The notes beneath the pieces were generated by a model. The model saw nothing but the letters and a program-made list of their open reading frames with translations. It was not told the DNA's origin and made no database searches. From contig JAJZMB010000162.1 in the NCBI GenBank assembly GCA_021803205.1, forward strand, positions 20,718-84,717: a stretch of DNA of 64,000 nucleotides, read 5' to 3'. Of this stretch, positions 1-64,000 are shown one piece after another (positions within the stretch are counted from its first letter, which is position 1; each line of letters begins with the position of its first letter). Source of the DNA: Bacillota bacterium. GTDB lineage: Bacteria > Bacillota > Sulfobacillia > RBS10-35 > JAJYVN01. The position numbers were made by a program, and so were the translations under genes.

Positions 1-896
1 GCGGTCGGACCGACGTTGAGCAGGTAGTTTCCGCCTTTGGAGACGATGTCCACGAGCAGCCGGATCAGCGTGCGCGGGGACTTCCACTGGCCGTCGTTGC
101 TCTTGAACCCCCAGGTGTCGTTCAGGGTGGCGGGCGTCTCCCAGGGCTCATGACGTACGCAGACAGGGATCTGGTTGTCCCCGGCGGATTCGTAGTCAGA
201 GGCGCCGTGGCCGACGCGGCTGTTGACCAGACACTTCGGTTGCAGGGTGTGGACCAGATCCCGCAACGCCTCGCTCTGCTCTCGGGTGATGACGCGGGGC
301 GTGTCAAACCAGATCAAGCCGATCGGCCCGTATTGGGTGAGAAGTTCACGCACTTGGGGTTCGGCCTTTTCGCGGAAGTAACGGGCGAAGTCCTTGCGTT
401 CCTCGTCGGGGAAGTCCCAGGTGTTACCAGCTGCGTCGGGGTGGTGCCAGTCTTGCGCCTGAGAGTAGTAGAAGCAGAGGCGCAGGCCTTCTGCGCGGCA
501 CGCCTCGGCAAGTTCCTTCAGGGGGTCGCGGTGGAACGGGGTGGCGTCGACGATGTCGTACGCGGTCGAGGGTGAGTCGTACATCGCGAAGCCGTCGTGG
601 TGCTTGGCGGTGATGACGATGTAGCGCATGCCCGCGTCCTTGGCCACCCGGACCCATGCCCGGGCGTCGAACTTCACCGGGTTGAACCGCCGGGCCAACT
701 GCTCGTATTCGGCGACGGGGATGCGCGCCCGATTCATGATCCACTCGCCGATGCCTGCGATCTCCTGGCCCTTCCAGACGCCGGCCGGAAGCGCGTACAG
801 GCCCCAATGGATGAACATGCCGAATCGGGCGTCCCGCCACCACGCCAGGGGATCGGACGCACCTGCCGCCTGAGCCGTATCCGCTGCCATGAGCAT
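1..896 (-). CDS. alpha-L-fucosidase, glycoside hydrolase family 29 (N-terminal about 298 aa; C-terminus runs off the 5' edge of the window)
   Basis: The ORF track omits this gene because it is truncated by the window edge. My own minus-strand translation from the ATG at 896 (a second in-frame ATG is at 890) reads MLMAADTAQAAGASDPLAWWRDARFGMFIHWGLYALPAGVWKGQEIAGIGEWIMNRARIP...FAMYDSPSTAYDIV...LCFYYSQAQDWHHPD...GLIWFDTP. That is the canonical GH29 fucosidase N-terminal signature. GC3 is very high. Confidence 0.75.
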   Translation of the reverse strand, partial: MLMAADTAQAAGASDPLAWWRDARFGMFIHWGLYALPAGVWKGQEIAGIGEWIMNRARIPVAEYEQLARRFNPVKFDARAWVRVAKDAGMRYIVITAKHHDGFAMYDSPSTAYDIVDATPFHRDPLKELAEACRAEGLRLCFYYSQAQDWHHPDAAGNTWDFPDEERKDFARYFREKAEPQVRELLTQYGPIGLIWFDTPRVITREQSEALRDLVHTLQPKCLVNSRVGHGASDYESAGDNQIPVCVRHEPWETPATLNDTWGFKSNDGQWKSPRTLIRLLVDIVSKGGNYLLNVGPT

Positions 897-1387
897 CAAC
901 ACCCTTTCATCCCGGGCCGCGCCGACCTCGGTCGCTGCCGCACGCCCCCGGCTCAGCTTGGGGCACATGCCCTTGGCCGGTGGCGTTCGCCGCTGGGATG
1001 CCACGGCCTTCCGGGGAGTGTCGCTCATCACGCGGGTACCCGCGGCTGGCCCGGCCGGCGCCGACGGGGATCGCCGCTTCGCCGCCTGCGGGGATATCGG
1101 GCAAGCGCGGAAGGGCCCGGGACGCCATGTTCGGCAGGTCGGAAAACATATGGCCAGAGCCATCGGGCGCGGGAGTGGCTTGAGGTGAGATTGCGAACGG
1201 GGAGGCGCATGGGCCCGTACGGTCGGGCGGCTGGTCTCCAAAACGGAACCCTGCCGGGGCCCGCGTCTCCGACGGGATGGCGCCAGCGGCACGACGAGCG
1301 GACATCCGTCCCCGCGCACCCCTTCCCCACCCGCCTCCCGGGGTGGGCGCAGTCTGCACCAGACCGTACGGCCCCCCATAGCCTGGC

Positions 1388-2581
1388 GTGAACGTGGGGG
1401 GTCGTGAAATGCCAGGCGCGGTTAGCTCCTATCGGCTCCGCCGGGCGGTGGCGGGAGTCGGGACGCCGGCCCTTCGTCCGGACGACATCGCGCGACTCTA
1501 TCACCTCGATCGCTTCCACGCCCGGGGGATCTATGGGCAGGGTCAACGCATCGGCTTTGTGGAGTTCGCGCTGCCGAGCAGTCGCGACGACGCGCTGTTC
1601 TGGTCCAAGTACAGCCTGCGGCCCGAACTGAACACGCCGGCGCGTGCGGTGCTGCTGCCGCGGTCTCGTTCCTCCCCGGCCGCCCTGGGCGAAACCGACC
1701 TCGACCTGCAGTACGCCGGGGCGCTGGCGCCCGGCGCCCAACTCAAGGCCTATGTGATCGACGGGGGCGCGCCGCTTGCCTCCTTCCCGCCGTTGCTCTG
1801 GGGCGCTCTGCGCGCGGCGGCCGCGGATGGCATCCGCGTGGTTTCCATCAGCCTGGGCGCCGGGGACGCGGACATTGGTGGGTGTGGTCCCATCACCGAT
1901 CCGGTCAGCGGTACCGGCTGGCCGGATGCACGAACGTTCTGCTCAGAACTCGATGCGTGGATCCGGGCGCAGGGTATGCTTTGCTTTGTATCGGCCGGCG
2001 ATAGCGGGGCCTACGCCGCGTTTCCGGCCGACAGCAGGGTCCAGGCTTCCTGGCCGGCGACTCAGGCCGCTGTGATCGCCGTCGGCGGCACTCAACTGGC
2101 GGTGCCGAGGGATGCCGCTTCGGGCGAGCAGGCGTGGGGCGGGCAGACGCTGGATCCGTCAGCTCCCGGATATGACGCCTCCAACACGCTGCCCCTGGCC
2201 AGTGGCGGTGGTGGCGCGAGCGCGTTTCTGCCCGCACCGGATTGCCAACTCCCCCTTGGGGTCACGTTCCGCATGACCCCCGACGTGGCGGCCTTCGCCG
2301 GCCCACTGGTGGTGGTGGACCGGGGGACGCAGATCCCGGTCTGGGGCACGAGCGCCTCCGCGCCCATAGTCGCTGCCATTGCCACCCTTTACGGCCAGGC
2401 GACCGGGAGGATCCTCGACCATACCGCGCTGTACGCGGGCGCGCGGGACGTCACGACGGGGAACAACTACAACGACAGTCTGCTGCGGGCGGGGCTCGGC
2501 GCATTTGCCGTGGCCGGTCCGGGCTTCGACGAGTGCACGGGGATGGGCGTACCCGACGCGGCCTCGCTGCCTGGATGTTAG
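1388..2581 (+). CDS. S53 (sedolisin/kumamolisin-like) serine-carboxyl peptidase, catalytic domain only
   Basis: GTSASAPIVAAIA around the catalytic Ser and SAGDSG around the Asp are sedolisin hallmarks. The region ETDLDLQYAGALAPGAQL aligns to the start of the catalytic domain. There is no recognisable propeptide or signal peptide upstream in frame. Confidence 0.55.
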   Translation: MNVGGREMPGAVSSYRLRRAVAGVGTPALRPDDIARLYHLDRFHARGIYGQGQRIGFVEFALPSSRDDALFWSKYSLRPELNTPARAVLLPRSRSSPAALGETDLDLQYAGALAPGAQLKAYVIDGGAPLASFPPLLWGALRAAAADGIRVVSISLGAGDADIGGCGPITDPVSGTGWPDARTFCSELDAWIRAQGMLCFVSAGDSGAYAAFPADSRVQASWPATQAAVIAVGGTQLAVPRDAASGEQAWGGQTLDPSAPGYDASNTLPLASGGGGASAFLPAPDCQLPLGVTFRMTPDVAAFAGPLVVVDRGTQIPVWGTSASAPIVAAIATLYGQATGRILDHTALYAGARDVTTGNNYNDSLLRAGLGAFAVAGPGFDECTGMGVPDAASLPGC

Positions 2582-2607
2582 CGGCCTCGCAAGAAAGGAC
2601 TTTGGCA

Positions 2608-2794
2608 GCGCCGTCCTGGTACTGTCCTCCGCACTGGCAGGTCCTGGGCCGGGGTGCGGACTCATGAAGCGGCGAATCGGGCCTGCCCGTCCGTGCACAC
2701 CCTCTGGGGCCGCCTTTCCGACCTCTGAGCCGATGTTCCGGGCCGTCGTCGGCGCCAACCGCTACCAGTGCGGAGGACAGTGCTAGGACGGCGC
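2608..2794 (+). repeat. MITE-like repeat element, copy 1 (about 30 bp terminal inverted repeats)
   Basis: Terminal inverted repeats gcgccgtcctggtactgtcctccgcactggcag ... ctaccagtgcggaggacagtgctaggacggcgc. The highly conserved core ggcctgggccggggtg.ggactcatgaagcggcgaa.cgggcctgcccgtccgt.cac.ccct.tggggccgcc is shared with the copies at 11720-11888 and 40304-40473. Confidence 0.8.
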
Positions 2795-3367
2795 AAGGGG
2801 GCCCCGCGTACGTCGGCGGATGTCTGACTCGGCCAGGGCTACGGCCAAGGCGTCGTCGAGGTAGCCGACGGGGAACAGGAAGTCGTCGATGGCGTCGACG
2901 GCCAGAAGGAAGTAGAGGACGGCGCTCCCCGCCACCAGGCGCACCTCGCGTGGGGCGCCGCCCCCTTGCTGGTAGAGTTGGCCGAGGGCCAAAAGGCGTT
3001 CGACCACTGGCCCCCTGGCGCCCAGGGCCGCCAGTTTCCGTTCCAACCCATCCCGCGCCAGGGCGAGGGCTTCGTCCGTGGCCGCGTATTCGCGCAGTCG
3101 CTCCAGCCGTTCGGCGACATGCGCGATGAGTTCGGGAGGCGCCGGGTCGACCCCCAGGGTGCGCAGCGCCTCCACAGGGTCGTCCATGGGTGGAGCGATG
3201 CCCGCAGCACTCAGAAGAGCGGCGGCCGGGCAGCCGAGCGCCGGTGCCAGTGCCCGCAGCAGGGCGGGGGTCGGCCGGGTCTGTCCGGAGAGCAGGCGCG
3301 ATACGCTGGAGTGGCTTACCTCCGCGGCCCTCGCCAAACCGCGTAACGACAACCCCGCCTCGGACAT
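2783..3367 (-). CDS. XRE-family HTH domain fused to a DUF1232 (YkvA-like) membrane domain
   Basis: The N-terminus MSEAGLSLRGLARAAEVSHSSVSRLLSG is XRE-HTH-like. The C-terminus LVAGSAVLYFLLAVDAIDDFLFPVGYLDD matches the DUF1232 motif. Only the 3'-most 585 nt of the 561-aa track ORF looks genuine. Confidence 0.5.
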   Translation of the reverse strand: MSEAGLSLRGLARAAEVSHSSVSRLLSGQTRPTPALLRALAPALGCPAAALLSAAGIAPPMDDPVEALRTLGVDPAPPELIAHVAERLERLREYAATDEALALARDGLERKLAALGARGPVVERLLALGQLYQQGGGAPREVRLVAGSAVLYFLLAVDAIDDFLFPVGYLDDALAVALAESDIRRRTRGPLAPS

Positions 3368-3623
3368 CCTTCTCCGGATCAGACGCGCCAGGTCCCGGTC
3401 CGCGCGGACCACCCCCCGGCGCGCGGCCCACCGGCCATGCTTTATCCATATGGTGAGTGTGCACAGGCGATGACCGGATGCGGCTGGGACGCGAGGAAAT
3501 GCGGGCAGGTGGGCGTCGAGTCTGCCGGGACTCGGTGGCTTGAAGCACCGGGGCGCGGGGTGGCTCTGGCCTGCGCGGGTTCCCACCGCCCGCGCCGTGC
3601 ACTCCTTGGCCATAGGATTCCGC

Positions 3624-4448
3624 CTATGATACGACCGCCCGCAGCGATTCGGACAGGTGGAGGGCCGAGGCGTTTTCGCCCTCGACCCGGTAGGCCCACG
3701 GCCCCTCGTTCCAGAGCACCCATACCGCCGTGTTGTCCGGGGACAGCGCCTGCACGACGGTGCCGGCGGTCCCGCCAGGGACCGGAGACCGGCCGCCGGG
3801 CACCTGGGCGACGAGCTTGTGCGCGTACGGCAGCAGTGCCTTGGCATCCCGGCCCAGTCCCGTGGTATCCACGACCTCGTACACCCAGCCACCCGTCCGC
3901 CAGCGCAGGAGCGAGTAAAAAAGGTTGGCACTCTGGGCGTAGAAGGTGCCCACCAGGCCCGGAGCGATCGGTTGCGCGACGCCGTCGGCGACGGGCTTGG
4001 CATAGGCCGGGGTGGGCCCGAGTGCGCCCGGGAAGCCAGCCCGGACCGCGCCCAGCAGATCGGCTTGAGGGACGCCCTTGAGGCTGTTCGGCGCCGCCGG
4101 GGTCGGGGATGTCGCGATATCGACGCTGTAGGTGTGGCTGTCCGCCTGCACCGTGAAGTAGTACGAGCGCCCGGTTCCAGCGGCGGGCAGCCACGACGGC
4201 AGGAGCAGAGGAGGCCCCGCCGGGCGAAGCAGGGGCAAGACCGGCGCGAGCACAGATGCGGCCGCGCCCGCGGGTGTGGTGATGGCGCTTTTGACGGGCG
4301 CCGGGGACGACGTGGCTGCGGACCCCGCCGTCGACGAGGCTGGTAATTTGGAGCGGGAAGGCCGCGTGGAATGCGGCCTGTGCCCACATCCTCCGGCGGT
4401 AAGCGCCGCCGCGACGAGCAAGGCAAGAAAGGCGCGACGCCGTGCCAT
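3624..4448 (-). CDS. hypothetical lipoprotein
   Basis: MARRRAFLALLVAAALTAGGC is a signal peptide with a lipobox (LTAGGC). The mature part is Ser/Ala/Pro-rich. GC3 is high. Confidence 0.5.
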   Translation of the reverse strand: MARRRAFLALLVAAALTAGGCGHRPHSTRPSRSKLPASSTAGSAATSSPAPVKSAITTPAGAAASVLAPVLPLLRPAGPPLLLPSWLPAAGTGRSYYFTVQADSHTYSVDIATSPTPAAPNSLKGVPQADLLGAVRAGFPGALGPTPAYAKPVADGVAQPIAPGLVGTFYAQSANLFYSLLRWRTGGWVYEVVDTTGLGRDAKALLPYAHKLVAQVPGGRSPVPGGTAGTVVQALSPDNTAVWVLWNEGPWAYRVEGENASALHLSESLRAVVS

Positions 4449-5836
4449 CCTTCGACTCCTTCTGCCACAGGCTATCATGGTTTGGGGGTGAGTGGGTGCA
4501 GTGGGAGCTGCCGGAATTCGTGCGGGCTGTCGCGCGCGATCTCCTTGTGGCGGGCCATTCCTGCTATCTGGTGGGCGGTGCCGTGCGAGACGGCCTCCTT
4601 GGGCGGACGCCCCACGACTACGACCTGGCGACGGATGCGGCGCCTGGGGTTGTTGCTGCTCTGTTTCCCGGTGCGGTGGCCGACGATGCGGCTTTCGGGA
4701 GGGTGTTGGCGAGTGGGGTCGATGTGCTGACGTTGCGCCGGGAGTCCGAATACAAGGACCGGCGGCGACCGAGCCGGGTGACGTTCAGCCGCAGCATCCG
4801 CGCGGACCTGGCCCGGCGGGACTTCACAATGAATGCGATGGCGGTGGACCTCCGGACGTCGGAAGTAGTGGACCCCTTCGCGGGACGGCGTGATCTGGCG
4901 CTCGGGGTACTGCGGGCCGTTGGTCCGCCGGAGCGCCGCTTTCGCGAGGACGCACTGCGCGTATTGCGGGCGGTGCGCCTCCGCGCGCAGCTCGGGCTGT
5001 CCTACCACCCGGTCCTGGCGGCGGCCCTGACGGCGGCGGGAGAGGCGGATCTGCTCCGGGACCTGTCTGCCGAGCGGGTACGCGACGAACTCACCGCCTG
5101 CCTGATGGCGCCGGGATGCGGCGTGGCCCTGCGGGACCTGCAGCGGCACGGGCTGCTGAGGCGCGTCCTGCCGGAGTGTCTGCCCACGGTGGGATGCAGC
5201 CAGACCAATCCCATGCACCTCTATGACGTGTGGGAGCACAGCGTGCGGGCAGTGGAGGCGGCGACGCCACAAGCTGAGCTCCGCTGGGCTGCCCTGCTGC
5301 ACGACGTGGCCAAGCCTGCCTGCCGTACAGTCGACGTACAGGGGATGACGCACTTCTACGGCCACGAGACGGCCGGCGCTGGCGCAGCGGCCGCGATCCT
5401 GCGGCGCCTGCGCTTCCCGGAGGCCTTCACGCGCCGTGTGGCGGCACTGGTGCGGTACCATATGTTCTCCTACGCAGCGGAGACCAAGCCGGGGGCGGCA
5501 CGGCGGCTGGTGCTGGCGCTTGGCCGGGATGGCGTGCGGGGCCTGCTGGAACTGCGGCGGGCGGACCGGGCCGCCTCCCGGTGGGGGCAGGGCTACGGCC
5601 CGGAGGGGGAGCGGTTGCTGCTGCACCTGTGTGCGCTGGATGAGGCGGGGGAGCGGTTCGAACTGCGGGATCTCGCCGTCGACGGGCGCGACGTGATGGA
5701 GGCGCTGGCGTTGACGCCGGGGCCGCGCGTGGGCGAGGTGCTGCGGACACTGCACCAGATGGTGCTCGACGAGCGGGTGGAGAACAGCCGGGAGGAGTTG
5801 CTGGGGGCGATCAGGGAGGGGTTTGGGGCATCCTGA
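4442..5836 (+). CDS. cca: CCA-adding tRNA nucleotidyltransferase with an HD domain
   Basis: The polymerase-beta head motif LVGGAVRDGLLGRTPHDYDLAT is present. The tRNA-NT core RDFTMNAMAV is present. An HD domain (LLHDVAK...YGHE) is present. The true start may be a GTG slightly downstream of 4442. Confidence 0.8.
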   Translation: MPSFDSFCHRLSWFGGEWVQWELPEFVRAVARDLLVAGHSCYLVGGAVRDGLLGRTPHDYDLATDAAPGVVAALFPGAVADDAAFGRVLASGVDVLTLRRESEYKDRRRPSRVTFSRSIRADLARRDFTMNAMAVDLRTSEVVDPFAGRRDLALGVLRAVGPPERRFREDALRVLRAVRLRAQLGLSYHPVLAAALTAAGEADLLRDLSAERVRDELTACLMAPGCGVALRDLQRHGLLRRVLPECLPTVGCSQTNPMHLYDVWEHSVRAVEAATPQAELRWAALLHDVAKPACRTVDVQGMTHFYGHETAGAGAAAAILRRLRFPEAFTRRVAALVRYHMFSYAAETKPGAARRLVLALGRDGVRGLLELRRADRAASRWGQGYGPEGERLLLHLCALDEAGERFELRDLAVDGRDVMEALALTPGPRVGEVLRTLHQMVLDERVENSREELLGAIREGFGAS

Positions 5837-5895
5837 TCACGTGCGGCGCCATCCGGCCGAACACCATCGTCCGCAGAGGACCGCGCCGGCCAAGG

Positions 5896-5919
5896 CGGTG
5901 ATGTAAAGCGGCATCACCG
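5896..5919. terminator. candidate stem-loop between the convergent cca and spx-like genes
   Basis: cggtgatg-taaagcgg-catcaccg forms an 8 bp stem. There is no clean U-tract on either strand. Confidence 0.25.
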
Positions 5920-5942
5920 GACGGAAAGAGCTCTGCCGCCGG

Positions 5943-6293
5943 CTACCCGAACATCCCCTCCAGGCTCCGCCGGTCGAATCCGATCACCACGCCGTGGCCG
6001 TCCGAGATGATGGGCCGCCTGAGGAGCCTTGGCTCTTCTGATAGCAGGTCCAGTAACGCTTCGTCCGTGAAGGTCCGGCCGGAGAGGCCCAGTTCCTTGA
6101 ACCGGATGCTGCGGCACGACAGCAGGGCCTGCGCGCCGCCGGGGTGGCGGGAGGCGATATCGGCCAACTCCTGCCGCGTGGGGCGCTGGTTCCAGACGTG
6201 GCGTTTCTCGCAGGCGATCCCCCTGCGTGCCAGCCACGCCGCCGCGTTGCGACACGACGTGCAACTCGGCAGTTCGAACATGCGTACTGCCAT
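5943..6293 (-). CDS. Spx/ArsC-family redox-sensing regulator-like protein
   Basis: MAVRMFELPSCTSCRNAAAWLARRGI carries the N-terminal CxxC of the Spx/ArsC family and the protein is 116 aa. A perfect RBS GGGAGGA lies 7 nt upstream of the ATG. Confidence 0.7.
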   Translation of the reverse strand: MAVRMFELPSCTSCRNAAAWLARRGIACEKRHVWNQRPTRQELADIASRHPGGAQALLSCRSIRFKELGLSGRTFTDEALLDLLSEEPRLLRRPIISDGHGVVIGFDRRSLEGMFG

Positions 6294-6356
6294 GGCCCAT
6301 CCTCCCGGTGACGTGTCTTTCGGTGCTTCGGGGCGCCTCCCTCCCGGCATCGGTGT

Positions 6357-6403
6357 GCCGGCCGTCCGGTCCGGCCGTCCGGTCCGGCCGTCCGGTCCGG
6401 TCG
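6357..6403. repeat. tandem repeat, 13 bp unit (ccggccgtccggt) about 3.5 copies, in a divergent promoter region
   Basis: Read directly: gccggccgtccggtccggccgtccggtccggccgtccggtccggtcg. It lies between the divergently transcribed spx-like gene and the lpd-like gene. Confidence 0.7.
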
Positions 6404-6497
6404 ACCCTGCGGAGGCCGGCCGCGGAGGGAAACATGCCATCTGAGGGGAAGCGGTCAAAGGTCCGCGTCCCGTCACTGGAGGAGGCATCCCCGCATC

Positions 6498-7883
6498 ATG
6501 CAGGTCATCATCATCGGCGGCGGTCCCGGCGGGTACGCCGCGGCCATCGGGCTGGCCCAGGGCGGTGCGGATGTGCAGCTGGTCGAAGAGGCTCTGCCCG
6601 GCGGCACCTGCCTTCATCGGGGCTGCATCCCGACCAAGGCCCTGCTGGAGACGGCCCGCCTGGCGCGCGAACTTGCCGCGGCCGCCGACTTCGGCCTGTC
6701 GTCCGCCCCGGTGTCGGCGGTGGACTGGTCGGCGGTCCGCGCGCGTCAGCGGAAGGCGGTCTCCGCCCTGACGCAGGGGCTCAGCCAATTGTTGAAAGCC
6801 AACGGCGTCGTCGTGGTCCACGGCCGGGGGGGCCTGCTGCCGCCCGATTCCCTCGGTGCCGTCCCGGCCGTCCGCGTCGCCGGGCCGGACGCCGGCGACC
6901 TGCGCGCGGACGCCGTGGTCCTGGCGCCCGGGTCGCTGCCGGCGCGCCCGCCGGTGCCCGGACTCGATCTTCCTGGTGTGGTCGACAGCGACGGCCTCCT
7001 GGAGATCGGTTCGCCGCCGCGGCGCCTGGTCATTGTGGGTGGCGGCGCGATTGGCTGCGAGTTCGCCACCGCGCACGCGGCCCTCGGCGCGGAGGTTGCC
7101 ATTGTGGAGGCCCTGCCGCAATTGCTACCCGCCGCGGATGCCGAGATCGCCCGCCGCCTGCAGTCCGCCTTCCGCCGGAGGGGTATCGCGGTGCACACGG
7201 GAGCGCGCCTGGTGCACGTGGAGCCCGGGCCGGAGGTGCATGTCGAAACGGCCGCCGGGATGTTGGCGTTACCGGCGGACACGGTGCTCATCGCGACCGG
7301 GCGCCGCCCCCGCACGGCGGGCATGGGTCTGATGGAGGCCGGCCTCGCCTTCGGTCAGGGGGGCGGTATTGTGGTGGACGAGAGCTTCGCCTGCCCGGGG
7401 GTACGTGGTGTGTGGGCACTGGGCGATGCACTCGGCGGGGTCGGATACGCGCACGGGGCGTTCCGTCAGGCCGCCACCGTGGTGGCGGCAATCTTGGGCC
7501 GTCCCCTGCCCCCCATGCCTCCCCTGCCGCACGTGGTCTATTCCGCACCGGAGGTCGCCTGGGTCGGGGCGGCGGATGGCGCGCGCGTCGCGCGGGTGCC
7601 GTTTGCGGCACTGGGACGCGCCCATGCGGCCGGGGACGTCGACGGCCTGTACAAGGTGGTCGCGGACGATGCGGGGCGTGTGTGCGGAGTCCATGTGATC
7701 GGCGCCCATGCGACCGAACTCCTGGCGGCGGGTTGCATCGCGGTGGCGCGCGGGCTCAGCCTGCAGGAACTGGGATCGGCGCCGCTGCCCCACCCGACCT
7801 GGGGTGAGGGTCTGGTGGAGGCTGCGCAGTTGGCGATGGGCGCGCCCCTGCATCTGCCCCCGCCGTTGCGCCAGCGCTCTTGA
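6498..7883 (+). CDS. FAD-dependent pyridine nucleotide-disulfide oxidoreductase, dihydrolipoyl dehydrogenase family
   Basis: The FAD-binding GxGxxG (IIGGGPGG) is present. The redox-active disulfide GGTCLHRGCIPTK is present. A second Rossmann fold (VIVGGGAIGCEFA) and a C-terminal dimerisation region are present. The RBS GGAGGAGG precedes the ATG. Confidence 0.65.
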   Translation: MQVIIIGGGPGGYAAAIGLAQGGADVQLVEEALPGGTCLHRGCIPTKALLETARLARELAAAADFGLSSAPVSAVDWSAVRARQRKAVSALTQGLSQLLKANGVVVVHGRGGLLPPDSLGAVPAVRVAGPDAGDLRADAVVLAPGSLPARPPVPGLDLPGVVDSDGLLEIGSPPRRLVIVGGGAIGCEFATAHAALGAEVAIVEALPQLLPAADAEIARRLQSAFRRRGIAVHTGARLVHVEPGPEVHVETAAGMLALPADTVLIATGRRPRTAGMGLMEAGLAFGQGGGIVVDESFACPGVRGVWALGDALGGVGYAHGAFRQAATVVAAILGRPLPPMPPLPHVVYSAPEVAWVGAADGARVARVPFAALGRAHAAGDVDGLYKVVADDAGRVCGVHVIGAHATELLAAGCIAVARGLSLQELGSAPLPHPTWGEGLVEAAQLAMGAPLHLPPPLRQRS

Positions 7884-7943
7884 TTAGTTGCGCGTTCTAA
7901 TCTAAAATCATTTCAGATACGGATCCGTGAGGGGGACGGCGGC
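7884..7943. promoter_or_regulatory. AT-rich candidate Fur/PerR-type operator upstream of the fur-family gene
   Basis: tgattagttgcgcgttctaatctaaaatcatttcaga contains the inverted repeat GATTAG-N9-CTAATC and the 4-1-4 palindrome aaatcattt. It is the only AT-rich stretch in this neighbourhood and sits immediately 5' of the regulator. Confidence 0.3.
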
Positions 7944-8402
7944 GTGCGTTCGGTCGAGGAACTGGTCGAGCGGGTCCGAGCGCGGGGCGGTAAGGTGACA
8001 CCCCAGCGGGTGCTGATCTACCAGGCGCTGTGCGGCGACACCTCGCATCCGACGGCCGAACTGCTGCACGCCCGTCTGCAGGGATTGTTGCCGCACCTGT
8101 CACTGACAACGGTGTACGCTGCGCTCAACGATCTGGCCGAGGCGGGAGAGTTGCGTCGCTTCCAATCTGGGGACGGTCAGGTCCACTACGATCCTGACAC
8201 GCGGCCCCACGCCGAACTGATCTGTGTTCGCTGCCGGAGGATCCAGGACGCGCCGGCGCCGCATGGCCAGCAGCCGCTGCCGGCCGAGGTGGCAGGGTTC
8301 CGCGTGCTGGCGCGGACGGAGTTGCTGCACGGCCTGTGCCCGGATTGCGCGCGGGAAATGGCGGCTGGGGAGCCGGGTATGGAAGCGAGCGGCGTGGGAT
8401 AA
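7944..8402 (+). CDS. Fur-family metalloregulator (Fur/PerR/Zur-like)
   Basis: GTG start with the RBS GAGGGGGA. The DNA-binding helix TPQRVLIYQAL is present. The metal-site motifs HAELICVRC and CPDC are present. Confidence 0.75.
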   Translation: MRSVEELVERVRARGGKVTPQRVLIYQALCGDTSHPTAELLHARLQGLLPHLSLTTVYAALNDLAEAGELRRFQSGDGQVHYDPDTRPHAELICVRCRRIQDAPAPHGQQPLPAEVAGFRVLARTELLHGLCPDCAREMAAGEPGMEASGVG

Positions 8403-8566
8403 TTGGCGGCTGCAAGCGTCCGCTGTGGCGCGCCCGCTGCCTCAGGCCCGCGGCTTGATCCATCCAGCCTGGCACCTCAGGCCCCAGGTCGCTGCGGACG
8501 CGTCGCGTCCTTCGCTCCCGGCATCTTTGGCGTGCGTGTTGCGGGTCCGAGGAAGGGGGAGCGTCA

Positions 8567-9100
8567 ATGTCAGGGGCCCTGCCGGTGGAAGGCGAAGCGG
8601 GCGAAGCGGTTACCGAGCGAGGTCACAAGCATTCCTTCATCCTGCAGGTTGTGCAGCCCGGCCTGGCCGGACTGATGGACGGTTCCGTGTCGACCCTGGC
8701 GCCGCTCTTTGCGACCGCATTTGCGACGAACAATCCGCGGACCGCGTTCGTCGTCGGTCTGGCGGCGGCCATCGGTGCCGCGATCAGCATGGCCTTCGCC
8801 GAGGGGCTTTCCGACGACGGACAGCTCACGGGCCGCGGCTCGCCGATCGGGCGCGGCCTGATCATCGGCTTGATGACCTTCGTCGGGGGCATTGGCCATG
8901 CGCTGCCCTTCCTCATGCACACCATCCATGCGGCCCTGCTTCTGGCCTACGTCGTGGTGGGCGTCGAGCTCATCGCCATCGCGCTGATCCGCAACCGCTA
9001 CTTCGGGACCAAGATGTGGCTGTCCATGGTCCAGGTGGTCTGCGGCGGCGTCCTGGTCTTCGTGGCAGGCGTCTTGATCGGGAGCCGGCTGGGGGCGTAA
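8567..9100 (+). CDS. VIT1/CCC1-family (DUF125) iron/manganese transporter
   Basis: It is a hydrophobic 177-aa protein. The VIT-family features [25 protein letters not shown] and a C-terminal TM bundle are present. The RBS is gaggaaggggga. Confidence 0.65.
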
Positions 9101-9198
9101 GGAGTCGTCCCGTCATCTCTCCGGTAAAGGGTGGAGACCGGCCCCCGGTTGTTTCCGCCGGCCAGGCCCCCTGGGCTTGAACTTCTTCCGGATGTCGG

Positions 9199-9249
9199 CC
9201 CGGTACGCCGGGTGGCGGCAGTCTGTGCTGCCGCCACCCGGCGTACCGG
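9199..9249 (+). terminator. perfect 22 bp stem hairpin (candidate terminator or RNA element downstream of the VIT1 gene)
   Basis: ccggtacgccgggtggcggcag-tctgtg-ctgccgccacccggcgtaccgg. The stem is perfect and there is no U-tract. Confidence 0.4.
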
Positions 9250-9477
9250 TGGATGGTTCTGCGCAGGCGGGGTGCACCCGGCGGGCCCCAGCGCCTTGAC
9301 GGGCGCCCGCGGCTTCTTACGATGGGGAGGCGGGGCTGGACGGCGCGGGGGGAGTGCGGGCAGGGCGGATTCTTGCGCCGTGGGCGATCAGGCATATCCG
9401 GGCGAGCGGGGGGCGGGAGAACCCTTGGCCGCGGCGCGGGGGGTCTTCGCTGCGCGCCTGGCGGTGGGGGACTGGCT

Positions 9478-9870
9478 GTGATTGTGGGTACCGGGTGCGA
9501 CCTGGCACCGGTGGATAGACTGAGGACCGCGTGCATTCGTCACCCGGCTCTGCTTCCCCGCCTGTTCTCAGCGCAGGAGCGGGCGCGGGCGGAGGTGAGG
9601 GGTGCATTCCGTTGGGAGCGCCTGGCGGGTGTGTTCGCTGCCAAGGAGGCGGCTCTCAAGGCTCTTGGTGTGGGCATGCGCGTGGCCTTCACGGACATCG
9701 AGGTGGGGCACGATCCGTCCGGGCGGCCGCTGCTACGGTTGACGGGTGAGGCCCGCGAAGTGGCCGCCCGCCTGGGTGCTGCTCACCTGCATCTCTCCAT
9801 CTCCCATTCCGGTGGGTTTGCTATGGCCACTGTTGTTGCCGAGGGCGGAGGCGAGCAGGGGGGGGCGTAG
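9478..9870 (+). CDS. acpS: holo-[acyl-carrier-protein] synthase
   Basis: GTG start giving (M)IVGTGCDLAPVDR, the classic AcpS N-terminus. FAAKEAALKALG is present. Confidence 0.7.
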   Translation: MIVGTGCDLAPVDRLRTACIRHPALLPRLFSAQERARAEVRGAFRWERLAGVFAAKEAALKALGVGMRVAFTDIEVGHDPSGRPLLRLTGEAREVAARLGAAHLHLSISHSGGFAMATVVAEGGGEQGGA

Positions 9871-9871
9871 C

Positions 9872-11419
9872 ATGCGGCTTCTGGGTGTGTCTGCCATGAG
9901 AGAACTCGACCGCCGCGCGGTCGAGGAGCACGGGTTGTCCGTCAGCGCACTGATGGAGGTGGCCGGGGCGGCCTTGGCCCGCGAAGCGGCAGAGCTGCGC
10001 CGCGGCGCCGGTCTCAGCGGCCCGGCGGTCCTGCTCTGCGGCGGGGGCAACAACGGCGGCGACGGTCTGGTGGCGGCGCGCCACCTTGTGGCTGCGGGTA
10101 TACCGGCGCAGGTGCTGCTCTGGGCGGATCCCGCCCGCACGGGTCCGGTGCCGCAGGCCAATCTGCGATTGCTCGGCCCCGCTCGCGTTCCGGTGATCGA
10201 ACACCTCAGCCCGGCGGATGCCGGGCGCATCTGCCGCGAGGCGGGGGTCATTGTGGATTGCCTTTTGGGCACCGGATTCCGGGGAACCGTGCGGGCCCCG
10301 CTGCCGGACATCATTGCCGCGGCTAACGGCGCGGGCGCACCGGTGCTGGCGGCGGACATTCCTTCGGGTTTGTCGGGCGAACTGGGCTTACCGCCCGACG
10401 GCCCGTGCATCCGAGCCCGGCGCACGCTCTGCTTCGGTGCGGTGAAGGCAGGGTTGTTTTGCGAGCCCGGGCGGGGATACGCCGGTGAAGTGCGCCTGGA
10501 AGCGCTGGGCATCCCCGAGGCCGCATGGGCAGGCCTTGATGTCGTTCGCGGGCTGGCCGCTTCGGGGGTGGCCTCGCTCCTGCCGGTGCGCCGCGGTGCA
10601 GGACACAAGGGCACCTACGGTACCGTGCTGGCGCTGGCGGGTGCGGCGGGCTTTACCGGAGCGGCCGCCATGTGTGCGGTTGCGGCCCTCCGGGCCGGTG
10701 CCGGACTCTGCCAGGTGGCGTGCCCGGCAGCGGTGGCCGACGTGGTGGCGGCGAAGGTGACCGAGGCCACCATCCGTCCCTTGCCGGGAGATGCGCAGGG
10801 CGGGCTGGCGGAGTCCGCCGCCGATCGCCTGCCCGCCCTGGTGGGGGGCGCGGAGTCGGTGGTGGCTGGGCCGGGTCTGGGCCGCGGACCGGGTGTGCGG
10901 GCCGTCGTGACCCGGCTCCTCCAGATCTATGGCGGGCCGGTGGTGCTGGACGCCGACGCCCTGAACGCAGTGGAACTGCAAACCATTCGCGAGGCCGCCG
11001 GCCGTGTGATCCTCACGCCTCATCCCGGCGAGGCCGGGCGTCTGCTGCGCTGCTCCACGGGCGAGGTTCAGGCGGACCGGCAGGCCGCGGTGCGGCGGCT
11101 GGCCGTTGAGGGTCGCTGTGTCGCCGTGCTCAAGGGAGCCGGCACGCTGATCGCCGCCGCTGACGGGCCGATCTGGTGCAACCCCACCGGCAACGACGGC
11201 ATGGGCACGGGTGGGAGCGGTGACGTGCTGGCGGGATTGATAGCGGGGCTCTGTGCCGAGGGCGCGGAACCGCAGGCAGCAGCTACGGCGGGCGTATACA
11301 TCCACGGGCTGGCCGGCGACCTGGCCGCAGAGGAACTCGGGCGTAGGGCGATGCTCGCCGGGGACATCCTCCGCCACTTCTCAGGGGCATTCCGTATGCT
11401 ACTCGGGGCTGGGGCATAG
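9872..11419 (+). CDS. nnr: bifunctional NAD(P)H-hydrate epimerase / ADP-dependent dehydratase
   Basis: The N-terminal YjeF_N domain (LLCGGGNNGGDGLVAARHL) is present. The C-terminal carbohydrate-kinase-like domain (GHKGTYGTVLALAG ... GGSGDVLAG) is present. The ATG at 9872 is 1 nt after the acpS stop. Confidence 0.8.
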   Translation: MRLLGVSAMRELDRRAVEEHGLSVSALMEVAGAALAREAAELRRGAGLSGPAVLLCGGGNNGGDGLVAARHLVAAGIPAQVLLWADPARTGPVPQANLRLLGPARVPVIEHLSPADAGRICREAGVIVDCLLGTGFRGTVRAPLPDIIAAANGAGAPVLAADIPSGLSGELGLPPDGPCIRARRTLCFGAVKAGLFCEPGRGYAGEVRLEALGIPEAAWAGLDVVRGLAASGVASLLPVRRGAGHKGTYGTVLALAGAAGFTGAAAMCAVAALRAGAGLCQVACPAAVADVVAAKVTEATIRPLPGDAQGGLAESAADRLPALVGGAESVVAGPGLGRGPGVRAVVTRLLQIYGGPVVLDADALNAVELQTIREAAGRVILTPHPGEAGRLLRCSTGEVQADRQAAVRRLAVEGRCVAVLKGAGTLIAAADGPIWCNPTGNDGMGTGGSGDVLAGLIAGLCAEGAEPQAAATAGVYIHGLAGDLAAEELGRRAMLAGDILRHFSGAFRMLLGAGA

Positions 11420-11719
11420 GCGCGGGCGCGGATGCCGCCGTCCGTCCGACACCGGATGGCTGCGGCTGGCGGGGCCCGCCAAGTGCGGTGAGGTGTCTCG
11501 GGCGCGTGGGGCGGACGCCTCCTTCACCGGTGGGCGGGAAGCGCCGGCGGTTGGAGCCGGACCACCCCACGGTCCTCGTCAACCCAGACTTCCACGCCTG
11601 CCGCCCCGCCCTGCCGCACCGAGAACAGAAACGTGCCGGTGGTGTGCTGCCCGTCCTGGGCGGATACAGTACCCGCACTCCGGAGCCCGGGGATCCGGGG
11701 TGGTCGCTCCAGTCACCCT

Positions 11720-11888
11720 TAGTACTGTCCTCCGCACGGGCAGCAGGTGGCGCCGGCGACGGCCAAGAACATCTGATCATAGGCCGGTGAGGCGGCCCCA
11801 AAGGGTGTGAACGGACGGGCAGGCCCGATTCGCCGCTTCATGAGTCCCCACCTCGGCCCAGGCCTTGCCAGTGCGGAGGACAGTATTG
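11720..11888 (-). repeat. MITE-like repeat element, copy 2 (inverted orientation)
   Basis: It is the reverse complement of the 2608-2794 element: agtactgtcctccgcacgggcag ... ttgccagtgcggaggacagtattggg, with the same conserved core. Confidence 0.8.
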
Positions 11889-12132
11889 GGAGATGAGCCG
11901 GCAATGAAGAGTCGCGGCTCCAGGGCGGCGGCGCAGCAACGGGCAGCTGGAGTTTGCCTGGGCGGTACTGCCGGAGCCCAGGGACCCAGCAAAGTCGTCC
12001 AGTGGGCCAAGCGGCGGGGGGCCCGGACGGTCGTGACCCACAAGCGCTGGTGGTGAGCACCCGCCCTGACGTGACTTTGCCGGGACCCTGTGTCGGAGCC
12101 CACCAGGGCTTTTCTTTTTCCGCCAAATCGGG

Positions 12133-12220
12133 TACGTCTAGGACGGCGATACAAAAGTCGGTCTCCACAGCGGCCGTGAACCGTGGACCCTTGGGGGACA
12201 AGGGATTCGGAGCAGTGGCC
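12133..12220 (+). repeat. conserved approximately 90 nt intergenic motif, copy B (immediately 5' of the DUF929-VKOR operon)
   Basis: agtcggtctccacagcggccgtgaaccgtggacccttgggggacaagggattcggagcagtggcc is about 80% identical to 19967-20031. The upstream 25 nt are also related. It is followed by the small hairpin gcaaaag-cgga-cttttgc. Confidence 0.6.
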
Positions 12221-12283
12221 TCGCAAAAGCGGACTTTTGCGTGCGGCGAACTCGCCGTGATCGTCTTATCAGGGGGAATTTCG

Positions 12284-13204
12284 GTGCCGCAGAAACCAAA
12301 ATACGCCGCGCGCCGTGGCGGTGCCGGTTACCGAGCGGCTCAGCGACGCGGCTCGAACAACACAGTGTGGTGGATGTTTGGGGCGGTGGCGCTCGCGATC
12401 CTGGTTCTGGTCGTGGTGCGGCTGCTGGTCCCGAGCGGAGGCCCCGGTTCCTCCCAGGACGGCAAGCCGGTGGCCGCTGACGTCCTGATGAACCTGACCA
12501 GCGTGCCGTTATCGGCCTTCGATAGCGTGGGCATCGGTCCCGCCAAGGGCAGCGGGAAGGTCATCACACCCGCCGGTGGAACAACGACGCTTTGGAAGGA
12601 CTCCACCGGCAAGCCGGTTGTCATGTACGTCGGCGCCGAATACTGTCCGTATTGCGCAGCCACGCGCTGGGCACTCGTGACCGGGCTGTCGCGCTTCGGC
12701 ACGTTCAAGGGGTTGGAGTACATGACGTCCAGTCCGACCGACGTGTATCCGGACACGCCGACCTTCACCTTCGTCCATGCGACCTACAGCAGTCCCTACG
12801 TGGACTTCCAGCCCGTCGAGGAGCAGGGGGAGATCATCGGACAGCCTCTGCAGAGCCTGAACGCCCAGCAATCCGCCTACCGGGCCAAGTACGAAGCCGC
12901 GCCGTATTTCCCCGGTGCCGTCCCGGGTCAATACGATTATCCCTTTGTCGACGTCGCCAACCGCTACCTGTGGGAGGGGGCGTTCTATAGTCCGTCGGTC
13001 CTGGCGGGTCAGCTCTGGCCAGCCATTTCCCAGGCCGTGCACGCCGGGAAGGCCCCGGTGGCGCAGAGCGTTCTCGGGGGCGCGAACGTCCTGTCGGCGG
13101 CGATCTGTGCGGTGGACGGCGGGCGGCCCGCCCCGGTCTGCCAGAGCAGCGGCGTCAAGGCCGCCGCGACAACGCTGCCGAAGGCGCAGGGCGCCGGGGC
13201 ATGA
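12284..13204 (+). CDS. DUF929-family extracytoplasmic thioredoxin-like protein, membrane-anchored
   Basis: GTG start with the RBS AGGGGGA. An N-terminal TM helix is present. The CxxC motif [12 protein letters not shown] is present. Confidence 0.6.
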
Positions 13205-13623
13205 CCACGGGTTGGACCCGGGCGCGGCTGATCCTCAGCGGGCTGGGGCTCCTGGTCTCGGCGTATCTGACGGCTGTCCACTACATCACGGCGGTGCCGC
13301 TGGCGTGTCCCTCCACCGGCATCATCGACTGTGCCCAGGTCCTGACCAGCCCGCAGTCGGTGGTGCTCGGCCTGCCCCTCGGTGTTTGGGGGATGGCGTG
13401 GTTTTTGGTGCTGGGTCTCCTGGCCGCCCGAGCCGGGCGTGCGGGCGCGACCGGCTCGGGCGCTGTGCTGGCCAGGCGGGTATGGGTGGCCCTGGGCGCA
13501 GTCGCCGTCGTCTACTTCATATATTTGGAGCTCCTGGTCATCGGGCGTATCTGCATCTGGTGCACGTCCGTCCACCTGATCGTCCTGGCATTATTCGCCA
13601 TGGAGGCATCCGGCGTGGAGTGA
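13201..13623 (+). CDS. vitamin K epoxide reductase (VKOR) family membrane protein
   Basis: It is a four-TM protein. The active-site CxxC ([10 protein letters not shown]) and the loop Cys pair ([13 protein letters not shown]) are present. It overlaps the DUF929 stop (ATGA). Confidence 0.65.
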
Positions 13624-13856
13624 GGCCGGTCTTCCAGAGCCCGACCACACCGAGCCGCGCAAGTGCCGGTTCGGGTGCGCGCGGCTTGGTGCTGGGGCGA
13701 GTCGCCTGTGGTGGCGCCTGCGCTGGGTGGTGATCTGCGCCGCCGTGCTGATGGCGGGGTTGCATGCATGGGTGGGTACGGCAGTGTTCTCCGCGCCCGG
13801 GTGGGATATTCGACTCTCCGTCCGGTGGCAGCGTCCGGACTGTGGGCGGGTGAGCG

Positions 13857-15041
13857 GTGTCGGGGGCGTTTCGGCTTATGGTGGGCGGGAACTTCGGGAG
13901 GAATCGGCCGGTGCGGGCCACTTGGGCAGAAGTTGACCTTGGTCGCCTGCGGCACAATGTGCGAGCGCTTCGCGGATGTCTTGCGTCGGGCGCCGGCCTG
14001 ATGGCGGTGGTGAAGGCCGACGGTTACGGGCACGGTGCCCTGTCCGCGGCCCGCGCCGCGCTGGAAGCCGGGGCGGCGGCGCTCGGGGTGGCGTTGCTTG
14101 AGGAGGGACAAGCCCTCCGCCGTGCCGGCGTGACCGCGCGCATCCTGGTCATGGGCTGGACACCTGCCGCACGGGCCGCGGATGTGGTGGAGGCCGACCT
14201 GGACCAGGCGGTCTTTGACACCGACGATGCCCGGGCCTTCGCTGCGGCCGCGCGTGTCGCGCGACGGAAGGTGCGGCTGCACGCCAAGGTCGATACGGGC
14301 ATGGGGCGCCTGGGCTGGTCGGCGCGGGAGCCTGCGTCGCAGGCGGCGGCGGTGGATGCCGTCACGAACGTGGCCCGCTTGGATGGCGTGGAATTAGCGG
14401 GGATTTTCACCCACTTCGCGGGGGCGGACGAACCGATCCTGGACGGGGCACGGCGCCAACTGGCCGCATTTCGGGCGGTGCTGCAGGGCCTTGAGGCGGC
14501 AGGGGTCCAGCCGGGATGGCGACACTGCGCGAACACCGCCGCCATCCTGCGGCTCCCCGAGGCGCACTTCGACCTGTGTCGCGCCGGGATCGGCATGTAC
14601 GGTTACGTGCCTTCGCTCCATGTCCCCGACCCGGGACTGGCGCCCGTCCTCTCCTGGTACACGCGCGTGGCCCAGGTCAGGGAACTGGCCCCCGGAGACG
14701 CGGTGAGCTACAACGGCACCTATGTCGCCCAGTCACGAGAACGTGTGGCCACCCTCCCCGTCGGTTACGCGGACGGTTTCCCGCGGGCCCTGACCAACCG
14801 TGGGCAGGTCCTCGTCGGGGGCCACCCGGCGCCGCTGCGCGGCCGGGTCTGCATGGATCAGGTCATCGTATCGCTCCAGGGGGAGGGTGTCGTCCGGCAA
14901 GGCGACCCGGTGGTGATTCTCGGAGAGCAGGGTGGCCGGGCGCAGTGGGCGGCGGATGTGGCCGATCGGGTGGGCACCATCAGTTACGACATCCTCTGCG
15001 GCATCAGCCCGCGGGTGCCGCGGGTGTACCGTGGGGCGTGA
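13857..15041 (+). CDS. alr: alanine racemase
   Basis: The PLP lysine region AVVKADGYGHG is present. The C-terminal YxxGxxxxG / CMDQ motifs are present. Confidence 0.8.
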   Translation: MSGAFRLMVGGNFGRNRPVRATWAEVDLGRLRHNVRALRGCLASGAGLMAVVKADGYGHGALSAARAALEAGAAALGVALLEEGQALRRAGVTARILVMGWTPAARAADVVEADLDQAVFDTDDARAFAAAARVARRKVRLHAKVDTGMGRLGWSAREPASQAAAVDAVTNVARLDGVELAGIFTHFAGADEPILDGARRQLAAFRAVLQGLEAAGVQPGWRHCANTAAILRLPEAHFDLCRAGIGMYGYVPSLHVPDPGLAPVLSWYTRVAQVRELAPGDAVSYNGTYVAQSRERVATLPVGYADGFPRALTNRGQVLVGGHPAPLRGRVCMDQVIVSLQGEGVVRQGDPVVILGEQGGRAQWAADVADRVGTISYDILCGISPRVPRVYRGA

Positions 15042-15201
15042 GGCCGCGGCACCCGCGGCACCCGCGGCATTGTGGGCATCCCCCCCGGCATAGCCTCGCC
15101 CAGGGGGATGCCGTATGTCGCGCCTGCGATTGGCCGAGAGCCTCTCGACCCGCCTGATCCACGCCTGGGGGCCTCCGGCTCCGGAACCGAGCCCGGCGCC
15201 G

Positions 15202-15399
15202 TTATTGCCGGAAGCACTCTGCAAAGGTCTGCGTCACGCCGGTCTGGGCATCCCCGCGTATCTCTTTCTCGAACTCCAGCGTCCGCTGCTCTTCGTCTAC
15301 GGGCAGCTGCTCCGGGTCGGCGGAGCAGTGTTCCCCGGCGCTGCCGGTCTCGCCGCACTGCTGGAGGAGGCGGAACGACTGCAGGCCCTGCTGGTACAT
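15202..15399 (-). CDS. small hypothetical protein (65 aa, two Cys, acidic)
   Basis: GC3 is about 85% on the minus strand, versus a poor plus-strand alternative. There is no recognisable family. Confidence 0.3.
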   Translation of the reverse strand: MYQQGLQSFRLLQQCGETGSAGEHCSADPEQLPVDEEQRTLEFEKEIRGDAQTGVTQTFAECFRQ

Positions 15400-15422
15400 C
15401 CGATATCGCCCGTTGATCTGCC

Positions 15423-17171
15423 ATGAAGCCGTTTTTGATCACCGATTGCGGAAGCACCACGACCAAGGCACTGCTGATCGGAGGAGACCGGCCGCAGGAG
15501 GCGCACTTGGTCGCCTCGGGAGAGGCGCCGACGACGGTGGAGGCACCTTATGCCGACGTCACGGTCGGCGTACTGGCAGCCATCGCCGCGCTCGAGGAGG
15601 CCTGCGGTCTCCACCTGCGCGTACCGGCCGGAACCCGTCCCGATGCGGCTGCGGCGGACTACCTGTCGACATCCAGTGCCGGCGGCGGGCTGCAGATGTT
15701 GGTGGCAGGCGTTGTCGGGCGGTTTTCCGCCGCCAGCGCCGAACGCGCGGCCCTGGCGGCCGGGGCGATTGTGCAGCGTACCTTCAGCGTGGAGGACGGT
15801 CTGGACGCGCATGAGCGCATCGCCGAACTGCGCCGGCTCCGCCCGGACATGGCCCTTCTGGCCGGTGGGACCGACGGTGGCGGCGTGACTCACGTGGCGG
15901 AGATGGCCGAACTCCTGCGCGCAGCCGCACCGGAGCAGCGATTCGGCGGCGGAATGAGGCTGCCGGTGGTCTTCGCGGGCAACACGGCCGCTCGACCGGC
16001 GGTGGTGTCCGTCCTGGGTGACCGATGCGACCTGCGCCTGGTGGACAACGTGCGGCCCGACCTGGAACGCGAGCGGCTCAATCCGGCGCGGGACGCCATC
16101 CACGAGCTGTTCATGGATCATGTCATGGCCCGCGCACCGGGATACGACCGTCTCTCCGCGTGGGTCGCCGCACCAGTGTTGCCCACCCCGGCCGCTGTGG
16201 GCGTCACTGTGAGGGCCGTCGCGGAGCGGCTCGGGCGCGACGTGCTGGCCGTGGACATCGGCGGGGCCACCACGGACGTCTTCAGCGTGACCTCCGGCCG
16301 CTACCATCGGTCGGTGGGTGCCAATTTCGGCATGAGTTACAGCGCCACCCAGGTGCTGCGCGAGGCGGGTGCGGGCGCCCTCGCCCGCTGGCTGCCGCTG
16401 CGCATGGGTGACCGAGAGATCTCCGATCGTATTGCCAACAAGATGGTCCGGCCCACCACAGTTCCGGCGACGCCCGTTGACCTGCTTCTGGAGCAGGCCC
16501 TGGCGCGCGAGGCCCTCCGCCTGGCGCTGGCGCACCACCGGCGGACATTACCGCCGGCCGCACCGCAGGCGGGTCGTCGACGTCTGGGGGATTCCCTCGC
16601 CGGACGCCGTGCTGGCGCTGAATGCCCGGTGGGAGGTTTGAGTGTATTCGGTCTGATCCTCGGCAGCGGGGGAGTGCTCTCCCATGCCCCCCGGCGTGCG
16701 CAGGCGGCAATGATGCTCCTGGACGCCTTCGAACCGGTCGGAGTGGTGCGGTTGGGCGTGGACAGCGTCTTCATGCTGCCGCACTTGGGGGTGCTACGCG
16801 GGCGCTGCGCCGAGGCGGCGGATGCCGCTTTCTGGCGTGACTGCCTCGTCCCGTTGGGGACTGCAGTCGCACCGGCCGGTTCAGCCTCGGCGCTGTCGAT
16901 CCTACTGCATCTCGCAGGCGGCACGCAGCGCCTGACGGTGCCCCGGGGCGGGCTGGTCCGAGTGCCGCTGGTCGCCGGGGAGGTGGTCCGTGCGGATCTG
17001 GCCCCAGGTCGTGGCGGGGATCTCGGCGCGGGTCCGGGCCGGCCGGTGCGGTCCGAACTGCACGGAGGAATGGTCGGTCTGTTGTTCGACTGCCGGGGCC
17101 GTCCCCTGCCTGCGCCGGAGCGGCCCGCCCAAATGGCCGCCTGGCTCGCGGCGGCCGGGGCGTGGCCATGA
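15423..17171 (+). CDS. GlmL/MutL-family (glutamate-mutase-accessory-like) ASKHA ATPase
   Basis: The N-terminus MKPFLITDCGSTTTKALLIGG is present. A second phosphate-binding loop VDIGGATTDVFSV is present. Confidence 0.6.
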   Translation: MKPFLITDCGSTTTKALLIGGDRPQEAHLVASGEAPTTVEAPYADVTVGVLAAIAALEEACGLHLRVPAGTRPDAAAADYLSTSSAGGGLQMLVAGVVGRFSAASAERAALAAGAIVQRTFSVEDGLDAHERIAELRRLRPDMALLAGGTDGGGVTHVAEMAELLRAAAPEQRFGGGMRLPVVFAGNTAARPAVVSVLGDRCDLRLVDNVRPDLERERLNPARDAIHELFMDHVMARAPGYDRLSAWVAAPVLPTPAAVGVTVRAVAERLGRDVLAVDIGGATTDVFSVTSGRYHRSVGANFGMSYSATQVLREAGAGALARWLPLRMGDREISDRIANKMVRPTTVPATPVDLLLEQALAREALRLALAHHRRTLPPAAPQAGRRRLGDSLAGRRAGAECPVGGLSVFGLILGSGGVLSHAPRRAQAAMMLLDAFEPVGVVRLGVDSVFMLPHLGVLRGRCAEAADAAFWRDCLVPLGTAVAPAGSASALSILLHLAGGTQRLTVPRGGLVRVPLVAGEVVRADLAPGRGGDLGAGPGRPVRSELHGGMVGLLFDCRGRPLPAPERPAQMAAWLAAAGAWP

Positions 17172-18199
17172 ACGCCTCTTCTGGGCTCATCGTGTCTCCG
17201 GACCGGTCCGTGGTGCGCCGACGGCGGTTGCCAGTCTCCGGGGAAGTCCTGGTGACCGAGGGGGCTACCGTGCGCGCGGAGGATATTGTGGCACGGGCCA
17301 TGCTCGAGGGGCCGCTGCTGCCGGTACCGGTGGCGGGGCTCCTCGGATGCGAGCCCGCAGGGGTGGCGCGCCTGCTCACCGTGACTGAGGGGATGGCGGT
17401 GCGGGAGGGCGACGTGCTCGGACGCAGCCTCGGCATCTGGCGTTTTGGGGCGCGGGAGGCGCGCGCGCCCATGGCGGGTACGGTGGAACGCGTGTCTCCG
17501 ACCACCGGCCAGATCACCCTGCGCGGTGCCTCCCGCGCCCTGGAGGTCAGGGCGCACCTGCCTGGCGTCGTCTCTGCCGTCTCGCCGGGGGAGGGTGCGG
17601 ATATCATCTGCCGAGCGGCGCAGGTGCAGGGCGTCTTCGGAATCGGGGGAGAGACGCGTGGCATATTGTCCACGGAAGCCTTGCCGGGAGCGGTGTGGCT
17701 GCTCCGTACGGCCGACGGTGATGACCTCCGGCGGGCCGCGGACGCCGGGGTTGCGGCCGTCGTGGCCGGCGGCATCGGCTATGCGGACCTGGGTGTGGTC
17801 CACTCCCGCCGGTCTCCGGTCGTCGTGGTGCTCACCGAGGGCTTCGGCGATCAGCCCATGGCAGACCGGACATGGAACATTTTGCGCGTGCACTTGGGCC
17901 GTGCGGCTGCGGTAGACGGCACGACACAGATTCGGGCCGGTGTGGTCCGCCCGGACGTGGTCATACCTCGTTCCGGGGAAGGGCGCCCCCTACCCTCCGG
18001 CCCACCTCCGGAACTGCGGCTGGGCATTCGGGTGCGCATCGTACGCGAGCCCGGACTCGGCCGTTGCGGGCGGGTCCTGCAATTGCCGCCACTGCCGCGG
18101 ACGGTGGACAGTGGGGTGGTGACGCGTGTCGTGCTGGTGGCGCTGGATGGTGGAGGGGTGCAGACCGTGCCACGCGCCAATGTGGAGGTGGAGTCCTGA
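17162..18199 (+). CDS. conserved hypothetical protein, translationally coupled to the GlmL-like gene
   Basis: It overlaps the upstream stop by 10 nt. GC3 is high. There is no family I can name confidently. Confidence 0.5.
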   Translation: MAMNASSGLIVSPDRSVVRRRRLPVSGEVLVTEGATVRAEDIVARAMLEGPLLPVPVAGLLGCEPAGVARLLTVTEGMAVREGDVLGRSLGIWRFGAREARAPMAGTVERVSPTTGQITLRGASRALEVRAHLPGVVSAVSPGEGADIICRAAQVQGVFGIGGETRGILSTEALPGAVWLLRTADGDDLRRAADAGVAAVVAGGIGYADLGVVHSRRSPVVVVLTEGFGDQPMADRTWNILRVHLGRAAAVDGTTQIRAGVVRPDVVIPRSGEGRPLPSGPPPELRLGIRVRIVREPGLGRCGRVLQLPPLPRTVDSGVVTRVVLVALDGGGVQTVPRANVEVES

Positions 18200-18535
18200 T
18201 CGCCCTACCCGTCTTGGTGGTGTCAGGACCGCGTCGGTCTCGCCGCACACATGCAGTTACAGGCAATTGCCGTTACAGCGCGAAAGCGCGGAATACGCCC
18301 GTCAGCGAGCATCTGGTCGCCGGGGAGCCATGCGGGTGCTGCGGCGGAAGCCCGTGCTCCGCAAGCGTTGGGGTGGCCGCGGCCCACCGAGCGCCGCATC
18401 GACCGGCCCCCCGATGGCCCGGCCCTGCGGCCGAAGGCCCCCCACCGGAATGACTGCCTCGGTTTGTGGCGCGCTTCGCCCAGGAAACGGAGGGGTGTCC
18501 CGGAATAGGAACCGGGGAAAGGAGCCGCGGGTGCC

Positions 18536-19180
18536 TTGACCGAGTCCATGACGGGAGCCGGGGATTATGCGGGCGACGAGCAAGAATTCACGCAACGTTT
18601 GATGGCGTTCACTGAGCTGGCGCAACTGGGTGATTTCGCCCGGGGCTGCCAACGCTGCGGTCTGCGTGCGGGCTGTCGCGGTGTCGTTTTCGGTGAGGGG
18701 GAGCCCCACGCCCGGCTCTGCCTGATCGGCGAGGGACCTGGAGCTACGGAGGACGAATTGGGCCGGCCGTTCGTCGGCAAGGCCGGGGAACTGCTCGACA
18801 GGATCCTCGAGGCGGTGGGCTTTACGCGCCAGATGGTATACATCAGTAACGTCGTCCTCTGCCGCCCGCCGGGGAACCGGACGCCGGAGGAATCCGAGAT
18901 CGCCGCCTGCCGGCCCTATCTCTGCCGCCGGCTGGCGCTGATCGATCCCAGCATCGTCGTACTGCTCGGCGCAACGCCCTTGCGTGCCCTGATCGACCGC
19001 AGGGCCAAGATCACGGCGGAGCGCGGCCGCTGGCATCGTCTCGACGGGCGCTGGATTCTCCCGACGTACCACCCCGCCTATCTGCTGCGCAGCCCTAGCG
19101 CGAAGAAGGACGCCTGGGAGGATTTCCGGATGGTGCGTGAACTGTATCACCGGCTGCACGGGACGGGCGCCGCCGTCTGA
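18536..19180 (+). CDS. uracil-DNA glycosylase, family 4 (4Fe-4S type)
   Basis: GEGPGATEDELGRPFVGKAG is the family-4 motif. LLGATPLRAL ... TYHPAY and the Cys ligands are present. Confidence 0.75.
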   Translation: MTESMTGAGDYAGDEQEFTQRLMAFTELAQLGDFARGCQRCGLRAGCRGVVFGEGEPHARLCLIGEGPGATEDELGRPFVGKAGELLDRILEAVGFTRQMVYISNVVLCRPPGNRTPEESEIAACRPYLCRRLALIDPSIVVLLGATPLRALIDRRAKITAERGRWHRLDGRWILPTYHPAYLLRSPSAKKDAWEDFRMVRELYHRLHGTGAAV

Positions 19181-19341
19181 CTCCGACCGCTGTGCCGGGC
19201 TGCGGCTCGGCCAGGGGTCTACGGCGGCTGGCAGCCGTCGAGGGCGGGGGATCGCATGCCCCCGGGGCTCCACAGCCCGCCCGCGGCGTGCCCACCGGTC
19301 TTCGGGGTGCCCGGACACCGCCCGCGCGGACCCTGTTACCC

Positions 19342-19611
19342 CTACCGGAAGGCCCGCATCACGGCAAGGATAGCGAGAACCGCGGCGACCACCAGCGCCA
19401 CAACGAAGAGCACATGGAACAGCGCGGCCACAATGCCGAACACGGTGGGCAGCAGGATCCCGACCGCCGCCCCGCCGGCCACACCGTACCAAGTCGCCGT
19501 GGAGAGGCTCCCTCCCCGCCCGCGGTGGCCGCCCCCCAGGTGGTGGCCGACAAGTCCGCCGAGAATCGCAAGGATGACCACAAGCCACAAGCCGGGCACT
19601 GGGCGACACAT
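19342..19611 (-). CDS. small hydrophobic membrane protein (about 89 aa)
   Basis: There are two predicted TM helices. GC3 is moderately high. Confidence 0.3.
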   Translation of the reverse strand: MCRPVPGLWLVVILAILGGLVGHHLGGGHRGRGGSLSTATWYGVAGGAAVGILLPTVFGIVAALFHVLFVVALVVAAVLAILAVMRAFR

Positions 19612-19942
19612 CCTTCCAGAACGCTCCCCCACACTGTATCGCGGACACCCGCCCAAGGCGACAACTGACCGACGTGTGGCAGCCGCAGCGGCCATTCCGT
19701 TTCCCCCCCGTAACGTTGCGCCGCGACCGGTCTCAGCACTGACTCGCCCCGACCCGGGACAGGAGCGATTTTTACCCGCGCGGCAACCGTCCGTGCGCGC
19801 GCACGTGAACGGAATGCGGAGGGCAGTGCTCGCACGGCGACGCGAGAGGCACCGTTGACCGGGCGCCGGAGATTGAGGGCCTGGGGCATATGTACCCCCA
19901 GGCCCGAATCTGACTCAGTTCTCTCGATCCTCACGTACCACG

Positions 19943-20031
19943 GTTGCCTGGGACGACCATGCGTGAGTCGGTTTCCATACCGGCCCCGAAGCGTGGACCG
20001 TTGGGGGACAGGGGGATTCTGCGCAGCGGCC
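19943..20031 (+). repeat. conserved approximately 90 nt intergenic motif, copy A
   Basis: agtcggtttccataccggccccgaagcgtggaccgttgggggacagggggattctgcgcagcggcc. It ends 3 nt before the stop of the minus-strand GDSL gene. Confidence 0.6.
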
Positions 20032-20033
20032 AC

Positions 20034-20699
20034 TTAGGCTTCCTGGTCCCACCGGAAGTCGATTGCTTCAAGGAAGACCCGCGCGAGCACCATGTGGCCT
20101 ACAGGGTTCGGATGCACCCTGTCCAAGGCCAGTGTGGCGGGGTAGACGTGCTGGAGGACGCGGTCGAACGCTGCCTGCGTGTCCACGAAGACCGCTTGAT
20201 GATCGGCCGCGACGCGCCGCACCACATGTCCGTACCGATCCATCTCTGCTCGCATCGGATCCGCCCGGTTCGGCTCGATGTAGAAGGGCGTCATCAGGAC
20301 GAGCCCCTTCAGGGTGGGCCTCGCCTGGCCGATCAGTTCTCGCAGCGTCGCCTCGTATTCTTCGAGGTGGACGTGGTTTTCGCGTTGCAAGGGCTCGTCA
20401 AACTGCCGCCAGACGTCGTTGGTCCCGATCATCACCGACAGCCAGTCCGGCGCCAGATCCAGGACGTCCCGCTGCCAGCGCGCCTTCAGAGTGCGCACGG
20501 TGTTACCGCTGACACCCATGTTGACGACGCGGATGCGGAGTGCCGGATAGCCGGAGCTCAGTAGAGCGTTCACCTGCGCCACATAGCCTCGCCCGAGCGC
20601 CTCGTCCCTTCCCTCGCCCACCGGCTGCTTCCGCGCGCAGTCGGTGATGGAATCTCCGATCATAACCAGCTTCTGGTGTGCCCCGATCTTCACGCGCAT
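20034..20699 (-). CDS. SGNH/GDSL-family hydrolase
   Basis: Block I is VMIGDSITD. The catalytic DxxH (LDRVHPNP) is present. Confidence 0.7.
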   Translation of the reverse strand: MRVKIGAHQKLVMIGDSITDCARKQPVGEGRDEALGRGYVAQVNALLSSGYPALRIRVVNMGVSGNTVRTLKARWQRDVLDLAPDWLSVMIGTNDVWRQFDEPLQRENHVHLEEYEATLRELIGQARPTLKGLVLMTPFYIEPNRADPMRAEMDRYGHVVRRVAADHQAVFVDTQAAFDRVLQHVYPATLALDRVHPNPVGHMVLARVFLEAIDFRWDQEA

Positions 20700-20883
20700 T
20701 CCCCCCGGATGATGTTCCTGACCGCCGGGTGGTTATGGGTCCGGACCTGGTCTCCCTGTCGGCGGGCTGGGTATCTTCCGGGGTGCGCCGCTGCGTCGGG
20801 CGGCGCACCCCTGGGCTGCAGCGGGTTTGCGGCGGCGGCAGTGGAGGGGGGGAGCGCGGCGAAGTCACGACCGCGCTGGAGGG

Positions 20884-21546
20884 ATGACCACCATGGCGAC
20901 CGTTCAGCTCTATGTCGACGGCTGTGACGTGAGTTTCGATCCCGCGACGGCGGATAATGTGCGCGCCAACCTGGTGGCGGTCGACGGACGTACGCATATC
21001 CTGCGGCCGGGGGATACTATGTCGCTGGGGTCCGCGCCGGTGCTCGACGGTACGGGGTGTCTCGCTCTGCGGGTGACGCGGGGGGGGGCATGGGCGGCGG
21101 CCACCCCGCCTTCGGTGTCTGACGCGGTCCGCCGGTCGTGGGTCCCTGTGTCCGGATCACTTCCCGCTGCGAGGGATGCGGCGGCCCAACTTGTGGCGGC
21201 TTTGGAGGAGCTGACGCGTGGCGGGCTCACGCCTGGGCAGGCCTTGGCGCGCCTGCTTCCAGGCGGTGGGGGCATAGCCGAAGGGTCCCCGGCGGACTGG
21301 TGGCTTGTGCCGGGTGGGCCCCTGGCCGACCTCCGGGCGATGGCGCAACCCAGACATGTGGTGGAGGGCGGCTGGCGTGTTGGGCGCGCCCCGGACGTCC
21401 GGACCGCTCCTTGGCATGGCGGTCGGCGTGCGCAGCCCCTGGCCCTGGGTGACCCGAGCCCCGTCCCCAGTGTCACCGGGCTACCGCCGCAGGCGGTTGC
21501 CCGGCACTCGCCGTATGGTGGCGGGACTGGGTGGACGCACCGCTAG
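20884..21546 (+). CDS. hypothetical protein
   Basis: The ATG at 20884 gives MTTMATVQLYVDG. GC3 is about 70%. No family was recognised. Confidence 0.35.
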   Translation: MTTMATVQLYVDGCDVSFDPATADNVRANLVAVDGRTHILRPGDTMSLGSAPVLDGTGCLALRVTRGGAWAAATPPSVSDAVRRSWVPVSGSLPAARDAAAQLVAALEELTRGGLTPGQALARLLPGGGGIAEGSPADWWLVPGGPLADLRAMAQPRHVVEGGWRVGRAPDVRTAPWHGGRRAQPLALGDPSPVPSVTGLPPQAVARHSPYGGGTGWTHR

Positions 21547-21800
21547 TCCAGGCGGAGATGGAACGGTTTGGCCGCGGTTCCGGCCGCGCGGTCAAGTTCC
21601 GCAGACTTGTGCCGGAGCGCATCGGCGTCGAGCAAACCCTGCTCGATCAACAGTTCGATCACACTGGCGATGGCCAGCGTGTTGCGATAATCGACCTCCT
21701 GCATGTCCGCGAGCCGCGCCCCGAACTCCACCTCGTTCCAGCGCACCGACACACCGATCTCCCCCCCGCCAGCTGCGCCGCACTTTGCGCGGTGAGCCAT
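21543..21800 (-). CDS. small hypothetical protein (85 aa)
   Basis: GC3 is high on the minus strand. The protein is MAHRAKCGAAGGGEIGVSVRWNEVEFGARLADMQEVDYRNTLAIASVIELLIEQGLLDADALR. Confidence 0.4.
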   Translation of the reverse strand: MAHRAKCGAAGGGEIGVSVRWNEVEFGARLADMQEVDYRNTLAIASVIELLIEQGLLDADALRHKSAELDRAAGTAAKPFHLRLD

Positions 21801-21886
21801 TCGCTTGCTATCCTTCCGGCGGGTGGCGCGAGTATGCGCCGGAGGTGGGCGGCTCGGTGGGAATTGGGCCGGAAGCGGAATGGGCG

Positions 21887-22357
21887 GTGAGGACGGGCGC
21901 CGCCGCGGAGACTGCGGCGCTCGGTCGGCGCCTGGGCATGGCAGCGCGTGCCGGAGATGCGCTATTGCTTTCCGGGGTGGTCGGCGCCGGCAAGACGGTG
22001 CTCGCCGGCGGGATTCTGACGGGTCTCGGCGTTCCCGGGCCGCACCCCAGTCCCACGTTCACCATCGTCCGGACCTATCACGGCCGGCTGCACGCGGCAC
22101 ACCTCGACCTGTACCGGCTCGATGGTGGGTTGGACGCTGAGGAGATCGGGCTCGAGGACATCCTCGCGGGTGAGGGTGTCGCCGTTGTGGAATGGGCGGA
22201 ACGGCTTGGCGCCCTCACGCCGCCGGATGCCCTATACGTCAGGTTGGAGCGGGTCACTGCCGGTGACGAGCGGCAGATTCTGCTTGCACCCAGCGGTCCG
22301 GGGGCCATGGATCTTGTGGAGCGGGCCCGCCGGGTCAGAGCCGGAGGGTGGCGATGA
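21887..22357 (+). CDS. tsaE: tRNA threonylcarbamoyladenosine biosynthesis ATPase TsaE (YjeE)
   Basis: GTG start. The P-loop LLSGVVGAGKTVLAGG is present. YHGRLHAAHLDLYRL is present. Confidence 0.7.
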   Translation: MRTGAAAETAALGRRLGMAARAGDALLLSGVVGAGKTVLAGGILTGLGVPGPHPSPTFTIVRTYHGRLHAAHLDLYRLDGGLDAEEIGLEDILAGEGVAVVEWAERLGALTPPDALYVRLERVTAGDERQILLAPSGPGAMDLVERARRVRAGGWR

Positions 22358-22360
22358 CAG

Positions 22361-23077
22361 GTGATCGTTTTGGGTTTGGATGCCTCCGCCGGCGGCGTTG
22401 GGGCGGCGGTTGCCGATGCCGGTGGGCTGCGGGCGACCGTCTGGGTGGGGCGAAATTCCCGACCGGCCGCGTCCCTTCTGGCTCTGAGCGAACGCGCGCT
22501 GTCGGAGGCCGGGTTGAGTGTTCGGGACCTCCGCGGGATCGCTGTGGCCGTGGGACCCGGATCGTATGCCGGCGTGCGCGCCTCGGTCGTGACGGGTAAG
22601 GCGCTGGCCCACGCGGCGGAATTGCCGCTGGCAGCCGTGGGTTCGCTGGAGGCCATGGCGCTTGCCGCGGGACCGTGGCCTGGTGTGATCTGGGCGGCCA
22701 TCGATGCCCGGCGCGGGCGGGTGTACGCGGCCGCGTTCCGCTGGGAGGCTGGGTGCGTTTGTGTGGTGCAGGATCCGGCACTGCTGGAGCGGCCCAGTTT
22801 TCACGCTGCTGTCGGCGCCCAGGCGGGTCCCAGGCTCCTGGTCGGGACCGGTGTCTCCGAAGACGATCTCGGTGCGCTTGGTGGTATCGCCGCTGAACTG
22901 TGGCTTGGGGCGAGTGGTACGCCGGCGGCCATGGCGGGCGCGGTGGCCCTGCGCGGTCGGGAGGTGCTCCTGGGGGGGCAGGCCGTTGACCCGATTGCGC
23001 TCTTGCCGCAGTACGCGGGGCAGCCGGAGATCGGCCGGCCACCGGGCCCCGGGCGGAGGGCGTCCGCTCCGGGTTGA
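22361..23077 (+). CDS. tsaB: tRNA t6A protein TsaB (YeaZ)
   Basis: MIVLGLDASAGGVGAAV is the inactive Kae1 paralog N-terminus. It starts 1 nt after the tsaE stop. Confidence 0.75.
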   Translation: MIVLGLDASAGGVGAAVADAGGLRATVWVGRNSRPAASLLALSERALSEAGLSVRDLRGIAVAVGPGSYAGVRASVVTGKALAHAAELPLAAVGSLEAMALAAGPWPGVIWAAIDARRGRVYAAAFRWEAGCVCVVQDPALLERPSFHAAVGAQAGPRLLVGTGVSEDDLGALGGIAAELWLGASGTPAAMAGAVALRGREVLLGGQAVDPIALLPQYAGQPEIGRPPGPGRRASAPG

Positions 23078-23152
23078 GGCGCGCGTTGGCCCGGCGTACA
23101 CTGGGGCATCCTCGGGAGTCGTGGGAGTGCGGCGGCCAAAGGCCCTGCGACC

Positions 23153-23659
23153 GTGCTCGAAGGGACGGATGGCGGGGTGGCGGTCCAGCAGGTGCCGGAA
23201 CCCGTGCGTTTCGCGGATATGGAGTTGCGCCACCTGAGTGCGGTGCTGGATATCGAACGGCGCTCTTTCCCCACGGCCTGGTCGGAACGCGCATTCGTAT
23301 CCGAACTCACACAGAACGCCTACGCCCACTATATTGTCGCCTTGCGGGGCCAGCGCGTCGTGGGCTATGCGGGCATGTGGCTCATCCTGGACGAGGCCCA
23401 CATCACCAACATCGCCATCCATCCGAGCGAACGTGGCCGCGGTCTCGGGGACGCCACCCTTTCGGAGTTGCAGCGGCGAGCGGAGGAACACGGGTGCGTA
23501 CGCATGACGCTGGAGGTCCGCCCCAGCAATGCTGTGGCGCGGGCCCTGTACGGCAAGCACGGCTTCGTTGCGCGTGGGGTGCGTCCTGCTTATTACACTG
23601 ACACGCACGAGGACGCCATCATCATGTGGAAGGACGACCTGAAGCCTGGAAAGCCTTGA
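23153..23659 (+). CDS. rimI: ribosomal-protein-alanine N-acetyltransferase (GNAT)
   Basis: A GNAT fold is present (ITNIAIHPSERGRGLGDATL ... ARALYGKHGF). It sits in the expected position after tsaB. Confidence 0.7.
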   Translation: MLEGTDGGVAVQQVPEPVRFADMELRHLSAVLDIERRSFPTAWSERAFVSELTQNAYAHYIVALRGQRVVGYAGMWLILDEAHITNIAIHPSERGRGLGDATLSELQRRAEEHGCVRMTLEVRPSNAVARALYGKHGFVARGVRPAYYTDTHEDAIIMWKDDLKPGKP

Positions 23660-23716
23660 TACTCTGAGCTGGACGGGGACAAGGCCAGCTGGAGTGCCTC
23701 CAGTTGGAATGCCAGG

Positions 23717-23739
23717 GAACCCGCTGTTTTGGCGGGTTT
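23717..23739. terminator. candidate bidirectional terminator hairpin between the convergent rimI and the histidine kinase
   Basis: gaacccgc-tgttttg-gcgggttt forms an 8 bp stem, with a T-run in the loop and downstream. Confidence 0.3.
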
Positions 23740-23769
23740 CCTGCTGCCTCCTTCGGCGGGGTCGGTCAA

Positions 23770-25188
23770 TTACGTGATCGCTGGCAGGATCAGCGTGAAG
23801 CAACTGCCCTGGCCGAGTGCGGTCTCCACCCTGATGGCGCCGCCGTGCGCCCGGGCCAGGAGTTGCGCGATGGAGAGCCCGAGGCCAAAACCGTCCTGCG
23901 CTCGGGAGTGGGCCTCGTCTCCCCGAAAAAATGGTTCAAACAGGTGAGGCACGAACTCGGGTGGTATGCCAGGCCCGTCGTCCCTCACAGAGAGGGAGGG
24001 GGAGGCGTGTCTGTCTTGAGACACACGGACTGTGATGGCGCCCCCCTTCGGCGTGTACTTGAGGGCATTGTCCAAGAGGATCACGACGATCTGCTGCAAG
24101 TGCTCGGGGTCTCCGAATACCTCCACGGGCGACGGAGCATCCAATCGCAGATCCCGGTTTTCGGCCACTACGAGCATCGTTTCGTAAACGCCTCTCGCCA
24201 AGGCCGAGAGATCCATGCGTTCCCAACGGCCACGCTCGGGGCGCTCACCCCGAGCAAGGATGAGCAGCCTCATGGTCATTCGGCGCATGCGGGCGGCCTC
24301 TTCCCGGATCGCGTCCGATGCCTGCTGCGTGACCTCAGCATCCTGCTCCTGCCAGTGCGCCAGCAGTTCCGCGTACCCCTGGATGATAGCCAGCGGGGTG
24401 CGCAGTTCATGTGAGGCTACCGCGATGAACCTTTGTTGCGCGCGGACAGCCTGGGCGATGCGGTCCAGCGCCTGGTTGAGCACAGCCGCGACGTCCCGAA
24501 TCTCATCGGGGGGTCCGCTTTCAGGCAGGCGGGCATCCAGGTTGTGAGCGTCGATGCGGCGAGCCGCGGCAATGATTCCTCGCACCGGGGCCAGGGCCTT
24601 GTTCGCAAGCAGCAGGCCGATGGCGGCCGCCACGCCCGCGCCCCCGACGTCGACCCAGAGCAGAACGCGACGAGCCGCCCGCAGGAAGTCGTCCACCGGT
24701 CCCAGAGATTGGGCGACCTGCACTGCGCCCACCACACTTCCGCGGCGTTGTAACGGCAGGGAGACCCATGCCAACGGCGGCCCCTTGCCCTCCAGGGAGG
24801 GACGCACACCCTGGGCCGGCACGGAGGGAGTTGTGGCCAGGGGCAAGGTACGTCCCTGGAGATTGAGCGAGCGGTTGACGACAGCGCCGGAGTTACTCTC
24901 AACCTGCACGAACTGACCGGATTCTGGTGCCACCAGCACCAGTTCCGCACTGCCCAGGCCCATCTGCACGCGCTCGCCGCCGGACTGTCCCTGTCCCGCC
25001 CCACTGTTGGCGGACACGCCGGAGACGAGCGCGGCGACGGCGGTCGCGCTGTCGGCCACGGAATGGAACGCGTCAGCGGTCAACCGCAGGCGCAGTATCC
25101 CGAGTGCGATGAACGTGCTGCAACCCAGCACGGTCAGGACGGATAGACCGTACCACGTCGTGAGGCGCCATCCGATGCGGCGCTTCAC
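23770..25188 (-). CDS. sensor histidine kinase (TM, HAMP, HisKA, HATPase_c)
   Basis: The H-box VASHELRTPLAIIQGYAELL is present. N, G1 and G2 boxes are present (... GLGLSIAQLLARAHGG). The GTG start overlaps the RR stop (GTGA). Confidence 0.7.
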   Translation of the reverse strand: MKRRIGWRLTTWYGLSVLTVLGCSTFIALGILRLRLTADAFHSVADSATAVAALVSGVSANSGAGQGQSGGERVQMGLGSAELVLVAPESGQFVQVESNSGAVVNRSLNLQGRTLPLATTPSVPAQGVRPSLEGKGPPLAWVSLPLQRRGSVVGAVQVAQSLGPVDDFLRAARRVLLWVDVGGAGVAAAIGLLLANKALAPVRGIIAAARRIDAHNLDARLPESGPPDEIRDVAAVLNQALDRIAQAVRAQQRFIAVASHELRTPLAIIQGYAELLAHWQEQDAEVTQQASDAIREEAARMRRMTMRLLILARGERPERGRWERMDLSALARGVYETMLVVAENRDLRLDAPSPVEVFGDPEHLQQIVVILLDNALKYTPKGGAITVRVSQDRHASPSLSVRDDGPGIPPEFVPHLFEPFFRGDEAHSRAQDGFGLGLSIAQLLARAHGGAIRVETALGQGSCFTLILPAIT

Positions 25189-25940
25189 GGGCAGTCCTCC
25201 CGGAGTACGTACCCGACGCCCCGCACAGTGTGAATCAAGGGGCTGCTCGTCGCACGATCCACCTTCTCGCGGAGTTGTCGAATCATCACGTCGACGATGT
25301 TGCTGGTCCCGCTGTATGCATAGCCCCATACCCGCTCCAAAATCACGTCGCGTGTCATCACTCGGGGTGAATTGTCCATCAGAAAGGCGAGGAGGTCGAA
25401 TTCCCGCCTCGTCAACAAGATGTCCACTCCGTCGCGCGTTGCCGTACGGGCCCGCGGTGCCAGGCGCAGATCGGCGACCTGAAGAACGGGATCGGCGTTG
25501 CCCGCCCGGCGACGGAGGATCGCCCGCATCCTCGCCAGGATCTCTTCGATGTAGAAGGGCTTGGCGATGTAGTCGTCCGCGCCCGCATCCAGCCCGGCGA
25601 CCCGGTCAAGGAGATCTCCCCGGGCCGTGAGCATGATGATGGGCACGTCTGTGGCCGGCGGAGCCGGCTCGAGCGGAAGTGGACCGCATTCGCTCTCGAC
25701 AGGCCCGAAGCGGCCGGAGCGAATGCGGCGGCAGACCTCCATGCCGGTGAGCAGGGGCAGCATGACGTCGAGGATGACCAGCAGCCACCCGCCCTTCGCC
25801 GCGAGTGCCAAACCTTGCCTGCCATCCCGGGCCACGTATACCTCGTATCCGCAATGGGACAGCTCCAACCGCAGCAGATCCGCCAGTCGTCCCTCGTCTT
25901 CGACCACCAGAACGCGCCCGACCACATCTGGAGGCGCCAC
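25185..25940 (-). CDS. OmpR-family response regulator with a receiver-domain insertion
   Basis: The receiver domain (RVLVVEDE ... ILDVMLP) is present. The winged-helix domain (LTRREFDLLAFL ... VRGVGYVL) is present. The GTG start has the RBS GGGAGGGAGG. About 20 extra residues (SGRFGPVESECGPLPLEPAPPATD) are inserted before the PIIMLTA beta-4. Confidence 0.75.
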   Translation of the reverse strand: MAPPDVVGRVLVVEDEGRLADLLRLELSHCGYEVYVARDGRQGLALAAKGGWLLVILDVMLPLLTGMEVCRRIRSGRFGPVESECGPLPLEPAPPATDVPIIMLTARGDLLDRVAGLDAGADDYIAKPFYIEEILARMRAILRRRAGNADPVLQVADLRLAPRARTATRDGVDILLTRREFDLLAFLMDNSPRVMTRDVILERVWGYAYSGTSNIVDVMIRQLREKVDRATSSPLIHTVRGVGYVLREDCP

Positions 25941-26180
25941 TTCAGCACTGCCTCCCTCCCCGAATTCCCGGCCCGGGCAAGAACAAGCGCTCGCACCTCC
26001 GGCTCGGGCCGCCCATTTGTTGAGGCTGTGCCACAATTCCCGGCCGGGGCCGCGACATGGGCACCGAGTTCCATCCTGATGCGGCTTGACCGCCGTCCCG
26101 GCCATCCTGCCACCGGTTGCTGACGGACATGTGACGCACTTCCCGCGTCGCGGATCACATGCACCCCGTGCGGCGACGCG

Positions 26181-27998
26181 TCAGTCGGCCGGTCCGGGCG
26201 CCGTAATGTAGACGAAGTCCCGGGAATCCGGCGACAGGTAGCGACTTCCTGGCCTGACCATGTTCGACATGAGCGCCGTGCCGAGCACTGCCGAGGAGCC
26301 CGGTTGGACTGGACGGTAAAAGTTGAAGGTCACCCAGTAGCTGTTGATGTCCAGTTGCATCGCCCGTCGCACCCCCATCAGGGTGAAGACCCGGGCGAGT
26401 GTGCGCGCCGTGACCGGAACACCAGCCGCGTACACGAGGTTGCCCCGCCCCGTGAGCGCGAGTCCGGACCTCCACACCCGTACCGCGCTACCCACGGTGA
26501 TACCCCAGGCGATACCCTGGTCGACGCCGAGGGTGGCACGCCCATGATCGACCAGCAGGTCCAGGTTCTGCAACAGGCTCCAGGGTGCGGGCGATGCCGG
26601 AATCTCGGTGCCCCAAGTCCCGAGGGCCACCTGATAGGAGCGGTACACCGCGAGCGTAGCGAGTCCCGCGGTGGGCTGCAGGTACCACTGCCCAGCGGCG
26701 CGGAATCCGAATCCGTTATATCGGCCCTGCAACCGCTTGAACCCGCCGTTGAAGGCCGCCAGCAACCGCGACCGGGCCGCCAGCGGCACTTCGCCGGTTC
26801 CGCGGAGGCCGCTCGGCGCTTGCGGGTGCTGCGTGCCGGCGACCAGATGCAGGTGGACGGCTCTGGTGTTGATCCATACCAGATCCACCCGCTCGTAGGG
26901 TCTTGTCGGGTCAGGCAGGACGAAGGTGCGCTCCATCGCCGGCTTTCCTTGTGCTGTCCCGCCGACCGGGACCCACACCCCTTCCCCCGGTGCCTGCGGC
27001 CAGCTCGGTGGTACGCGGAGGGCAGTGGGCCAGGTACTCGAACGCGCACGGCCCGACGCCGACGCTGATGAAGACGGCACGGCACCGGCCGATGTCGCGT
27101 CCCCGAGGACCGGCGCAGCCTGGCGTGCCGGCCTGTGGAACATCGAGTACAGGGTGCGGCGGACAAAGTCGCTGCTGCTGTACCAGAGGTCTTCGGCGAG
27201 AGCGACCGGTCGTGGTCCGAGCGTCCTGCGTACGCCTTCGACCAAGCCGACGAATACGTTGTTTCGGCTCGCGGTGGAGTGAGAAAGTACCAGCAATGGA
27301 GATGACGACACCCACTTGCCCTTGGCCAGGCTTAGCACAGCATTGTGCGGTCCTGCTGCCGGACTGAGCCATGCGACCGATATCTGTACGGCCTTGGACG
27401 GGAGGGTTGCCAGCCGAATCTTCGTAGCGGCCTGTGTCAACATGAAAGTGTGCGGCACGCCGGCCACGCCGCGGCCGACCATCACGGTCTGCGCCTGGGT
27501 GCCGGTTCCCAGCGCGTAGGCCAGATATTGCTGTATCCCGGTCAGGGCCAGCACGGCACCGCCGTGGCCACCAACGCGCTGCGTCGCGGGCCCGAATCGG
27601 GGGAACGCACTGCCCGCTGCGCCAAACCTCACCGCTGCGCCGTACAGCGCCCAAGGACTTCCCGCACGACGGGCAAGGGCCAAGACCTCTGAGGGCGTGC
27701 GTGAGCGACCCATGACCACGACCTCCGGGCGGCCGCGGTCGTTCAGCGCCACCGTTAGGCCCTGTTCCCGCAAGGCGGCTGCGGCGCTGACTACAAACGT
27801 CGGCATAACCGGCAGGACCTGCAACGACGGCCACCACTTGAGCGTCGCCACCACCAGCAGGAACGTAGCGCCAAGCGTGGGGACGAGCCGCCAAGGCCGC
27901 AGCCGCCTGCGTCTGCGCCGCTGTCCACGCCGAGTCGGGCTCGGCAGGTAAGGGATACGGGGCGTTCGCCGCCTGTGCGGGCCGAAATCGGCGTGCAA
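26181..27998 (-). CDS. membrane-anchored protein with a C-terminal phosphodiester glycosidase (NAGPA-like) domain
   Basis: It has an Arg-rich N-terminus followed by a TM helix. The C-terminal region (LAAFNGGFKRLQGRYNGFGFRAAGQWY ... ) resembles the phosphodiester glycosidase family. The N-terminal half is unassigned. Confidence 0.5.
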   Translation of the reverse strand: MHADFGPHRRRTPRIPYLPSPTRRGQRRRRRRLRPWRLVPTLGATFLLVVATLKWWPSLQVLPVMPTFVVSAAAALREQGLTVALNDRGRPEVVVMGRSRTPSEVLALARRAGSPWALYGAAVRFGAAGSAFPRFGPATQRVGGHGGAVLALTGIQQYLAYALGTGTQAQTVMVGRGVAGVPHTFMLTQAATKIRLATLPSKAVQISVAWLSPAAGPHNAVLSLAKGKWVSSSPLLVLSHSTASRNNVFVGLVEGVRRTLGPRPVALAEDLWYSSSDFVRRTLYSMFHRPARQAAPVLGDATSAGAVPSSSASASGRARSSTWPTALRVPPSWPQAPGEGVWVPVGGTAQGKPAMERTFVLPDPTRPYERVDLVWINTRAVHLHLVAGTQHPQAPSGLRGTGEVPLAARSRLLAAFNGGFKRLQGRYNGFGFRAAGQWYLQPTAGLATLAVYRSYQVALGTWGTEIPASPAPWSLLQNLDLLVDHGRATLGVDQGIAWGITVGSAVRVWRSGLALTGRGNLVYAAGVPVTARTLARVFTLMGVRRAMQLDINSYWVTFNFYRPVQPGSSAVLGTALMSNMVRPGSRYLSPDSRDFVYITAPGPAD

Positions 27999-28342
27999 GT
28001 TCCACCCTCCAGATGCGTGGACAGCGCCCGCATTGGACGGGCGACAGTCGGCAGTTCGTAATCAGGGGCTGGCACCAGGCGAAGCGTGCGAAGCCGGTGT
28101 GCCCGCGCCTCATGCCAAGTGCTCAGTCATCCTGAGCGCGCAAGATGAAGTGCGGTTGAAGGGCACATGAAGACAAAATGATTTTACTTGCAACCTCGAC
28201 CGAGCGCTGCGCCCCCAGCGTCGTCCAAGTGTGCGTGCCGCCCGCCAGCCGCAGGCCGAAGTGGGCGGGCGGACCCGAACGGCGGCCGCTTCCCTGGGTT
28301 CTACGCGCACGTCTGCGAGGCCTGGTAGGCAAGGTCAGTCCG

Positions 28343-28384
28343 CCCGCGATCGCTCCGGCGCCTCTGACGCCGGAGCGATCGCGG
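28343..28384 (+). other. perfect 16 bp stem palindrome in the low-GC spacer
   Basis: cccgcgatcgctccggcg-cctctga-cgccggagcgatcgcgg, then ttt. It could be a terminator or a protein-binding palindrome. Confidence 0.35.
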
Positions 28385-28499
28385 TTTCAGCAAAACAACA
28401 CGGCGTATTCATCTCGGTTTCATCCCGCGGGAGGAGACTGAGCGGGCACACCGGACAAATTCGGTCCGTTCGGTGACAACGGAAGGGAGGTGAACGCAG

Positions 28500-28787
28500 A
28501 TGCGATTGCGCGCACTTGCAGCCGCAGGCACCGGCATCCTCCTCGCCAGCGGCATCGCGGCCGCCGTGGCTGCCAGCAGTGGGGGCGTCTTGGCGTCCCC
28601 GACATCACCCGCTCCGCGGCCTCAGACCATAGGGACCGTTGCGGCGTCTCAGCAGAAGGGGTCCGTAGACTCTGGCGGCAACGTCCAGTCCGGCGCCGAC
28701 GTCCAGTCCGGGCCCAACGTGCGCGGTGGCGCTCCCGACGCCACCGAGGGCCACCCGAATCACAAGGACGCTGAAGCGGACGGCTGA
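28500..28787 (+). CDS. small secreted Gly/Ser-rich protein (95 aa)
   Basis: A strong RBS GGAAGGGAGG sits 8 nt upstream of the ATG. The signal peptide is MRLRALAAAGTGILLASGIAAAVAA. The gene lies in the low-GC spacer of the island. Confidence 0.4.
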   Translation: MRLRALAAAGTGILLASGIAAAVAASSGGVLASPTSPAPRPQTIGTVAASQQKGSVDSGGNVQSGADVQSGPNVRGGAPDATEGHPNHKDAEADG

Positions 28788-29401
28788 TCCGCGACGCCCG
28801 AGAGAGCGTCCGCCCGGAGCCCCGCTCGGGGCTCCGGGTTCCCTGGCGAACCGCCCACCAGCGTTGGATTGACGTTAGTCAACCTGCGCTGGCCCTTCAA
28901 GAGCAGCGCGCAGTCGTGTGCGCAAAGCCCCGGTGGAATGCACACACCATTGGAACGCGGGCGCGGGCCAGGGCTTCCCGATGCGTCGATGGTCCAGGGG
29001 CAGATGACCGGAGCAGAGGGTTTGTGTTACGGCTCACGAACTCTTCGGTGGTTCTGACCACGGTGGGTGCAGCCGGCGCCCCTCCGCCGAGGCATGGTGC
29101 CGCTTGGACTTCGCGGGTCCAGGGCAAGGGCTGACGCCCGCTCCGCGCCCTGGAGCCGCACGCGCCCAAGCTGCTTTCGGGATCGGGGCGGAGGGGCGAA
29201 AATCAGTGGCTAGGTCGAGTGAATGAATATCGTTCATCGGCGCCTAGGGTGAGCGCTTACACGGGGGGCAGATGCGCATCCCCGTGAAGGACTGCGGACC
29301 GGTTCACGCTCCCGGGCGGCTGTATTACCCATATCCCCGCCGCTGGTGTGGCTGCGAAGCCCCGCCCCGGCGGAGGGAGGAGCTGGTGTGGCTCCGCAGC
29401 T

Positions 29402-30151
29402 TCAACGCTGCCGGGCCAAGATGTCCTCCGCCGGCGAAACGGCGCGCAGGATCTGCGCGTAGCCGCGGATGGTGCGCGCAATGCGCATCTTGCTTCGTCC
29501 CTCTTTGCGCTCGTAATGCAGTTCCAGTGGCACCTCGACGCAGCGGGCTCCCAACCGGTGGAGCCGCAGGAGGATTTCCGCCATGCAGGCGAAGCCGTCG
29601 GTCGTCACCAGACCGTCGGCCCCGTAACGCGCGACGGCTTCGCGCAGGATGCGTACACGGTAGGCGCGGAAGCCACAAGAGTAGTCTCGCACCCCGGGCA
29701 CCGGGCGCATCAGGCCGAGGAACGCGCTGGCGGCGCGACTGAGGACCTTTCGGTGCCAGGCGAGGCCAAATTCGCGCCCGCCAGGACAATAGCGTGAAGC
29801 GACAACCACGTCCGCCTCCACCGCTGCGGCGCACATCCGTGGTATGAGCGCAGGGTCATGCGTGTCGTCGGCATCCATGGTCACCACCATATCGTCGTCC
29901 GCCAGTGGTCCGGCGGTGATCGCGGAGAGCGCCGTGCGCATGGCGGCACCGAGCCCCCGGTTGGTGCCGTGGCGCACCACCTGCGCGCGGGGGCCGTCGT
30001 GCCATGCTTCCACGCACGCCACCGTCCCGTCGCTCGACCCGTCATCCACGACCAGGACACCGTCCACCACCCCCAGGGCTGCCACGCGGCCAAGCAACCG
30101 CGGCAGCGCCCTCTCTTCGTTGTAGGCGGGGATCACCAGCCATCTCTGCAT
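29402..30151 (-). CDS. family-2 glycosyltransferase, polyprenol-phosphate sugar synthase-like (DPM1/ArnC/GtrB-like)
   Basis: VIPAYNEE is present. The DxD is VVDDGSSDGT. TMDADDTHDP is present. Confidence 0.75.
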   Translation of the reverse strand: MQRWLVIPAYNEERALPRLLGRVAALGVVDGVLVVDDGSSDGTVACVEAWHDGPRAQVVRHGTNRGLGAAMRTALSAITAGPLADDDMVVTMDADDTHDPALIPRMCAAAVEADVVVASRYCPGGREFGLAWHRKVLSRAASAFLGLMRPVPGVRDYSCGFRAYRVRILREAVARYGADGLVTTDGFACMAEILLRLHRLGARCVEVPLELHYERKEGRSKMRIARTIRGYAQILRAVSPAEDILARQR

Positions 30152-30164
30152 TTCATCGCACTCC

Positions 30165-31637
30165 TCAACCCGCTTGTGTGGATACCTTTGCCGGGACGCG
30201 GAGGGCGTAATACATCGCCGGTCCGGCCACCCTCAGCGCAAAGTGGGACCGGACGAAGCGCGCCACGCCCGGGGTGCTGAGCGAACCGACGGGGATGTAA
30301 TAGCGCGCACCCTCGGACATCCAGAGGTGCAACTCGGCCATGGTGAGCTTGCTGGTCCGCCAACCGTGGTGGCGGCTGTAGAAAAGGATGGGCGGATTCT
30401 CGGTTCCCAGAATCACGGTCCCCGGTCCGAGAGCCCGGTGCAGGGCGGTGCCGATGCGGTAGTCCGGCCAGTTCAGCCTGTATAGTTCCCGGAGCGGTCC
30501 CAGTGACGACAGGGGCATGGCGAGTACCAGGCATCCCGCCAGCAGGAGGCGTGCGGCGGGAAGGCGGGCCAGTATCTCCGCCATGCCGACGCCTTCGGCC
30601 AGCGCAAGCCACGGGAGCAGGGGCAGGAGATAATATTCGAAGCGGATGTTCTGGACGACGAGCACGCACCAGAGTAAGAGCGCGCCGCCCCATGCCCAGA
30701 ACCAAGCCTGCCCGCGCAGTCGGGACGACGGCAGCCCGACCGCCAGCGGAACAAGTCCCACTCCGGTGATGGAGGTCTGCACCAGGAAATGGCCCCAGAA
30801 TGCAGCAGCGGCTGGCATGCCGACGTGGAGGTCGGACCGCATCAGAAACGTCAGAATCAGGGTGACGAAGTCGTCTCCCGGACTCACCCGTGATCCTGCG
30901 TACATGGTGTACGCGCCGGTGATCAGGACGGGCGCCACAACCAGCATCCAGGGCGCGAGTCGGTCCCAGCGGCTCCTCTGGAGGGCCAGCAGGAACACGG
31001 CGGGCGCGACCAGCAGGGCCGGCAGCTTGGCCGCCACGGCGAAGATGAAGGCCGCTACGGCCAGCAGGTAGTTGCCCGCACCGCCGCGCGCGGCCCAACG
31101 ATCGGTGGCCCACAGGGCCGCCAGGCTCCCGGCCATCATCGCCGGCTCCGGTTGGAACGCCCGCCCGAAGAAGATGCCCAGCGGCTGCACACTGTACACC
31201 GCAGTGGCCAGGAGGGCGATGCGCGCGCCCATGCGTCGGCGCAGGAACAGCCAGAGAAAGATGAGCGACGCGGCTGAGTAGGCCACGGCCACGCCGTGTA
31301 GCAGCCAGTTGCCGAAGGGGAGCCAGTGGGCGAGGACGGCCACTGTCCAGGGCAGGAACGGTACCTCCAATTGGACGTAGTTCGGACCGGGGCCGTCGTA
31401 GAAGAGTTGCGGCAACAAGCGCAGCCCGTCATGGAGGAAAAACCATGCCTCGCTCGCCGTGTCGGTCTGCCGCCAGTCGGAATCGTCGATCAGCGGCATG
31501 CCCGCATGATAGAGGCGCACCGCCACGAACAGCACCAAGACGACGGCGAACAGCCCACAGACGATCCACTCCGATCGGTCGGGGTGGGCCTCGCCCGGAT
31601 TCCGCTTGCTCCCCGCGACGGCTACCCCCTTGTGCAT
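30165..31637 (-). CDS. GT39/PMT_2-family membrane glycosyltransferase (ArnT / protein-O-mannosyltransferase-like)
   Basis: It is a polytopic protein of about 490 aa. The first periplasmic loop carries an acidic motif (PLIDDSDWRQTD), as in ArnT/PMT. The stop overlaps the GT2 start by 14 nt. The start at 31637 is uncertain; 31688 is an alternative. Confidence 0.6.
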   Translation of the reverse strand: MHKGVAVAGSKRNPGEAHPDRSEWIVCGLFAVVLVLFVAVRLYHAGMPLIDDSDWRQTDTASEAWFFLHDGLRLLPQLFYDGPGPNYVQLEVPFLPWTVAVLAHWLPFGNWLLHGVAVAYSAASLIFLWLFLRRRMGARIALLATAVYSVQPLGIFFGRAFQPEPAMMAGSLAALWATDRWAARGGAGNYLLAVAAFIFAVAAKLPALLVAPAVFLLALQRSRWDRLAPWMLVVAPVLITGAYTMYAGSRVSPGDDFVTLILTFLMRSDLHVGMPAAAAFWGHFLVQTSITGVGLVPLAVGLPSSRLRGQAWFWAWGGALLLWCVLVVQNIRFEYYLLPLLPWLALAEGVGMAEILARLPAARLLLAGCLVLAMPLSSLGPLRELYRLNWPDYRIGTALHRALGPGTVILGTENPPILFYSRHHGWRTSKLTMAELHLWMSEGARYYIPVGSLSTPGVARFVRSHFALRVAGPAMYYALRVPAKVSTQAG

Positions 31638-31857
31638 GCTGCCGTCGGACCGAAACGCCCTCTGCGGTTCCGGCGCGCTCGGGCTCATCCCCTGCCGTTC
31701 ACGCGGTCGCGCACAATGCCCGGTACATTCCAGCGCAAGCATATCGTCTGTCTTGGGGGATCGCCGTGCCCTGGCCGGCGCAGGGTGCCTGAACGGATTC
31801 CCTTGGCGCAGGCCACCGCCGCCGCGTGCTGCCGTGTGGGACCCCCTCCGTGCGCGG

Positions 31858-33375
31858 TCAGCAGACGCGCACCGTCTCCACCCCGAGGAGCTCGCCGAGT
31901 TTGCCGATCTCGTCGGCGACACGGCCGACGCCGAGCGCGACGTGATGGGTCGGGCCCTGGGCACACCAGGCGTTCACGAACTCGGCCGGGCCAAGGGCGA
32001 AGCGCACGCGACTGTTGGTGTTGCCGATCCGCAGTACGGGTCCTGGGAGCGACTCGCCTTCCGCCGTGATGAACCTCAGTCGCCCGTCGCCGGTCTGGGT
32101 GACACCCAGGATCGTGACCGGTCCGGTGCGCACATTGAACTCTACCGATACACCGCGACCCGCCTTGCCGTGGTACAGGCCCAGGCCGCGCAGCCCCGGC
32201 CGCCGATCGGAGATGGCCAGGTGTCCGGGGCCGTCGTGTCCCATCAGCACAAATCCCTCCACGAAGTCCATGGCATAGATCTCGGTGTAACTGCCACCCG
32301 CCCCCAGGCGGTCCAGAATCGTCATCGCCACGCAGTTCTTGAGGTCGCCCTCGCCCGAGCAGGGAATGCCCCTGGCCGTCAGGAGGGAACCCCCGAGGAT
32401 CAGGGCCGCCCCAAGATCCTGGTTGGCCCCGCTGCCATGATAGTAATACGCCAATCCGGTGAGGCCCCTGGATCGGACCAGCCGTTCCATGCCGGCCGCC
32501 ACCCGGGCGGCCCACGCCAGGTCGATCGGAGAGACGCTGGCGTCCATGTCGAACATGCGCCGCGTCAGCGCCAACACATTGTCGCTTTCCGCGGGAGGGG
32601 CCGCAGCCACTTCGGCGGCGAGCTCTTCCATCTCAAGCACCTCCACGTGGAGGCCGAAAACGGCGTGGTGCTGAGTGAAGTCAGAATACATGTCCAGCAT
32701 GCCGGGATACGTGTGACCAAGAAAGCCGATGCGCGCGTCGCGCAGGGAGCGGCGCAGCCCGGCAGCCCGGCACCAGTGGGCGATTTCCGTCCATGCCCGT
32801 TCCCCGTGAGGTCCGATGAGCGTACCGGAGACCACGCGGAAGGCAAGCCCGCAACGGGACAGCGCACCGGAGAGCTCCGGCACGCAGCAGGCGCTGCAGT
32901 GGGCCAACCACTCGGCCGTGTCCGCCCGCCCATAATCGAGTCGGTCGGCCGGCTGAAGGTTCAGCACCAGCACCGGCGCCCCCGCGCGCTGAACAAGAGG
33001 AAGGATCTGGGCGGATGCGGCGTAGGTGGCGACATGGATGACGATGAGGTCCACCCCGGCCGAGGCCAGTTCTTCTCCCGCTGATCGTCCAACCTCGGCG
33101 GTATCCACCATGCCGACGTCGACCACCTCGGCCATCTCGGCGAGGCGGCGGCGGACAATGCCCGCGTACCCGAGCAGCCTTTCCCGCAGACGGGGGAACT
33201 GGGGCCAATAGGCCCGCAGGCCGATGGTGCAGAGGCCGACGACGGGACGTGCCGGACCCGCCAGGCGCCCAAGCGCGGCAAGCGTCGCAGAGACGGCTTC
33301 CAGCCCGGAACCCCCTGCGTCGCGGGGGCTCGGCGGGAGGGGGAGATCGGAACTGTTGCGGCTCACGCTGCTCAC
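31858..33375 (-). CDS. L-arabinose isomerase family protein (AraA-like)
   Basis: GEGDLKNCVAMTILDRLGAGGSYTEIYAMDF ... GHDGPGHL ... GPTHHVALGVG aligns with AraA motifs (GEGDWKTA ... GSHMLEV ... GGAHHTV). Confidence 0.55.
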   Translation of the reverse strand: MSSVSRNSSDLPLPPSPRDAGGSGLEAVSATLAALGRLAGPARPVVGLCTIGLRAYWPQFPRLRERLLGYAGIVRRRLAEMAEVVDVGMVDTAEVGRSAGEELASAGVDLIVIHVATYAASAQILPLVQRAGAPVLVLNLQPADRLDYGRADTAEWLAHCSACCVPELSGALSRCGLAFRVVSGTLIGPHGERAWTEIAHWCRAAGLRRSLRDARIGFLGHTYPGMLDMYSDFTQHHAVFGLHVEVLEMEELAAEVAAAPPAESDNVLALTRRMFDMDASVSPIDLAWAARVAAGMERLVRSRGLTGLAYYYHGSGANQDLGAALILGGSLLTARGIPCSGEGDLKNCVAMTILDRLGAGGSYTEIYAMDFVEGFVLMGHDGPGHLAISDRRPGLRGLGLYHGKAGRGVSVEFNVRTGPVTILGVTQTGDGRLRFITAEGESLPGPVLRIGNTNSRVRFALGPAEFVNAWCAQGPTHHVALGVGRVADEIGKLGELLGVETVRVC

Positions 33376-33873
33376 TCCTCATGGTTGGTGTACCCTGGGA
33401 GAGTCGCGGCGACATCGGCTCGGGACCGGGTCGGTGCCGCAGGTCTCCATCCCGCACGGAGGACAAGGGGACCGTATACGCCAGCCGGTGGCGCAACCCC
33501 CCTGCGGAAGGTCGATGGCGCGGTGCGCGACCTTCAGATGCTCGGCCGTGGACGGAGGGTTCAGGCGAGATCGGTCGCCGCATCCGGCGGCATCGCGGCC
33601 GGATGCGGGTCGTCCTGTGGGCGATCCCCGGGCCGGCCGGGATCCTCGCGCGCGCGACCTTCCTTTCCATACTGCTTGACTTGGTGGGAACCCGGCTGGG
33701 CACCGGAGGAGGTGGGGGCACCGGCCCAGTCCCGGGGGGGGCCGGGCTTGCTTGCCGCCTTGGGGGCCGTCCTGGCGGAAGCCCGTGCACGGGCGGGTGG
33801 GACCCCCGGTCGGGGACGATGCCCCGCTGATCTGCGGCGATGGTGCGCTCCCTCCGGCGTCCCGTCTGCACCG

Positions 33874-33902
33874 TCCACAGAGGTGCCATTTTATGGCATA
33901 AT
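33874..33902 (+). promoter_or_regulatory. candidate sigma-A promoter for tsaD (extended -10)
   Basis: tccaca (-35), a 17 bp spacer, then TGgCATAAT (extended -10). It lies about 220 nt upstream of the tsaD ATG. Confidence 0.35.
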
Positions 33903-34120
33903 ACTTGGGGCGGATCTCGGCCGTCCGGTGGACGGTGGGCGGGGAGCTTGCTTGCCTCGCGCCCGGGGACCCCGGCAAGTGCTCGGCGCGCGCCGGGTGC
34001 GGTGTGCGCCATTGGCGAAGCGGCGGCGGGCGCACCGGCGCCTGTGTGGGGCGGTTGCACGGGGGGGGGAGGGGACGGCCCGGCACTGTTGAGTAACGTG
34101 GGTGGCGGGAGAGGGTATAC

Positions 34121-35191
34121 ATGCGGCCGGTGGGGCGCGGCTTATGTTTGGGCATCGAGACCAGTTGCGATGAGACGGCGGCCGCGGTCGTTGTGGGCGA
34201 CGGAACGGTGCAGAGCAGCGCGGTCGCCAGCCAGGCGCACCTGCATGCGCAGTACGGGGGCGTTGTTCCCGAACTCGCGGCGCGGCACCATGTTGCGGCG
34301 GTGCTGCCGACGGTCGACCGCGCCCTTGAGGATGCGGGCGTGGCTTGGGAGGACCTTGATCTGGTCGCGGTTACGCGCGGGCCGGGGTTGCCGGCGGCGC
34401 TGCTGGTCGGAGTCGCCGCAGCTAAGGCCATCGCGTACGCGCGGGGCCTGCCGCTGGTCGGGGTCAACCACTTGGCGGGACACGTGTACGCCCACGCGCT
34501 GGGCGTCCCGCCCGGCGTGGGGCCCGATCCCCTGCCACGTCCCGCTGTTTGCCTGGTTGTCTCCGGTTCGCATACGGACCTCTGCCTGCTGCCAGCGGAG
34601 GGCGGTTTGACACTCCTGGGGACGACGGTCGACGATGCGGCGGGGGAAGCATTCGATAAGGTAGCCCGCCTCCTCGGCTTGGGCTACCCGGGCGGGCCCG
34701 CCCTGGATCGCCTGGCGGCGGGGGGCGACCCTGCCGCTGTGACCCTGCCGCGGACCCACAGACCGATGGCGGGGCCACGGCGCCCGGATCCGCGCCTGGT
34801 GGCCGGACCGTTCGCGTTCAGCTTCAGCGGTCTCAAGACCGCAGTGGCGACCCGACTGGATAACGGTCCCGACGTACCGCCGGCGGACCTGGCCGCATCA
34901 TTTCAGGCGGCCGTGGTGGACGTCCTGGTTACCAAGACGATGGCGGCCGCGGACGCGTACGGGGTGGGCACCGTACTGGTCGCCGGCGGCGTCGCCGCCA
35001 ACTCGGCCCTGCGCCGCACGCTCCAAGCCGCATGCGCCTCCGGCGGAAGGCAGTCGCGCTTCCCGCCGCCGGACTACTGTACCGACAACGCGGCGATGAT
35101 CGCGATAGCCGGGTGGGTGGCGCACCGGCAGGGTCGAAGGGACGGTTGGGACCTCGACGCCGAGCCCAACCTCCCGCTGCAATTGCCCTGA
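34121..35191 (+). CDS. tsaD: tRNA N6-adenosine threonylcarbamoyltransferase TsaD (Kae1/Gcp)
   Basis: LGIETSCDETAAAVV is present. The metal site HLAGHVYA is present. GPGLPAALLVG is present. The RBS is gggagaggg. Confidence 0.8.
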   Translation: MRPVGRGLCLGIETSCDETAAAVVVGDGTVQSSAVASQAHLHAQYGGVVPELAARHHVAAVLPTVDRALEDAGVAWEDLDLVAVTRGPGLPAALLVGVAAAKAIAYARGLPLVGVNHLAGHVYAHALGVPPGVGPDPLPRPAVCLVVSGSHTDLCLLPAEGGLTLLGTTVDDAAGEAFDKVARLLGLGYPGGPALDRLAAGGDPAAVTLPRTHRPMAGPRRPDPRLVAGPFAFSFSGLKTAVATRLDNGPDVPPADLAASFQAAVVDVLVTKTMAAADAYGVGTVLVAGGVAANSALRRTLQAACASGGRQSRFPPPDYCTDNAAMIAIAGWVAHRQGRRDGWDLDAEPNLPLQLP

Positions 35192-35236
35192 GCACGTGCG
35201 TGCAACGCGGCGTCGGGAGGGAGGTTTCCGCCCGGC

Positions 35237-35995
35237 ATGGCTCTCTATAAGACCGACGCCATCTTCTTACGCGTGCAGCCGTTCGCCGAGGCGGACCGCC
35301 TGACCACGCTGCTGACCCCGGAGTACGGTAAGGTCCGCGCCGTGGCCAAGGGGGCGCAGAAGGGACGCGGCGCGCTCACGGCTGCCGTGCAGCCCTTCGT
35401 TCGGGCGCGCCTGGTCCTGTGGCAGGGCCGGCAACTCGACGGCATCAGCCAGGCGGAGGTCGTGGCAGCCCACCGTTCGCTCATCGCGGATCTCGCGCGC
35501 CTGGCCGCCGCGAGTTACTGCTGCGATCTGGCCGACGCCTTTACCACCGAGGGGCAGGAGGCGGTGCGCATCTTCTCCCTGCTGGCGCTGGCCCTGACCT
35601 GGCTCGACGGGGCCTCTGCGGAGGCGCAGGTCCCGGTGCTCCTGCGCTGGTTCGAGATGGGCCTGCTGCGTGCGGCCGGGTTCCTTCCCGAATGGTGGTC
35701 CTGCACCGGTTGCGGCCGGCCCCTCGGTGAGCCCCAGGGCCGGATCAGGTTCTCGCCGTCGGGAGGCGGCTTGCTCTGTCCGGACTGTTCCCTGTCCGAT
35801 CCTCAAGGCATCTGGCTGTCCCGCAACGCGGTGCGTGCCCTGCGCCACCTGGCCGGCGCCCGGGCGGCGTCTCTGGACGCAGTGCGGGTCGGTCCCCTGA
35901 CGATGGGAGACATGGATCGGGCCCTCTCCCGCCATATTCGGGGAATCCTGCAGCGGCCGCTGGTGTCACGCGCCGTGTTGGACACGCTATCCTGA
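35237..35995 (+). CDS. recO: DNA repair protein RecO
   Basis: The OB-fold N-terminus (LYKTDAIFLRVQPFAEADRL) is present. The C-terminal zinc finger CTGCGRPL ... CPDC is present. Confidence 0.8.
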   Translation: MALYKTDAIFLRVQPFAEADRLTTLLTPEYGKVRAVAKGAQKGRGALTAAVQPFVRARLVLWQGRQLDGISQAEVVAAHRSLIADLARLAAASYCCDLADAFTTEGQEAVRIFSLLALALTWLDGASAEAQVPVLLRWFEMGLLRAAGFLPEWWSCTGCGRPLGEPQGRIRFSPSGGGLLCPDCSLSDPQGIWLSRNAVRALRHLAGARAASLDAVRVGPLTMGDMDRALSRHIRGILQRPLVSRAVLDTLS

Positions 35996-36117
35996 GGTGG
36001 GAGGGACAGGTCCCCGTGCGGCGCGGGAGGGGTGCGGCAGGGCGCATTTCCTTCGCGGCGTCGGGAACGGGCCTGAGGCGCGGATGATGGAGCGGTACCG
36101 GAAAGGGGCGATGGACC

Positions 36118-36501
36118 GTGGAAGGCACGGTGACCCTGGAAAAGATCGATCAGATCCGCGAGCGTACAGGGGCGGGCTATGGGGAGTGCTACGAAGCCTT
36201 GGCAACGACGGGTGGCGACGTGGTGCGCGCGCTGGTAGAGATCGAGCGGGCACACCCCGGTTGGAGCCGGCGGTTGCAGGACGGTGGCAGTGCCGTAACT
36301 GACCGCCTGCGCGATTTTGCGCGGGAGGCCGTGCGCACGCGCATTGCCGTGCGCCAGGGCGATCGGACGCTGATGCGGATGCCGGCGGTGATAGGGGTGG
36401 CCGGGTCGCTCCTGCTTCCCGGCCTTGCCGCGGCAGGGGTGGTCGCGGCGCTGGCGACGCGGAGTTCCGTCGCGGTGGAGCGTGCCCCAGAAGGCCTGTA
36501 G
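36118..36501 (+). CDS. DUF4342-domain protein with an N-terminal UBA/TS-N-like helix bundle
   Basis: GTG start. The N-terminus LEKIDQIRERTGAGYGECYEALATTGGDVVRALVEI is present. The C-terminus is hydrophobic. Confidence 0.5.
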   Translation: MEGTVTLEKIDQIRERTGAGYGECYEALATTGGDVVRALVEIERAHPGWSRRLQDGGSAVTDRLRDFAREAVRTRIAVRQGDRTLMRMPAVIGVAGSLLLPGLAAAGVVAALATRSSVAVERAPEGL

Positions 36502-36638
36502 TCGGGTTTACGTCATTGGCGGACGATGCCGATGCCCACAGTGGACGGGTACACCTGTGCCGGTGTCGCCTTCTTCCGCCCGAGCGGCGGCCGGGGACCG
36601 ACGCGGCGGGCGGCAGTGTGTTACCTTAGTCTTCACAT

Positions 36639-37704
<1,066 letters not shown>

Positions 37705-37712
<8 letters not shown>

Positions 37713-39768
37713 GACCTTCCTGCTGGAGATCGGCGTGGAGGAACTGCCCGCCCGCTTCTGTGCCCCGGCGCTGGAGCAAGTCAAGACCAAGGGGGAGGCG
37801 CTCCTGAGGGAATTGCGCCTGTCCTCGGGGGTCTCGCGCACCTATGGCACGCCGCGTCGCCTGGCATGGTTGGTGGAAGGACTCTCCGACCGTCAGGCGG
37901 ACGCGGAAACGGTTGCCCGGGGACCTGCCCGTGCCGCCGCCTTCGACGACGAGGGCAAACCGACGCGGGCCGCCGAGGGGTTCGCCCGCAGCCAGGGGGT
38001 GCCCGTGACCTCTTTGACCGTCGAAGGGGTCGGCGGCCGGGAGTACGTCTTCGCGAGAAGGACCGAAGCCGGCCTGCCGACCGAGATTGTCCTCGCCAAG
38101 GCGCTGCCGGGCCTCATCGCCTCCCTGGACTTCCCCCGGACCATGCGCTGGGGGACGGGGGACTTCCGCTTCCCCCGTCCCATCCGCTGGCTGGTCGCCC
38201 TGCTCGGCGCCGAGGTGGTCCCCTTCGACATCGAGGGGCTGGCCTCGGGGCGCACCACGTACGGGCACCGGACGCTGCATCCCGGTCCGGTAACCCTTAC
38301 CCGCCCCGAGGTATACGTGGAAGCGCTGCGTGAGGCGCACGTTCTGGTGGACGTGGACGAGCGCCGGCGAACCATCTGGACGGGGGTCGCCGCCGCTGTC
38401 CAAGCCGTCGGCGGTGTTCCCTGCCCCAATGGCGAACTGCTGGACGAGGTCACCCACATCAACGAGTGGCCGACCGCCTTCGTCGGCGCCTTCGACGCCG
38501 CGGCGCTGGAGGTGCCGGAGCCGGCCCTGGTGACCGTGATGCGCGTTCACCAACGGTACTTCCCGGTGGAGGACACCGACGGGCGGCTCCTGCCGCACTT
38601 CGCTGGCGTGCGCAACGGCGGCGCCCACAACCTGGCCGGGGTGGCGGCCGGCAACGAGAAGGTGCTGGCTGCGCGCTTCGCGGACGCGCGGTTCTTTTAC
38701 GCGGAGGACCGCAAGCACCCGCTGTCGGCCTTGGTCGGGCGCCTGGACACGGTGGTGTTCGCGGAGGGCCTCGGCACCCTGGCCGACAAGACGGCCCGTC
38801 TGGTGCGCCTCGCCGGGGCCCTGGCGCGGCGGGTCGGCGCGGACCCGGCTGTCGTGGAGCGGGCCGCCCACCTCTGCAAGGCGGACCGGCTGACCCACCT
38901 GGTCTATGAGATGCCGGAACTCGAGGGGACGATGGGCGCGTACTACGCGGCCGCGGACGGCGAGCCCGACGCGGTGGCCCGGGCCATCGGCGAGCACGTG
39001 CTGCCCCGGGCGGCGGGCGGCGAACTGCCCCGCACCGCCGCCGGACAGGTGCTGGCGGTGGCGGACCGCCTCGACACGCTGGCGGGCCAGTTCATGGCCG
39101 GGCGGGCGCCGAGCGGCAGCGCCGACCCACTGGGGCTCCGGCGGGCCGGATCGGTCCTGGTGCGCATCCTGGAGGACGCCGGTTGGGACCTGCCCATCGC
39201 AGGCGCCGTGCGGGAGGCCGAGGGCGGCTACCCCGCGGGGACGGGGGAGGCGGGCGCCCTGCTGCCGGAGTTCCTGGCCGGCCGCCTGCGCGGGCGCCTG
39301 GAGGAGTTGGGCTTCCGCTATGACGTGGTCGACGCCGTGCTCGCGGCGGGGACCGACCGGGTGGCGGACGCGGTGCGCCGGTGCCGGGCGCTGACGGCGG
39401 CCGTCGGCGCGGCGGGCTGGGAGGACACAGTGACGGCTTTCAAGCGGGCCGGTAACCTGGCCCGACAGGGGGAGCCGGGCGCGGGGGTGGACCCGGCGGC
39501 CCTGGGCCATGAGTCCGGGCAGGCGCTGTTTGCCGCTTTGGGCGCAGCGCGCGAAGCGGCGGGCGCGGCGCTGCAGGCGGGCGATTACGCCGGGGTGCTG
39601 GCGGCGACGGCGACGCTGCGGCGACCCGTCGACGAATTCCTCACGGCGGTGCTCGTCATGGACCCCGACCCGGCCGTGCGGCGCAGCCGCCTCGCCCTGC
39701 TCGCGGCCGTGGCGGCGATCCCGGCAACCGTCGCGGATCTGGGGCGGCTGCAGGGCGGGGAGCGGTAG
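37705..39768 (+). CDS. glyS: glycine--tRNA ligase beta subunit
   Basis: The GTG start overlaps the glyQ stop. [18 protein letters not shown] is present. It has the typical GlyS length (687 aa). Confidence 0.8.
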
Positions 39769-40303
39769 GGGATGCCAGGGGCGGTGCCCCACCACTCCCC
39801 CGTGCGCCCGTCCGGTGGCCGTGTGGGCACCGGCGCAGGCGATTGCTCACCATGGCGTTCGCCCGGGTTCCCGGTCGACCCTCTGTGTTTGCTCGCGACT
39901 TGAGCTGCATCCCACCCCCTGCCATACCGATCCTGTTTCGGCCATCGACCGGCAGTCTGCACTTTTTCCTGACCTCCTCCACGGTGGCCGGCGCTCTCAA
40001 CAGCAAACGAGCCTGCCTCGTGAGAAGGAGTCGCAGTGGCGCGCGGAGAAATAGTACAGGTGTTCTGGATGGAGAGTGGGGCCTGGTGGCTGCCCATGGG
40101 CTCCTTGCAGAGGTCGCGAGGAATCCTCCTGGCAAACAGCCCACGGGGCGATTCGTGCTGATCGGTCCAGATCAGGAAACTGGGGCCACCTGTACGCCAG
40201 CGCCCCTGGCAGAGTTCATGGCAGAATAGATCGTCGCCGCAGGTGGCAATCTTACCTCCCCACGCATGCTTGATCCTGCAGTGGGCGGCGGGAATCCCCT
40301 GCT

Positions 40304-40473
40304 TAGTACTGCCCTCCGCACTGGCAAGGCCTGGGCCGGGGTGGGGACTCATGAAGCGGCGAACCGGGCCTGCCCGTCCGTTCACGCCCTTTGGGGCCGC
40401 CTTTTCGACCGCTGAGCAGATGTTCCGGATCGTCGCCGTCGTCAATTGCTACCAGTGCGAAAGACAGTATCAG
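40304..40473 (+). repeat. MITE-like repeat element, copy 3
   Basis: tagtactgccctccgcactggcaagg ... ctaccagtgcgaaagacagtatcag, with the same conserved core. The right TIR is slightly degenerate. Confidence 0.8.
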
Positions 40474-40693
40474 CTTGATTGGCCGATTGGCTGTGGAGGG
40501 TAATTCTTCCGCTCGGGTCTATGCCTTCGACACTGACCCCACGGCCATACGCGAGGTGGAAGCCGCCATGTCCGTGCACGAGGGCAGGCGGCCGATGTAG
40601 GGGCCGCCGGGGCCGGGGGGATTTGGGCCGCCACGCTGTGGCGGCCATATCCCAGGTGGAAGCCGGTACTGCAGTGCGTGGGGGTGGCGCGGC

Positions 40694-41590
40694 ATGCGCA
40701 TCGATCTCGCGGGCAGGGTGGCCGTGGTAACCGGGGCGGCCCGGGGTATCGGCGCGGCCACGGCGCGGCGGCTGGCCCGCTCGGGGGCGGCCGTCCTGGT
40801 GACCGACACCTCCGACGAGGCCGGGCGCGGAGTCGTCCGGGCCATCGTCGCGGAGGGGGGTACGGCGGCGTACCTGCACGCCGACGTCGCGCTGGAGTCC
40901 GATATCGCATCGATGCTCGGCGAAGCGGCGCGCCTCTGGGGACGGCTCGACATCCTGGTCAACAACGCCCACTTCGAGGTGCGCGGTTCGGTCCTGGAAG
41001 TATCCGCCGAGGACTGGGACCGTTCCTACGCCGTCCTGGTGCGCGCCCTGTTCCTGGGCGCCAAGCACGCGGTGCCGCACATGCGCTCCGCCGGCGGGGG
41101 CAGCATCGTGAACATCTCCTCCGTGCTGGGGCGCCAACCGACGCGGCGTTATGCGACGTACACCAGCGCCAAGGCGGCGGTGCCGCAGCTCACCCGCCAA
41201 CTCGCATTGGACTTCGGACCCGATGGCATCCGGGTCAACACGATCACCCCCGGGATCATCGACACCGGGCGGGACGCGGACCCGGACCGCGATTCCGAGG
41301 CGGCGCGGCTGACCCCGTTGCTACGGACGGGGGTGCCCGACGACATCGCGAGCGCCATCTGCTTCCTCGTGTCCGATCGGGCGGGCTTCATCACCGGCGC
41401 CGACCTGCTGATCGACGGCGGCGCGACGATTCCGTGGTTCTGGGAGCCGGTGGAGGGTGCGCGGCGGCTGTGGGGGGCGAAGGGGTCGGCCGACGGCGGT
41501 GGCGAGGTGGCCGCGGAGGTGGAGCGGCTGGCGCAAAGGGAGAGGTGGCAGCGGACGGTGGAAGGGAACCCGAGTACCTGGCGGGGATGA
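40694..41590 (+). CDS. SDR-family oxidoreductase
   Basis: The glycine-rich loop is VTGAARGIGAA. NNAHF is present. The catalytic YTSAK is present. The PG motif is ITPGII. It has a C-terminal extension of about 45 aa. Confidence 0.7.
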   Translation: MRIDLAGRVAVVTGAARGIGAATARRLARSGAAVLVTDTSDEAGRGVVRAIVAEGGTAAYLHADVALESDIASMLGEAARLWGRLDILVNNAHFEVRGSVLEVSAEDWDRSYAVLVRALFLGAKHAVPHMRSAGGGSIVNISSVLGRQPTRRYATYTSAKAAVPQLTRQLALDFGPDGIRVNTITPGIIDTGRDADPDRDSEAARLTPLLRTGVPDDIASAICFLVSDRAGFITGADLLIDGGATIPWFWEPVEGARRLWGAKGSADGGGEVAAEVERLAQRERWQRTVEGNPSTWRG

Positions 41591-42110
41591 CCTGGGAGGA
41601 GGCCCGTGCCGATGGGGCCTCTCCGGTAGCATGGACCGCACCTGCCCGTGCGGGTGGATACGGCACTGGTCACGGCGGTGGCGGTACGTCGGCTGCCCCC
41701 GGATGTCCGGGCGATGCCGACGCCCACGCTGCGGCTGGGCGCCTCCCACCAGCACCTGCACTTCTGCACGGTGTCGGTGGATGAGCCCGTCTATTGTGGA
41801 TGTGACTGTCCAAAGCGGCGGCATCCTCGCCGAGGTGGGCTTCCGACGGGTGTTCTCTCTGACCGGCCACGGCGGAAATGCCGCCCCGCCGAGGCTGGCG
41901 GTGAACGAGATTGCGCGCCGCCGGCCCGGCACGCTCGTGGCGGCCGCCGAGTATCGGGCTGGGGCCGGCGGGCATGCGCCCTGAGCGCACGACCGGCGCC
42001 AGCGGTGCGGCGCACACCTGCGAGGTTGAGCACTCGCTTATTCTGGAAGTGGTCGCGCAGGCGGTGCGGGTTGACCCGCGCCGCCTGCCTCCGGCGCTGG
42101 TCCGGGAGCT
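41587..42110 (+). pseudogene. creatininase (creatinine amidohydrolase) family gene, disrupted by multiple frameshifts and deletions
   Basis: The ATG overlaps the SDR stop (ATGA). Recognisable fragments lie in three different frames: MTWEEARADG (frame 1), VRAMPTPTLRLGASHQHLHFCTVSVDEPVY (frame 2), IVDVTVQSGGILAEVGFRRVFSLTGHGGNAAPPRLAVNEIARRRPGTLVAAAEY (frame 3), then HTCEVEHSLILEV (frame 1). The conserved HGGN and terminal H..E.E.S motifs are present, but the N-terminal metal-binding segment is missing. Confidence 0.4.
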
Positions 42111-42433
42111 GGTTGACGGCGGCGCTGGGCGTCGCCTGCAAGCGGCGGTCCAAGGTCGGTGTGCTGGACGACCCCACCCAGGCGCAGCCGGAGAAGGACG
42201 CAGCGACGCTGGAGACCTGCACGCACGGCGTCGCCGACGCTTTGGCGGCATTCGCGCGGCTGCGGGTGTGAGCACCGCCGGTTCGATAGGCGCCGCGCCT
42301 CACAGGCGGGTGGGCTGTCAGCCCGCCCGCCCGAGCGGGCTTCGGTCCGAAGCGACGGTCGCCTCCAATGGCTCGCGCAGCACCTCAACGAGGCAGTCAA
42401 GCGCGGCTCCCGTCGGCTGGCTCCTTACCGGCT

Positions 42434-43066
42434 TCATTCCGGTTGTTGCAATTGCCGGATGAGTTTGGTTTCCACCTGTCGCACGCGCTCGCGCGTGACG
42501 CGAAAGGCGCGGCCGGTCTCATCCAGGGTGTGCGGTGCGCCATCCTTGAGGCCGAAACGGTAGCGCAGCATCTCCTGCTCGCGGGTGCTCAGGGTTTCCA
42601 AGGCCTCCGTCAGCAGGGCCTCAGGGATGGCGGGGGGGTGTGGGTGTTCGGACTCGCTCGCCGCAGGGGCGTCTTGGCTGCGCGGGCCAGGACGGCGCAG
42701 TTCTGGACGGCGGGAGTAATCCGTCAAGCCGGCGACGTTGCCCCAGGGATCGGCGACCTCCACGATCCACCCGGTGTCGGTCTGTATGGGAGCGCTCACG
42801 TGAGAGGCTCCGCGTGACCGGACCTCTTCGCCTGCCGCCCGGGCGTCGGCGACCTCCAGCCAGACGCGGGTTACGAAGCCGCTGCCACCCGGGGTGCCGA
42901 TCCGCACGATGATGCCGCGCGTATCCGGTCCCGCCGAGAAGACTGCGGTACCCGCTTCGTCCTGCCGCAACCGCAGGGGCAGGCCGAGCGCGCCGCCGTA
43001 GTGCACCACTGCCGCATCCAGATCCCCCACGGCGAGGCGAACGCTGTCGATGCCAAGGATGTCCAC
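42434..43066 (-). CDS. VOC/glyoxalase-fold domain fused to a stand-alone sigma-70 region-4 HTH domain
   Basis: The GTG at 43066 has the RBS AAAGGGGG (a GTG at 43084 is an alternative). The N-terminus VDILGIDSVRLAVGDLDAAVVHYGGALGL is a VOC beta-alpha-beta-beta-beta fold. The C-terminus LLTEALETLSTREQEMLRYRFGLKDGAPHTLDETGRAFRVTRERVRQVETKLIRQLQ is about 55-60% identical to region 4.2 of this window's own SigA ([60 protein letters not shown]). Confidence 0.6.
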   Translation of the reverse strand: MDILGIDSVRLAVGDLDAAVVHYGGALGLPLRLRQDEAGTAVFSAGPDTRGIIVRIGTPGGSGFVTRVWLEVADARAAGEEVRSRGASHVSAPIQTDTGWIVEVADPWGNVAGLTDYSRRPELRRPGPRSQDAPAASESEHPHPPAIPEALLTEALETLSTREQEMLRYRFGLKDGAPHTLDETGRAFRVTRERVRQVETKLIRQLQQPE

Positions 43067-43850
43067 CGCCGGGCCCCCTTTCACAAGTCGCCCGGACCAT
43101 CCTGGCTCCGAGGTGTCCGTGGGGTCAAGCGGGACCGGGGACGAGCGGGCGCCTGGCCCCCATTAGGAGATGCTGGCGCTGCAGGGTGATGGTGTGACTT
43201 TACCGAGTCGGAGGTGGCCAGTGTCGGGATGGACAGCCGCGCCTACGCGGACGACCGGGCGCTTGCGGCCTTCCGCCACCCTTAGTCCCCGGGTTTGTGC
43301 AACCTTGCCGCCCAGCCGCTGTGGGCGCCTTTCAAGGCTGTGCGGCAGCCCCCGTGACGCGGTGCCGGGACCGCCCTGGACCGGCAGCGCACAGCGCCCG
43401 CCACTTCCCCGGCAAGGGCGGGGCTCCGCTTCACACCCGGACACGCAGCACACATGGGTCCAGCCCGCTGAGTTCGCGCATCTCCCATGCGCAGGGCGAC
43501 GCCGCCCCACCACTGTGGTTTACGTTCCCGCCCTGTGAGGTCTTCATCACGACGGGTTGCCTCATTACCACCATTGTGCTCGCAAGTCTGCTCCGCCTGC
43601 CACGCCACAGTGGGGGCCGTTGCGAAATGGTAGGTGTGACTTGTCCGGCGTCGAAGGTCTGCCGGTGGTGCGTGGCTGCTATGGCCCCTTGAAACCGCGC
43701 TCGCACGGGCGATGTGGGAACATGCGCTCCGGCTCGTGTGCGGGGCGGACTGTCGGCTGGGGGAAGAGGGGCGACGGGCGCGTGGAAACCGAACAGTCCC
43801 TGCCACGTGATGTGGGAGGCGCGGCGGGTAGGCCCTTTCCCCGTTCATTC

Positions 43851-45693
43851 GTGCAAGAACTCCGGCGACGGGTCGATATCGTGGACCTGATCGGTGCCGT
43901 CGTCGCGCTGCGACCTGCGGGGCGCGAGTTCGTCGGGCTCTGTCCCTTCCATGAGGAACGGACGCCGAGTTTTCATGTATCCCGGGACAAGCAGGTCTTC
44001 CATTGCCACGGATGCCACGCGGGCGGCGATGTTGTGACCTTCGTCATGCGGCGGCAGGCCCTGGGCTTCGCGGAGGCGGTCGTTGCCCTGGCGGTGCAGG
44101 TGGGAATGACCCTGCCGGATCCCCGTCCCCTGTCGGCCGAACAACGTCGACGCCTCGGACTGCAGGAGGAACTCTACGCCGTGTGTGCAGCCGCGGCTGA
44201 CTATTTCAAAGATAGCCTGCTGCAGGCGCAGGGGAGCGACGCCATCGCCTATCTCCGGCGGCGCGGGGTCGACGGCCCTACGGCGGAGCGCTTCGGCCTC
44301 GGATTCGCGCCAGCGGACTGGGAGGGCCTCGGGAGGGCGCTCGCGACAAAATTCCCGCCGGAGCGTCTGCTGCAGGCTGGACTCCGGCGGGAGCGCGGTC
44401 CGGGGCGCGGCGCCTACGACTACTTTCGAGGCCGTCTCATGTTTCCGATCTGGGATGAGCGGGGAAGGGTAGTGGCGTTCGGAGGGCGGGCGTTGGCGGC
44501 CACGGACGGGCCCAAGTACCTCAACTCTCCGGAAACCCCCATTTTTCGAAAGCGGCAGACCCTGTATGCGTTGCACCTGGCCCGGCCGGCCATCGAACGG
44601 GCGGGCCGTGTCGTCGTTGTAGAGGGGTATATGGACGCCCTGACCTGTCACCAGTTCAGGTTCGACCACGCGGTTGCCCTTCTCGGCACGGCGTTGTCAG
44701 ATGCGCAGGCAGGAATGCTGATGCGGTGCGCAGAACTCATCGTATTGGCTTTTGATGCCGATCTCGCCGGAGGCGTGGCAACGGAGCGGGGGTTGGCCGT
44801 TCTCCAGGAACGCGGCGCCCAGGTTGCCGTTGCGCCGATGCCCGCAGGTGCAGATCCCGATGAGGCGTTGCGGGCTGAAGACGGTCCGCGGGTTTTTGGT
44901 GCGGCACTGGATGCCGCCGTGCCCCTGATCCATTATCTTGTGCGCAGGGCGATCGGCGAAGCCAATGTCGCCCGCATGGCTCCCGAGCAGCGCTGGCGGT
45001 TGGCGGAGCAGATGGTGCCTTTCCTGGCTCGGGTGCCGTCCGTGATGGGAAGAGGGACGCGGCAGGAATATATCGAACATGTGGCCCGCGCCCTTGGCTT
45101 CCGTGAGCCATACGACTTGGCCCGCGCTGTCGAGAGGCACGCGGAAAAGGGTGGCGGGCATAGAAATAGAAACACTTGGAACCCTACCCCGGTAGGGGAA
45201 GGGTTCGGCCGTTCCGCTGTGCGCCCCGCATGGGATGCGGCCGAAGAAACGATTCTGGCCGTCTGCCTGCGTTCCGGCGAGTGGCTGCGCCAACTGCTAC
45301 CGGAGCTCAGTATACACGATTTCCGCGGTGCATCGCACAAGGCCCTTGTTGCGAGATTGCTCCAGGGGGGCGTGCCCGTAACGGACGGTGGGGCGGCGGG
45401 AGGGGCGGAGGCTCCGGGTTCCGCGCTTCTCAACGAGGAGGAGGATCCCCAGATCCGGAGCACCATCGCGCGGCTCCTGGCGTTGGAGTTGCCGGAGGCT
45501 ACGGCCGCAGTGTTGCGGCAGTGCCTCGCCACCATGCGGCGCGCGCGATTGCAGGAGGATGCCGGAACGTTGCGCGCGGAGCAGCGGCGGCTCGCGGCCG
45601 AGGGTTTGGACAGATCCGCGGAGATGCTGGCCGTGACGCGGCGGTTGTTCGAATTGACGACGGAGCTGGCCCGCTCCGTCAGGGGTGGCGGCG

Positions 45694-45722
<29 letters not shown>
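43851..45722 (+). CDS. dnaG: DNA primase
   Basis: The zinc-binding domain [32 protein letters not shown] is present. The TOPRIM domain ([10 protein letters not shown] ... AFDAD) is present. A GTG start is proposed at 43851. The track ORF's 98-aa N-terminal extension is not primase-like. Confidence 0.8.
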
Positions 45723-47172
<1,450 letters not shown>

Positions 47173-47410
47173 CACTGTGCCGTGCTCGGCCACCGCGACG
47201 ACTGCGCGCGGCGGACGTGCGCCGAACCCGTAAACTTGTGCATCCGGAGCACTTGATCCGGCTGCGGCGCCCAAGCAATATGGGCCAGGCCGTGGATGGC
47301 GCGCCGGGATGCGCGTGTGTGGTGATGCGCCCTCAAGGGTGGGGCAATGCCGGGGAGAGCTTGCGCGCTGCGCGATCTGTGTGGTCTGCGGCGGCGAAGG
47401 GGGCGGCTCC

Positions 47411-48160
47411 GTGGTTCTGCGCTTGGCGCTCGGAGTGGTGGCCGCCGCCGCCGCGGGGATCGCAGCCTTTCGCCTGCGCTGGCTGCGGGCGGGCGGGGCA
47501 TGGGCCGCCGCGGTCGTGGGCGCGGCCGTTTTCGGCTGCACGGGTTGGGCCGGCGCCGTTCCCCTGCTGCTGTTCTTCGCCACCTCCACCCTGCTTGGCC
47601 GCCTGCCGGGCCGGGGGGCGGGTGGTCGCCACGAGGCGAGGGACGCGCGGCAGGTGGCGGCCAACGGCGGAGCGGCGGCATTGGCCGCGATGCTCGCGGC
47701 TGGGGGTGCACACTGGGCCTTGCCCGCACTCGGCGGAGCACTCGCTACCGCGAACGCCGACACCTGGGCCACCGAACTCGGCATGCGGTGGGGTGGTGCG
47801 CCGCGGGCGCTTGCCCTCGGTCCGGTGCTTGAACCAGGTGTGTCCGGCGGCATGAGCGCCGTCGGCACCTTCGGGGGGCTGGCGGGTGCGGCCCTGATCG
47901 CCGTCGTTGCGGGTGGTTGGCCCGCCCTGCTCGGCGGGGTGGCCGGCCTGCTGGCGGACAGTCTCCTTGGGGCCACACTGCAGGCCGTGTACCGCTGTCC
48001 GGTTTGTGGTGCGCGGACTGAGGCCCGTCCACACGGCTGTCCCTCCTCCGTGGTGCCCCAGCGCGGTCGGCTGCGGTGGCTGGACAACGACGGTGTCAAT
48101 CTGGCGGCCACCCTGTGCGGAGCAGCTGCGGCTGCGCTGCTCGCCGCCGCCGGCGTCTGA
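47411..48160 (+). CDS. DUF92 (TIGR00297 / TMEM19-like) integral membrane protein
   Basis: NADTWATELG is present. GGMSAVGTFGGLAGAALIA is present. LADSLLGATLQA is present. These are conserved DUF92 motifs. GTG start. Confidence 0.55.
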   Translation: MVLRLALGVVAAAAAGIAAFRLRWLRAGGAWAAAVVGAAVFGCTGWAGAVPLLLFFATSTLLGRLPGRGAGGRHEARDARQVAANGGAAALAAMLAAGGAHWALPALGGALATANADTWATELGMRWGGAPRALALGPVLEPGVSGGMSAVGTFGGLAGAALIAVVAGGWPALLGGVAGLLADSLLGATLQAVYRCPVCGARTEARPHGCPSSVVPQRGRLRWLDNDGVNLAATLCGAAAAALLAAAGV

Positions 48161-48556
48161 GGGCGTGAGGCCGCAATCGCCGCGCACGCCCGCGAGTTGA
48201 GCCGTTTTCACCCCTGATACAGTTTTGCGAACTTCGCGCCACAGGGGCCGCCCCGGATGCGCGGGGCGCTGCCATCGCGACGCACCGGCGCTCTGGCCGC
48301 TCATCCCCGCGGCTGCGCTTGCCGGTGGCGTGGCGGGCGGGCTCCCAAGCGGTGGGCGCGCAAGCGCGCCCATGTCCTGCGGTGGCCGCAGGCAGGTCCG
48401 CCTTTGGGCAAGTGGGGGACGACAGGCGGCGCGTCTGCTTCGCCGGTAGGCCGCAGGATGGGAGGGCCTGCTGCGCGGATGAGGGACGGGGGGCTGGCGC
48501 GCCCTGATGCGGCGGCGGGCACCGCAGCCTTGGGGCGCGCCAGACGCGCCTTGCAT

Positions 48557-48784
48557 CTAGCGCAGGGTGCCCCCGCGACTGGCCAACTGCTGCTCGGCCA
48601 ATTCGATCATGCGGCGAACCATATGCCCACCGACAGCGCCGCATTGGCGTGCCGGCAGATCTCCCCAGTAACCGTCCTGTGGCGGGGTGACACCGATGTC
48701 GTGGGCAACTTCGTATTTGAATTGATCTAAGAACCGCCCGGCTTCTCGCACCACCGCTCGATTGGACTGGGCCCCCTGCGCCAT
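48557..48784 (-). CDS. alpha/beta-type small acid-soluble spore protein
   Basis: The 75-aa protein AVVREAGRFLDQFKYEVAHDIGV ... GAVGGHMVRRMIELAEQQL matches the SASP family. A perfect RBS AAGGAGGA sits 7 nt upstream. Confidence 0.75.
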   Translation of the reverse strand: MAQGAQSNRAVVREAGRFLDQFKYEVAHDIGVTPPQDGYWGDLPARQCGAVGGHMVRRMIELAEQQLASRGGTLR

Positions 48785-49211
48785 GTCGACTCCTCCTTGT
48801 GATCCTGGCTGGTCCTGGACGCGACCGGTCGCCGCGGGCGTCGCCTGGTCATCACGCCAAGTTTCACCCGGAAAACCGACGACTATCGAGAACCTTGCAT
48901 CCAGGCCTTCCGTATCCAGGAGGATATCGTTGTCCTGCCGCCCGGGTCCGGCGCCGTGCGTGCCGGCCCCGGCGCGCGCCGGAGCGAGGGATGCGCGGCC
49001 GGCGGGATCCAAGGGCGGTCGGGAGCGCAGCGGCCAACCGTGCGCGCATGGTGGCGCCACGGGTCTCGGAAGCGGGGGAGCGTGCGGGTGCTGTGTACAT
49101 TGCCGATTGGGCCAGTAGTGCAGCACCGGACGGGCTCTGCTTCCGCTATGATGGGGGGGCGGGACCTGCTCCCTGTAGGCGGAGCAGCCCGAACGGGGGA
49201 GGTGCGGGGGC

Positions 49212-49853
49212 ATGCGGTGGCTCAGGGTACTGGCTGTGATCCTCGCGACAGCGGTCGGTCTGGTCTATGGAGTGGTGGGTGCCGCCACGGCGGCGGCGGC
49301 GCCCACGGTATCTCTCGCGTACGGGAACGGGACGACCGGCGCCGCCACGGCGACGGCCACAACGGCGCCGACGCTATCGGTGGCGAGCAACAGCAAGCTC
49401 GGTTCCATTCTGGTGGCGTCCAACGGGATGACGCTCTATCATTTCAGCAAGGACTCGGCCGGTGTCAGCAATTGCACGGGCGCCTGCGCGAAACTCTGGC
49501 CGCCGCTGACGGTCACGGGGACTCCGAGTGCCGGTGCGGGTGTGACCGGTAAGCTCGGTACGATCAAACGCTCCAACGGCAGCCTGCAGGTGACGTACAA
49601 CGGATGGCCGCTCTACTACTTCAGTGGGGACAACAAGCCCGGTGACACCACCGGGCAGGGCTTCAAGAACCTCTGGTACGTCGTTTCGCCCACGCTGGCT
49701 GTGGCGACCGCCGCCACCACCACGAAGGCCACGACGACCGCGACGGCAACGCTGCCCAAGACGGGGAGCGGTCCGTGGCCCATGGTGGCCGGAATCGTCC
49801 TGCTCATCACCGGTGCTGGCTTGGTCCTTGTGCGGCGCCGCCGTGCGGCGTAG
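49212..49853 (+). CDS. LPXTG-anchored surface protein with two COG4315-type Y-x-F/W-x-x-D repeats
   Basis: A signal peptide is present. The repeats are LYHFSKDSAGVSNCTGACAKLWPP and LYYFSGDNKPGDTTGQGFKNLWYVV. The sorting signal is LPKTG, then a TM helix, then RRRRAA. Confidence 0.6.
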   Translation: MRWLRVLAVILATAVGLVYGVVGAATAAAAPTVSLAYGNGTTGAATATATTAPTLSVASNSKLGSILVASNGMTLYHFSKDSAGVSNCTGACAKLWPPLTVTGTPSAGAGVTGKLGTIKRSNGSLQVTYNGWPLYYFSGDNKPGDTTGQGFKNLWYVVSPTLAVATAATTTKATTTATATLPKTGSGPWPMVAGIVLLITGAGLVLVRRRRAA

Positions 49854-49982
49854 AACCGTCTTTTGTGGAACGGGTGTTCCGGAGCCATCCGGATCAAGGG
49901 GAGGACTCCGGAGCACCCGCCTCTCTCACGCCGGCACAGGTGCGGGTTGTCTTGCGGGCGCCGGTGGCGGGATGGCGGGGCG

Positions 49983-51041
49983 TCAATCGAGGTGTTCCCG
50001 CAGGCGCAGGCGGAGGGCGGCATAGTGCAGCTTGCGCAGGGCGCTGGACTCGATCTGGCGTACGCGCTCGTGAGAGATGCCGAGGTGCCGTCCAACCTCC
50101 TTGAGTGTGCATTCCCGGTGTCCCGCAAGGCCGAATCGGAGACGGATCACCTCGGCCTCGCGAACAGGTAATTCTTGAAGGGCCGCGTGGACCGCTTCCC
50201 GCAGCAGTGCGCCTTCGGCGGCGCCAGCGGGTGCCGTGGCGCCTTCATCGGCGACCACGTCGGCAATGATCAGATCTTCGCTGCCCTCCACCGGTGCGTC
50301 TAGACTGATGATCTCCCGTTGCACCCGCAAGGCTCTGCTCAGTACACCGGCATCCAAGACCGACTGGAGCGCGTCGGCCACCTCGCTGCTCGAGGGCCAC
50401 CGACCCAACATTTGCATCAACTGCCAGCGGGTGCGCCGCACCTGGCGTACGGCCTGGTCCAGATGCTCAGGCAGGCGGATGAGGTGTGCCTCGCTGGTGA
50501 TCGTGCGGGCCACGGCCTGGCGAATCCACCATATGGCGTAGGTGCTGAAGCGCAGGCCGTTGCGCTCATCATACTTTTCCGCGGCGCGCAGCAATCCCAG
50601 GTTCCCTGCCTGGATGAGATCGGCGAGTTCCAGGCCGCGGCCCAGGTACCTTGCGGCGACCGACACCACCAGCCGGAGGTTTGAGATTACCAGACGCCGC
50701 TGCGCCTCCTGGTCTCCGGCGCGGACCTGCGCCGCCAGGGACGCCTCCTCCTGGGGGGACAGGAGCCGTGCCCGGCCCACGTCCTGCAGGTAGAGGCCTA
50801 CGACGCCGGGACGATCGACGAATTTCCAGCTTTCGCGCACCGGTCGCCCCCGGCTGCGGCGATCCTCTGGCGGCTGCGGGGCCAAACGACCCGTGGCGGG
50901 GCCGGCGGAGGCGTCGTCCGCGGCCACCGGGGCGCACATCGTGGCATCGGCGGGCTCGTATGGCCCGTCTCCGTCCACTGGCCGCGAGGGGCGCCAGCGG
51001 AGCCGCCCGTGTAGGGAAACGCGAGTGCGGGCGCTCGCCAT
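49983..51041 (-). CDS. sigma-70 family RNA polymerase sigma factor (group 2/3-like, regions 1.2 to 4)
   Basis: DLIQAGNLGLLRAAEKYDERNGLRFSTYAIWWIRQAVAR is region 2. LQELPVREAEVIRLRFGL ... LKEVGRHLGISHERVRQIESSALRKL is region 4. The start is uncertain (51041 or 50939). Confidence 0.65.
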   Translation of the reverse strand: MASARTRVSLHGRLRWRPSRPVDGDGPYEPADATMCAPVAADDASAGPATGRLAPQPPEDRRSRGRPVRESWKFVDRPGVVGLYLQDVGRARLLSPQEEASLAAQVRAGDQEAQRRLVISNLRLVVSVAARYLGRGLELADLIQAGNLGLLRAAEKYDERNGLRFSTYAIWWIRQAVARTITSEAHLIRLPEHLDQAVRQVRRTRWQLMQMLGRWPSSSEVADALQSVLDAGVLSRALRVQREIISLDAPVEGSEDLIIADVVADEGATAPAGAAEGALLREAVHAALQELPVREAEVIRLRFGLAGHRECTLKEVGRHLGISHERVRQIESSALRKLHYAALRLRLREHLD

Positions 51042-51528
51042 GCCCACATTGCCTTCACACCGTTCCGAAGGACGCGCCGCCAAGAGGTAATGCACCCTCC
51101 GTTGGCTCGGTGCCGGAAGTAGCGCCGGGCTGCCCGAGAGACCCCTGTGAAAGGCTACGCCCAACTTCCTACCATTACCGACCTATCGACCGCGGATCCG
51201 CCGTACACGGTGGGTGGTTCGACCGACAAGACGCAAGCCTCTTGCAGGCAGCCCAGAATCAACAGGCATACCGCAGCCAGGTACACGAGCGGGGGTCTGC
51301 CGCGCCACCGTCCGCCATCGCCACCGCTGGACACACCCCTGCAGTGTTTCTGATGTTGACTGATGGCGTACCCTGCTGCCAGTCAGGACTTTCCCGATAC
51401 GAGGACGCGGGGGTTCCACACCACTGCCCGACCCGTTGGGGTTGGGGGCGACTCCGGCCATACTGCGGCAGCGGCCCGCATATCGGTGGCCGCGACCGGC
51501 CGCCCGATGCAAGGGCGCGCGTCCCCTC

Positions 51529-53193
51529 CTACATGTCCCCGTCCAGTTGAGCCAACGCCTCCAGCTCCTCGGTCCGTTGATGTGCCGCGCTCCAGCCGAG
51601 TTCAGCGCCCATGAGCTGAGCCACACGCGTTACGCAACTGCGCGCCACAGCCCGGTCGAGAAAGGCCAACCGAGTGCGCCGGGCCAGGACATCCATGACC
51701 CGCAGGGCGGATTCTTCCCGGACTGCCCACACGACTTCGGCTTCGAGGTATGGATGCTGCGGTGCGAGGCGCTGCATCCACTCCTGGCCGGCCAGCGTGC
51801 ATACGGCCTCCATTCGATCGCCATAGGCGTGTCCCAGGTGGGTGGCCACGTCCGCCGGCAACGCCCGCCGCTGTTGCACCTCCCTAACCAGGTTTTCAGA
51901 AAACCCATCCCCGCCGATCAGGACCCGCTCTGAGGCAGCAGCGGCGGGCCGTGCGCGCAACCCCTGTTGCCGGAGCACGTACTCGACGGCATCGGCCGCT
52001 ATCCGACGATAGCTTGTCCATTTTCCTCCGGCGACGGTGACCAGGCCGGCGGCGCTTTCCACGACGATGTGGCTGCGGGAGAGTGCCGCGGTGTGGGCCC
52101 TTGTCGGGTTCCGCACGAGCGGACGCTGGCCGCTCCAGGCCGAACGCACGTCCTCACGGCGCAGGGGAGTGGAGACGTGGCGGTTGACGAGTTGCAGGAG
52201 GTAGTCGACGTCCTCGGTACGCACGGCGGGGTGTTCGGCAGGGTCCTCCGGCCGGTCCGTGGTCCCGATCAGGGTGTGCCCCAACCATGGGAGTACGAAG
52301 ACCACCCGCCCGTCCGATGTCTTCGGAATCAGCAGGCCCGTATGATCGGGGCACAGCCCTGGCCGGAGCACCAGATGAATGCCGCCGCTCGGACGCAGCA
52401 GCGGTGTCGCTGCGGGCTCGTCCAGCGCGCGGAGCCTGTCGGCGAACGGCCCCGTCGCATTGATCACGGACCGGGCGCGCACTGTCAGGGTAGCCCCGGA
52501 GAGGCCGTCTCGGACCTGCGCGCCGATGACGCGGGCGCCTTCCTTAATCAGCGCGATCACTGCAGCGTGGTTGACCACGACCGCTCCCAGGGCGGACGCG
52601 GTGAGGGCGAGCGCGACGTTGAAGCGGGCATCGTCAAACTGGCCGTCGTAGTAGAGCACCGCGCCGCGCAGTCCCCTGGAGTCTAAGGCGGGGAAGCGGT
52701 CCAGGGCTGCAGGGGCCGCGAGGTGGCGGGTCGCGCCCAGACTTGCGTTCCCGGACACCATATCGTATATGGCGAGCCCGGCACCGTAGTACAAACGACT
52801 CCAGAGGGAGTACGCCGGCGTGAGGATGGCCAGGGGGCGGGTGAGGTGGGGAGCCAGCCGGAAGAAGGCGCCCCGCTCCCGCAGCGCCTCCAGCACCAGC
52901 CGGTATTCGGCGAGGTCGGCTCGCAGTACCGCCCGCTCCAGATAACGCACGCCGCCATGCACCAGTTTAGTGGACCGGCCGGATGTGCCACCGCCGAAAT
53001 CATCCAGCTCCACCAGCGCCACCAGTAGACCGCGCGCGGCGGCATGCAGGGCGATGCCCGTGCCGACCGATCCACCCCCGACGACCAGGATGTCGAAGAC
53101 GCCCGACTGCAGGGCGGAGAGGCTCCGCCGCCGCCGCAGGGGGCCCGGAAGGCCAGAGGGGTCCAACGGGCAACTCACCTCGCGCTCGTCCAA
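51529..53193 (-). CDS. glpD: FAD-dependent glycerol-3-phosphate dehydrogenase
   Basis: FDILVVGGGSVGTGIALHAAARGL ... STKLVHGGVRYLE is present. It has the typical GlpD length. It has a non-ATG start (TTG at 53193 or 53166). Confidence 0.75.
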   Translation of the reverse strand: MDEREVSCPLDPSGLPGPLRRRRSLSALQSGVFDILVVGGGSVGTGIALHAAARGLLVALVELDDFGGGTSGRSTKLVHGGVRYLERAVLRADLAEYRLVLEALRERGAFFRLAPHLTRPLAILTPAYSLWSRLYYGAGLAIYDMVSGNASLGATRHLAAPAALDRFPALDSRGLRGAVLYYDGQFDDARFNVALALTASALGAVVVNHAAVIALIKEGARVIGAQVRDGLSGATLTVRARSVINATGPFADRLRALDEPAATPLLRPSGGIHLVLRPGLCPDHTGLLIPKTSDGRVVFVLPWLGHTLIGTTDRPEDPAEHPAVRTEDVDYLLQLVNRHVSTPLRREDVRSAWSGQRPLVRNPTRAHTAALSRSHIVVESAAGLVTVAGGKWTSYRRIAADAVEYVLRQQGLRARPAAAASERVLIGGDGFSENLVREVQQRRALPADVATHLGHAYGDRMEAVCTLAGQEWMQRLAPQHPYLEAEVVWAVREESALRVMDVLARRTRLAFLDRAVARSCVTRVAQLMGAELGWSAAHQRTEELEALAQLDGDM

Positions 53194-53608
53194 GCCCGAG
53201 CGGCAGCGGGGCCTTCCGATGGGCGGCTGAGACGGTCCCTGCCGCCGGCGGGCCTGGTATCCGACCCGAAGAACAGGCTATAGCGGTTTTGCCGTCTCCG
53301 CTAGGGGGAGAGTCGATCGGGGTGCACGCGCACCCGGGACCGGGGAAACGGGGATGCCCGCCCGAAAGGCGCGCGTCCGTCTGTGCCCGCCACGCCGGCC
53401 CCATGTACCAGCGGGTCGGTAGCACAGGGGAGGATGGTGGATGGGACCCGCTGTGTGTGCGCTGCCCACCGGTACACCGTGGGGGCGTCTGGAAGAGCCG
53501 TGCAACCGGACGTTAGTGCCGGGAAGGGGGTACGCCCGGTCAGGGGACGCGGCCACTGGGCACCGTATGGACTAGGGATACGTCCGGGAAGGTCCCGGAT
53601 CTGGAGGG

Positions 53609-54151
53609 ATGTGGGTGGCGCGGCGGTCGGTGGCGCTCGGGGGCCCAGGCAACGGAGATCGGTGGGGGAAGGACGACGGCGAGCGCGCGGATCATGCGCT
53701 GCGCCATTTCCGGACGTGGGCCTGGATCACGGCAGCGGCCACCTTTGTGCTGTTGTTGTTAGGCGCGGGGGTCGTCGCGAACGGCGCCGGTTTGTCCTGT
53801 CCCGGCTGGCCCCTGTGCGGGGGGCGCGTGGTGCCGGTCTTTTCGGGCGTGGTGGTGGTGGAGTGGTCGCACCGGGTGGGCGCGCTCGTGGTTACGGCGC
53901 TCAGTCTGATCACGGCGGCGGCTGCTCGCCTGCTGCATCGTCAAGGGCCCTGGACCGGTCTGAGCCTGACGGCTGTGGGCCTGCTGGCCATGCAGGTGGT
54001 CCTCGGGGCCGTGGTGGTGGAGACCAACCTCACACCCCTGCTGGTCGTGGCGCACCAGGGGCTCGGCATCGCGCTGCTCTGCCTCTGGCTGGTGGCGGCC
54101 ACGATTCCCGGGCGACCGCGCCACAGGGTCGCCTCCGGCGGAACGGTTTAG
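53609..54151 (+). CDS. short four-TM membrane protein with a CtaA/COX15-like CPxWPLC motif
   Basis: GLSCPGWPLCGG sits in the loop after TM1, as in heme A synthase. The protein has only 180 aa, one four-helix half. Confidence 0.4.
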   Translation: MWVARRSVALGGPGNGDRWGKDDGERADHALRHFRTWAWITAAATFVLLLLGAGVVANGAGLSCPGWPLCGGRVVPVFSGVVVVEWSHRVGALVVTALSLITAAAARLLHRQGPWTGLSLTAVGLLAMQVVLGAVVVETNLTPLLVVAHQGLGIALLCLWLVAATIPGRPRHRVASGGTV

Positions 54152-54232
54152 GATGTAGGCGCGTGCGAACGGAGCACAAATGCCGTCAGTGCAGCGGCAG
54201 CCGGCGCCGCGTGCCCGGCCACGATCGTGCCC

Positions 54233-56101
54233 TCAGCCGCCCGCCGCCCGGGTTGAGGCGATCCGGTTCGTTGCCGTGCGGTGCGCCGCCGCCGACCCCG
54301 GGGCGCCAGCGGGCGTGGAAGTCGGGACCGGGGTGGCACGGAAGCCGCCGGGCGGGGCCGTGTTTCCGGTTCCTGCTCCTGCTGCGGCGCCTGCGGTCAC
54401 GCGCAAGTAGGTGCCTCCGTTAAAGATCCAGCGCTCAGGTGAGCCCGTGCCCTGCGGCACAAGGATGGTATAGGGCATATCCTGTGCGGTCTGGACCAGC
54501 CGCGGGGCCGCGGTGCTACCAACACCCACCATCTGGCCGATCAGTCGCGCCCGTGCGGTTCCCAGCCGGTAGACGGCAACAGCGCTGCCGGCGGGGGCGC
54601 TGGCGGTCTCAGGGGGCAACACCGTTTGCACCACCAAAGCATTCGAACCGTCGCCGGTCAGATCCCCGCATGCCACAGGCACAGTCCCCCCCGCCAGGCC
54701 CGGGAGCGCGATGCCGGTCAGCGGCATGCCTTCTGGCCGGAGCACGGTCACCGTGGAACTCCGCGCCTCGAAGGTGAAGCCGTGATTGTGTATCGCCCGC
54801 ACCGGACCCACCCACCAATGCACACTGTCACCGGCGCAGGAGAAGGCTCCACGCATCCATCCACGGGTCGCTGGGGGCGATACGTGGAACAGCAGCGGTG
54901 GGCGGAACGTCACAGGCCGAATGCCGGACAGCACCGGGCCGGAGATGCCGGGGCCGACGGTGTATGCCAGGACGCGCACAATGGCCCCCGCTCCCCCGTC
55001 TCCCGGATCGGTCTGCCCCGTGGCGGTTGCGGCTGCCTTCCCAACGGACGGCCTCCCACCGGTCGATCGTTCTGTAACGATGACTCTAGCGCGTCCCCCG
55101 GCCAACGCCCACGCGTCGATAATGGTGAAACGCAGGGACGGAGCGGGCGCGGCCCGGGTCGGCATGGCGTTCCGGAATGCGACCCGCACCGTGTGCAGTA
55201 CATCCGCCCACGCCGCGTGCCAACGCCCCTGGAGGAGCGCTTGCCACGGCGTCATCCAATCCGCGTGTCCAAGCGCCCGCCTAACGCGCCGCCACGCCAC
55301 TTGGTGGAGTTTGCTCCAGGCACCGGCCAGACCGGTCGGGGCCGGCGTCGGGGACCGAGGGCGCAGCAACGCCGCTTCATGCGTCGCCACCAGGGCCTTG
55401 GCGGCCGCCAACGATACTGGTCGCACCGCTGAAGTGGTCCGCCGCAGCCGCGCGTCCACAATCAGCCGCTCGGAGTCCCACGGCCCTGCGCAGGTGACAA
55501 GCTGCAGAGTGGCAGGGCCGCCGTGCGGACGCACCGCCGCCGCGTCAGACGGGGCCACCCGTTGGGATCCGGTGACCGCATAGGTGAAGGTGCCACCGGG
55601 TGTCTCGAGTAGGATGGCATCCCCTTGGCGCAGGCGGTTCAGGTGCTGGAAGACGGAGCCCCAGACGTTGACGTGCCCGAAGATGACGGCATTGCCCGGT
55701 GCTCCCGGCAACGCCGAACCCTCAAGATGAGCCGGACCGCGCTGGAGGAGCCCCTCCCAGACGGAGGCGTCGAAGGTGAGCCCCTCCAGCACATAGGAGT
55801 CCACCCCGATGGCGGGGATCACCAACCTGGCGAGGGGCTGTCCGGGCGGTACCGCTGGGGCCGAGGCCGGCAGAATCGCCGCAGATGCCGCCGCGGGTGA
55901 AGTGCCCGTACCTGCAGGGGCCACGACCGTGACCAGCGGGGCGGTCGGAGCCGGAGGGTTCGGGTACAACGCGGTGCGGCGCTCAGCCGCCAGGAATTGT
56001 TGCGCCGCCTGTTGCTGGGCGAGCGCATTCCACTGCGCGGACCACAGGGGTGTGGTGGCCACAGCCACACCGACCACCAGGGCGGCCAAGCCGGTCAACA
56101 T
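54233..56101 (-). CDS. sortase-family transpeptidase with a C-terminal extension of about 400 aa
   Basis: An N-terminal TM helix is present. The sortase core PAIGVDSYVLEG ... AVIFGHVNVWGSVFQHLNRLRQGD ... TLQLVTCAGPW has the catalytic His, the TLxTC Cys and the Arg region. The remaining about 400 aa are unassigned. The 255-aa N-terminal extension in the track ORF is rejected. Confidence 0.55.
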   Translation of the reverse strand: MLTGLAALVVGVAVATTPLWSAQWNALAQQQAAQQFLAAERRTALYPNPPAPTAPLVTVVAPAGTGTSPAAASAAILPASAPAVPPGQPLARLVIPAIGVDSYVLEGLTFDASVWEGLLQRGPAHLEGSALPGAPGNAVIFGHVNVWGSVFQHLNRLRQGDAILLETPGGTFTYAVTGSQRVAPSDAAAVRPHGGPATLQLVTCAGPWDSERLIVDARLRRTTSAVRPVSLAAAKALVATHEAALLRPRSPTPAPTGLAGAWSKLHQVAWRRVRRALGHADWMTPWQALLQGRWHAAWADVLHTVRVAFRNAMPTRAAPAPSLRFTIIDAWALAGGRARVIVTERSTGGRPSVGKAAATATGQTDPGDGGAGAIVRVLAYTVGPGISGPVLSGIRPVTFRPPLLFHVSPPATRGWMRGAFSCAGDSVHWWVGPVRAIHNHGFTFEARSSTVTVLRPEGMPLTGIALPGLAGGTVPVACGDLTGDGSNALVVQTVLPPETASAPAGSAVAVYRLGTARARLIGQMVGVGSTAAPRLVQTAQDMPYTILVPQGTGSPERWIFNGGTYLRVTAGAAAGAGTGNTAPPGGFRATPVPTSTPAGAPGSAAAHRTATNRIASTRAAGG

Positions 56102-56272
56102 CCATGCGGCTCCGACGCCCAAGCGGGCCGCGCGGGACGGCGGAGCGAGGTGCCGGGAGCGCCGGGGCTTGGTTGGTGCGTCCCCGCGCCTCCTTCTGTG
56201 GGGATGGCGCCGCGCCGCCCTTCTGCTGCCGGGGAAACTCTCCGCGCGTGTCGTGCCCGACGTTCCCGTCCT

Positions 56273-56682
56273 CAGCGGCTCTCGCCGCGCATGCGCCGCC
56301 AGCCCCCGACCACGGCCGCCGCGCCCAGCAAGGCCAGTGCTCCGCCGGCTAGCGGCAGCAGCGGGTTCAGACCGGTCTTCGGTATGGACGTGTTGCTGCC
56401 GGGAGATGCGCCGGTGCTGGTCGTCGCTTAAACCGCGGAGGCGGACGAGGCGCCGGATGCGGCGCTGGGCGAGGATGTGACGCTGGGCGAGGATGTGACG
56501 CCGCTGGACCCCAGCGCGCGGCTGCCGGGGGCGGAAGTGATCGGCGCGTTTGCCGGGGCTTGCGCCGTGCCGCAACCCGCGGCGAGAAGCAGGGCAGCTC
56601 CGAGAATGCCGCCTGCCAGCAGGCGGGAGGGAGCCCTGGATGCTGCGGAGCCGTGCGCCCGAGCGAAGAGGTGCGAGATCAT
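56273..56682 (-). pseudogene. candidate sortase substrate, with signal peptide and IPKTG sorting signal separated by an in-frame TAA
   Basis: 56682-56431 encodes MISHLFARAHGSAASRAPSRLLAGGILGAALLLAAGCGTAQ followed by a Ser/Thr-rich segment, ending at a TAA (56428-56430). It continues in the same frame as ATTSTGASPGSNTSIPKTGLNPLLPLAGGALALLGAAAVVGGWRRMRGESR to a TGA at 56273-56275. That second part is a complete LPXTG-type sorting signal. Confidence 0.4.
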
Positions 56683-57185
56683 AGAGCACAGACCCCCTTG
56701 TCAGATATCCGCTGCTATCGTGTGTGCATCCACCCCCGGCTTCAACGGCCGCTAACGCAGACCATGCCTGACGATACAGCATTCGGGGGCCGACCGTCAG
56801 CGCCGGGGTGCCGCGGGTGCGCTGTGTGCGGCGGTGGTCACCGCGCTCGCCCGGCGGTCTGCCCACATCGAGGATGCGGAGACGGCCGCACGGGTTCCGA
56901 CGCCGACGACGGCTCTAAGGTTCCCTGCAGCGGTGACGTTCGCGCCGGAACGGACTAAGCGACCCGCCTGTGGCCGCAGCGACGTCGGATGGTCCGGTGT
57001 GACGGACGAAGCAAAGGTTGGCAACCGGACTGCCGGATGCGCGAGGCGGCAGCGTGCGATCCCCCCGCCTGGACCGAGGACCGCGCGCCCACGCAGTTGG
57101 AGGGGGGGTCACAGAGGGCAAGCGGGGGCAGCGTCGGCGGGCCGGGGAGGAGGCTCTCCCGGCCCCCTCCCGAAGGTTCGCCGCA

Positions 57186-60155
57186 CTACGCCCCGGGGAA
57201 CATGTCCGTGATTTCCAGGGGGGCGGTGCCCAATGCGCGATTGCCCTCTTCGAGCATCCGCCGGCTTGCCACCACGCAGACGGCGCTCCGTGGAAGCCCC
57301 GCCTCCAGTACCGCCAGTAGGGCCTGCTCCACCGACTCCGGCTTGGCGCCCAGCATGGCCTGGTGCCGGGCGTCGCGCATCTCCGGGGTGAGGCCGGCGA
57401 TGTGGCGCTGCAGCGCCGAGCCCGTGGCCTCGGCGGGACGGATCGGCCGTTCCCCCTCCTTGAGGGTAGAGATGATCGCCCGGTCCACGTCTGTCTGAGT
57501 CCAACCGGCGCCGACGACATAGTCCCGGACCGCGGCAAACACCTGCAGGGTGCGCGCCACATGCGGATCCTGCCAGGAGAGCAGCGACATATCCCCGCCG
57601 AGGGCGTCGTAGGAGCAGGATCCCCCGTAGGCGGTCCCTCTGAAGCGGATCTCAGGCCGCACATACTCCACGGTGAGGAGGTGGGCGCCGACGGTGAGCA
57701 GGGGGGAGTCGGGATGCGCGTAAGCTGGTGCAGGGAATACCTGTGCCGAGTACGCGACCTGCAGCGGGGCGGCAAGCCCCGTCCGGTCGGGCGGCTCCGC
57801 GGGGCGTGGGTCGGACGCGTCGGGCACACCCTTGCCGAGGCGCCCGGCCCATCGCCGCAAGGCTTGGCGCACCGAGTCACAGGCGATGGCCGAACCGGTG
57901 AAGCTCGCCACCAGGCGCCCGGACGCCGGTAGAGCGTCCCGAATGCGCTCGACCTCCCCCATGACCCGGGTGTACTCGGTCTCGAAGTCCTTGTTCAGGC
58001 GCTCCAGCAGGTGCAACTGGGAGACGCCGCCCACCAGTTCCCCCAGGTAACCCTCCGTGCTGAGCGAGCGTGCGGCGTGGCGCACGGCTGTCGCCGTTGC
58101 CCCGTTGACCAGTCCGGTGCGCGTGCCGGCCAGGGATTGGGCGAGCACGACCCGCAGTCGTTCCCGGTCGCGCGGATCCGTGGCAAAGAGGAGATCCTCA
58201 AGCACCCCGAGGGCATCCTCGATCTGATCGTCGAGCGCCTTGAGGGTGAACCGCAACCGCCGGAGGCTTGCCGCACTGGCTCCGGCCGACCGCCCGAGCA
58301 CGGGCCAGCACAGGATCCCGCCGGTGGATGCGGCGACGCGGCCTGCAACGTGCTCATAGTCCATGCCGGCGGCGCCAAGCTTGTGCACGGACTCCAGGTA
58401 GCGGGGCACGTACGGCCATTGCTCGACGGTCAAGGCGGTGGCCTCGAGATCGAGCATCAGGTAGTTCACGCCATTGGTGAAGAGGTCGTTGCGCAGCAAC
58501 TCCACGCCCGGAGCGGGGCGTTCGACCGAGGTGGGGATGTGGCGGGGACGGCGCGGGACGTCCGCGACCCGGAGTTGGGGCAACAGAGCTATCGCCTCGG
58601 GCGGATTGGGCGTGCCTGAGCCGCGTTCCACATCGGCCGAGACGGCCGCGATGCGTCGCACCTCCTCGTCGCTCAGACGGGCACGGACCCGAGCCATCTT
58701 GGCGTTGAACGCCGCTGTGGCGCGCGCCTCACAGTCGTCGCTCGGTCGCAGCACCGTCAGGAGCCGGTGAGGGTTGTCGAGGAGCCGCTCCCGGATCAGG
58801 CGGTTGAAGAGTGACGGATCACGGCGATAGTGCTCCTGGCACGCTTCAAGGTGCGGGCGCATCGACGCGAATGCCAGCGGGTCCGCGCCCAGGCGCCACG
58901 GTCCGAGCACTCGCCAACCCAGGTGCAGGGGGAAGTGGGACTGAATCTCCAGGTGGCCGTATGCCGCTTGGTGAAACGCGGCTTCGACGCGTTCGCGGGG
59001 GATCTCCGCCTGGGCGATGGCGCGCAGCGTTTCGAGCACGAGACGCTCGAAACGGTCGGCGCGGTCCGGCTCGCTCCCCTTCAGTCCGACCTGGTAGATC
59101 CCCTCGGGCCCCACCGCGCGGTAGCCCGTATGGTGAGGCGCCTGCCCAAGTTTGGAGTCCACAAGGGCCTTGCGCAGTGGAGCCGCCTCATTGCCGTCCA
59201 GGATCCAGTCCAATACCTCGAAGGCCATGTCCTCTTGGGGATCGATCGCCTCGGCGGCCAGCCACTGCAGGAGCAGATATGTCTTTTCGGCGAGGGGCTC
59301 TCCCTCCCCGATCTGATACTCGTCTTGTACGCGTCGGGGCGTGGCCCAGCGGATCTGGCGCCCGACTGTGGCATCGTTCGGGCGGTGCTCGAACTCCTGG
59401 AGGCGTTCTGCCAGGAACGCCAGGTGCTCAGTGAGCGGGATGTCTCCATAGGTGAAGAAGTAGGCCTCGCTGGGATGGTAATATGTCTGGTAGAAGCGGC
59501 GCAGGTCTTCGAAGGTCAGGTCCGGGATGGCGTCCGGTCGCCCGCCCGAATCCCGGGCGTAGATGGTGTCGGGTAGAAGGGCTCTCTGAGAGCGGTTGGC
59601 AAGTATCACATCCGGACGCGAGTAGTAGCCCTTCATTTCGTTGTACACAATGCCGGTCTCGGTCAGGGCGCCGGAGGGATCCAACGGGTCGGCGGGCGTC
59701 AGGCGGTGGCCCTCGCGAAGGAACGTTTCCTCCGTGAGCAGCGGATGAAACACGGCATCGAAATACACGTCGACCAAGTTGAACAGGTCCTGTTTGACCG
59801 TACTGGCCACCGGATAGGTTGTGTAATCTGGTCCGGTCATGGCGTTGATGAAGGTGCCCATACTCATCTTCAGCATTTCGAAGAACGGCTCCCGGACGGG
59901 AAAGCGGCGCGAGCCGCCAAGCACCGAGTGCTCCAGGATGTGCGGCGCGCCGGAATCATCCCACGGGACTGTCGGCAGCGTCACGGAAAACAGGTTTTCG
60001 TTGTCCTCCGCCTGGATGTGTATCAGACGGGCGCCGCTGCGCCGATGTACGACGCGATAGGCCACCGCGCGTAAATTCGGGAGCGGCGTGATCGCCTGCA
60101 CCTCGAAGCCGTGCACAACACGTCCGGTCTGCAGGGCGGCGTCAGGTATGACCAT
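57186..60155 (-). CDS. M16C-family (presequence-protease-like) zinc metallopeptidase
   Basis: The inverted zinc motif HILEHSVLGGS is present. The protein has about 990 aa. An M16C-associated middle domain is present. The ATG at 60155 has the RBS GAGAGGAG. Confidence 0.7.
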   Translation of the reverse strand: MVIPDAALQTGRVVHGFEVQAITPLPNLRAVAYRVVHRRSGARLIHIQAEDNENLFSVTLPTVPWDDSGAPHILEHSVLGGSRRFPVREPFFEMLKMSMGTFINAMTGPDYTTYPVASTVKQDLFNLVDVYFDAVFHPLLTEETFLREGHRLTPADPLDPSGALTETGIVYNEMKGYYSRPDVILANRSQRALLPDTIYARDSGGRPDAIPDLTFEDLRRFYQTYYHPSEAYFFTYGDIPLTEHLAFLAERLQEFEHRPNDATVGRQIRWATPRRVQDEYQIGEGEPLAEKTYLLLQWLAAEAIDPQEDMAFEVLDWILDGNEAAPLRKALVDSKLGQAPHHTGYRAVGPEGIYQVGLKGSEPDRADRFERLVLETLRAIAQAEIPRERVEAAFHQAAYGHLEIQSHFPLHLGWRVLGPWRLGADPLAFASMRPHLEACQEHYRRDPSLFNRLIRERLLDNPHRLLTVLRPSDDCEARATAAFNAKMARVRARLSDEEVRRIAAVSADVERGSGTPNPPEAIALLPQLRVADVPRRPRHIPTSVERPAPGVELLRNDLFTNGVNYLMLDLEATALTVEQWPYVPRYLESVHKLGAAGMDYEHVAGRVAASTGGILCWPVLGRSAGASAASLRRLRFTLKALDDQIEDALGVLEDLLFATDPRDRERLRVVLAQSLAGTRTGLVNGATATAVRHAARSLSTEGYLGELVGGVSQLHLLERLNKDFETEYTRVMGEVERIRDALPASGRLVASFTGSAIACDSVRQALRRWAGRLGKGVPDASDPRPAEPPDRTGLAAPLQVAYSAQVFPAPAYAHPDSPLLTVGAHLLTVEYVRPEIRFRGTAYGGSCSYDALGGDMSLLSWQDPHVARTLQVFAAVRDYVVGAGWTQTDVDRAIISTLKEGERPIRPAEATGSALQRHIAGLTPEMRDARHQAMLGAKPESVEQALLAVLEAGLPRSAVCVVASRRMLEEGNRALGTAPLEITDMFPGA

Positions 60156-60326
60156 CCCTGTATGCTCCTCTCTCACCGGAGGCGCAGCGCGGCTCCGGTC
60201 ATCGTCTGATCCCAGTATCGCCCAACAATGGCTGCTGCTGTCGCCCGCGGCCGGTTCCGCCATTCAGGCGGCGGCCCGCCACCTCCGCAGCGGGTATGAG
60301 GAGTCGGCGCCTGCGAGCTTCCGCAG

Positions 60327-60926
60327 CTATCCTCTCCCCGCAACGAGTTCCTCCGTCTCCCGGCGCAGACCGCACGCCGAGCTCAAAGTGGCCTGCAGGC
60401 GCCGCTCCGCCGCCGCGCGAAACGCTTCATCCCTGATCAGGCCGAGGTTGACGCGGACATTCGTCTCAGCGGCAGAGAGCGCCGCCTCGGCGAGTTGTGC
60501 GGAGACGATGACGTCGCTCAGGACGTTCCGGTTGCCCGCACGAGCCAACGGTGCAGTAAGCCTGAGGATCTGGAGCGCCGTGTCCGCCAGGTCGAGCGGC
60601 ACTGCCACCGCGGCCCGCAGGGCCTCCTGGATGGCCGCGCGCCGCCGTGCCTTGGTCTCCGCACTGTCTTTGGGAAGCGCGTAGGCTGCGGCCACGCGGC
60701 TGAACGCCTCGGCGTCGGCATCGGCCAGGGTCAGGCAGCGCCGTATCAGGGCGGACTCTGTCCCCTCGGCAATCTCCAGGGGTCCCGGGGTGAAGTTGTG
60801 GACCATCTGAGCGCAGGCCGCGCCCAAGGCGCCGACCACAGCCCCCGCGGCCCCACCGCCCGGGGCCGGCAGACGCGAGCCGAGATCCTCGAGGAAGGCA
60901 CCAATGGTCATGTCGGCGAACGCCAT
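60327..60926 (-). CDS. formiminotransferase-cyclodeaminase-type cyclodeaminase / methenyl-THF cyclohydrolase (FTCD_C) family protein
   Basis: It is an all-helical 199-aa protein. MAFADMTIGAFLEDLGSRLPAPGGGAAGAVVGALGAA matches the FTCD_C N-terminus. Confidence 0.55.
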   Translation of the reverse strand: MAFADMTIGAFLEDLGSRLPAPGGGAAGAVVGALGAACAQMVHNFTPGPLEIAEGTESALIRRCLTLADADAEAFSRVAAAYALPKDSAETKARRRAAIQEALRAAVAVPLDLADTALQILRLTAPLARAGNRNVLSDVIVSAQLAEAALSAAETNVRVNLGLIRDEAFRAAAERRLQATLSSACGLRRETEELVAGRG

Positions 60927-60992
60927 ACCGTTATCCAGCTCCCCTTCGTTCCGAATCCGGGCCCTGCCGGGCCCGGCCTCCGGTCGGCACCG

Positions 60993-61877
60993 TCACTGCC
61001 GGACGGAGGTGGTGCGCGCGTCATCCGCGGCGGCGCGTAGCACGTTCTGCAGGAGCAGGGCGGTGGTGACGGGTCCAACGCCGCCGGGCACCGGAGAGAT
61101 GGCCCCGGCCACCTCCGCCGCCTCGGCGAAGGCCACGTCCCCGACGGTCCGGCCGGAGACGAAATTCGTGCCGACATCCACGACGGTGGAACCGGGCTTG
61201 ATCATCGCCCCTCGTACCAATCCGGCGCGGCCAGCGGCGGCGATCAGAATGTCGGCGTGCCGGGTATGCTCCGCCAGGTCGCGCGTTTTGCTGTGGCAGA
61301 TGGTCACCGTGGCGTCCCGCTGCAGCAGGAGAAAGGCTGCGGGCCGGCCGACGACGGTGCTGCGCCCGATCACCACCGCCTCCCGCCCGGCGACGGGAAT
61401 CCTGTGGTGTTCGAGGAGGGTGATCGCCGCGAGGGCCGTGGCGGATACGAAGCGCGGGGTGCCCAGTGCCAACAGGCCCTGAGAGGCGGGGCTCGTCCCG
61501 TCCACGTCCTTGTTCGGAGAGATTGCGGCCAGAAGGGAGTGTGCTTTGAACTGCGGCGCAACCGGCTGTTCAAGTATGATGCCGTGGACCGAGGGATCGG
61601 TATTGAGCTGTATGATCAACTGCAGGAGTCCCTCCTGCTGCATGGCCGGGTTGAAGGCAAAGACCCGCACGTCGATGCCGAGGGCCTGGGCGCGGTCGCG
61701 CTTGCGCTCCAGGTACTGCAGCGCGGCGGGATCTCCGCTGGCGTCGACTACGGCCAGCGTCGGGACCACTCCGCCCGCTCGCAGCACCTGCGCCTGTGCC
61801 TTCAACTCAAGGTGCAGGCTGCGGGCCAAGGCCTTGCCGTCGAGGATACGTGCAGGCAACTGAACACCTCCGAGCAT
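60993..61877 (-). CDS. folD: bifunctional methylenetetrahydrofolate dehydrogenase/cyclohydrolase
   Basis: ILDGKALA ... VPTLAVV ... LPAD ... GRSTVVGRPAA ... ATVTICHSKT ... PVPGGVGPVTTA are FolD motifs. Confidence 0.75.
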   Translation of the reverse strand: MLGGVQLPARILDGKALARSLHLELKAQAQVLRAGGVVPTLAVVDASGDPAALQYLERKRDRAQALGIDVRVFAFNPAMQQEGLLQLIIQLNTDPSVHGIILEQPVAPQFKAHSLLAAISPNKDVDGTSPASQGLLALGTPRFVSATALAAITLLEHHRIPVAGREAVVIGRSTVVGRPAAFLLLQRDATVTICHSKTRDLAEHTRHADILIAAAGRAGLVRGAMIKPGSTVVDVGTNFVSGRTVGDVAFAEAAEVAGAISPVPGGVGPVTTALLLQNVLRAAADDARTTSVRQ

Positions 61878-62191
61878 GGGGGGCGCAATGCAAAACGTCC
61901 GGCACGCCGTGGTGGTGCGCCGGTCGCAACGAATCCCCGAGGCGTATTCTTCCACAGATGCTTCCGGCGGGAAAGCGGGCCCGCCGCGGTTGGTCCGTAG
62001 CGGTGGGTTGGCACGGGTCTTCGCAGGGCGCGGCACCGTGCAGACGTACACTTCCGCAACGGCCCCACGGACGGAGCCGACTCCAGCGGACGGTCGGTCC
62101 CGCGGTTGCCCCGCCTGCTGCTGTTGCCGACAGGCGACGCACAAGGCCGCGAGCGCCCCGTGCCGGCCACTGGCTGCGCGGGGAGGCGTCC

Positions 62192-62605
62192 CTACCCGTC
62201 TGCCCGAAGTCCCCCGTGCCCCAGCGGCGCCGTCGCGGTCCGCGCTCCCAGCCGGTTGGCCGCGATGCGCAGGATTTTCTCCAGGTCGAAGGGCTTGCCG
62301 ACCACCCCCTGGATGTAGTGTCGCGGAGGGTAGTCCTCATCCAGCATCGATCCCGACATCACGTAGATATGGATGTCTTCCCCGTGTCCCCCGTCGCGTA
62401 TCCGACGGACGAACTCCGCGCCCGACAGGTCTCCCATGCGTAGATCCACGAAGATGAGCCTCGGCCGGAATCCGGCCCGCATGGCCTGCAGGCATGCCTG
62501 GGCCGAGGTGAAGGAGCACGCGCCGTAGCCTTCGTCCGTGAGCACCTCGGTCAGGAGTTCACATAGAATATCCTCGTCGTCCACTATGGCGATTTCCGCG
62601 CTCAC
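62192..62605 (-). CDS. single-domain (CheY-like) response regulator
   Basis: The receiver domain (IAIVDDEDIL ... FVDLRMGDLSG ... YVMSG ... GKPFD) has no output domain. The GTG start has the RBS GGGAGGG. An AT-rich promoter region lies upstream (62650-62790). Confidence 0.7.
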   Translation of the reverse strand: MSAEIAIVDDEDILCELLTEVLTDEGYGACSFTSAQACLQAMRAGFRPRLIFVDLRMGDLSGAEFVRRIRDGGHGEDIHIYVMSGSMLDEDYPPRHYIQGVVGKPFDLEKILRIAANRLGARTATAPLGHGGLRADG

Positions 62606-62794
62606 TGTGGTGTTCCCTCCCTTGGCAGGGGGGAGCGTCCATATCGTCCACCCGTGTCCCTACTTCGTAAACCCTTGCGGCATAAGACATTCACGGAAGT
62701 AACACAGTAAAAAAGTGTATTCCCTTCACTCCGTATGCGCCAACCGTATGCATTTTTGGTAGCCAAACAGCAATGGAACATGGTGCACGAGAGT

Positions 62795-63550
62795 CTATGT
62801 AAGCGCATTAATGCCTCCTGACACCGCAACGCGGTCGCCTGGACCGAACGTCGCGGACAGACCGAGCAGTAACCAGAGGTCGGCGAAATGATGCGGAGGC
62901 GCCGCGAGAGCCGCCAGCCCAGCGAGATCGGCATCCAGCGTTACCAGTTTTGCTGCGGCTGCGGCTGCGGCTGTGCGCATCCCGCGTCCCTTCCCACGTG
63001 GAGTCATCGCCGCGGGCGCAGGTAGATAGCTACCTGCCGATCCCGCGTGCCCTCGCGCCAAATCCGCAAAATCAATCAGCGTCCGCAGGGTGCTGGTGAC
63101 CCCCTCCCGTGTCACCTCACGCAAGGGGGCAGGTGAATTAGTGACCATCCACTCGGACAGCGAATACCGCAAGAGCGCATCCAGATCACCAGTGGGGTGC
63201 GCGGACCAAGCGGAACGCACCACCGGCTCGGCCGCAATGCGCATGGCGGTGTCAGTCACCGGCGGCAACCGCCACACCCAGTGCTCCACAGCCGAGGCGT
63301 CCAGCATTGCGCGGTACTCGGCGTCCGTCCGCTCCAGCCCCAACCCTTGTGCAACCGCCAAAAATGTAAATAGATCGTGCCGCTGTGGGGGCAGGTTCTG
63401 GCCATGCTCCCACATGTTTATCAGTTTTTCAGAAATAACAGGAACAGGCATGGGTTGGGGCTGGTCTGGGGCCATTCGAGCCGCCAGGGCACGCGGCGAC
63501 AAATCGCGCGCCAGCCGGGCACGCCGAAGCAACACCCCAAATCGTCTCAT
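62795..63550 (-). CDS. XRE-family HTH transcriptional regulator (repressor-like)
   Basis: MRRFGVLLRRARLARDLSPRALAARM is an HTH_XRE. The RBS GGAGG is 10 nt upstream. It is divergent from an excisionase-like gene. Confidence 0.5.
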   Translation of the reverse strand: MRRFGVLLRRARLARDLSPRALAARMAPDQPQPMPVPVISEKLINMWEHGQNLPPQRHDLFTFLAVAQGLGLERTDAEYRAMLDASAVEHWVWRLPPVTDTAMRIAAEPVVRSAWSAHPTGDLDALLRYSLSEWMVTNSPAPLREVTREGVTSTLRTLIDFADLARGHAGSAGSYLPAPAAMTPRGKGRGMRTAAAAAAAKLVTLDADLAGLAALAAPPHHFADLWLLLGLSATFGPGDRVAVSGGINALT

Positions 63551-63655
63551 CGCGCAACACCTCCACTTATCCGCACATACTCTACTCTAAATCGCGCCCA
63601 GGGGCACTTGCGCACACCCCACGACGGGAGTATACTCTACTCGGAGGTGGATGAG

Positions 63656-63853
63656 GTGAGCGACGAGTCGCCGAAATGGCTCCGCGTCATTGATTTTGCT
63701 CGTGAATATCGCGTCAATCCCGCTACCGTGTATCGCGGCATCCGCGACGGGACGATCCCCGCAATCCGGGTAGGTCGCCTACTCCGCATCCCGACCGGGG
63801 TCCACCACGTAGCAGCGGATCGGTCGGGGGCCACCGATGCGGACGCACGGTGA
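63656..63853 (+). CDS. excisionase/MerR-superfamily HTH_17 DNA-binding protein (66 aa)
   Basis: GTG start with GGAGG 8 nt upstream. WLRVIDFAREYRVNPATVYRGIRDGTIPAIRVGRLLRIP matches the excisionase-family helix-turn-helix. Confidence 0.45.
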   Translation: MSDESPKWLRVIDFAREYRVNPATVYRGIRDGTIPAIRVGRLLRIPTGVHHVAADRSGATDADAR

Positions 63854-63981
63854 ACGCATATACACCAGTGACGTGCTCGCCGTCAAGGCCCACCGGCCCG
63901 CGGCACGGCAGGTCAGTCTGGTGTGATCCCTGGGAGTGGGAGGGCTCAGGAGTTTCGGAGGAGGAAAGAACAATGAAGGTT

Positions 63982-64000
63982 GTTGTCAGGATCACCCCAG
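63982..64000 (+). CDS. start of an unidentified gene (MKVVVRI...), truncated by the window end
   Basis: The RBS GGAGGAGGAAAG is 6 nt upstream of the ATG. The local GC is lower than the genome average. Confidence 0.25.

Follow-up and report, generated by a model that had tools for sequence, protein, structure and literature searches.

A MITE family flanked by CTAG-like tetranucleotides in an uncultured high-GC Bacillota lineage

MITEs derived from IS630/Tc1-mariner elements, such as RUP of Streptococcus pneumoniae and Correia of Neisseria, are 100-160 bp long, carry terminal inverted repeats (TIRs) of 20-26 nt and lie between genes in many copies, at TA-containing targets of which only the TA is duplicated. 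Another small element, MITEPsy1 of Pseudomonas syringae pv. phaseolicola, is non-coding, 100 nt long, ends in 18-nt TIRs and is derived from the IS5 family, with ISPsy2 as its probable parent (PMC3189936). MITEPsy1 inserts at CTAG or YTAA and duplicates 4 nt, its transposition was shown experimentally, and it is often adjacent to other mobile elements and confined to one lineage (PMC3189936). IS5 of E. coli (IS5 family, IS5 subgroup) has a 5'-YTAR-3' target and generates a 4-bp duplication (PMC5009759).

Here, we describe element A, a 163-bp repeat with three copies in the window (i.e. the whole 64-kb stretch of DNA analysed, ~69% G+C), which is a genuine, previously undescribed MITE family of a well-known kind and, as such, not surprising. 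Very probably, element A is a non-autonomous DNA transposon that depends on a DDE transposase supplied in trans and has a 4-bp YTAR/CTAG target like that of IS5. A MITE had already been proposed by the first-pass annotation, and this reading now has support from several sides: (i), the element carries TIRs and 4-bp flanking duplications; (ii), it is dispersed over ~13 unrelated loci and split into subfamilies; (iii), it contains no functional transposase ORF and shows neither coding nor RNA constraint and, (iv), it is absent from the loci fetched from relatives. An IS5-like transposase is suggested by the target and the duplication length, and it would act in trans.

The three copies seen by the first-pass annotation are real: when oriented alike, they align over 163 bp without a gap and with pairwise identities of 86-88%, and a repeat search of the window returned arms of 163-166 nt with 85-88% identity. 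It was also right that one copy (copy 2) is flipped and that all three are intergenic, as borne out by the flanking gene calls, which place them in housekeeping regions: copy 1 is bordered by two convergent genes, those of the S8 peptidase (1409-2581) and of HTH/DUF1232, whereas the neighbours of copy 2 are nnr/yjeF (9872-11419) on one side and a DUF929 gene (12284-13204) on the other, and those of copy 3 are glyS (37705-39768) and an SDR gene (40694-41590). The orientation of the element relative to its neighbouring genes varies among copies. An invariant 19-mer, GGACTCATGAAGCGGCGAA, occurs three times in the window versus 0.02 expected, and a 20-nt terminal sequence, TACTGTCCTCCGCACTGGCA, gives six matches with at most three mismatches, namely the two ends of the three elements, versus none in 100 shuffles. 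Element A ends in TACTG...CAGTA and its TIRs, found in all complete copies, start with TACTGYCCTCCGCACTGG. Inverted ends of roughly 30 bp had been claimed; the inverted ends stand but they measure only ~18-20 nt. Copy 1 alone displays a 33-nt inverted repeat (2608-2640 / 2762-2794), which is in fact made of the TIR, the 4-bp target duplication and ~8 nt of abutting ends of another repeat family (family B, see below), an appearance created by GACGGCGC at 2787-2794 on one side and a family B fragment on the other. The positions of all these features are given in Table 1.

Table 1. Copies of element A, their 4-bp flanks and the co-resident repeat families. Positions refer to the window, except where a fetched locus (L) is named; flanks are given as left / right, those of element A in element orientation.
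Feature	Position	Strand	Description
Element A, copy 1	2620..2782	+	163 bp; TIRs 2620-2639 and 2763-2782
Copy 1, left 4-bp flank	2616..2619	.	CTGG; target-site duplication, 1 mismatch with the right flank
Copy 1, right 4-bp flank	2783..2786	.	CTAG; CTA is the TAG stop of the minus-strand HTH/DUF1232 gene (2783-3367)
Element A, copy 2	11723..11885	-	163 bp, inverted; TIRs 11866-11885 and 11723-11742
Copy 2, left target-site duplication	11886..11889	.	CCAA
Copy 2, right target-site duplication	11719..11722	.	CTAA
Element A, copy 3	40307..40469	+	163 bp; TIRs 40307-40326 and 40450-40469, the right TIR with 3 mismatches
Copy 3, left flank	40303..40306	.	TTAG
Copy 3, right flank	40470..40473	.	TCAG
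Element A flanks, L006			CTAG / CTAG
Element A flanks, L050			CTAG / CTAG
Element A flanks, L055			CTGG / CTGG
Element A flanks, L051			CTGG / CTAG
Element A flanks, L058			CTAA / CTAA
Family B	12142-12250		~109-116 bp, largely palindromic; flanks CTAG (12138-12141) / CTCG (12251-12254)
Family B, short variant	19952-20033		Flanks CTGG / TTAG
Family B, right-end fragment	2582..2615	.	Abuts copy 1; nhmmer match 2580-2619, E=0.0036
Family B, elsewhere	L008:12770-12885; L009:12771-12885; L006:2136-2253; L051:10499-10614		
Family C	L057:660-840; also left of element A in L050 (~10322-10508) and in L055		~181 bp; TIR GGCGCGTCCATCAAGTCCTG; flanks CTAG/CCAG
Family D	11979-12090; L057:1246-1357		112 bp; 18-nt TIR CAGGGACCCAGCAAAGTC / GACTTTGCCGGGACCCTG

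A separate likeness to the right end of element A (GTCGACGTCGCCAACCGCTACCTGTGGGAGGGGGCG...) is carried by a 41-nt stretch inside the DUF929 gene (12947-12987, 76% identity), the orthologous position of which is L030:7489-7515 in a relative. This is probably a chance similarity in a conserved coding segment.

From three copies in 64 kb the first-pass annotation had concluded to a high copy number, and held that a mobile origin would be weakened if no relatives existed beyond these three. The second point is settled in favour of its reading: about ten additional copies, each at a different locus, were recovered, some from sister assemblies of the MAG species and others from two further high-GC Bacillota MAGs, giving ~13 distinct copies in all. 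When 185,579 species genomes were scanned for exact matches to the core 19-mer, three true copies were found in these two MAGs (FK2.bin20 and TL1-5.bin93, both named "Bacillota bacterium", 72-73% G+C), one complete (L006) and two cut by contig ends (L002 and L003), the three remaining matches being due to chance. Other copies were harvested by translating the consensus in all six frames and using the concatenated product as a query against the protein collection, which catches spurious ORFs lying over copies. Eight proteins matched and led to new copies in L050 (= L054), L051 (= L052, L053), L055 (= L056), L057, where the right end is deleted, and L058; those in L050/L054, L051 and L055 belong to the same species but lie on other contigs. 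In two assemblies (L008 and L009), the glyS locus is the same as in the window up to the middle of the element and then runs into different copies and different downstream DNA, revealing two further right halves. An nhmmer profile run over the ~240 kb of fetched sequence detected no further divergent copies. The eight complete copies are 81-95% identical and fall into subfamilies defined by shared variants (TACTGC + CACGCCC + CAATTGC versus TACTGT + CACACCC + CAACYGC).

A GlyS protein identical to that of the window is encoded on contig DAIBNK010000147.1 (MAG GCA_027418175.1) and in sister assemblies, and the Nnr protein of the window (P0001) is found in further sister assemblies (GCA_027418135/195/215/235, GCA_027332015 and several ENA assemblies). 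Because a SASP gene is present at the glyS locus and "Bacillota bacterium" MAGs are the only carriers among the species representatives, the host is an uncultured, spore-forming, high-GC Bacillota lineage, and an actinomycete, considered at first, is rejected. Copies 1-3 are present in all same-species assemblies examined, and no empty site for element A was found there. In relatives, the loci with an Nnr 86% (L030-L032), 80% (L033-L036), 72% (L045-L046) or 70% (L047-L049) identical to that of the window contain no copy of element A. The nnr-DUF929 spacer measures 71 bp in one of these loci (L033) versus 864 bp in the window, where small repeats account for 163 + 112 + 109 bp. Intergenic DNA of the relatives does not in general align with that of the window; when compared with the 86%-identical relative, this spacer is unalignable DNA, except for a conserved segment.

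It is this conserved segment that yields an empty site for family B, one of at least three more miniature families with CTAG-like borders (B, C and D). The window reads GGGTACGT-CTAG-[B]-CTCG-CC, versus GGGTACGT-GTAA-CC in L030 (~6778-6790) and GGGTACGA-GTAG-CC in L033 (~4430-4445), and this clean empty site indicates that small CTAG-flanked elements do insert in this lineage. Family B, the ends of which are GACGGCGCTGCAAAAGTCGG ... CGGACTTTTTGCGGCGGCCAC, often directly abuts element A with a CTAG common to both, family C abuts the left end of three element A copies, and family D is found in two differing flanking contexts. Of the 11 element A copies for which one or both sides can be checked, 8 abut B or C with a shared 4-mer in between, an expected outcome if every insertion, by duplicating its rare target, makes that target available once more. 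Stop codons are also found in or directly against the 4-bp flanks of small elements, namely those of the HTH/DUF1232 (2783-2785), GDSL lipase (20034-20036) and S8 peptidase genes (TAG at 2579-2581, abutting the border), so that the small elements sit exactly at the ends of these three genes.

The tetranucleotide involved is rare in this DNA: CTAG occurs 12 times in the window versus 181 expected from base composition (~15-fold depletion), and its presence at the borders of the elements is therefore not due to chance. YTAR sites number 46 in the window, of which at least six are at the borders of small repeats. The first-pass annotation had called for a check of target-site duplications. When four bases are read on each side of the eight complete copies in element orientation, all eight are flanked by 4-bp direct repeats, perfect in four and with one mismatch in the other four (4 mismatches over 32 positions). 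Since CTAG is a palindrome, however, a 4-bp duplication and a TA duplication with G...C as the outermost bases of the element would give the same flanks. IS630 prefers CTAG and duplicates TA, and most copies do have a G directly left and a C directly right of the 163-bp unit; element A could thus be read as a MITE of the IS630/Tc1-mariner type, GTACTG...CAGTAC, inserted into the TA of CTAG, and the family B copy in L009 (TTAG...CTAA) even fits a TA duplication better than a 4-bp one. We consider this reading unlikely: the non-palindromic flanks match as direct, not inverted, repeats, and in copy 2, copy 3 and L058 the base departing from G/C recurs at the same position of the opposite flank and not at the complementary one (Table 1). 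In addition, L055 has a TG instead of a TA, and the TA model is less parsimonious, requiring seven deviations versus four for the 4-bp model. Together, the non-palindromic flanks and this count favour a 4-bp duplication of a YTAR-like target, which element A would produce upon insertion.

A probable mode of spread may be proposed for element A. A DDE-type transposase encoded elsewhere in the genome would recognise the ~20-nt TIRs (TACTGYCCTCCGCACTGGCA) and move the element, integrating it at a CTAG-like (YTAR) tetranucleotide by a 4-nt staggered cut, the repair of which would leave the 4-bp direct duplication. Because CTAG is depleted and located mostly at gene ends, insertions would land between genes, often on a stop codon, and they would often hit a CTAG that already flanks another small element, building abutting arrays. 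The search for an autonomous IS with matching TIRs, advised by the first-pass annotation, gave none in the window or in the ~240 kb of fetched loci; a TIR scan of JGI metagenomes produced 19 matches, all chance or one orthologous locus, and no partner IS, and neither viral contigs (TIR scan) nor plasmids (blastn) contained a match. A scan of the window for the layout of an autonomous IS, namely YTAR-like pairs 60-3500 bp apart with inverted repeats just inside, retrieved the three copies of element A and, within a large ORF, one weak match. One other inverted repeat of the window (47047-47128 / 50027-50108, 82 nt, 73%) was considered as a pair of IS ends and rejected: it is the region 4 C-terminus common to two convergent sigma-70 paralogues (45685-47172, plus strand, and 49983-51164, minus strand).

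As several short palindromic intergenic repeat families cluster in this genome and a DDE partner was not found in the collections searched, it is tempting to think of a REP/REPIN-type palindromic element, spread by a RAYT (HUH/Y1) rather than a DDE transposase. We regard this as highly improbable. HUH/Y1 elements insert 3' of their target and are not known to duplicate it or to carry true terminal inverted repeats, whereas the CTAG-like 4-mer of element A stands on both sides as a direct duplication; moreover, a RAYT gene is found in none of the called genes of the fetched loci.

The first-pass annotation kept a structured small-RNA gene family as the alternative to a MITE, to be favoured by consistent strand-specific transcription with covariation. 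The predicted fold of element A is indeed very stable (-112 and -110 kcal/mol on the two strands, z about -6), an internal helix (columns 21-32 with 51-65) varies solely from G-C to G-U, and conservation is higher in the left 95 nt than in the right 68 nt (mean identity 89% versus 83%). Structured small RNA genes, or cis-regulatory RNA hairpins or terminators, kept by selection on RNA structure would account for these features. Nevertheless, we attach very little probability to them: (i), both strands fold equally well, as any DNA inverted repeat must. (ii), there was no match to Rfam at the gathering score over the window, nor at E<=1 over 11400-12400. (iii), the RNAalifold covariation term on the eight copies is positive (+0.99), none of the 17 pairs of the terminal helix shows a compensatory change, five of them departing only by broken pairs, and double changes affect 2 of 50 pairs, no more than in shuffles. 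(iv), the orientation relative to neighbouring genes varies, and a promoter-like or terminator-like site was sought in or beside copy 1 and not found and, (v), a gene family leaves the target-site duplications unexplained. The small-RNA alternative is thus rejected. As for the left/right asymmetry, which also affects the TIRs (3 changes in the left one versus 11 in the right one), it goes beyond simple neutral decay; under the MITE reading, its simplest interpretation is an unequal functional weight of the two ends for transposition.

A peptide shared by the copies had been noted, with the remark that it had neither start codon nor ribosome-binding site. This remark did not hold, as an ATG is present at element position 45, with a Shine-Dalgarno-like motif (GAGGTG/GGGGTG) 7 nt upstream, and opens a frame of 40 codons that ends in the right flank; the frame is nevertheless not a gene, since it fails the coding tests. 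Given the start and a frame that is open in most copies, one could argue for a small-protein gene family specifying a 40-aa peptide, MKRR(I/T)GPARPFTPFGAA...CYQCGGQY, for example a Cys-containing peptide precursor. We give this next to no credence. The minimum numbers of changes at codon positions 1, 2 and 3 are 20, 27 and 15, the third position thus changing least, and the frame is damaged in several copies: the ATG is an ATC in L055, a 1-nt insertion shifts the frame in L009, the stop is gone from copy 3, and neither L057 nor the copy behind P0130 retains the C-terminal half. The peptide profile had no match among 5.8 billion protein clusters, and the ORF profile, when run exhaustively with HMMER against 1.84 billion representatives, returned five unannotated ORFs, all overlapping element copies, and one weak match; homologues outside the element copies are thus lacking in these collections. 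The weak match (P0131) was discarded as an unrelated repetitive protein. That the frame stays open is trivial, because the copies have almost no indels. The 40-codon ORF of element A is, therefore, not coding. A parent transposase sharing the N-terminus of this ORF was sought by HMMER in the 1.84 billion representatives and none was found; that the Shine-Dalgarno-like motif and the ATG are a relic of the transposase start of a parent IS is plausible but unproven.

The well-kept left 95 nt (with the left TIR, the internal hairpin that tolerates G-U and the Shine-Dalgarno-like motif with its ATG) and the arrays formed with three other CTAG-flanked miniature elements in a genome that avoids CTAG leave a slender chance that element A is more than an ordinary MITE. 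It may have been exapted, for example to serve as a peptide or sRNA module or to terminate transcription in both directions between genes, or, given the lack of a partner in the public collections searched, its transposase may belong to a family that has so far no link to MITEs.

Right at element A, or inside it, contigs break off or switch, and this has practical consequences. In L050 and L054, both the copy and its right flank are identical, but the two diverge from the first base on the left (L050:10513 versus L054:4497); a rearrangement could explain this, as could a mis-join at the repeat or a second copy of identical sequence. Likewise, L008 and L009 diverge from L007 inside the element (12603-12765), and such divergence within a species, in or at the edge of element A, comes either from chimeric joins at the repeat or from real rearrangements. 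We also observed that copy 1 differs at up to five positions among assemblies of the same species (window versus L037-L041:2762-2924) while the flanks are nearly identical; most variant bases shift in the direction of the family consensus, suggesting that copies have undergone gene conversion or that assembly has mixed their consensus sequences. Finally, gene callers draw spurious ORFs of 180-290 aa across these elements (P0121-P0128). Metagenome assemblers may break or mis-join contigs at element A (L008, L009; L050 versus L054), and knowledge of the family helps to annotate genomes and to check assemblies of this uncultured high-GC Bacillota lineage. While it opens no new biological question, it adds an example in which several MITE families use the same rare tetranucleotide (CTAG) as their target and, as a result, accumulate beside each other and on stop codons.

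How does element A compare with the known systems? MITEs of the RUP/Correia type are, like element A, small, TIR-bearing, intergenic and multicopy, but a 4-bp duplication accounts better for the flanks seen in element A. IS5 shares with element A the YTAR target, the 4-bp duplication and a bias of its insertions towards non-coding DNA; however, it is a 1.2-kb autonomous element with a DDE transposase, whereas element A is transposase-less. The ends of IS5-family elements are usually GG/GA, so that the TA...TA ends of element A are atypical, and we take the sequence of its TIRs to be unrelated to IS5 ends. MITEPsy1 has no sequence similarity to element A, its length (100 nt versus 163 bp) and ends (GGAAGG... 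versus TACTG...CAGTA) differ, and it has experimentally observed transposition and a candidate parent IS, of which no counterpart was found for element A. MITEPsy1 is nonetheless the closest analogue of element A: both are small and non-coding, both carry TIRs and a 4-nt CTAG-like duplication, both have mobile elements as neighbours and both are restricted to one lineage.

Follow-up and report, generated by a model that had tools for sequence, protein, structure and literature searches.

Adjacent genes for a DPM1-like GT2 and a PMT_2 protein of predicted ArnT-like fold: a probable cell-surface glycosylation module in a Bacillota lineage

The window (the whole stretch of 64,000 nt analysed here) carries on its minus strand two co-directional ORFs, a glycosyltransferase with a predicted GT-C fold followed by a GT2 glycosyltransferase (Table 1). 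The pair had been described in a sequence-only reading, and its position was confirmed by the ORF limits, the family matches, a coding signature (GC3 > GC2 in both genes) and public annotation, both genes being annotated in four public assemblies. The start of the GT-C gene is ambiguous, as public annotations give a product of either 490 aa or 507 aa, the latter from ATG 31688. The same reading reported that the two genes overlap by 14 nt. They do not: the GT-C frame ends with TGA at 30167–30165, the GT2 ORF has its first in-frame start at ATG 30151–30149, and 13 non-coding bases (30164–30152) separate the genes. The figure of 14 probably represents the coordinate difference 30165 − 30151. The spacer, GGAGTGCGATGAA, has a Shine-Dalgarno sequence, GGAG, which adjoins the stop of the GT-C and precedes the GT2 ATG by 9 nt. 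Since the genes are spaced by 13 nt and do not overlap, translational coupling across the gap is possible. In the folded junction RNA the Shine-Dalgarno sequence pairs with an upstream CCUCC, and as the stability of this fold does not exceed that of shuffled sequence (z 0.05), structural coupling gains no support from it. A promoter/terminator scan (27900–34200) showed no minus-strand signal exceeding shuffle expectation, an Rfam scan of the whole window returned no RNA family, and a distant blastn search of the pair against plasmids gave no match.

Table 1. Coordinates of the gene pair, its spacer and the motifs discussed in the text.
Feature	Position	Strand	Description or basis
GT-C fold glycosyltransferase (predicted)	30165..31637	-	490 aa from ATG 31637; ~11 TM helices
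Intergenic spacer GGAGTGCGATGAA	30152..30164	-	13 nt; ORF limits and sequence read
GT2 polyprenyl-phosphate glycosyltransferase, DPM1 type (predicted)	29402..30151	-	249 aa, without TM helix
GT-C first outer-loop motif PLIDDSDWRQTDTASEA, residues 48-64	31446..31496	-	translation, invariant columns
GT2 DxD metal/nucleotide-sugar motif DADDTHDP, residues 93-100	29852..29875	-	translation and alignment
GT2 C-terminal GxSK motif KEGRSK, residues 216-221	29489..29506	-	common to DPMS and ArnC

The pair is located in a housekeeping region (tsaD, recO, glyQS, dnaG, sigA), outside any polysaccharide biosynthesis cluster, with a two-component system encoded some 4 kb downstream in the same orientation. 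This system, an isomerase, a PDG-like protein and a secreted peptide accompany the pair in near-identical assemblies only. The last three had been put forward as partners or substrates of the glycosyltransferases, a role that is not upheld, as they are absent from orthologous loci beyond the near-identical assemblies. A conserved third gene was looked for beside the pairs of the same GT-C clade (clade A) and none was found. The 605-aa protein has no Pfam match even at E 10 and no NCBIfam family, and its assignment to PDG is solely via homologues carrying PF09992; the 95-aa peptide (pep95) likewise has no NCBIfam family.

The GT2 matches PF00535 with E 4.4e-27 and 95.5 bits (cutoff 23.3). When the profile of its family was compared with PDB sequences, the Pyrococcus Dol-P-Man synthase (PfDPMS) was matched with E 1.7e-41 (145 bits), ArnC with 5e-23 (85 bits) and GtrB with 5e-18 (69 bits), while the next-best matches were restricted to the N-terminal part. 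The alignment to PfDPMS and ArnC extends over the full length and includes PxYNE, DDGSxDxT, DAD, (S/C)GFR and GxSK, so the full motif set of the polyprenol-phosphate transferases is present. Residues P8, N11, E12, D37, G38, S39, D41, T43, D93, D95, G160, R162, K216 and K221 are invariant in the family, and D36 and G218 nearly so. Within the DxD motif, whose counterpart in PfDPMS is DADLQHPP, D93, D95, H98 and P100 are invariant; the C-terminal KEGRSK aligns with GESK in both PfDPMS and ArnC. In the AF2 model (pLDDT 94.3) strands and helices alternate in a Rossmann-like manner, and its best Foldseek match is 5mlz (TMq 0.77, rmsd 2.8), the top 13 matches being DPMS, ArnC or GtrB throughout. The earlier description of this protein as DPM1/ArnC-like thus agrees with the best matches in both sequence and fold, and the JGI annotation, dolichol-phosphate mannosyltransferase, is similar. 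Scores against NCBIfam equivalogs are well under the cutoffs (ArnC, 64 vs 529; PpgS, 62.7 vs 370, E 3.2e-17), and those of AglJ and PgfS are also missed widely. Hydropathy reveals no hydrophobic segment of TM length, and hence none of the C-terminal helices of the GtrB/ArnC/CsbB type; the protein ends at the point where the TM region of ArnC starts (hhalign, 99% probability over the ArnC catalytic domain). Its lack of a TM-length segment and its end before that region indicate a TM-less subtype like DPM1 and GacI. Taken together, sequence and predicted fold assign the GT2 to the polyprenyl-phosphate GT2 subfamily, DPM1 type.

Whether the two proteins are partners can be judged from their relatives. 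The order GT-C then GT2, with the genes adjacent, is found in the window lineage and in three others (P0007, P0008 and P0009), and the reverse order, also adjacent, at five loci (L005, L077, L008, L009 and L010). Adjacency is kept in Bacillota relatives whose GT-C is 60%, about 37% or about 31% identical. The pairing therefore exceeds chance, as it recurs in diverged relatives and in both gene orders. Relatives of the GT2 at 47–52% identity were close to other PMT_2 genes in two of the three contexts checked. It is extremely improbable that the two are non-partners, with the GT2 acting on a soluble or cytoplasmic acceptor (as would a GpgS-like compatible-solute synthase) and the donor of the GT-C being made elsewhere. 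Such a reading would suit the missing TM helix, the second-tier position of glucosyl-3-phosphoglycerate synthases among the fold neighbours of the GT2 together with a weak, partial NCBIfam match, and the two orthologous clade-A GT-Cs (L001 and L095) that have no adjoining GT2. However, the NCBIfam GpgS match covers the N-terminal half only (E 5e-5), whereas the alignments with DPMS and ArnC run from end to end and take in the C-terminal GxSK region, and a GpgS-like role was considered and rejected; the adjacency of the genes, retained in both orders across 31–60% GT-C identity, also speaks against separate functions.

The GT-C matches PF13231 (PMT_2) with E 1.6e-9 and 38.6 bits (gathering cutoff 26.1). 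At E up to 0.01 the only other Pfam match is a weak one to ALG3, and there is none to PF02366 or to PMT_4TMC (PF16192); PF02366 occurs in just two distant relatives (30% and 34% identity). No NCBIfam family covers the GT-C. Searches against all PDB chains with the single sequence and with an 18-sequence profile gave chance matches only, and comparison of the family profile with E. coli ArnT by hhalign was not significant (probability 0.6%, E 0.089). The AF2 model is confident (pLDDT 83.9, pTM 0.86). Together with hydropathy it predicts about 11 TM helices followed by a C-terminal alpha/beta domain of roughly 100 aa, and in Foldseek the closest structures are ArnT (5f15, E 2.8e-8, TMq 0.62; 5ezm, E 9.8e-8, TMq 0.61), the best neighbours as a group being ArnT, OST/STT3 (OST at E about 1e-7), AftA, PglB and ALG9. 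Solved PMTs appear far lower (9i5k at rank 29, E 2.3e-4; 6p25 at rank 33). The GT39 (PMT) label given to this protein in the sequence-only reading is consequently not sustained, PF02366 and PMT_4TMC being absent and PMT structures reaching rank 29 at best, with E no better than 2e-4; the protein is not demonstrably a GT39 member. Its likeness to ArnT (GT83) likewise fails by sequence, there being no detectable similarity to the E. coli enzyme, and holds by predicted fold, so that the model points to an ArnT-like architecture and a transferase activity is presumed from it. Identity as YfhO or Wzy was also considered and rejected, given the GT-C fold and the PMT_2 match.

The GT-C has in its first outer loop the motif PLIDDSDWRQTDTASEA, in which W55, R56, Q57, D59 and T60 are invariant. 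Of the top 147 family representatives examined, 97 have its core, WRQxDT. The loop contains D51, D52 and D54 plus the invariant D59 (WRQxDTA), with no DE pair of the kind that marks the first luminal or outer loop of GT39 enzymes, and D59 is a candidate acid for catalysis or metal binding. Basic clusters at 133–139, 180–184, 221–226 and 306–308 interleave with conserved motifs, an alternation that fits an N-in, C-out topology with about 11 TM helices; the prediction puts all of the conserved D59, R159, E164, K204 and Y335/Y336 on the outer side. The family comprises 1385 representatives at E <= 1e-30. The GT-C belongs to a PMT_2 subfamily that is very large (more than 1000 clusters at 50% identity), uncharacterised and recognisable by WRQxDTA in the first outer loop.

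[quoted passage not shown] Its domains and adjacency amount to a predicted GT-A C55-P-sugar synthase genetically linked to a GT-C, as in three-component systems, and a published scheme with a cytoplasmic GT-A and a GT-C has the same architecture (PMC8035078, Fig. 2b, Tables 1-2). The core logic suggested earlier, in which the GT2 makes a polyprenyl-phosphate sugar that the GT-C transfers outside the membrane, is supported by families and folds. At the cytoplasmic face, the peripheral GT2 would load polyprenyl phosphate with a sugar taken from a nucleotide sugar. The sugar would be a hexose, most likely mannose from GDP-mannose, which is favoured solely because the GT2 matches Dol-P-Man synthase clearly better. 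The lipid-linked sugar would then be flipped, presumably by a protein encoded beyond 10 kb, and the ArnT-like GT-C would take the flipped donor and glycosylate an extracytoplasmic acceptor on the outer face. No flippase (GtrA/GtcA, Wzx, MATE, ArnE/F) is annotated within 10 kb of the pair, and in known systems this component is frequently encoded elsewhere (PMC8035078 Table 1). There is nearly an even chance that the acceptor is a cell-wall glycopolymer; a Ser/Thr-rich surface or membrane protein is a more doubtful candidate, and a glycolipid an improbable one.

Close counterparts are YkcB/YkcC and YkoS/YkoT of B. subtilis, in which a PMT_2 GT-C is encoded directly upstream of a C55-P-sugar GT2 (PMC8035078 Tables 1-2; PMC11898649) and the flippase is not co-encoded (PMC8035078; PMC11898649). 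The GT2 in the window is 249 aa long, TM-less and of DPM1 type, unlike YkcC, a GT2 of the GtrB/CsbB type whose C terminus bears TM helices. In the S. pyogenes GacI/GacJ/GacK/GacL system a TM-less cytoplasmic GT-A makes the C55-P sugar, and its transfer outside the membrane is the task of a GT-C of PMT_2 type. The Gac scheme is type b of PMC8035078 and adds the GlcNAc side chain to the group A carbohydrate. The window pair differs in having no GacJ-like small membrane partner (activator) annotated within 10 kb and no Wzx-type flippase nearby, and in its placement among housekeeping genes rather than in a polysaccharide cluster. That such a module would be out of the ordinary for a Firmicute, as the sequence-only reading implied, is overstated, since GT2/PMT_2 pairs are well known from Bacillus, Listeria, Lactococcus and Streptococcus (PMC8035078).

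An alternative is that a Ppm1/DPM1-type GT2 and a Pmt-like GT-C carry out protein O-mannosylation of Ser/Thr-rich secreted or membrane proteins, as in the Ppm1/Pmt system of Actinobacteria and the DPM1/PMT system of eukaryotes, which share with the pair a DPM1-type donor synthase and the logic of a lipid-linked donor used by a GT-C (PMC5882110). The GT2 profile favours Dol-P-Man synthase over ArnC and GtrB, in agreement with the JGI name, the GT-C matches the PMT_2 model, and Ser/Thr/Pro-rich stretches occur in neighbouring extracytoplasmic proteins, namely pep95 and the 605-aa protein (residues around 300–330). Protein O-glycosylation of Ser/Thr-rich disordered regions by GT2/GT-C systems is known from streptococci (PMC12041528) and Actinobacteria (PMC5882110). 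The streptococcal GtrB/PgtC2 and Pgf systems show that a Firmicute GT2 and GT-C can form a route to extracytoplasmic protein regions (PMC12041528); their targets are Ser/Thr-rich disordered regions, and the proteins neighbouring the pair have Ser-rich linkers, but the PgfS model matches the GT2 weakly (E 1.2e-6) and over part of its length (residues 5–126). Against O-mannosylation stand the absence of PF02366 and PMT_4TMC from the GT-C, a fold nearer ArnT and OST with PMT structures at rank 29 or lower, and the lack of conservation of the candidate substrates beside the pair, so that this reading is considered unlikely. The gene arrangement also differs from that of Streptomyces, where ppm1 and pmt are unlinked; here the GT2 and GT-C genes are adjacent.

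A second alternative follows from ArnC/ArnT (GT2 + GT83), the enzymes of lipid A aminoarabinose modification. On this reading the pair would modify a glycolipid (lipid A in a diderm Bacillota, or another glycolipid) and so alter envelope charge or stability. ArnT tops the structural neighbours of the GT-C, ArnC, whose catalytic domain aligns with the GT2, ranks second among the families that the GT2 matches, and the two-component system downstream is on the same strand. Yet arnA, arnB, arnD and arnE/F, the rest of the arn operon, are absent within 10 kb, the GT-C shows no ArnT similarity by profile and no NCBIfam ArnT match, and the GT2 is nearer DPMS and lacks the two C-terminal TM helices that ArnC carries. 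Furthermore, no outer-membrane or LPS genes were seen among the window proteins scanned, and conservation of the pair does not extend to the two-component system. Glycolipid modification of this kind is therefore judged very improbable. A further comparison is with M. tuberculosis PpgS (Rv3631)/Rv3779, which place galactosamine on arabinogalactan and in which a short GT2 makes the polyprenyl-P sugar for a GT-C. PpgS is one of the best NCBIfam matches of the window GT2, but the score is far under the equivalog cutoff. PpgS works with a small membrane protein, Rv3632, of which no counterpart was seen at this pair.

The preferred reading, a transmembrane glycosylation system of the YkcBC or GacI/GacL kind, makes the pair a common and well-known type of cell-surface glycosylation module. 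Modules made up of a GT2 and a GT-C add sugars to teichoic acids, wall polysaccharides, lipid A and surface proteins, and such decorations affect phage sensitivity, antibiotic tolerance and envelope stability. To the catalogue of these modules the pair adds a TM-less DPM1-type synthase and a WRQxDTA member of PMT_2, which alone is routine annotation. Identification of the acceptor would raise its importance, because a widespread orphan GT-C subfamily would thereby gain a function.

Paralogues of the GT-C, at times with the GT2, are located outside the window in flagellin loci of related MAGs. Both the clade-B paralogue and a third PMT_2 type occur within the flagellin/fliS/fliD/csrA locus, sometimes with the GT2. 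The GT2 of the window may also be the donor source for paralogous GT-Cs elsewhere in the genome. In its strongest form, the idea that it is the sole donor synthase for up to three GT-Cs, two of them at flagellar loci and the window pair forming a non-flagellar branch (DPM1-type O-glycosylation with a non-GT39 GT-C), appears quite unlikely. When the literature was searched for a role of GT-C enzymes in glycosylating flagellin, no valid precedent emerged, the one lipid-carrier paper returned having been retracted, and to our knowledge a lipid-linked extracytoplasmic glycosylation route has not been described for bacterial flagella. If the GT-Cs of the flagellar loci do modify flagellar or surface proteins externally from a lipid-linked donor, this would be a route in the archaeal/actinobacterial style, and the module would carry greater weight should these paralogues prove to glycosylate flagellar components extracytoplasmically. 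The host of the window pair belongs to an uncultured, high-GC, thermophile-like lineage of the Bacillota.

The two glycosyltransferase genes lie on the same strand with GT-C upstream, and both ORFs display the pattern of real genes (GC3 > GC2; window G+C 69%). Four public assemblies of near-identical MAGs annotate both genes, with GT-C given as 490 aa in GCA_027418235.1 versus 507 aa (from ATG 31688) in GCA_027418175.1. A sequence-only reading had the genes overlapping by 14 nt, but no overlap exists: the GT-C frame stops at TGA 30167–30165 and the first in-frame start of the GT2 ORF is ATG 30151, leaving a 13 nt spacer, GGAGTGCGATGAA, with a GGAG 9 nt 5' of the GT2 start codon. This spacing allows either coupled or independent initiation at GT2, and the junction RNA is predicted to fold no more stably than shuffled sequence does. 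Tight spacing is not conserved, as gene calls in orthologues range from a 4 nt overlap to a 45 nt spacer, whereas co-directional adjacency is. Immediately 3' of the GT2 stop codon is a 19 nt direct repeat, GCTGGTGTGGCTGCGAAGC (nt 29342–29400; two copies 40 nt apart, the second 89% identical).

Location of the gene pair, its neighbours in the window, and comparison loci in related MAGs (L numbers)
Feature	Location	Strand	Description
GT-C	ORF 30165–31964; protein from ATG 31637	-	490 aa; ORF reading
GT2	ORF 29402–30151	-	249 aa, 3' of GT-C; ORF reading
Isomerase-like gene	31858–33375	-	505 aa, L-arabinose/L-fucose isomerase superfamily
Signal-peptide protein	28500–28787	+	95 aa; signal-peptide-like N-terminus, Ser/Thr/Pro/Gly-rich tail, repeated GxxVQSG
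605 aa protein	26181–27998	-	N-terminal TM region, Ser-rich linker at about residues 300–330
Flagellar-cluster loci	L003 8486–15825; L005 7664–15514; L007 26–10215 with L077 6502–10126; L097 6517–17364
Third PMT_2 GT-C type	L082 3–1235; L097 10253–11587		two copies, 63% identical
Wzy_C protein	L079 12087–14270	-	727 aa, O-antigen ligase or O-oligosaccharyltransferase-like; convergent with pair, P0007 lineage
spmA/spmB-rluB loci	L008 7554–12145; L009 2983–6634; L010 3537–9140		Bacillota MAGs, about 50% G+C

The GT2 protein matches PF00535 (E 4.4e-27). Its best single-sequence match is the Pyrococcus Dol-P-Man synthase (DPMS; 5mlz, 5.5e-16), followed by ArnC and GtrB, and a search with its family profile makes this order clear (DPMS 1.7e-41, 145 bits; ArnC 5e-23, 85 bits; GtrB 5e-18). 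AF2 models it with very high confidence (pLDDT 94.3), and the model again lies closest to DPMS (TMq 0.77, rmsd 2.8), then ArnC and GtrB. The motifs common to the enzyme class are fully or almost fully conserved in relatives (PxYNE, DDGSxDxT, N-x-GL, D93-A-D95-x-T-H-x-P, SR, D156-x-x-(C)-G-x-R-x-YR and K216-x-G-x-S-K221). Alignment with E. coli ArnC by hhalign (99.3% probability) covers the catalytic domain only; GT2 ends where the ArnC membrane helices start, and no TM segment was found in it. Taken together, profile ranking, fold, motifs and the absent TM segment identify it as a TM-less, DPM1-type polyprenyl-phosphate glycosyltransferase. JGI annotates it as a dolichol-phosphate mannosyltransferase; it falls far below the NCBIfam equivalog cutoffs for ArnC, PpgS, AglJ and PgfS, and mannose is only a best guess for the sugar.

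GT-C matches PF13231 (PMT_2; 38.6 bits, cutoff 26.1). The GT39 label originally attached to it is unsupported, because neither PF02366 nor PMT_4TMC was matched in Pfam and, in a Foldseek search with an AF2 model built from 18 relatives (pLDDT 83.9, pTM 0.86, good), no PMT structure ranks higher than 29th. Foldseek places the model in the GT-C class with ArnT at the top (5f15, E 2.8e-8, TMq 0.62), then STT3/OST, AftA, PglB and ALG9. NCBIfam gave no match, PDB searches with the single sequence and with its profile found nothing, and the profile alignment to E. coli ArnT was not significant. On this evidence, an ArnT-like GT-C of the PMT_2 superfamily is the right label. GT-C belongs to a large family, with 1385 representatives at E <= 1e-30 and 13225 at E <= 1e-3, none of whose members is in the PDB.

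Judged from hydropathy and the helices of the model, GT-C has about 11 TM helices and a C-terminal alpha/beta domain of about 100 aa. Conserved motifs (P48...W55-R56-Q57-x-D59-T60-A61; F157-G-R159-x-F-x-P-E164; K204-L-P; Y335-Y336-x-x-P339) alternate with basic clusters at the N-terminus, 133–139, 180–184, 221–226, 306–308 and 358–363, and from the positive-inside rule we infer that every invariant residue, together with the C-terminal domain, would lie outside the membrane. Of the 147 top family representatives examined, 97 carry WRQxDT.

The close relatives are all Bacillota MAGs. Orthologues of about 60% identity (lineages P0007, P0008/L002 and P0009) keep the order GT-C then GT2, while in L001 and L095 the GT2 gene is not adjacent. 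The order is reversed in the paralogues of about 37% identity at L005 and L077, the latter locus appearing to run on into L007, and also in relatives of about 31% identity (L008–L010). In two of three cases, GT2 relatives of 47–52% identity in other metagenomes have unrelated PMT_2 genes next to them or close by. Since adjacency outlasts large divergence, and in both orders, the comparison supports GT2 and GT-C being functional partners.

The functional logic first proposed, a donor-making GT2 with an outer-face GT-C, stands; what the analysis shows is the family and fold of each protein and the conserved linkage of their genes. In the proposed mechanism, GT2, peripherally membrane-bound, would make a polyprenyl-phosphate sugar at the inner face, an unlinked flippase would move it to the outer face, and GT-C would pass the sugar to an acceptor there. 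D59 is likely to act as the catalytic or metal-binding acid, and candidate binders of the lipid phosphate are K204 and R159. Annotation within 10 kb of the pair includes neither a flippase nor a GacJ-like protein. The mechanism is that of the reviewed scheme of multi-component transmembrane glycosylation, for which many Firmicute GT2/PMT_2 pairs are listed: GtlA/B, GttA/B, CsdC/D, CsdE/F, GtsA/C, GacI/L and YkcC/B (PMC8035078). That such pairs can act on proteins is established for streptococci (PMC12041528) and for Actinobacteria (PMC5882110); the sugars and targets of YkcBC and YkoST in the spore-former B. subtilis are still unknown (PMC11898649). The pair is real, but as a lipid-linked glycosylation module it is ordinary and of an already known type.

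Five weak leads bear on the acceptor, and none fixes it. One is a conserved flagellar late-gene cluster in related MAGs, ordered DUF815(AAA), [GT2], GT-C, [second PMT_2], flagellin (about 590 aa), FliS, FliD, GNAT and CsrA, whose paralogous (clade B) GT-Cs are 38–41% identical to that of the window. GT2 is present only in L005 and L077 and the second PMT_2 in L097, where the DUF815 AAA ATPase gene overlaps GT-C by 4 nt. Finding lipid-donor GT-Cs at a flagellin locus in bacteria is unexpected, since flagellin glycosylation, as far as it is known, takes place in the cytoplasm. A third PMT_2 type, which is not detectably similar to the GT-C of the window, changes locus, being directly upstream of an orthologous (clade A) pair in L082 and between the clade B GT-C and flagellin in L097, which suggests that one GT2 donor synthase serves several GT-Cs. 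In the P0007 lineage (L079), the pair is flanked by the Wzy_C protein and several polysaccharide genes, with a 560 aa GDSL lipase, more GT2 genes, a DegT aminotransferase and a polysaccharide deacetylase nearby. The pair there has cell-surface glycan genes around it and so differs from that of the window, which is a housekeeping region (tsaE/tsaB/rimI, tsaD, recO, glyQS, dnaG, sigA, alr). In spore-formers, the pair whose GT-C is about 31% identical has spmA/spmB, which are spore maturation genes, on one side and rluB on the other, with the sporulation gene YtfJ also upstream in L010, but this placement may merely reflect relatedness because the synteny extends widely. L010 is titled Desulfobacteria; its gene content resembles that of a spore-forming Firmicute.

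The last lead is the 605 aa neighbour, which has its own Ser-rich linker and no Pfam match even at E 10; PF09992, the phosphodiester glycosidase domain, is present in its homologues (38–57% identity). Next after the 605 aa gene, on the same strand, come genes for a response regulator and a HAMP histidine kinase (nt 23770–26105). The phosphodiester glycosidase-like protein, secreted peptide and isomerase had been put forward as partners of the pair, but this fails, as they and the two-component genes are beside it only in near-identical assemblies. The 95 aa ORF is found only in those assemblies and has a weak codon-position signal (G+C 0.72/0.64/0.77). The isomerase-like gene, 170–220 nt upstream of GT-C and not conserved with it, has only weak matches, to the sulfoquinovose isomerase SftI (58 bits, cutoff 700) and L-arabinose isomerase. 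An annotated 218 aa ORF at nt 33379–34035 (minus strand) is probably not a gene; its codon-position G+C is flat (0.70/0.73/0.74) and its translation Arg/Pro-rich. With this call set aside, the approximately 740 bp from the isomerase-like gene to tsaD holds no recognised feature or Rfam match. The divergent intergenic region between the 605 aa and 95 aa genes carries a perfect 17 nt inverted repeat (nt 28344–28384; CCGCGATCGCTCCGGCG, 7 nt, CGCCGGAGCGATCGCGG), a possible operator or hairpin.

Follow-up and report, generated by a model that had tools for sequence, protein, structure and literature searches.

What kind of protein results when region 4 of a sigma-70 factor is joined to a domain of the VOC/glyoxalase fold? 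This question is raised by a gene in a stretch of 64,000 nucleotides from a Bacillota bacterium (GCA_021803205.1, JAJZMB010000162.1:20718-84717), the whole of which is referred to here as the window. An initial annotation, made from the sequence alone, had read the product as a ligand-sensing domain fused to a sigma-4 module and had proposed a sigma-4 mimic, a decoy or a transcription factor. The presence of both domains in one protein was confirmed by Pfam searches, in which each scored above its gathering cut-off: Glyoxalase (PF00903) matched residues 11-117 with 28.3 bits versus a cut-off of 20.6, and Sigma70_r4 (PF04545) matched residues 161-213 with 44.6 bits versus a cut-off of 24.1. We refer to the protein as VOC-sigma4. 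Its host belongs to an uncultured Bacillota lineage with ∼69% G+C, and a SASP gene close by indicates that the host is spore-forming. The nearest named relatives are Limnochordales, Desulfofundulus and 'Bacillota bacterium' MAGs, whose SigA proteins are only about 70% identical.

The open reading frame on the minus strand spans 42434..43084 and encodes 216 amino acids when counted from the first GTG. Orthologs in the databases begin at the GTG at 43066 and the Shine-Dalgarno sequence AAAGGGGG in front of this codon is conserved, from which we take 43066, not 43084, to be the true start. The gene and the expression signals around it are the following.

42434..43066, minus strand: VOC-sigma4 gene, 210 codons plus stop, start GTG at 43066 (from the ORF, the orthologs and the Shine-Dalgarno sequence)
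43074..43081, minus strand: Shine-Dalgarno sequence AAAGGGGG, 7 nt upstream of the GTG and kept in all four orthologous lineages
43099..43128, minus strand: promoter-like element with TTGACC at 43123-43128, an 18-nt spacer and CAGGAT at 43099-43104
42305..42332, minus strand: GC-rich hairpin ∼100 nt past the stop codon, tentatively a terminator without a U-tract

The TTGACC hexamer is located exactly 62 nt 5′ of the start codon in the window and in two of the orthologous loci (L083 and L084), with nAGGAT 17/18 nt further on, while in the third (L086) it is found at −206 rather than −62. A simple strict-consensus scan for promoters and terminators gave no match and did not call this candidate promoter, which can be attributed to its weak −10 element. 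The hairpin is regarded as tentative because the region folds with a z-score of just −2.2. The GC3 value of the gene (0.79) is like that of other genes in the window, including sigA (0.82).

The 210-residue protein consists of a VOC fold (residues 1-122), a disordered linker of ∼25 residues and region 4 of sigma-70 (residues 147-210). Consistent with this order, the AlphaFold2 model (pLDDT 88) displays two beta-alpha-beta-beta-beta modules (residues 1-120) and a four-helix sigma-4 domain (residues 149-207), joined by a disordered stretch. On the DNA, the three parts are placed as follows.

42701..43066, minus strand: VOC/glyoxalase-fold module, residues 1-122 (PF00903, AlphaFold2, Foldseek)
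42629..42700, minus strand: variable disordered linker, residues 123-146 (pLDDT <50 at residues 133-140; alignment)
42437..42628, minus strand: sigma-70 region 4 (4.1 plus the 4.2 HTH), residues 147-210 (PF04545, NCBIfam, BLASTP, residue map)

Conceivably, such a protein could be a non-functional chimera, either a decaying partial duplication of sigA or an artifact of assembly or gene calling. The sigA gene lies 2.6 kb away, the neighboring genes in the window are decaying and the family is tiny, all of which would fit this idea. The search for orthologs with the same architecture, however, returned four lineages, which were 100% (P0001), 83% (P0002), 68% (P0003) and 60% (P0004) identical and were found on over 30 contigs, drawn from independent assemblies in NCBI, ENA, JGI and Logan. 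The identical protein alone accounted for 23 or more of these contigs, which belong to NCBI, ENA and Logan assemblies of independent samples, while the other three lineages stem from ENA, Logan and JGI samples. The reading frame was intact in all four lineages at dS values of up to about 1.3, and pairwise Nei-Gojobori estimates of dN/dS amounted to 0.04-0.15 for sigma-4, 0.22-0.39 for the VOC domain and 0.33-0.96 for the linker. It is thus sigma-4, and not the VOC domain, that is the most constrained part of the protein. One intact frame in four lineages, low dN/dS and a conserved Shine-Dalgarno sequence rule out a frameshifted remnant or a miscall of two genes, and the promoter is conserved as well. 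A recent copy of sigA is ruled out by an identity of 57% to the host SigA, as compared to 53-55% to unrelated primary sigma factors. We therefore regard the chimera explanation as effectively refuted, leaving it hardly any probability, and conclude that the VOC-sigma4 gene is real, under selection and very rare.

Its rarity became apparent when 1.84 billion representatives of 50%-identity clusters were searched with the family profile (HMMER). A full-length match was obtained for a single cluster, which is the family itself, and all other matches were VOC-only or sigma-4-only. Two candidates for further members turned out to be UvrD-N/sigma-3/sigma-4 (P0115) and Metallophos/sigma-4 (P0147) proteins, and in a scan of species-representative genomes with patterns from the VOC half, all of the matches listed were VOC-only relatives. 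A phage or defense origin was considered and dismissed, as the matches were limited to generic sigma-4; the models of MzaA, the sigma protein of about 700 residues in the MZA defense system, for instance, align over their last ∼55 positions only, with 67 bits versus a cut-off of 800 (NCBIfam), or over positions 602-656 of 683 (PADLOC). The view that no family with this architecture had been described is upheld, since our literature searches returned no description of VOC-sigma4.

The C-terminal 64 residues represent a bona fide region 4.1/4.2, in line with the full region-4.2 HTH that had been predicted, and the four-helix model of this part has a pLDDT of >90. The C-terminal part had furthermore been described as 55-60% identical to the SigA encoded nearby, which proved accurate: BLASTP aligned sigma-4 to the SigA of the window with 33 of 58 residues identical (57%; E 3e-19). 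'Closely related to SigA' is correct in a generic sense but not in a special one, because other primary sigma factors score about the same, with 31/58 identical residues for Bacillus subtilis SigA and 31-32/58 (53-55%) for unrelated primary sigma factors in the database. The second sigma factor of the window shares fewer residues with sigma-4 (28/57) than the primary ones do. In the NCBIfam RpoD/SigA models, the match was confined to the last ∼60 positions (E 1e-17 to 1e-19), and all NCBIfam sigma-model scores were far under the curated cut-offs. Judged by these alignments, the domain is group-1-like and displays no sign of recent copying from the adjacent sigA; as to its origin beyond the group-1 type, 58 residues are too few for phylogenetic resolution.

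To compare individual residues, we drew up a map in E. coli sigma70 numbering, in which the numbering of the sigma70 and B. subtilis sequences was verified at residues whose positions are known. Nine positions, R554, L573, E574, R584, E585, R586, R588, Q589 and K593, are those known to contact the −35 element. Seven of these (R554, L573, R584, R586, R588, Q589 and K593) are invariant across the four lineages, while position E585 is Glu in three lineages and Asp in one, and position E574 is Asp in all four. The recognition helix TRERVRQ is kept. Elsewhere in the domain the picture is different. The position of R541 is occupied by an invariant Glu, where the host SigA has a Lys, and the positions of K597 and R599 in the basic activator patch are both Gln. 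In addition, the last residue of the protein matches S602, and nothing corresponds to residues 603-613, which hold L607 and the C-terminal helix. The substitution pair R541C/L607P has been used experimentally to disrupt the contact between sigma-4 and the beta-flap. The lost features (R541, K597, R599 and the L607 helix) appear to be those that matter only within the holoenzyme, and the residue pattern looks like that expected of a free DNA-binding domain, unlike that of a flap-binding mimic.

This weakens the earlier proposal of a flap-binding mimic or decoy, which deserves a closer look nonetheless. Under this proposal, the VOC domain would control the titration of a partner of SigA region 4, such as an anti-sigma-like factor, an activator (e.g., Spo0A) or the beta-flap. 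The domain is indeed derived from a primary sigma factor and strongly constrained, and a set of family-specific invariant substitutions off the recognition helix (Tyr at 561, His at 571, Thr at 576, Arg at 581 and Leu at 594) could make a new protein interface. Moreover, there is a precedent for sigma mimicry in PhyR. On the other hand, the flap determinants are altered (R541 to Glu) or deleted (L607 helix), the activator patch is neutralized (K597Q, R599Q), and the retained −35-contacting residues would be superfluous in a pure protein decoy. Taking into account the gene neighborhood described below, we consider a decoy unlikely.

The Pfam search of VOC-sigma4 gave no match to Sigma70_r2, Sigma70_r3 or Sigma70_r1_2 at E≤0.1. 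Unlike a primary sigma factor (SigA/RpoD), the protein lacks regions 1.1, 1.2, 2 and 3 as well as the C-terminal helix, and consequently it can neither bind core polymerase nor melt DNA in the manner of a sigma factor. We therefore concur that it cannot be a sigma factor. Bipartite sigma factors are known, and a region 4 without region 2 could be one half of such a pair, reading the −35 element while a separate region-2 protein binds the core and the −10 element. This is the arrangement of SigO-RsoA in B. subtilis, in which SigO needs its adjacent region-2 partner. In contrast to SigO-RsoA, no region-2 partner was detectable near VOC-sigma4: a search with phmmer --max of the 64-kb window and of L083, L084 and L086 yielded no region-2-like ORF beyond two complete sigma genes. 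The conserved neighbor is an enzyme-like protein instead, the flap-contact determinants needed for seating on the core are missing, and an intact VOC fold makes up the N-terminal half. A two-subunit sigma factor is thus very improbable.

What, then, does the VOC half contribute? The predicted fold of the N-terminal domain was borne out but its extent was not, as a whole stand-alone VOC protein is present. This half aligns end to end with stand-alone VOC proteins of 130-146 residues, mostly from Actinomycetota, at 43-53% identity, and it is conserved up to their normal C-terminus (...DYSRRPE). By this alignment, the N-terminal part is an entire VOC protein to which the linker and sigma-4 were added, the latter opening with an invariant PPxIPE motif directly after the linker. 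A metal site, which had been considered for this module, could not be upheld, since all four canonical ligands are replaced. In a profile alignment to E. coli glyoxalase I (GlxI), the ligands E56, H74 and E122 correspond to R55, R67 and G113, and H5 corresponds by register to S8, which is Asn in the stand-alone relatives. The numbering of the ligands in the GlxI sequence used for this alignment was confirmed. The canonical metal site is missing throughout this VOC subfamily.

The best true match of the VOC half among PDB sequences was TnmS2 (E 4e-8), which binds tiancimycin. Glyoxalase I entries and UcmS2 came next, whereas TPR proteins that topped this list were a low-complexity artifact. Foldseek matched the model with 4mym, TnmS1, GlxI, UcmS2, ZbmA, BLMA and FosA at a probability of 1.0 and TM scores to the target of 0.6-0.8. 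Small VOC proteins of this kind are homodimeric and bind their ligand where the two subunits meet. VOC-sigma4 shares with the small homodimeric VOC proteins (TnmS1/2/3, UcmS2, ZbmA/BLMA, glyoxalase I and FosA) the paired beta-alpha-beta-beta-beta fold and the size, and differs from them by the absence of the GlxI/FosA metal ligands and by the added linker and sigma-4. By analogy with these proteins, we infer that the VOC half is a dimerizing small-molecule-binding module and not an enzyme. Members of the same VOC subfamily are also fused to other modules that bind nucleic acids, namely TfoX_C (above the Pfam cut-off) and MarR (weak match).

Since the closest solved relatives in sequence and fold (TnmS1/2, UcmS2 and ZbmA, which belong to the enediyne- and bleomycin-family binding proteins, and BLMA) bind DNA-cleaving antibiotics, it is also conceivable that VOC-sigma4 is a DNA-tethered resistance protein. 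In this case, a small molecule, DNA-damaging or not, would be sequestered or modified by the VOC domain, and sigma-4 would merely localize this domain to DNA. The stand-alone relatives of 130-146 residues are actinobacterial proteins, and a metal site is absent, as it is in VOC proteins of the sequestration type. Identity to the antibiotic-binding VOC proteins, however, is just 20-26%. Furthermore, sigma-4 is more constrained than the VOC domain, and its sequence-specific reading residues are kept, which would be needless for generic tethering. The genomic context is catabolic, and no biosynthetic or resistance cluster was found in the neighborhood at the window, L083, L084 or L086 loci. Altogether, this renders a resistance protein quite improbable.

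The gene neighborhood provided further clues. In all four lineages, the VOC-sigma4 gene is divergent from dnaG-sigA. The features of the window that flank it are listed below.

40694..41590, plus strand: SDR gene, surviving member of a gene cassette (Pfam adh_short_C2, E 1e-65; synteny)
41557..42268, plus strand: creatininase-family pseudogene with multiple frameshifts (tblastn, five HSPs in different frames)
43129..43781, no strand: rest of the divergent intergenic region, up to the likely dnaG start
43557-45722: dnaG ORF, likely start GTG 43782 or 43812 by homology
45685..47172, plus strand: sigA, encoding the primary sigma factor used for comparison, 2.6 kb from the VOC-sigma4 gene

At L083, L084 and L086, VOC-sigma4 heads a two-gene unit, with a conserved glycoside-hydrolase-like (GH-like) gene located 31-108 nt downstream on the same strand. 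The GH-like protein of ∼380 residues is without a Pfam family; it forms a (beta/alpha)8 (TIM) barrel with an invariant Cys/His cluster, and the neighbors of this barrel are Cwp19, PgaB-C and GH42/GH29. A more distant homolog of the GH-like protein (53%) was observed among unrelated neighbors, where VOC-sigma4 is absent. Adjoining the two-gene unit at the same three loci is a convergent creatininase-SDR-MR_MLE (enolase-superfamily) operon. In sister lineages, whose SigA is about 81% identical, glyS is followed directly by dnaG-sigA, which indicates that the entire set of genes was inserted between glyS and dnaG. The VOC-sigma4 gene thus came with a carbohydrate-type catabolic cassette, and its closeness to sigA reflects where this insertion occurred. 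A special tie to the neighboring sigA is not supported by this adjacency, nor by the sequence similarity, which is not above that to other primary sigma factors.

The cassette in the lineage of the window is decaying. Here, the GH-like and MR_MLE genes are gone and the creatininase gene has become a pseudogene, the HSPs of which are 60-89% identical to the intact L083 gene (tblastn), while the SDR and VOC-sigma4 genes are intact. That VOC-sigma4 outlasted the decay would fit the global role of a decoy, whereas no candidate partner gene for a decoy is conserved beside it.

The gap of about 780 bp between the fusion gene and dnaG, which had been described as unexplained, is real, measuring 715-745 bp with a dnaG start at 43782 or 43812, or about 815 bp by the gene call of the MAG, but it needs no special explanation. 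Compared with L083, ∼100 bp beside the fusion gene and ∼170 bp upstream of dnaG are conserved, while the ∼450 bp between them are unique and lack conservation, with no repeat of gap sequence elsewhere; in L084, the gap measures about 158 bp only. An Rfam search of the gap gave nothing at the gathering threshold or at E≤1. An ORF of 188 codons that is annotated there in MAGs was rejected, as it is unconserved and has a non-coding GC3 of 0.67. Most of the gap is therefore spacer without conservation, to which two promoter or leader regions are added.

With a predicted input-type domain (VOC) and a DNA-binding output domain (sigma-4) in one polypeptide, according to Pfam and AlphaFold2, a role as transcription factor is the best of the readings that had been put forward, and the architecture is one under selection. 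The position of the gene at the head of a two-gene unit in L083, L084 and L086 is typical of a local regulator, and the existence of detached sigma-4 domains joined to other partners indicates that sigma-4 is employed outside sigma factors. The fusion of this VOC subfamily to TfoX_C and, weakly, to MarR also speaks for such a role. On balance, we think it likely that VOC-sigma4 is a dimeric, ligand-responsive one-component regulator, whose sigma-4 binds −35-like DNA, and not a sigma factor. By analogy with small VOC proteins, the VOC module, lacking a metal site, would form a homodimer with a small-molecule pocket and would act as sensor and dimerizer. The flexible linker of ∼25 residues would bear the sigma-4 derived from a primary sigma factor, with its complete −35-reading head. 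Such a dimer, free of RNA polymerase, would be expected to bind TTGAC(A/C)-like sites, and the most economical target would be the −35 hexamer of the VOC-sigma4 promoter, from which the downstream GH-like gene would ancestrally have been transcribed as well. Occupation of this hexamer would then compete with the SigA holoenzyme until the ligand shifts the affinity.

Several observations temper this model. An operator search at the four loci identified TTGACC just once in each upstream region, with no dyad, direct repeat or second half-site; the conserved hexamer may simply be the −35 element for SigA. Isolated sigma-4 is known to bind DNA only weakly. The binding of intact B. subtilis SigA alone to promoters was found, in one study, to occur via the −10 element and not the −35 element. 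The main weakness of the ligand-responsive regulator, however, lies in the window itself, where the presumed targets are lost and the regulator is intact, which points to other targets or to a non-local role. A broader variant, which we rate as rather unlikely, is that the exapted −35-reading head of a housekeeping sigma factor, placed on a ligand-binding dimer, is a detached rival of SigA for −35 elements. A small molecule could then control the entry of RNA polymerase to an entire promoter class, or titrate a factor that binds region 4 of SigA, with no private operator involved. This variant would explain why the gene remained intact after the neighboring cassette had decayed.

How does VOC-sigma4 relate to known systems? 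An orphan sigma-4 is not unique as such, because detached sigma-4 proteins with other partners are present in the databases, where NCBI names them 'sigma factor-like helix-turn-helix DNA-binding protein'. Like VOC-sigma4, these have a group-1-like Sigma70_r4 joined to an unrelated partner and no region 2. They include fusions of an XRE-HTH to sigma-4 (P0035, P0040 and P0051), of sigma-4 to Lcl_C (P0048) and of an unknown N-terminus to sigma-4 (P0037, P0050, P0052 and P0060), as well as tandem sigma-4 arrays of two to about ten repeats (P0072, P0091, P0093 and P0100). None of them has a VOC partner and none is related to VOC-sigma4 beyond sigma-4; our literature searches returned no functional study of detached group-1 sigma-4 proteins. 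With one-component regulators, VOC-sigma4 shares a sensor-type fold and an HTH in one chain, as well as a place at the head of a catabolic cassette. It differs from them in that its output is a C-terminal housekeeping sigma-4, the predicted site being the general −35 consensus rather than an operator of its own.

PhyR and SigO-RsoA likewise use sigma-derived domains outside canonical sigma factors. PhyR combines an ECF-like sigma-2 and sigma-4, in which the DNA-binding residues are degenerate, with a receiver domain. In contrast, VOC-sigma4 has no Response_reg or Sigma70_r2 match in Pfam, and its sigma-4 is of the group 1 type, with intact DNA-reading residues. As detached sigma-4 proteins exist elsewhere, VOC-sigma4 does not constitute a new category; it is probably best described as a new domain combination within the one-component regulators and the detached sigma-4 proteins, which is not a sigma factor and is unlikely to be a flap mimic.

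Region 4 of primary sigma factors is usually viewed solely as a part of the holoenzyme. In VOC-sigma4, this region stands free of that context, with its −35-reading residues intact and under strong selection, and it is joined to what is probably a ligand-binding dimer. In practical terms, the scope of the finding is limited by the tiny size of the family and its confinement to an uncultured clade of the Bacillota. Binding of −35-like DNA, should it occur, would make VOC-sigma4 a natural occluder of the −35 element that is gated by a ligand, and thereby a simple route to the repression of SigA promoters. In that event, the protein would offer synthetic biology a useful component and would serve as a test case of how new transcription factors emerge from the basal machinery.

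Between the SDR gene and the VOC-sigma4 fusion gene lies a creatininase-family gene (window 41557-42268, plus strand) that is disrupted across at least four frames. Compared piecewise with the intact orthologue at L083, a locus of another lineage carrying the fusion gene, its pieces displayed 60-89% identity, and the MAG annotation contains only a 67-aa fragment of it. On the other side of the SDR gene, at window positions below ~40600, four assemblies with the identical fusion protein (L001-L004) were found to diverge just past this gene. Here, glyS is present in L001 and L003, sulfatases and an ABC transporter in L002, and a Mu-type transposase together with its AAA+ partner in L004. This flank looks like either a rearrangement hotspot or strain variation.

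An uncharacterised family of ~380 aa has members at L083 and at two further orthologous loci of other lineages, L084 and L086:

L083, 8742-9896: member of the ~380-aa family
L084, 3416-4561: member of the ~380-aa family
L086, 2695-3837: member of the ~380-aa family

The family has no Pfam entry and is represented by only 19 clusters among 5.8 billion sequences. It is predicted to adopt a glycoside-hydrolase-like (beta/alpha)8 barrel, in which the invariant residues H108, C134, H173, H177, C195, C197 and C200 may form a metal cluster. Upstream of the fusion gene, L086 also carries a 30-nt tandem duplication, with two copies of ccgcagggaccaagcagcaagcccgaaccc (~1880-1960). Located between the TTGACC element and the fusion gene start, this duplication has shifted the hexamer from -62 to -206.

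One ORF of the window that the MAG records annotate as a gene is probably spurious:

43282-43848, minus strand: 188-aa ORF

It overlaps the dnaG start, belongs to no Pfam family and is not conserved in L083, and its GC3 is 0.67 as compared to 0.79-0.82 in real genes. When read from the GTG at 45685, the sigA ORF overlaps the end of dnaG (45685-45722) and places ~100 extra residues ahead of region 1.1. Since the nearest entries in the database are ~395 aa in length, the true start is probably located ~100 codons downstream. The window encodes another complete sigma factor:

49983-51041, minus strand: second sigma-70 family gene (352 aa, regions 1.2-4)

In the recognition helix of this protein, ISHERVRQ, the position of sigma70 R584 is occupied by His, and this substitution suggests a different -35 specificity. 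Among database proteins with a detached sigma-4, P0072 (~10 copies in 938 aa) and P0091, P0093 and P0100 (two copies each) are made up of Sigma70_r4 repeated in tandem, an unusual architecture of which we found no description.

The window also contains a sporulation gene:

48557-48784, minus strand: alpha/beta-type small acid-soluble spore protein gene

The presence of this gene indicates that the host is an endospore former, despite its ~69% G+C.

Follow-up and report, generated by a model that had tools for sequence, protein, structure and literature searches.

A conserved sortase and lipoprotein-signal substrate gene pair in uncultured Bacillota, with a premature stop codon in one assembly

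The window (the whole stretch of 64,000 nucleotides that was analysed) comes from an uncultured Bacillota lineage of high G+C content (69%) and contains a sortase gene directly preceded by a small gene that is interrupted by an in-frame TAA. The explanation that best accounts for the locus as a whole, the mechanism proposed below included, is probably that the two genes form a conserved cassette, the first member of which has been broken by a real, very recent and private nonsense change. As judged from alignment with conspecific and orthologous copies, the TAA is a recent mutation or a base error, and not a site of programmed readthrough. The intact pair, as its encoded signals define it, is of a rare and undescribed kind: its sortase substrate has a lipoprotein signal as well. 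(A precedent for lipobox and LPXTG signal together in one protein was not found in the literature, coverage of which was incomplete.)

The substrate gene

The features of the small gene, and of a second sortase substrate encoded in the window, are the following.

56270..56682, minus strand: substrate gene, by translation 136 codons if intact, here broken at codon 85
56572..56574, minus strand: Cys37 of the lipobox (LAAGC-G), predicted diacylglycerol attachment site
56428..56430, minus strand: premature stop TAA; A at 56429, where every other copy read has C (codon TCA, Ser)
56371..56385, minus strand: IPKTG sortase recognition motif, here 3' of the premature stop
49212..49853, plus strand: second sortase substrate, intact, with an ordinary signal peptide, two Lipoprotein_15 (COG4315) repeats and an LPKTG anchor

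Read from 56682 to 56270 on the minus strand, the small gene translates as MISHLF...LLLAAGCGTAQ...SASAV, stop, ATTSTGASPGSNTSIPKTGLNPLLPLAGGALALLGAAAVVGGWRRMRGESR, stop. Translation thus agrees with the original prediction that the TAA splits a signal-peptide ORF from an IPKTG sorting signal: the lipoprotein-signal ORF is 84 codons long and closed by the in-frame TAA at 56430-56428 (minus strand), past which the frame continues through IPKTG, a hydrophobic helix and RRMRGESR to a final TGA at 56272-56270 (minus strand). The order of elements (IPKTG, then LNPLLPLAGGALALLGAAAVVGGW, then RRMRGESR and the stop, at the extreme C-terminus) is that of LPXTG-type sorting signals. At the other end of the protein, basic residues R16 and R20 are followed by LLAGGILGAALLLAAG and C37, which is the layout, at the sequence level, of a signal peptide II. 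The lipobox pattern used (modelled on G+LPP) matches 11 of 11 sequences; position -3 is Ala or Thr instead of Leu, and the Gly at +2 after the lipobox Cys is invariant. Neither lgt nor lsp was identified among the window genes scanned. The lipoprotein signal had been mentioned just in passing in the original prediction; what is conserved in the family, and unusual, is its combination with the sorting signal.

The sortase is contained in a mechanically called ORF of 877 aa whose frame differs from that of the substrate gene and which stays open across it only because of the high G+C content. Fusion of substrate and sortase through frameshifting was considered on account of this open frame and rejected, since in an orthologous locus (L007) the sortase-frame ORF begins only at 5599/5659 and a stop separates the two genes.

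The second substrate had been described as an LPKTG protein with COG4315 repeats about 5 kb away, and its profile matches are in accord with that description (Lipoprotein_15, E 1.2e-34; TIGR01167, 28.8 bits against a cut-off of 15.9). The neighbourhood also holds a SASP gene, which suggests that the host is an endospore former.

A conserved two-gene cassette

In six other species-level loci (L007/8, L009, L010, L017, L018 and L020) a small gene, always intact, lies directly 5' of the sortase gene, and across otherwise different neighbourhoods just these two genes are kept. The substrate precursors are 117-150 aa long and consist of a lipoprotein-type signal peptide, a spacer and an (I/M)PKTG sorting signal. 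The adjacent substrate's motif is IPKTG, with MPKTG in one species. The spacer of 50-90 aa is rich in Ser, Thr and Ala (Ser, Thr, Ala, Gly and Pro make up 82-97% of it) and has no foldable domain. A profile search of 5.8e9 proteins returned only eight relatives of the substrate, all eight with both lipobox and (I/M)PKTG. What makes the cassette noteworthy is a very rare sortase family with an extension of unrecognised fold, always paired with a domain-less substrate that bears two signals.

The sortase and its C-terminal extension

The second gene of the pair, and the stretch just before it, have the following features.

56102..56269, minus strand: Arg-rich in-frame stretch (...RRRRGDAPTKPRRSRHLAPPSRAARLGVGAAW) 5' of the called ATG, from translation
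54233..56101, minus strand: sortase gene as called, 622 aa; ATG at 56101, TGA at 54235-54233
55445..55825, minus strand: sortase catalytic domain, aa 93-219 (PF04203, E 7.5e-27)
55675-55673, 55492-55490 and 55468-55466, minus strand: catalytic residues His143, Cys204 and Arg212, respectively, from the family alignment
54392..55429, minus strand: conserved extracellular extension, aa 225-570 (AlphaFold2 model, pLDDT 81.3)

From its N-terminus the protein has a transmembrane helix, then the sortase domain and then the conserved C-terminal extension. Its identification as a sortase with catalytic H, TLxTC and R regions is borne out by the PF04203 match and by the invariance of H143, C204 (in LQLVTC) and R212 in an alignment of 12 family members. 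Profile HMMs place it in the sortase family (PF04203, 94 bits against a cut-off of 26.6; TIGR01076, 48.9 against 39.35) and in no class: the original prediction had envisaged classification by this means, and classes C, D, E, F and GN all score below their NCBIfam cut-offs, class E (NF033747) being the best at 79.7 bits against 160. PDB sequence hits all lie within aa 67-235; the best are 8t28, 5go5, 5go6 and 5cuw (E 1e-8 to 1e-13).

The true N-terminus of the sortase, on the cytoplasmic side, is probably the Arg-rich stretch, to go by its reading frame and by its RHLAPPS..AAR motif, which is conserved at the amino-acid level in orthologues. No canonical start codon precedes the stretch in the window's species.

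The extension of about 350 aa is fused to the sortase in every strong relative (about 13 cluster representatives), and by this comparison of family members the fusion is real. The original prediction had also set the extension apart from known sortase accessory domains, and this is upheld by searches of Pfam, PDB sequences and Foldseek, which gave no match, or no significant one in the case of Foldseek. Among 1.84e9 (1.84 billion) cluster representatives it has only 15 relatives. The AlphaFold2 model consists of a helical segment, a beta-sandwich and a beta-rich domain, the last with the FG-GAP-like repeat PVACGDLTGDG and two invariant cysteines. This single FG-GAP-like unit occupies extension residues 240-269 (about aa 464-493 of the sortase) and matches the repeats of an FG-GAP protein (P0020). 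A beta-propeller of the FG-GAP or VCBS type is not indicated: there are no tandem repeats and no Pfam match, and no Foldseek TM-score against a propeller exceeds 0.29. The full-length model has a pTM of 0.40, at which the placement of domains relative to each other is too uncertain to set the extension against the active site.

Origin of the in-frame TAA

The identical sortase protein (P0001) occurs on 15 public contigs, and on 15 of 15 an intact upstream gene is called, the product of which has 136 aa (130 aa on one contig). The codon corresponding to the TAA is TCA (Ser) in all nine conspecific contigs whose sequence was read (six loci in the alignment and further contigs), and the sequence 3' of the TAA is identical to that of the intact alleles. 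An alignment of orthologous loci, proposed in the original prediction, finds the gene uninterrupted in those examined from other species, as it is in 8 of 8 database relatives, so the TAA is not conserved; no in-frame stop was seen in other family members, that is, in the six adjacent loci and the eight database proteins. Exact look-up of the truncated 84-aa product gave no record. Three readings of the TAA had been put forward at the outset, namely pseudogenisation, base error and programmed readthrough. The first two stand jointly on this evidence and the third does not.

Column-by-column comparison over 13.9 kb yields 23 variable sites, of which two, 56429 among them, are private to the window. 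The other private site is a synonymous transition, and at the remaining 21 the window shares its base with subsets of the other assemblies. That so few sites are private, and that the second of them is synonymous, implies that the window represents a genuine separate strain or assembly. Within the population the substrate gene itself varies (one conspecific locus, L001, has lost an 18-bp repeat, and there is a Gly/Asp polymorphism at 56501), which makes a natural loss-of-function allele plausible. In the favoured explanation, a one-base C-to-A change would have turned TCA (Ser85) into TAA and so truncated the product of the first gene before its sorting signal. The truncated allele would yield a 48-residue lipopeptide that could not be linked to the wall, and would be a loss-of-function variant of very recent date in a single strain or population, involving no regulated recoding. 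The frame past the TAA would be intact because the change is recent.

That sequencing, consensus calling or assembly went wrong in this one assembly, and that the organism really has the intact TCA allele and a functional gene, is a possibility that we take seriously without preferring it. Just one base is changed; the variant is private to the window, none of the 15 other contigs of the species having it, and everything 3' of it matches intact alleles. On the plus strand it reads as G-to-T, the classic artefact of oxidative damage (8-oxoG). Contig titles moreover give only 1-2x coverage for MAG contigs of related lineages (other species). Against error stand the private synonymous transition and the 21 shared polymorphisms, with which the window behaves as a real distinct strain, and the visible variability of the substrate gene in the population.

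Programmed readthrough of the TAA, which would produce a short released and a long wall-anchored isoform, is very improbable. Past the TAA the open frame does encode a perfect sorting signal, as readthrough would have it, but the stop is absent from the conspecific copies read and from every orthologue examined, on which ground this reading is rejected. Both release factors recognise TAA, and no bacterial stop is less leaky. TAA also closes 5 of the 46 genes predicted in the window, beside TGA and TAG, and is therefore an ordinary stop here; an alternative genetic code was rejected on the same stop-codon usage. Rfam finds no family (rRNA genes included) anywhere in the window, and hence no recoding element or riboswitch near the TAA. 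Promoter and terminator consensus scans over 54000-57200 found nothing.

That the small ORF is no real gene or no sortase substrate, its lipobox and IPKTG having arisen by chance in a G+C-rich, low-complexity region, is scarcely credible: the Pfam anchor model PF00746 does fall short on the small protein (14.3 bits against a cut-off of 20), the middle of the protein is of low complexity and no Pfam family is on record for any relative, yet the architecture recurs directly 5' of the orthologous sortase in seven species-level loci, A-G-C of the lipobox and P-K-T-G are invariant across aligned orthologues while the spacer diverges freely, and a second protein in the window bears a matching LPKTG motif. 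The arrangement of the sorting signal is kept in 10 other family sequences, which argues that the region past the TAA is not a chance ORF (a possibility that the original prediction had allowed for) and that the gene encodes, as had been proposed, a sortase substrate.

Of mutation and base error, both of which fit the sequences compared, a real and very recent nonsense change is somewhat the more probable. In either case, whether mutation or error, the TAA would have no special meaning, as a one-base lesion in one assembly; the practical lesson is to check conspecific sequences before recoding is invoked.

A proposed membrane-to-wall tether

The two signals suggest a mechanism in which one end of the intact cassette's product is fixed to membrane lipid and the other end to peptidoglycan. 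(Here we infer lipidation, glycosylation, the transpeptidation target and the tether function.) Sec would export the precursor, Cys37 would be lipidated, and signal peptidase II would cleave the protein. The sortase encoded alongside, seen as a membrane-anchored cysteine transpeptidase with a family-specific extracellular extension of about 350 aa, would then cut between Thr and Gly of IPKTG and join the threonine to a peptidoglycan precursor. The outcome would be a short thread, probably O-glycosylated, with its N-terminus on membrane lipid and its C-terminus on the cell wall. Work on other Bacillota connects a Gly at +2 with lipoprotein release from the membrane (PMC3415414), and its invariance here means that the mature product may not stay lipid-anchored.

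In its full form the proposal is of a doubly anchored, sortase-dependent tether: a glycosylatable Ser/Thr-rich lipopeptide with its N-terminal Cys in the membrane and its C-terminal Thr amide-linked to peptidoglycan. A dedicated sortase would put it in place, with its unique extracellular extension serving to position the enzyme or to choose the attachment site. We regard this as speculative, and more doubtful than otherwise. If both signals are used, these deep-branching Bacillota would covalently stitch membrane to wall with a sortase; no report of such sortase-made stitching was found in the literature covered. The tether, if it exists, would be a Bacillota counterpart of Braun's lipoprotein made from entirely different parts, and would bear on the cohesion of envelope layers in lineages close to the monoderm/diderm transition. 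Were the host lineage diderm or thin-walled, this would be a previously unrecognised way of tying membrane to wall.

Comparison with known systems

Cassettes of a dedicated sortase and its substrates include YhcS/YhcR of B. subtilis and SrtC with BasH/BasI of B. anthracis, and the class GN ('marine') sortase (TIGR03784) is paired with a single target. The present pair is like these in that the sortase gene adjoins a gene with a matching C-terminal sorting signal. It is unlike them in both partners: the sortase has an extension of about 350 aa that is found nowhere else, and the substrate lacks a functional domain and has a lipoprotein signal in addition.

With class E (and class C) sortases, such as SrtE1 of Streptomyces (5cuw) and 5go5/5go6, the enzyme has in common the N-terminal membrane anchor and the catalytic His, Cys and Arg. 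In contrast to class E members, it scores only half of the 160-bit class cut-off. Class E substrates are of the LAXTG type and those here I/L-P-K-T-G; class E hosts are Actinomycetota and the host here belongs to the Bacillota; the known class E enzymes have no C-terminal extension and this sortase does.

GspA of Actinomyces oris is not known to be a lipoprotein or to be encoded beside the sortase gene. It is a glycosylated, wall-anchored substrate of the housekeeping sortase SrtA (PMC6381275, PMC9282373), and in this is like the product proposed here. SafA, a small membrane protein whose conserved gene is linked to those of actinobacterial sortases (PMC6381275, PMC9282373), resembles the present case in that a small gene adjoins the sortase gene. 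It is, however, a transmembrane partner of the sortase, without a sorting signal and not a substrate, whereas the product here is a substrate with such a signal.

Braun's lipoprotein (Lpp) of E. coli is a helical outer-membrane trimer, the C-terminal Lys of which is attached by L,D-transpeptidases (PMC11449479). The cassette product, in the mechanism proposed above, would like Lpp be a small envelope protein with an N-terminal lipid anchor and a C-terminus held covalently on peptidoglycan, and thus a membrane-to-wall tether. Unlike Lpp, it has a low-complexity Ser/Thr-rich spacer and a sortase signal, and no C-terminal Lys. It lacks the defining features of Lpp, and the resemblance would be one of function only, with no sequence relationship between the two.

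Substrate gene and its in-frame stop

The small ORF that precedes the sortase gene is interrupted once, by a TAA, and continues in the same frame into its sorting signal:

56682-56428, minus strand: first part of the substrate ORF, translating as MISHLFARAHGSAASRAPSRLLAGGILGAALLLAAGCGTAQ...SASAV and ending at TAA 56430-56428
Same frame past the TAA, minus strand: second part of the substrate ORF, reading ATTSTGASPGSNTSIPKTGLNPLLPLAGGALALLGAAAVVGGWRRMRGESR and ending at TGA 56272-56270
ATG 56101 to stop 54235-54233, minus strand: sortase ORF as called, 622 aa

Translation of 56682-56270 confirms the original prediction in this description. TAA is an ordinary stop in the window, since it ends 5 of the 46 predicted genes (codon-usage gene model). 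In the aligned copies of the substrate gene from the same species the codon is TCA (Ser), and downstream of the stop the bases of the window are all identical to those of intact copies (DNA alignment). An intact upstream gene is called on 15 of 15 public contigs bearing the identical sortase P0001 (from four NCBI MAGs, several ENA assemblies and two Logan assemblies). Its product is 136 aa long, or 130 aa on one contig, where an 18-bp tandem repeat is one copy short; the protein collection holds no record of the 84-aa truncated product. From the truncated allele one would expect a lipopeptide of 48 residues that has no wall anchor.

The window comes from the same species (about 99.9% identity) but is a genuine strain or assembly of its own, differing slightly: of the 23 variable positions over the 13.9 kb that it has in common with five of the P0001 loci, only two are private to it, 56429, where the change creates the stop, and 61308, where ACA and ACG are synonymous.

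The tandem repeat (GTCACATCCTCGCCCAGC, two copies) lies in the region 56477-56512, with one copy only in the assembly of locus L001, and position 56501 of the spacer is polymorphic (Gly/Asp) within the species. Together with the nonsense change, this makes three variants in 0.41 kb of substrate gene vs 23 in 13.9 kb overall.

The flagged stop is nothing unusual: either a one-base lesion private to the window or an error. Two of the three explanations originally offered, recent loss by nonsense mutation and base or consensus error, remain. The C-to-A change at 56429 is probably a real and very recent nonsense allele, because the window behaves as a real strain and the substrate gene is visibly polymorphic in the population, in repeat length and at 56501. 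Both observations weigh against a consensus error in this assembly, which is a credible but less likely source of the change. The third explanation, programmed stop-codon readthrough, is excluded: the TAA, private to the window, is kept in no compared copy, conspecifics having the sense codon that the prediction itself had named as the refuting outcome, and the eight database relatives of the small gene being uninterrupted.

A conserved substrate-sortase cassette

Only 13 proteins are homologous to the whole sortase, extension included; their identity is 38-60%, and most of the alignments span about 90% of the query. Wherever upstream sequence is available (L007/8, L009, L010, L017, L018 and L020, on other contigs), the sortase gene is immediately preceded by a small gene of this design. 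The spacing varies: in L020 and L010 the small gene overlaps the sortase gene or ends 6 bp ahead of it, and in L007 and L009 it ends several hundred bp ahead of the start as called. The genes around the pair otherwise differ between loci. When a profile of the small protein was run over 5.8 billion sequences, no more than eight true relatives emerged, with lengths of 119-150 aa. Invariant among them are A-G-C(-G), which closes the signal peptide, and P-K-T-G, which precedes the C-terminal helix. The intervening Cys-to-Thr region (54-94 residues) is 82-97% Ser/Thr/Ala/Gly/Pro and almost devoid of charged or bulky hydrophobic residues, so that the spacer contains no foldable domain. What is conserved in the small protein is its two targeting signals.

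The sortase frame continues upstream of the called start through an Arg-rich stretch, ...RRSRHLAPPSRAARLGVGAAW, at 56102-56269 (minus strand). This stretch is probably translated, because its amino acid sequence is conserved in orthologues (the RHLAPPS..AAR motif is kept). In this species there is no ATG or GTG between the substrate stop and ATG 56101, and the sole TTG in 56102-56269 sits at ~56122, downstream of the RHLAPPS motif; a CTG overlaps the substrate TGA (gCTGAgg), and AGAAGGAGG is found at about 56200. The two genes may possibly be translationally coupled, in which case the premature TAA would lower sortase expression too.

The sortase and its C-terminal extension

Profile HMMs identify the enzyme as a sortase but do not place it in a class: among NCBIfam models the general model TIGR01076 alone passes its cut-off, and the best class model, class E, scores 79.7 bits vs a cut-off of 160. 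The Pfam scan finds a Sortase domain (aa 93-219, E 7.5e-27) and no other.

The claim that the C-terminal extension is unrelated to known accessory domains holds. It has no Pfam match, PDB sequence matches of the sortase are confined to aa 67-235, and Foldseek of the extension model against PDB has no hit with E below 1e-3; TM-scores, to propeller blades, do not exceed 0.29. The model of the extension alone (pLDDT 81.3) shows a helical segment and two beta parts, a beta-sandwich interrupted by a disordered insert and a larger domain. Nor is the fusion an artefact of a missed frameshift: aa 225-570 are strongly conserved in an alignment of 12 family members, with cysteines C422 and C478 invariant and PVACGDLTGDG and LIGQ motifs strongly conserved. 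Searched alone against 1.84 billion cluster representatives, the extension has 15 matches (thirteen at E 1e-10 or better), and all relatives stronger than about 1e-13 with domain data are sortase fusions. The weakest matches include P0019, a giant repeat protein with GLUG, PKD-like and cadherin-like domains, and P0020, an FG-GAP repeat protein aligning only to extension residues 240-269. By these comparisons the extension is real and without known relative. Because the extracellular sortase domain precedes it, we infer that it must lie outside the membrane.

Related sortases and a second substrate

In a distant branch of the family (L011, P0012, P0017) the C-terminal extension is much longer, bringing the sortases to 830-880 aa in total; in L011 a substrate of different design replaces the small lipobox protein:

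729-3368 of L011: sortase of the distant branch
3518-4531 of L011: adjacent downstream substrate, 337 aa, with ordinary signal peptide, Thr/Ser-rich stalk and VPKTG
49212-49853 of the window: second substrate, with two Lipoprotein_15 repeats, ordinary signal peptide and an LPKTG anchor passing TIGR01167

The repeats and anchor match of the last bear out the predicted second LPKTG protein. MAGs with the extended sortase have at least two sortases, since further sortase loci (L013, L015, L016 and P0014) share their MAGs. L013, L015 and L016 match the sortase domain only (aa 5-219, 41-51% identity); L014, which shares a MAG with L012, also matches the extension.

Neighboring genes

Convergent with the sortase gene is a 180-aa ORF (53609-54151, plus strand), conserved on all conspecific contigs, whose match to the heme A synthase family (COX15-CtaA) is limited to the C-terminal quarter (profile positions 239-320 of 322). 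It is a ctaA that has been truncated or split, or else a short paralogue. Pfam gives no match at E 1e-5 or better for two sizeable predicted genes, at 26181-27998 (minus strand, 605 aa) and 17162-18199 (plus strand, 345 aa); the latter comes after a PF13941 'MutL protein' gene (15423-17171). The Rfam scan of the whole 64 kb yields no family at gathering score, and no tRNA, rRNA, riboswitch or leader. The remaining window is housekeeping chromosome (CCA-adding enzyme, alanine racemase, GlyQ/GlyS, RecO, TsaD, FolD, M16 PreP-like peptidase, SigA-like sigma factor, SASP).

Proposed function and comparison with known systems

The intact product may be a membrane-to-wall tether. Its precursor would be exported, lipidated at Cys37 and then cleaved by signal peptidase II; the neighboring sortase would cut IPKT|G and transfer the product to a peptidoglycan precursor. 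The resulting thread, about 55-95 residues in length and probably glycosylated, would be held by membrane lipid at one end and by the wall at the other. Two features of the lipobox call for caution here: it has Ala or Thr, not Leu, at -3, and Gly at +2 in all sequences but one (Ala in L009). In other Bacillota a Gly at +2 has been tied to lipoprotein release from the membrane (PMC3415414). The SASP gene in the neighborhood of the cassette points to an endospore-forming host.

Dedicated sortase-substrate pairs are a known arrangement. The cassette is a rare, undescribed variant of this theme, with a plausible predicted dual-anchor mechanism; a protein family that lacks domains and has both lipobox and sorting signal was not found in the literature searched, the coverage of which is incomplete. 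The proposed tether logic is analogous to that of Braun's lipoprotein, whereas sequence and chemistry are unrelated. Substrates of the cassette enzyme carry I/L-P-K-T-G, in contrast to the LAXTG of class E sortases. SafA (PMC9282373) is likewise encoded by a small conserved gene beside sortases, in actinobacteria, but is a membrane partner, whereas the small protein of the cassette is a predicted substrate.
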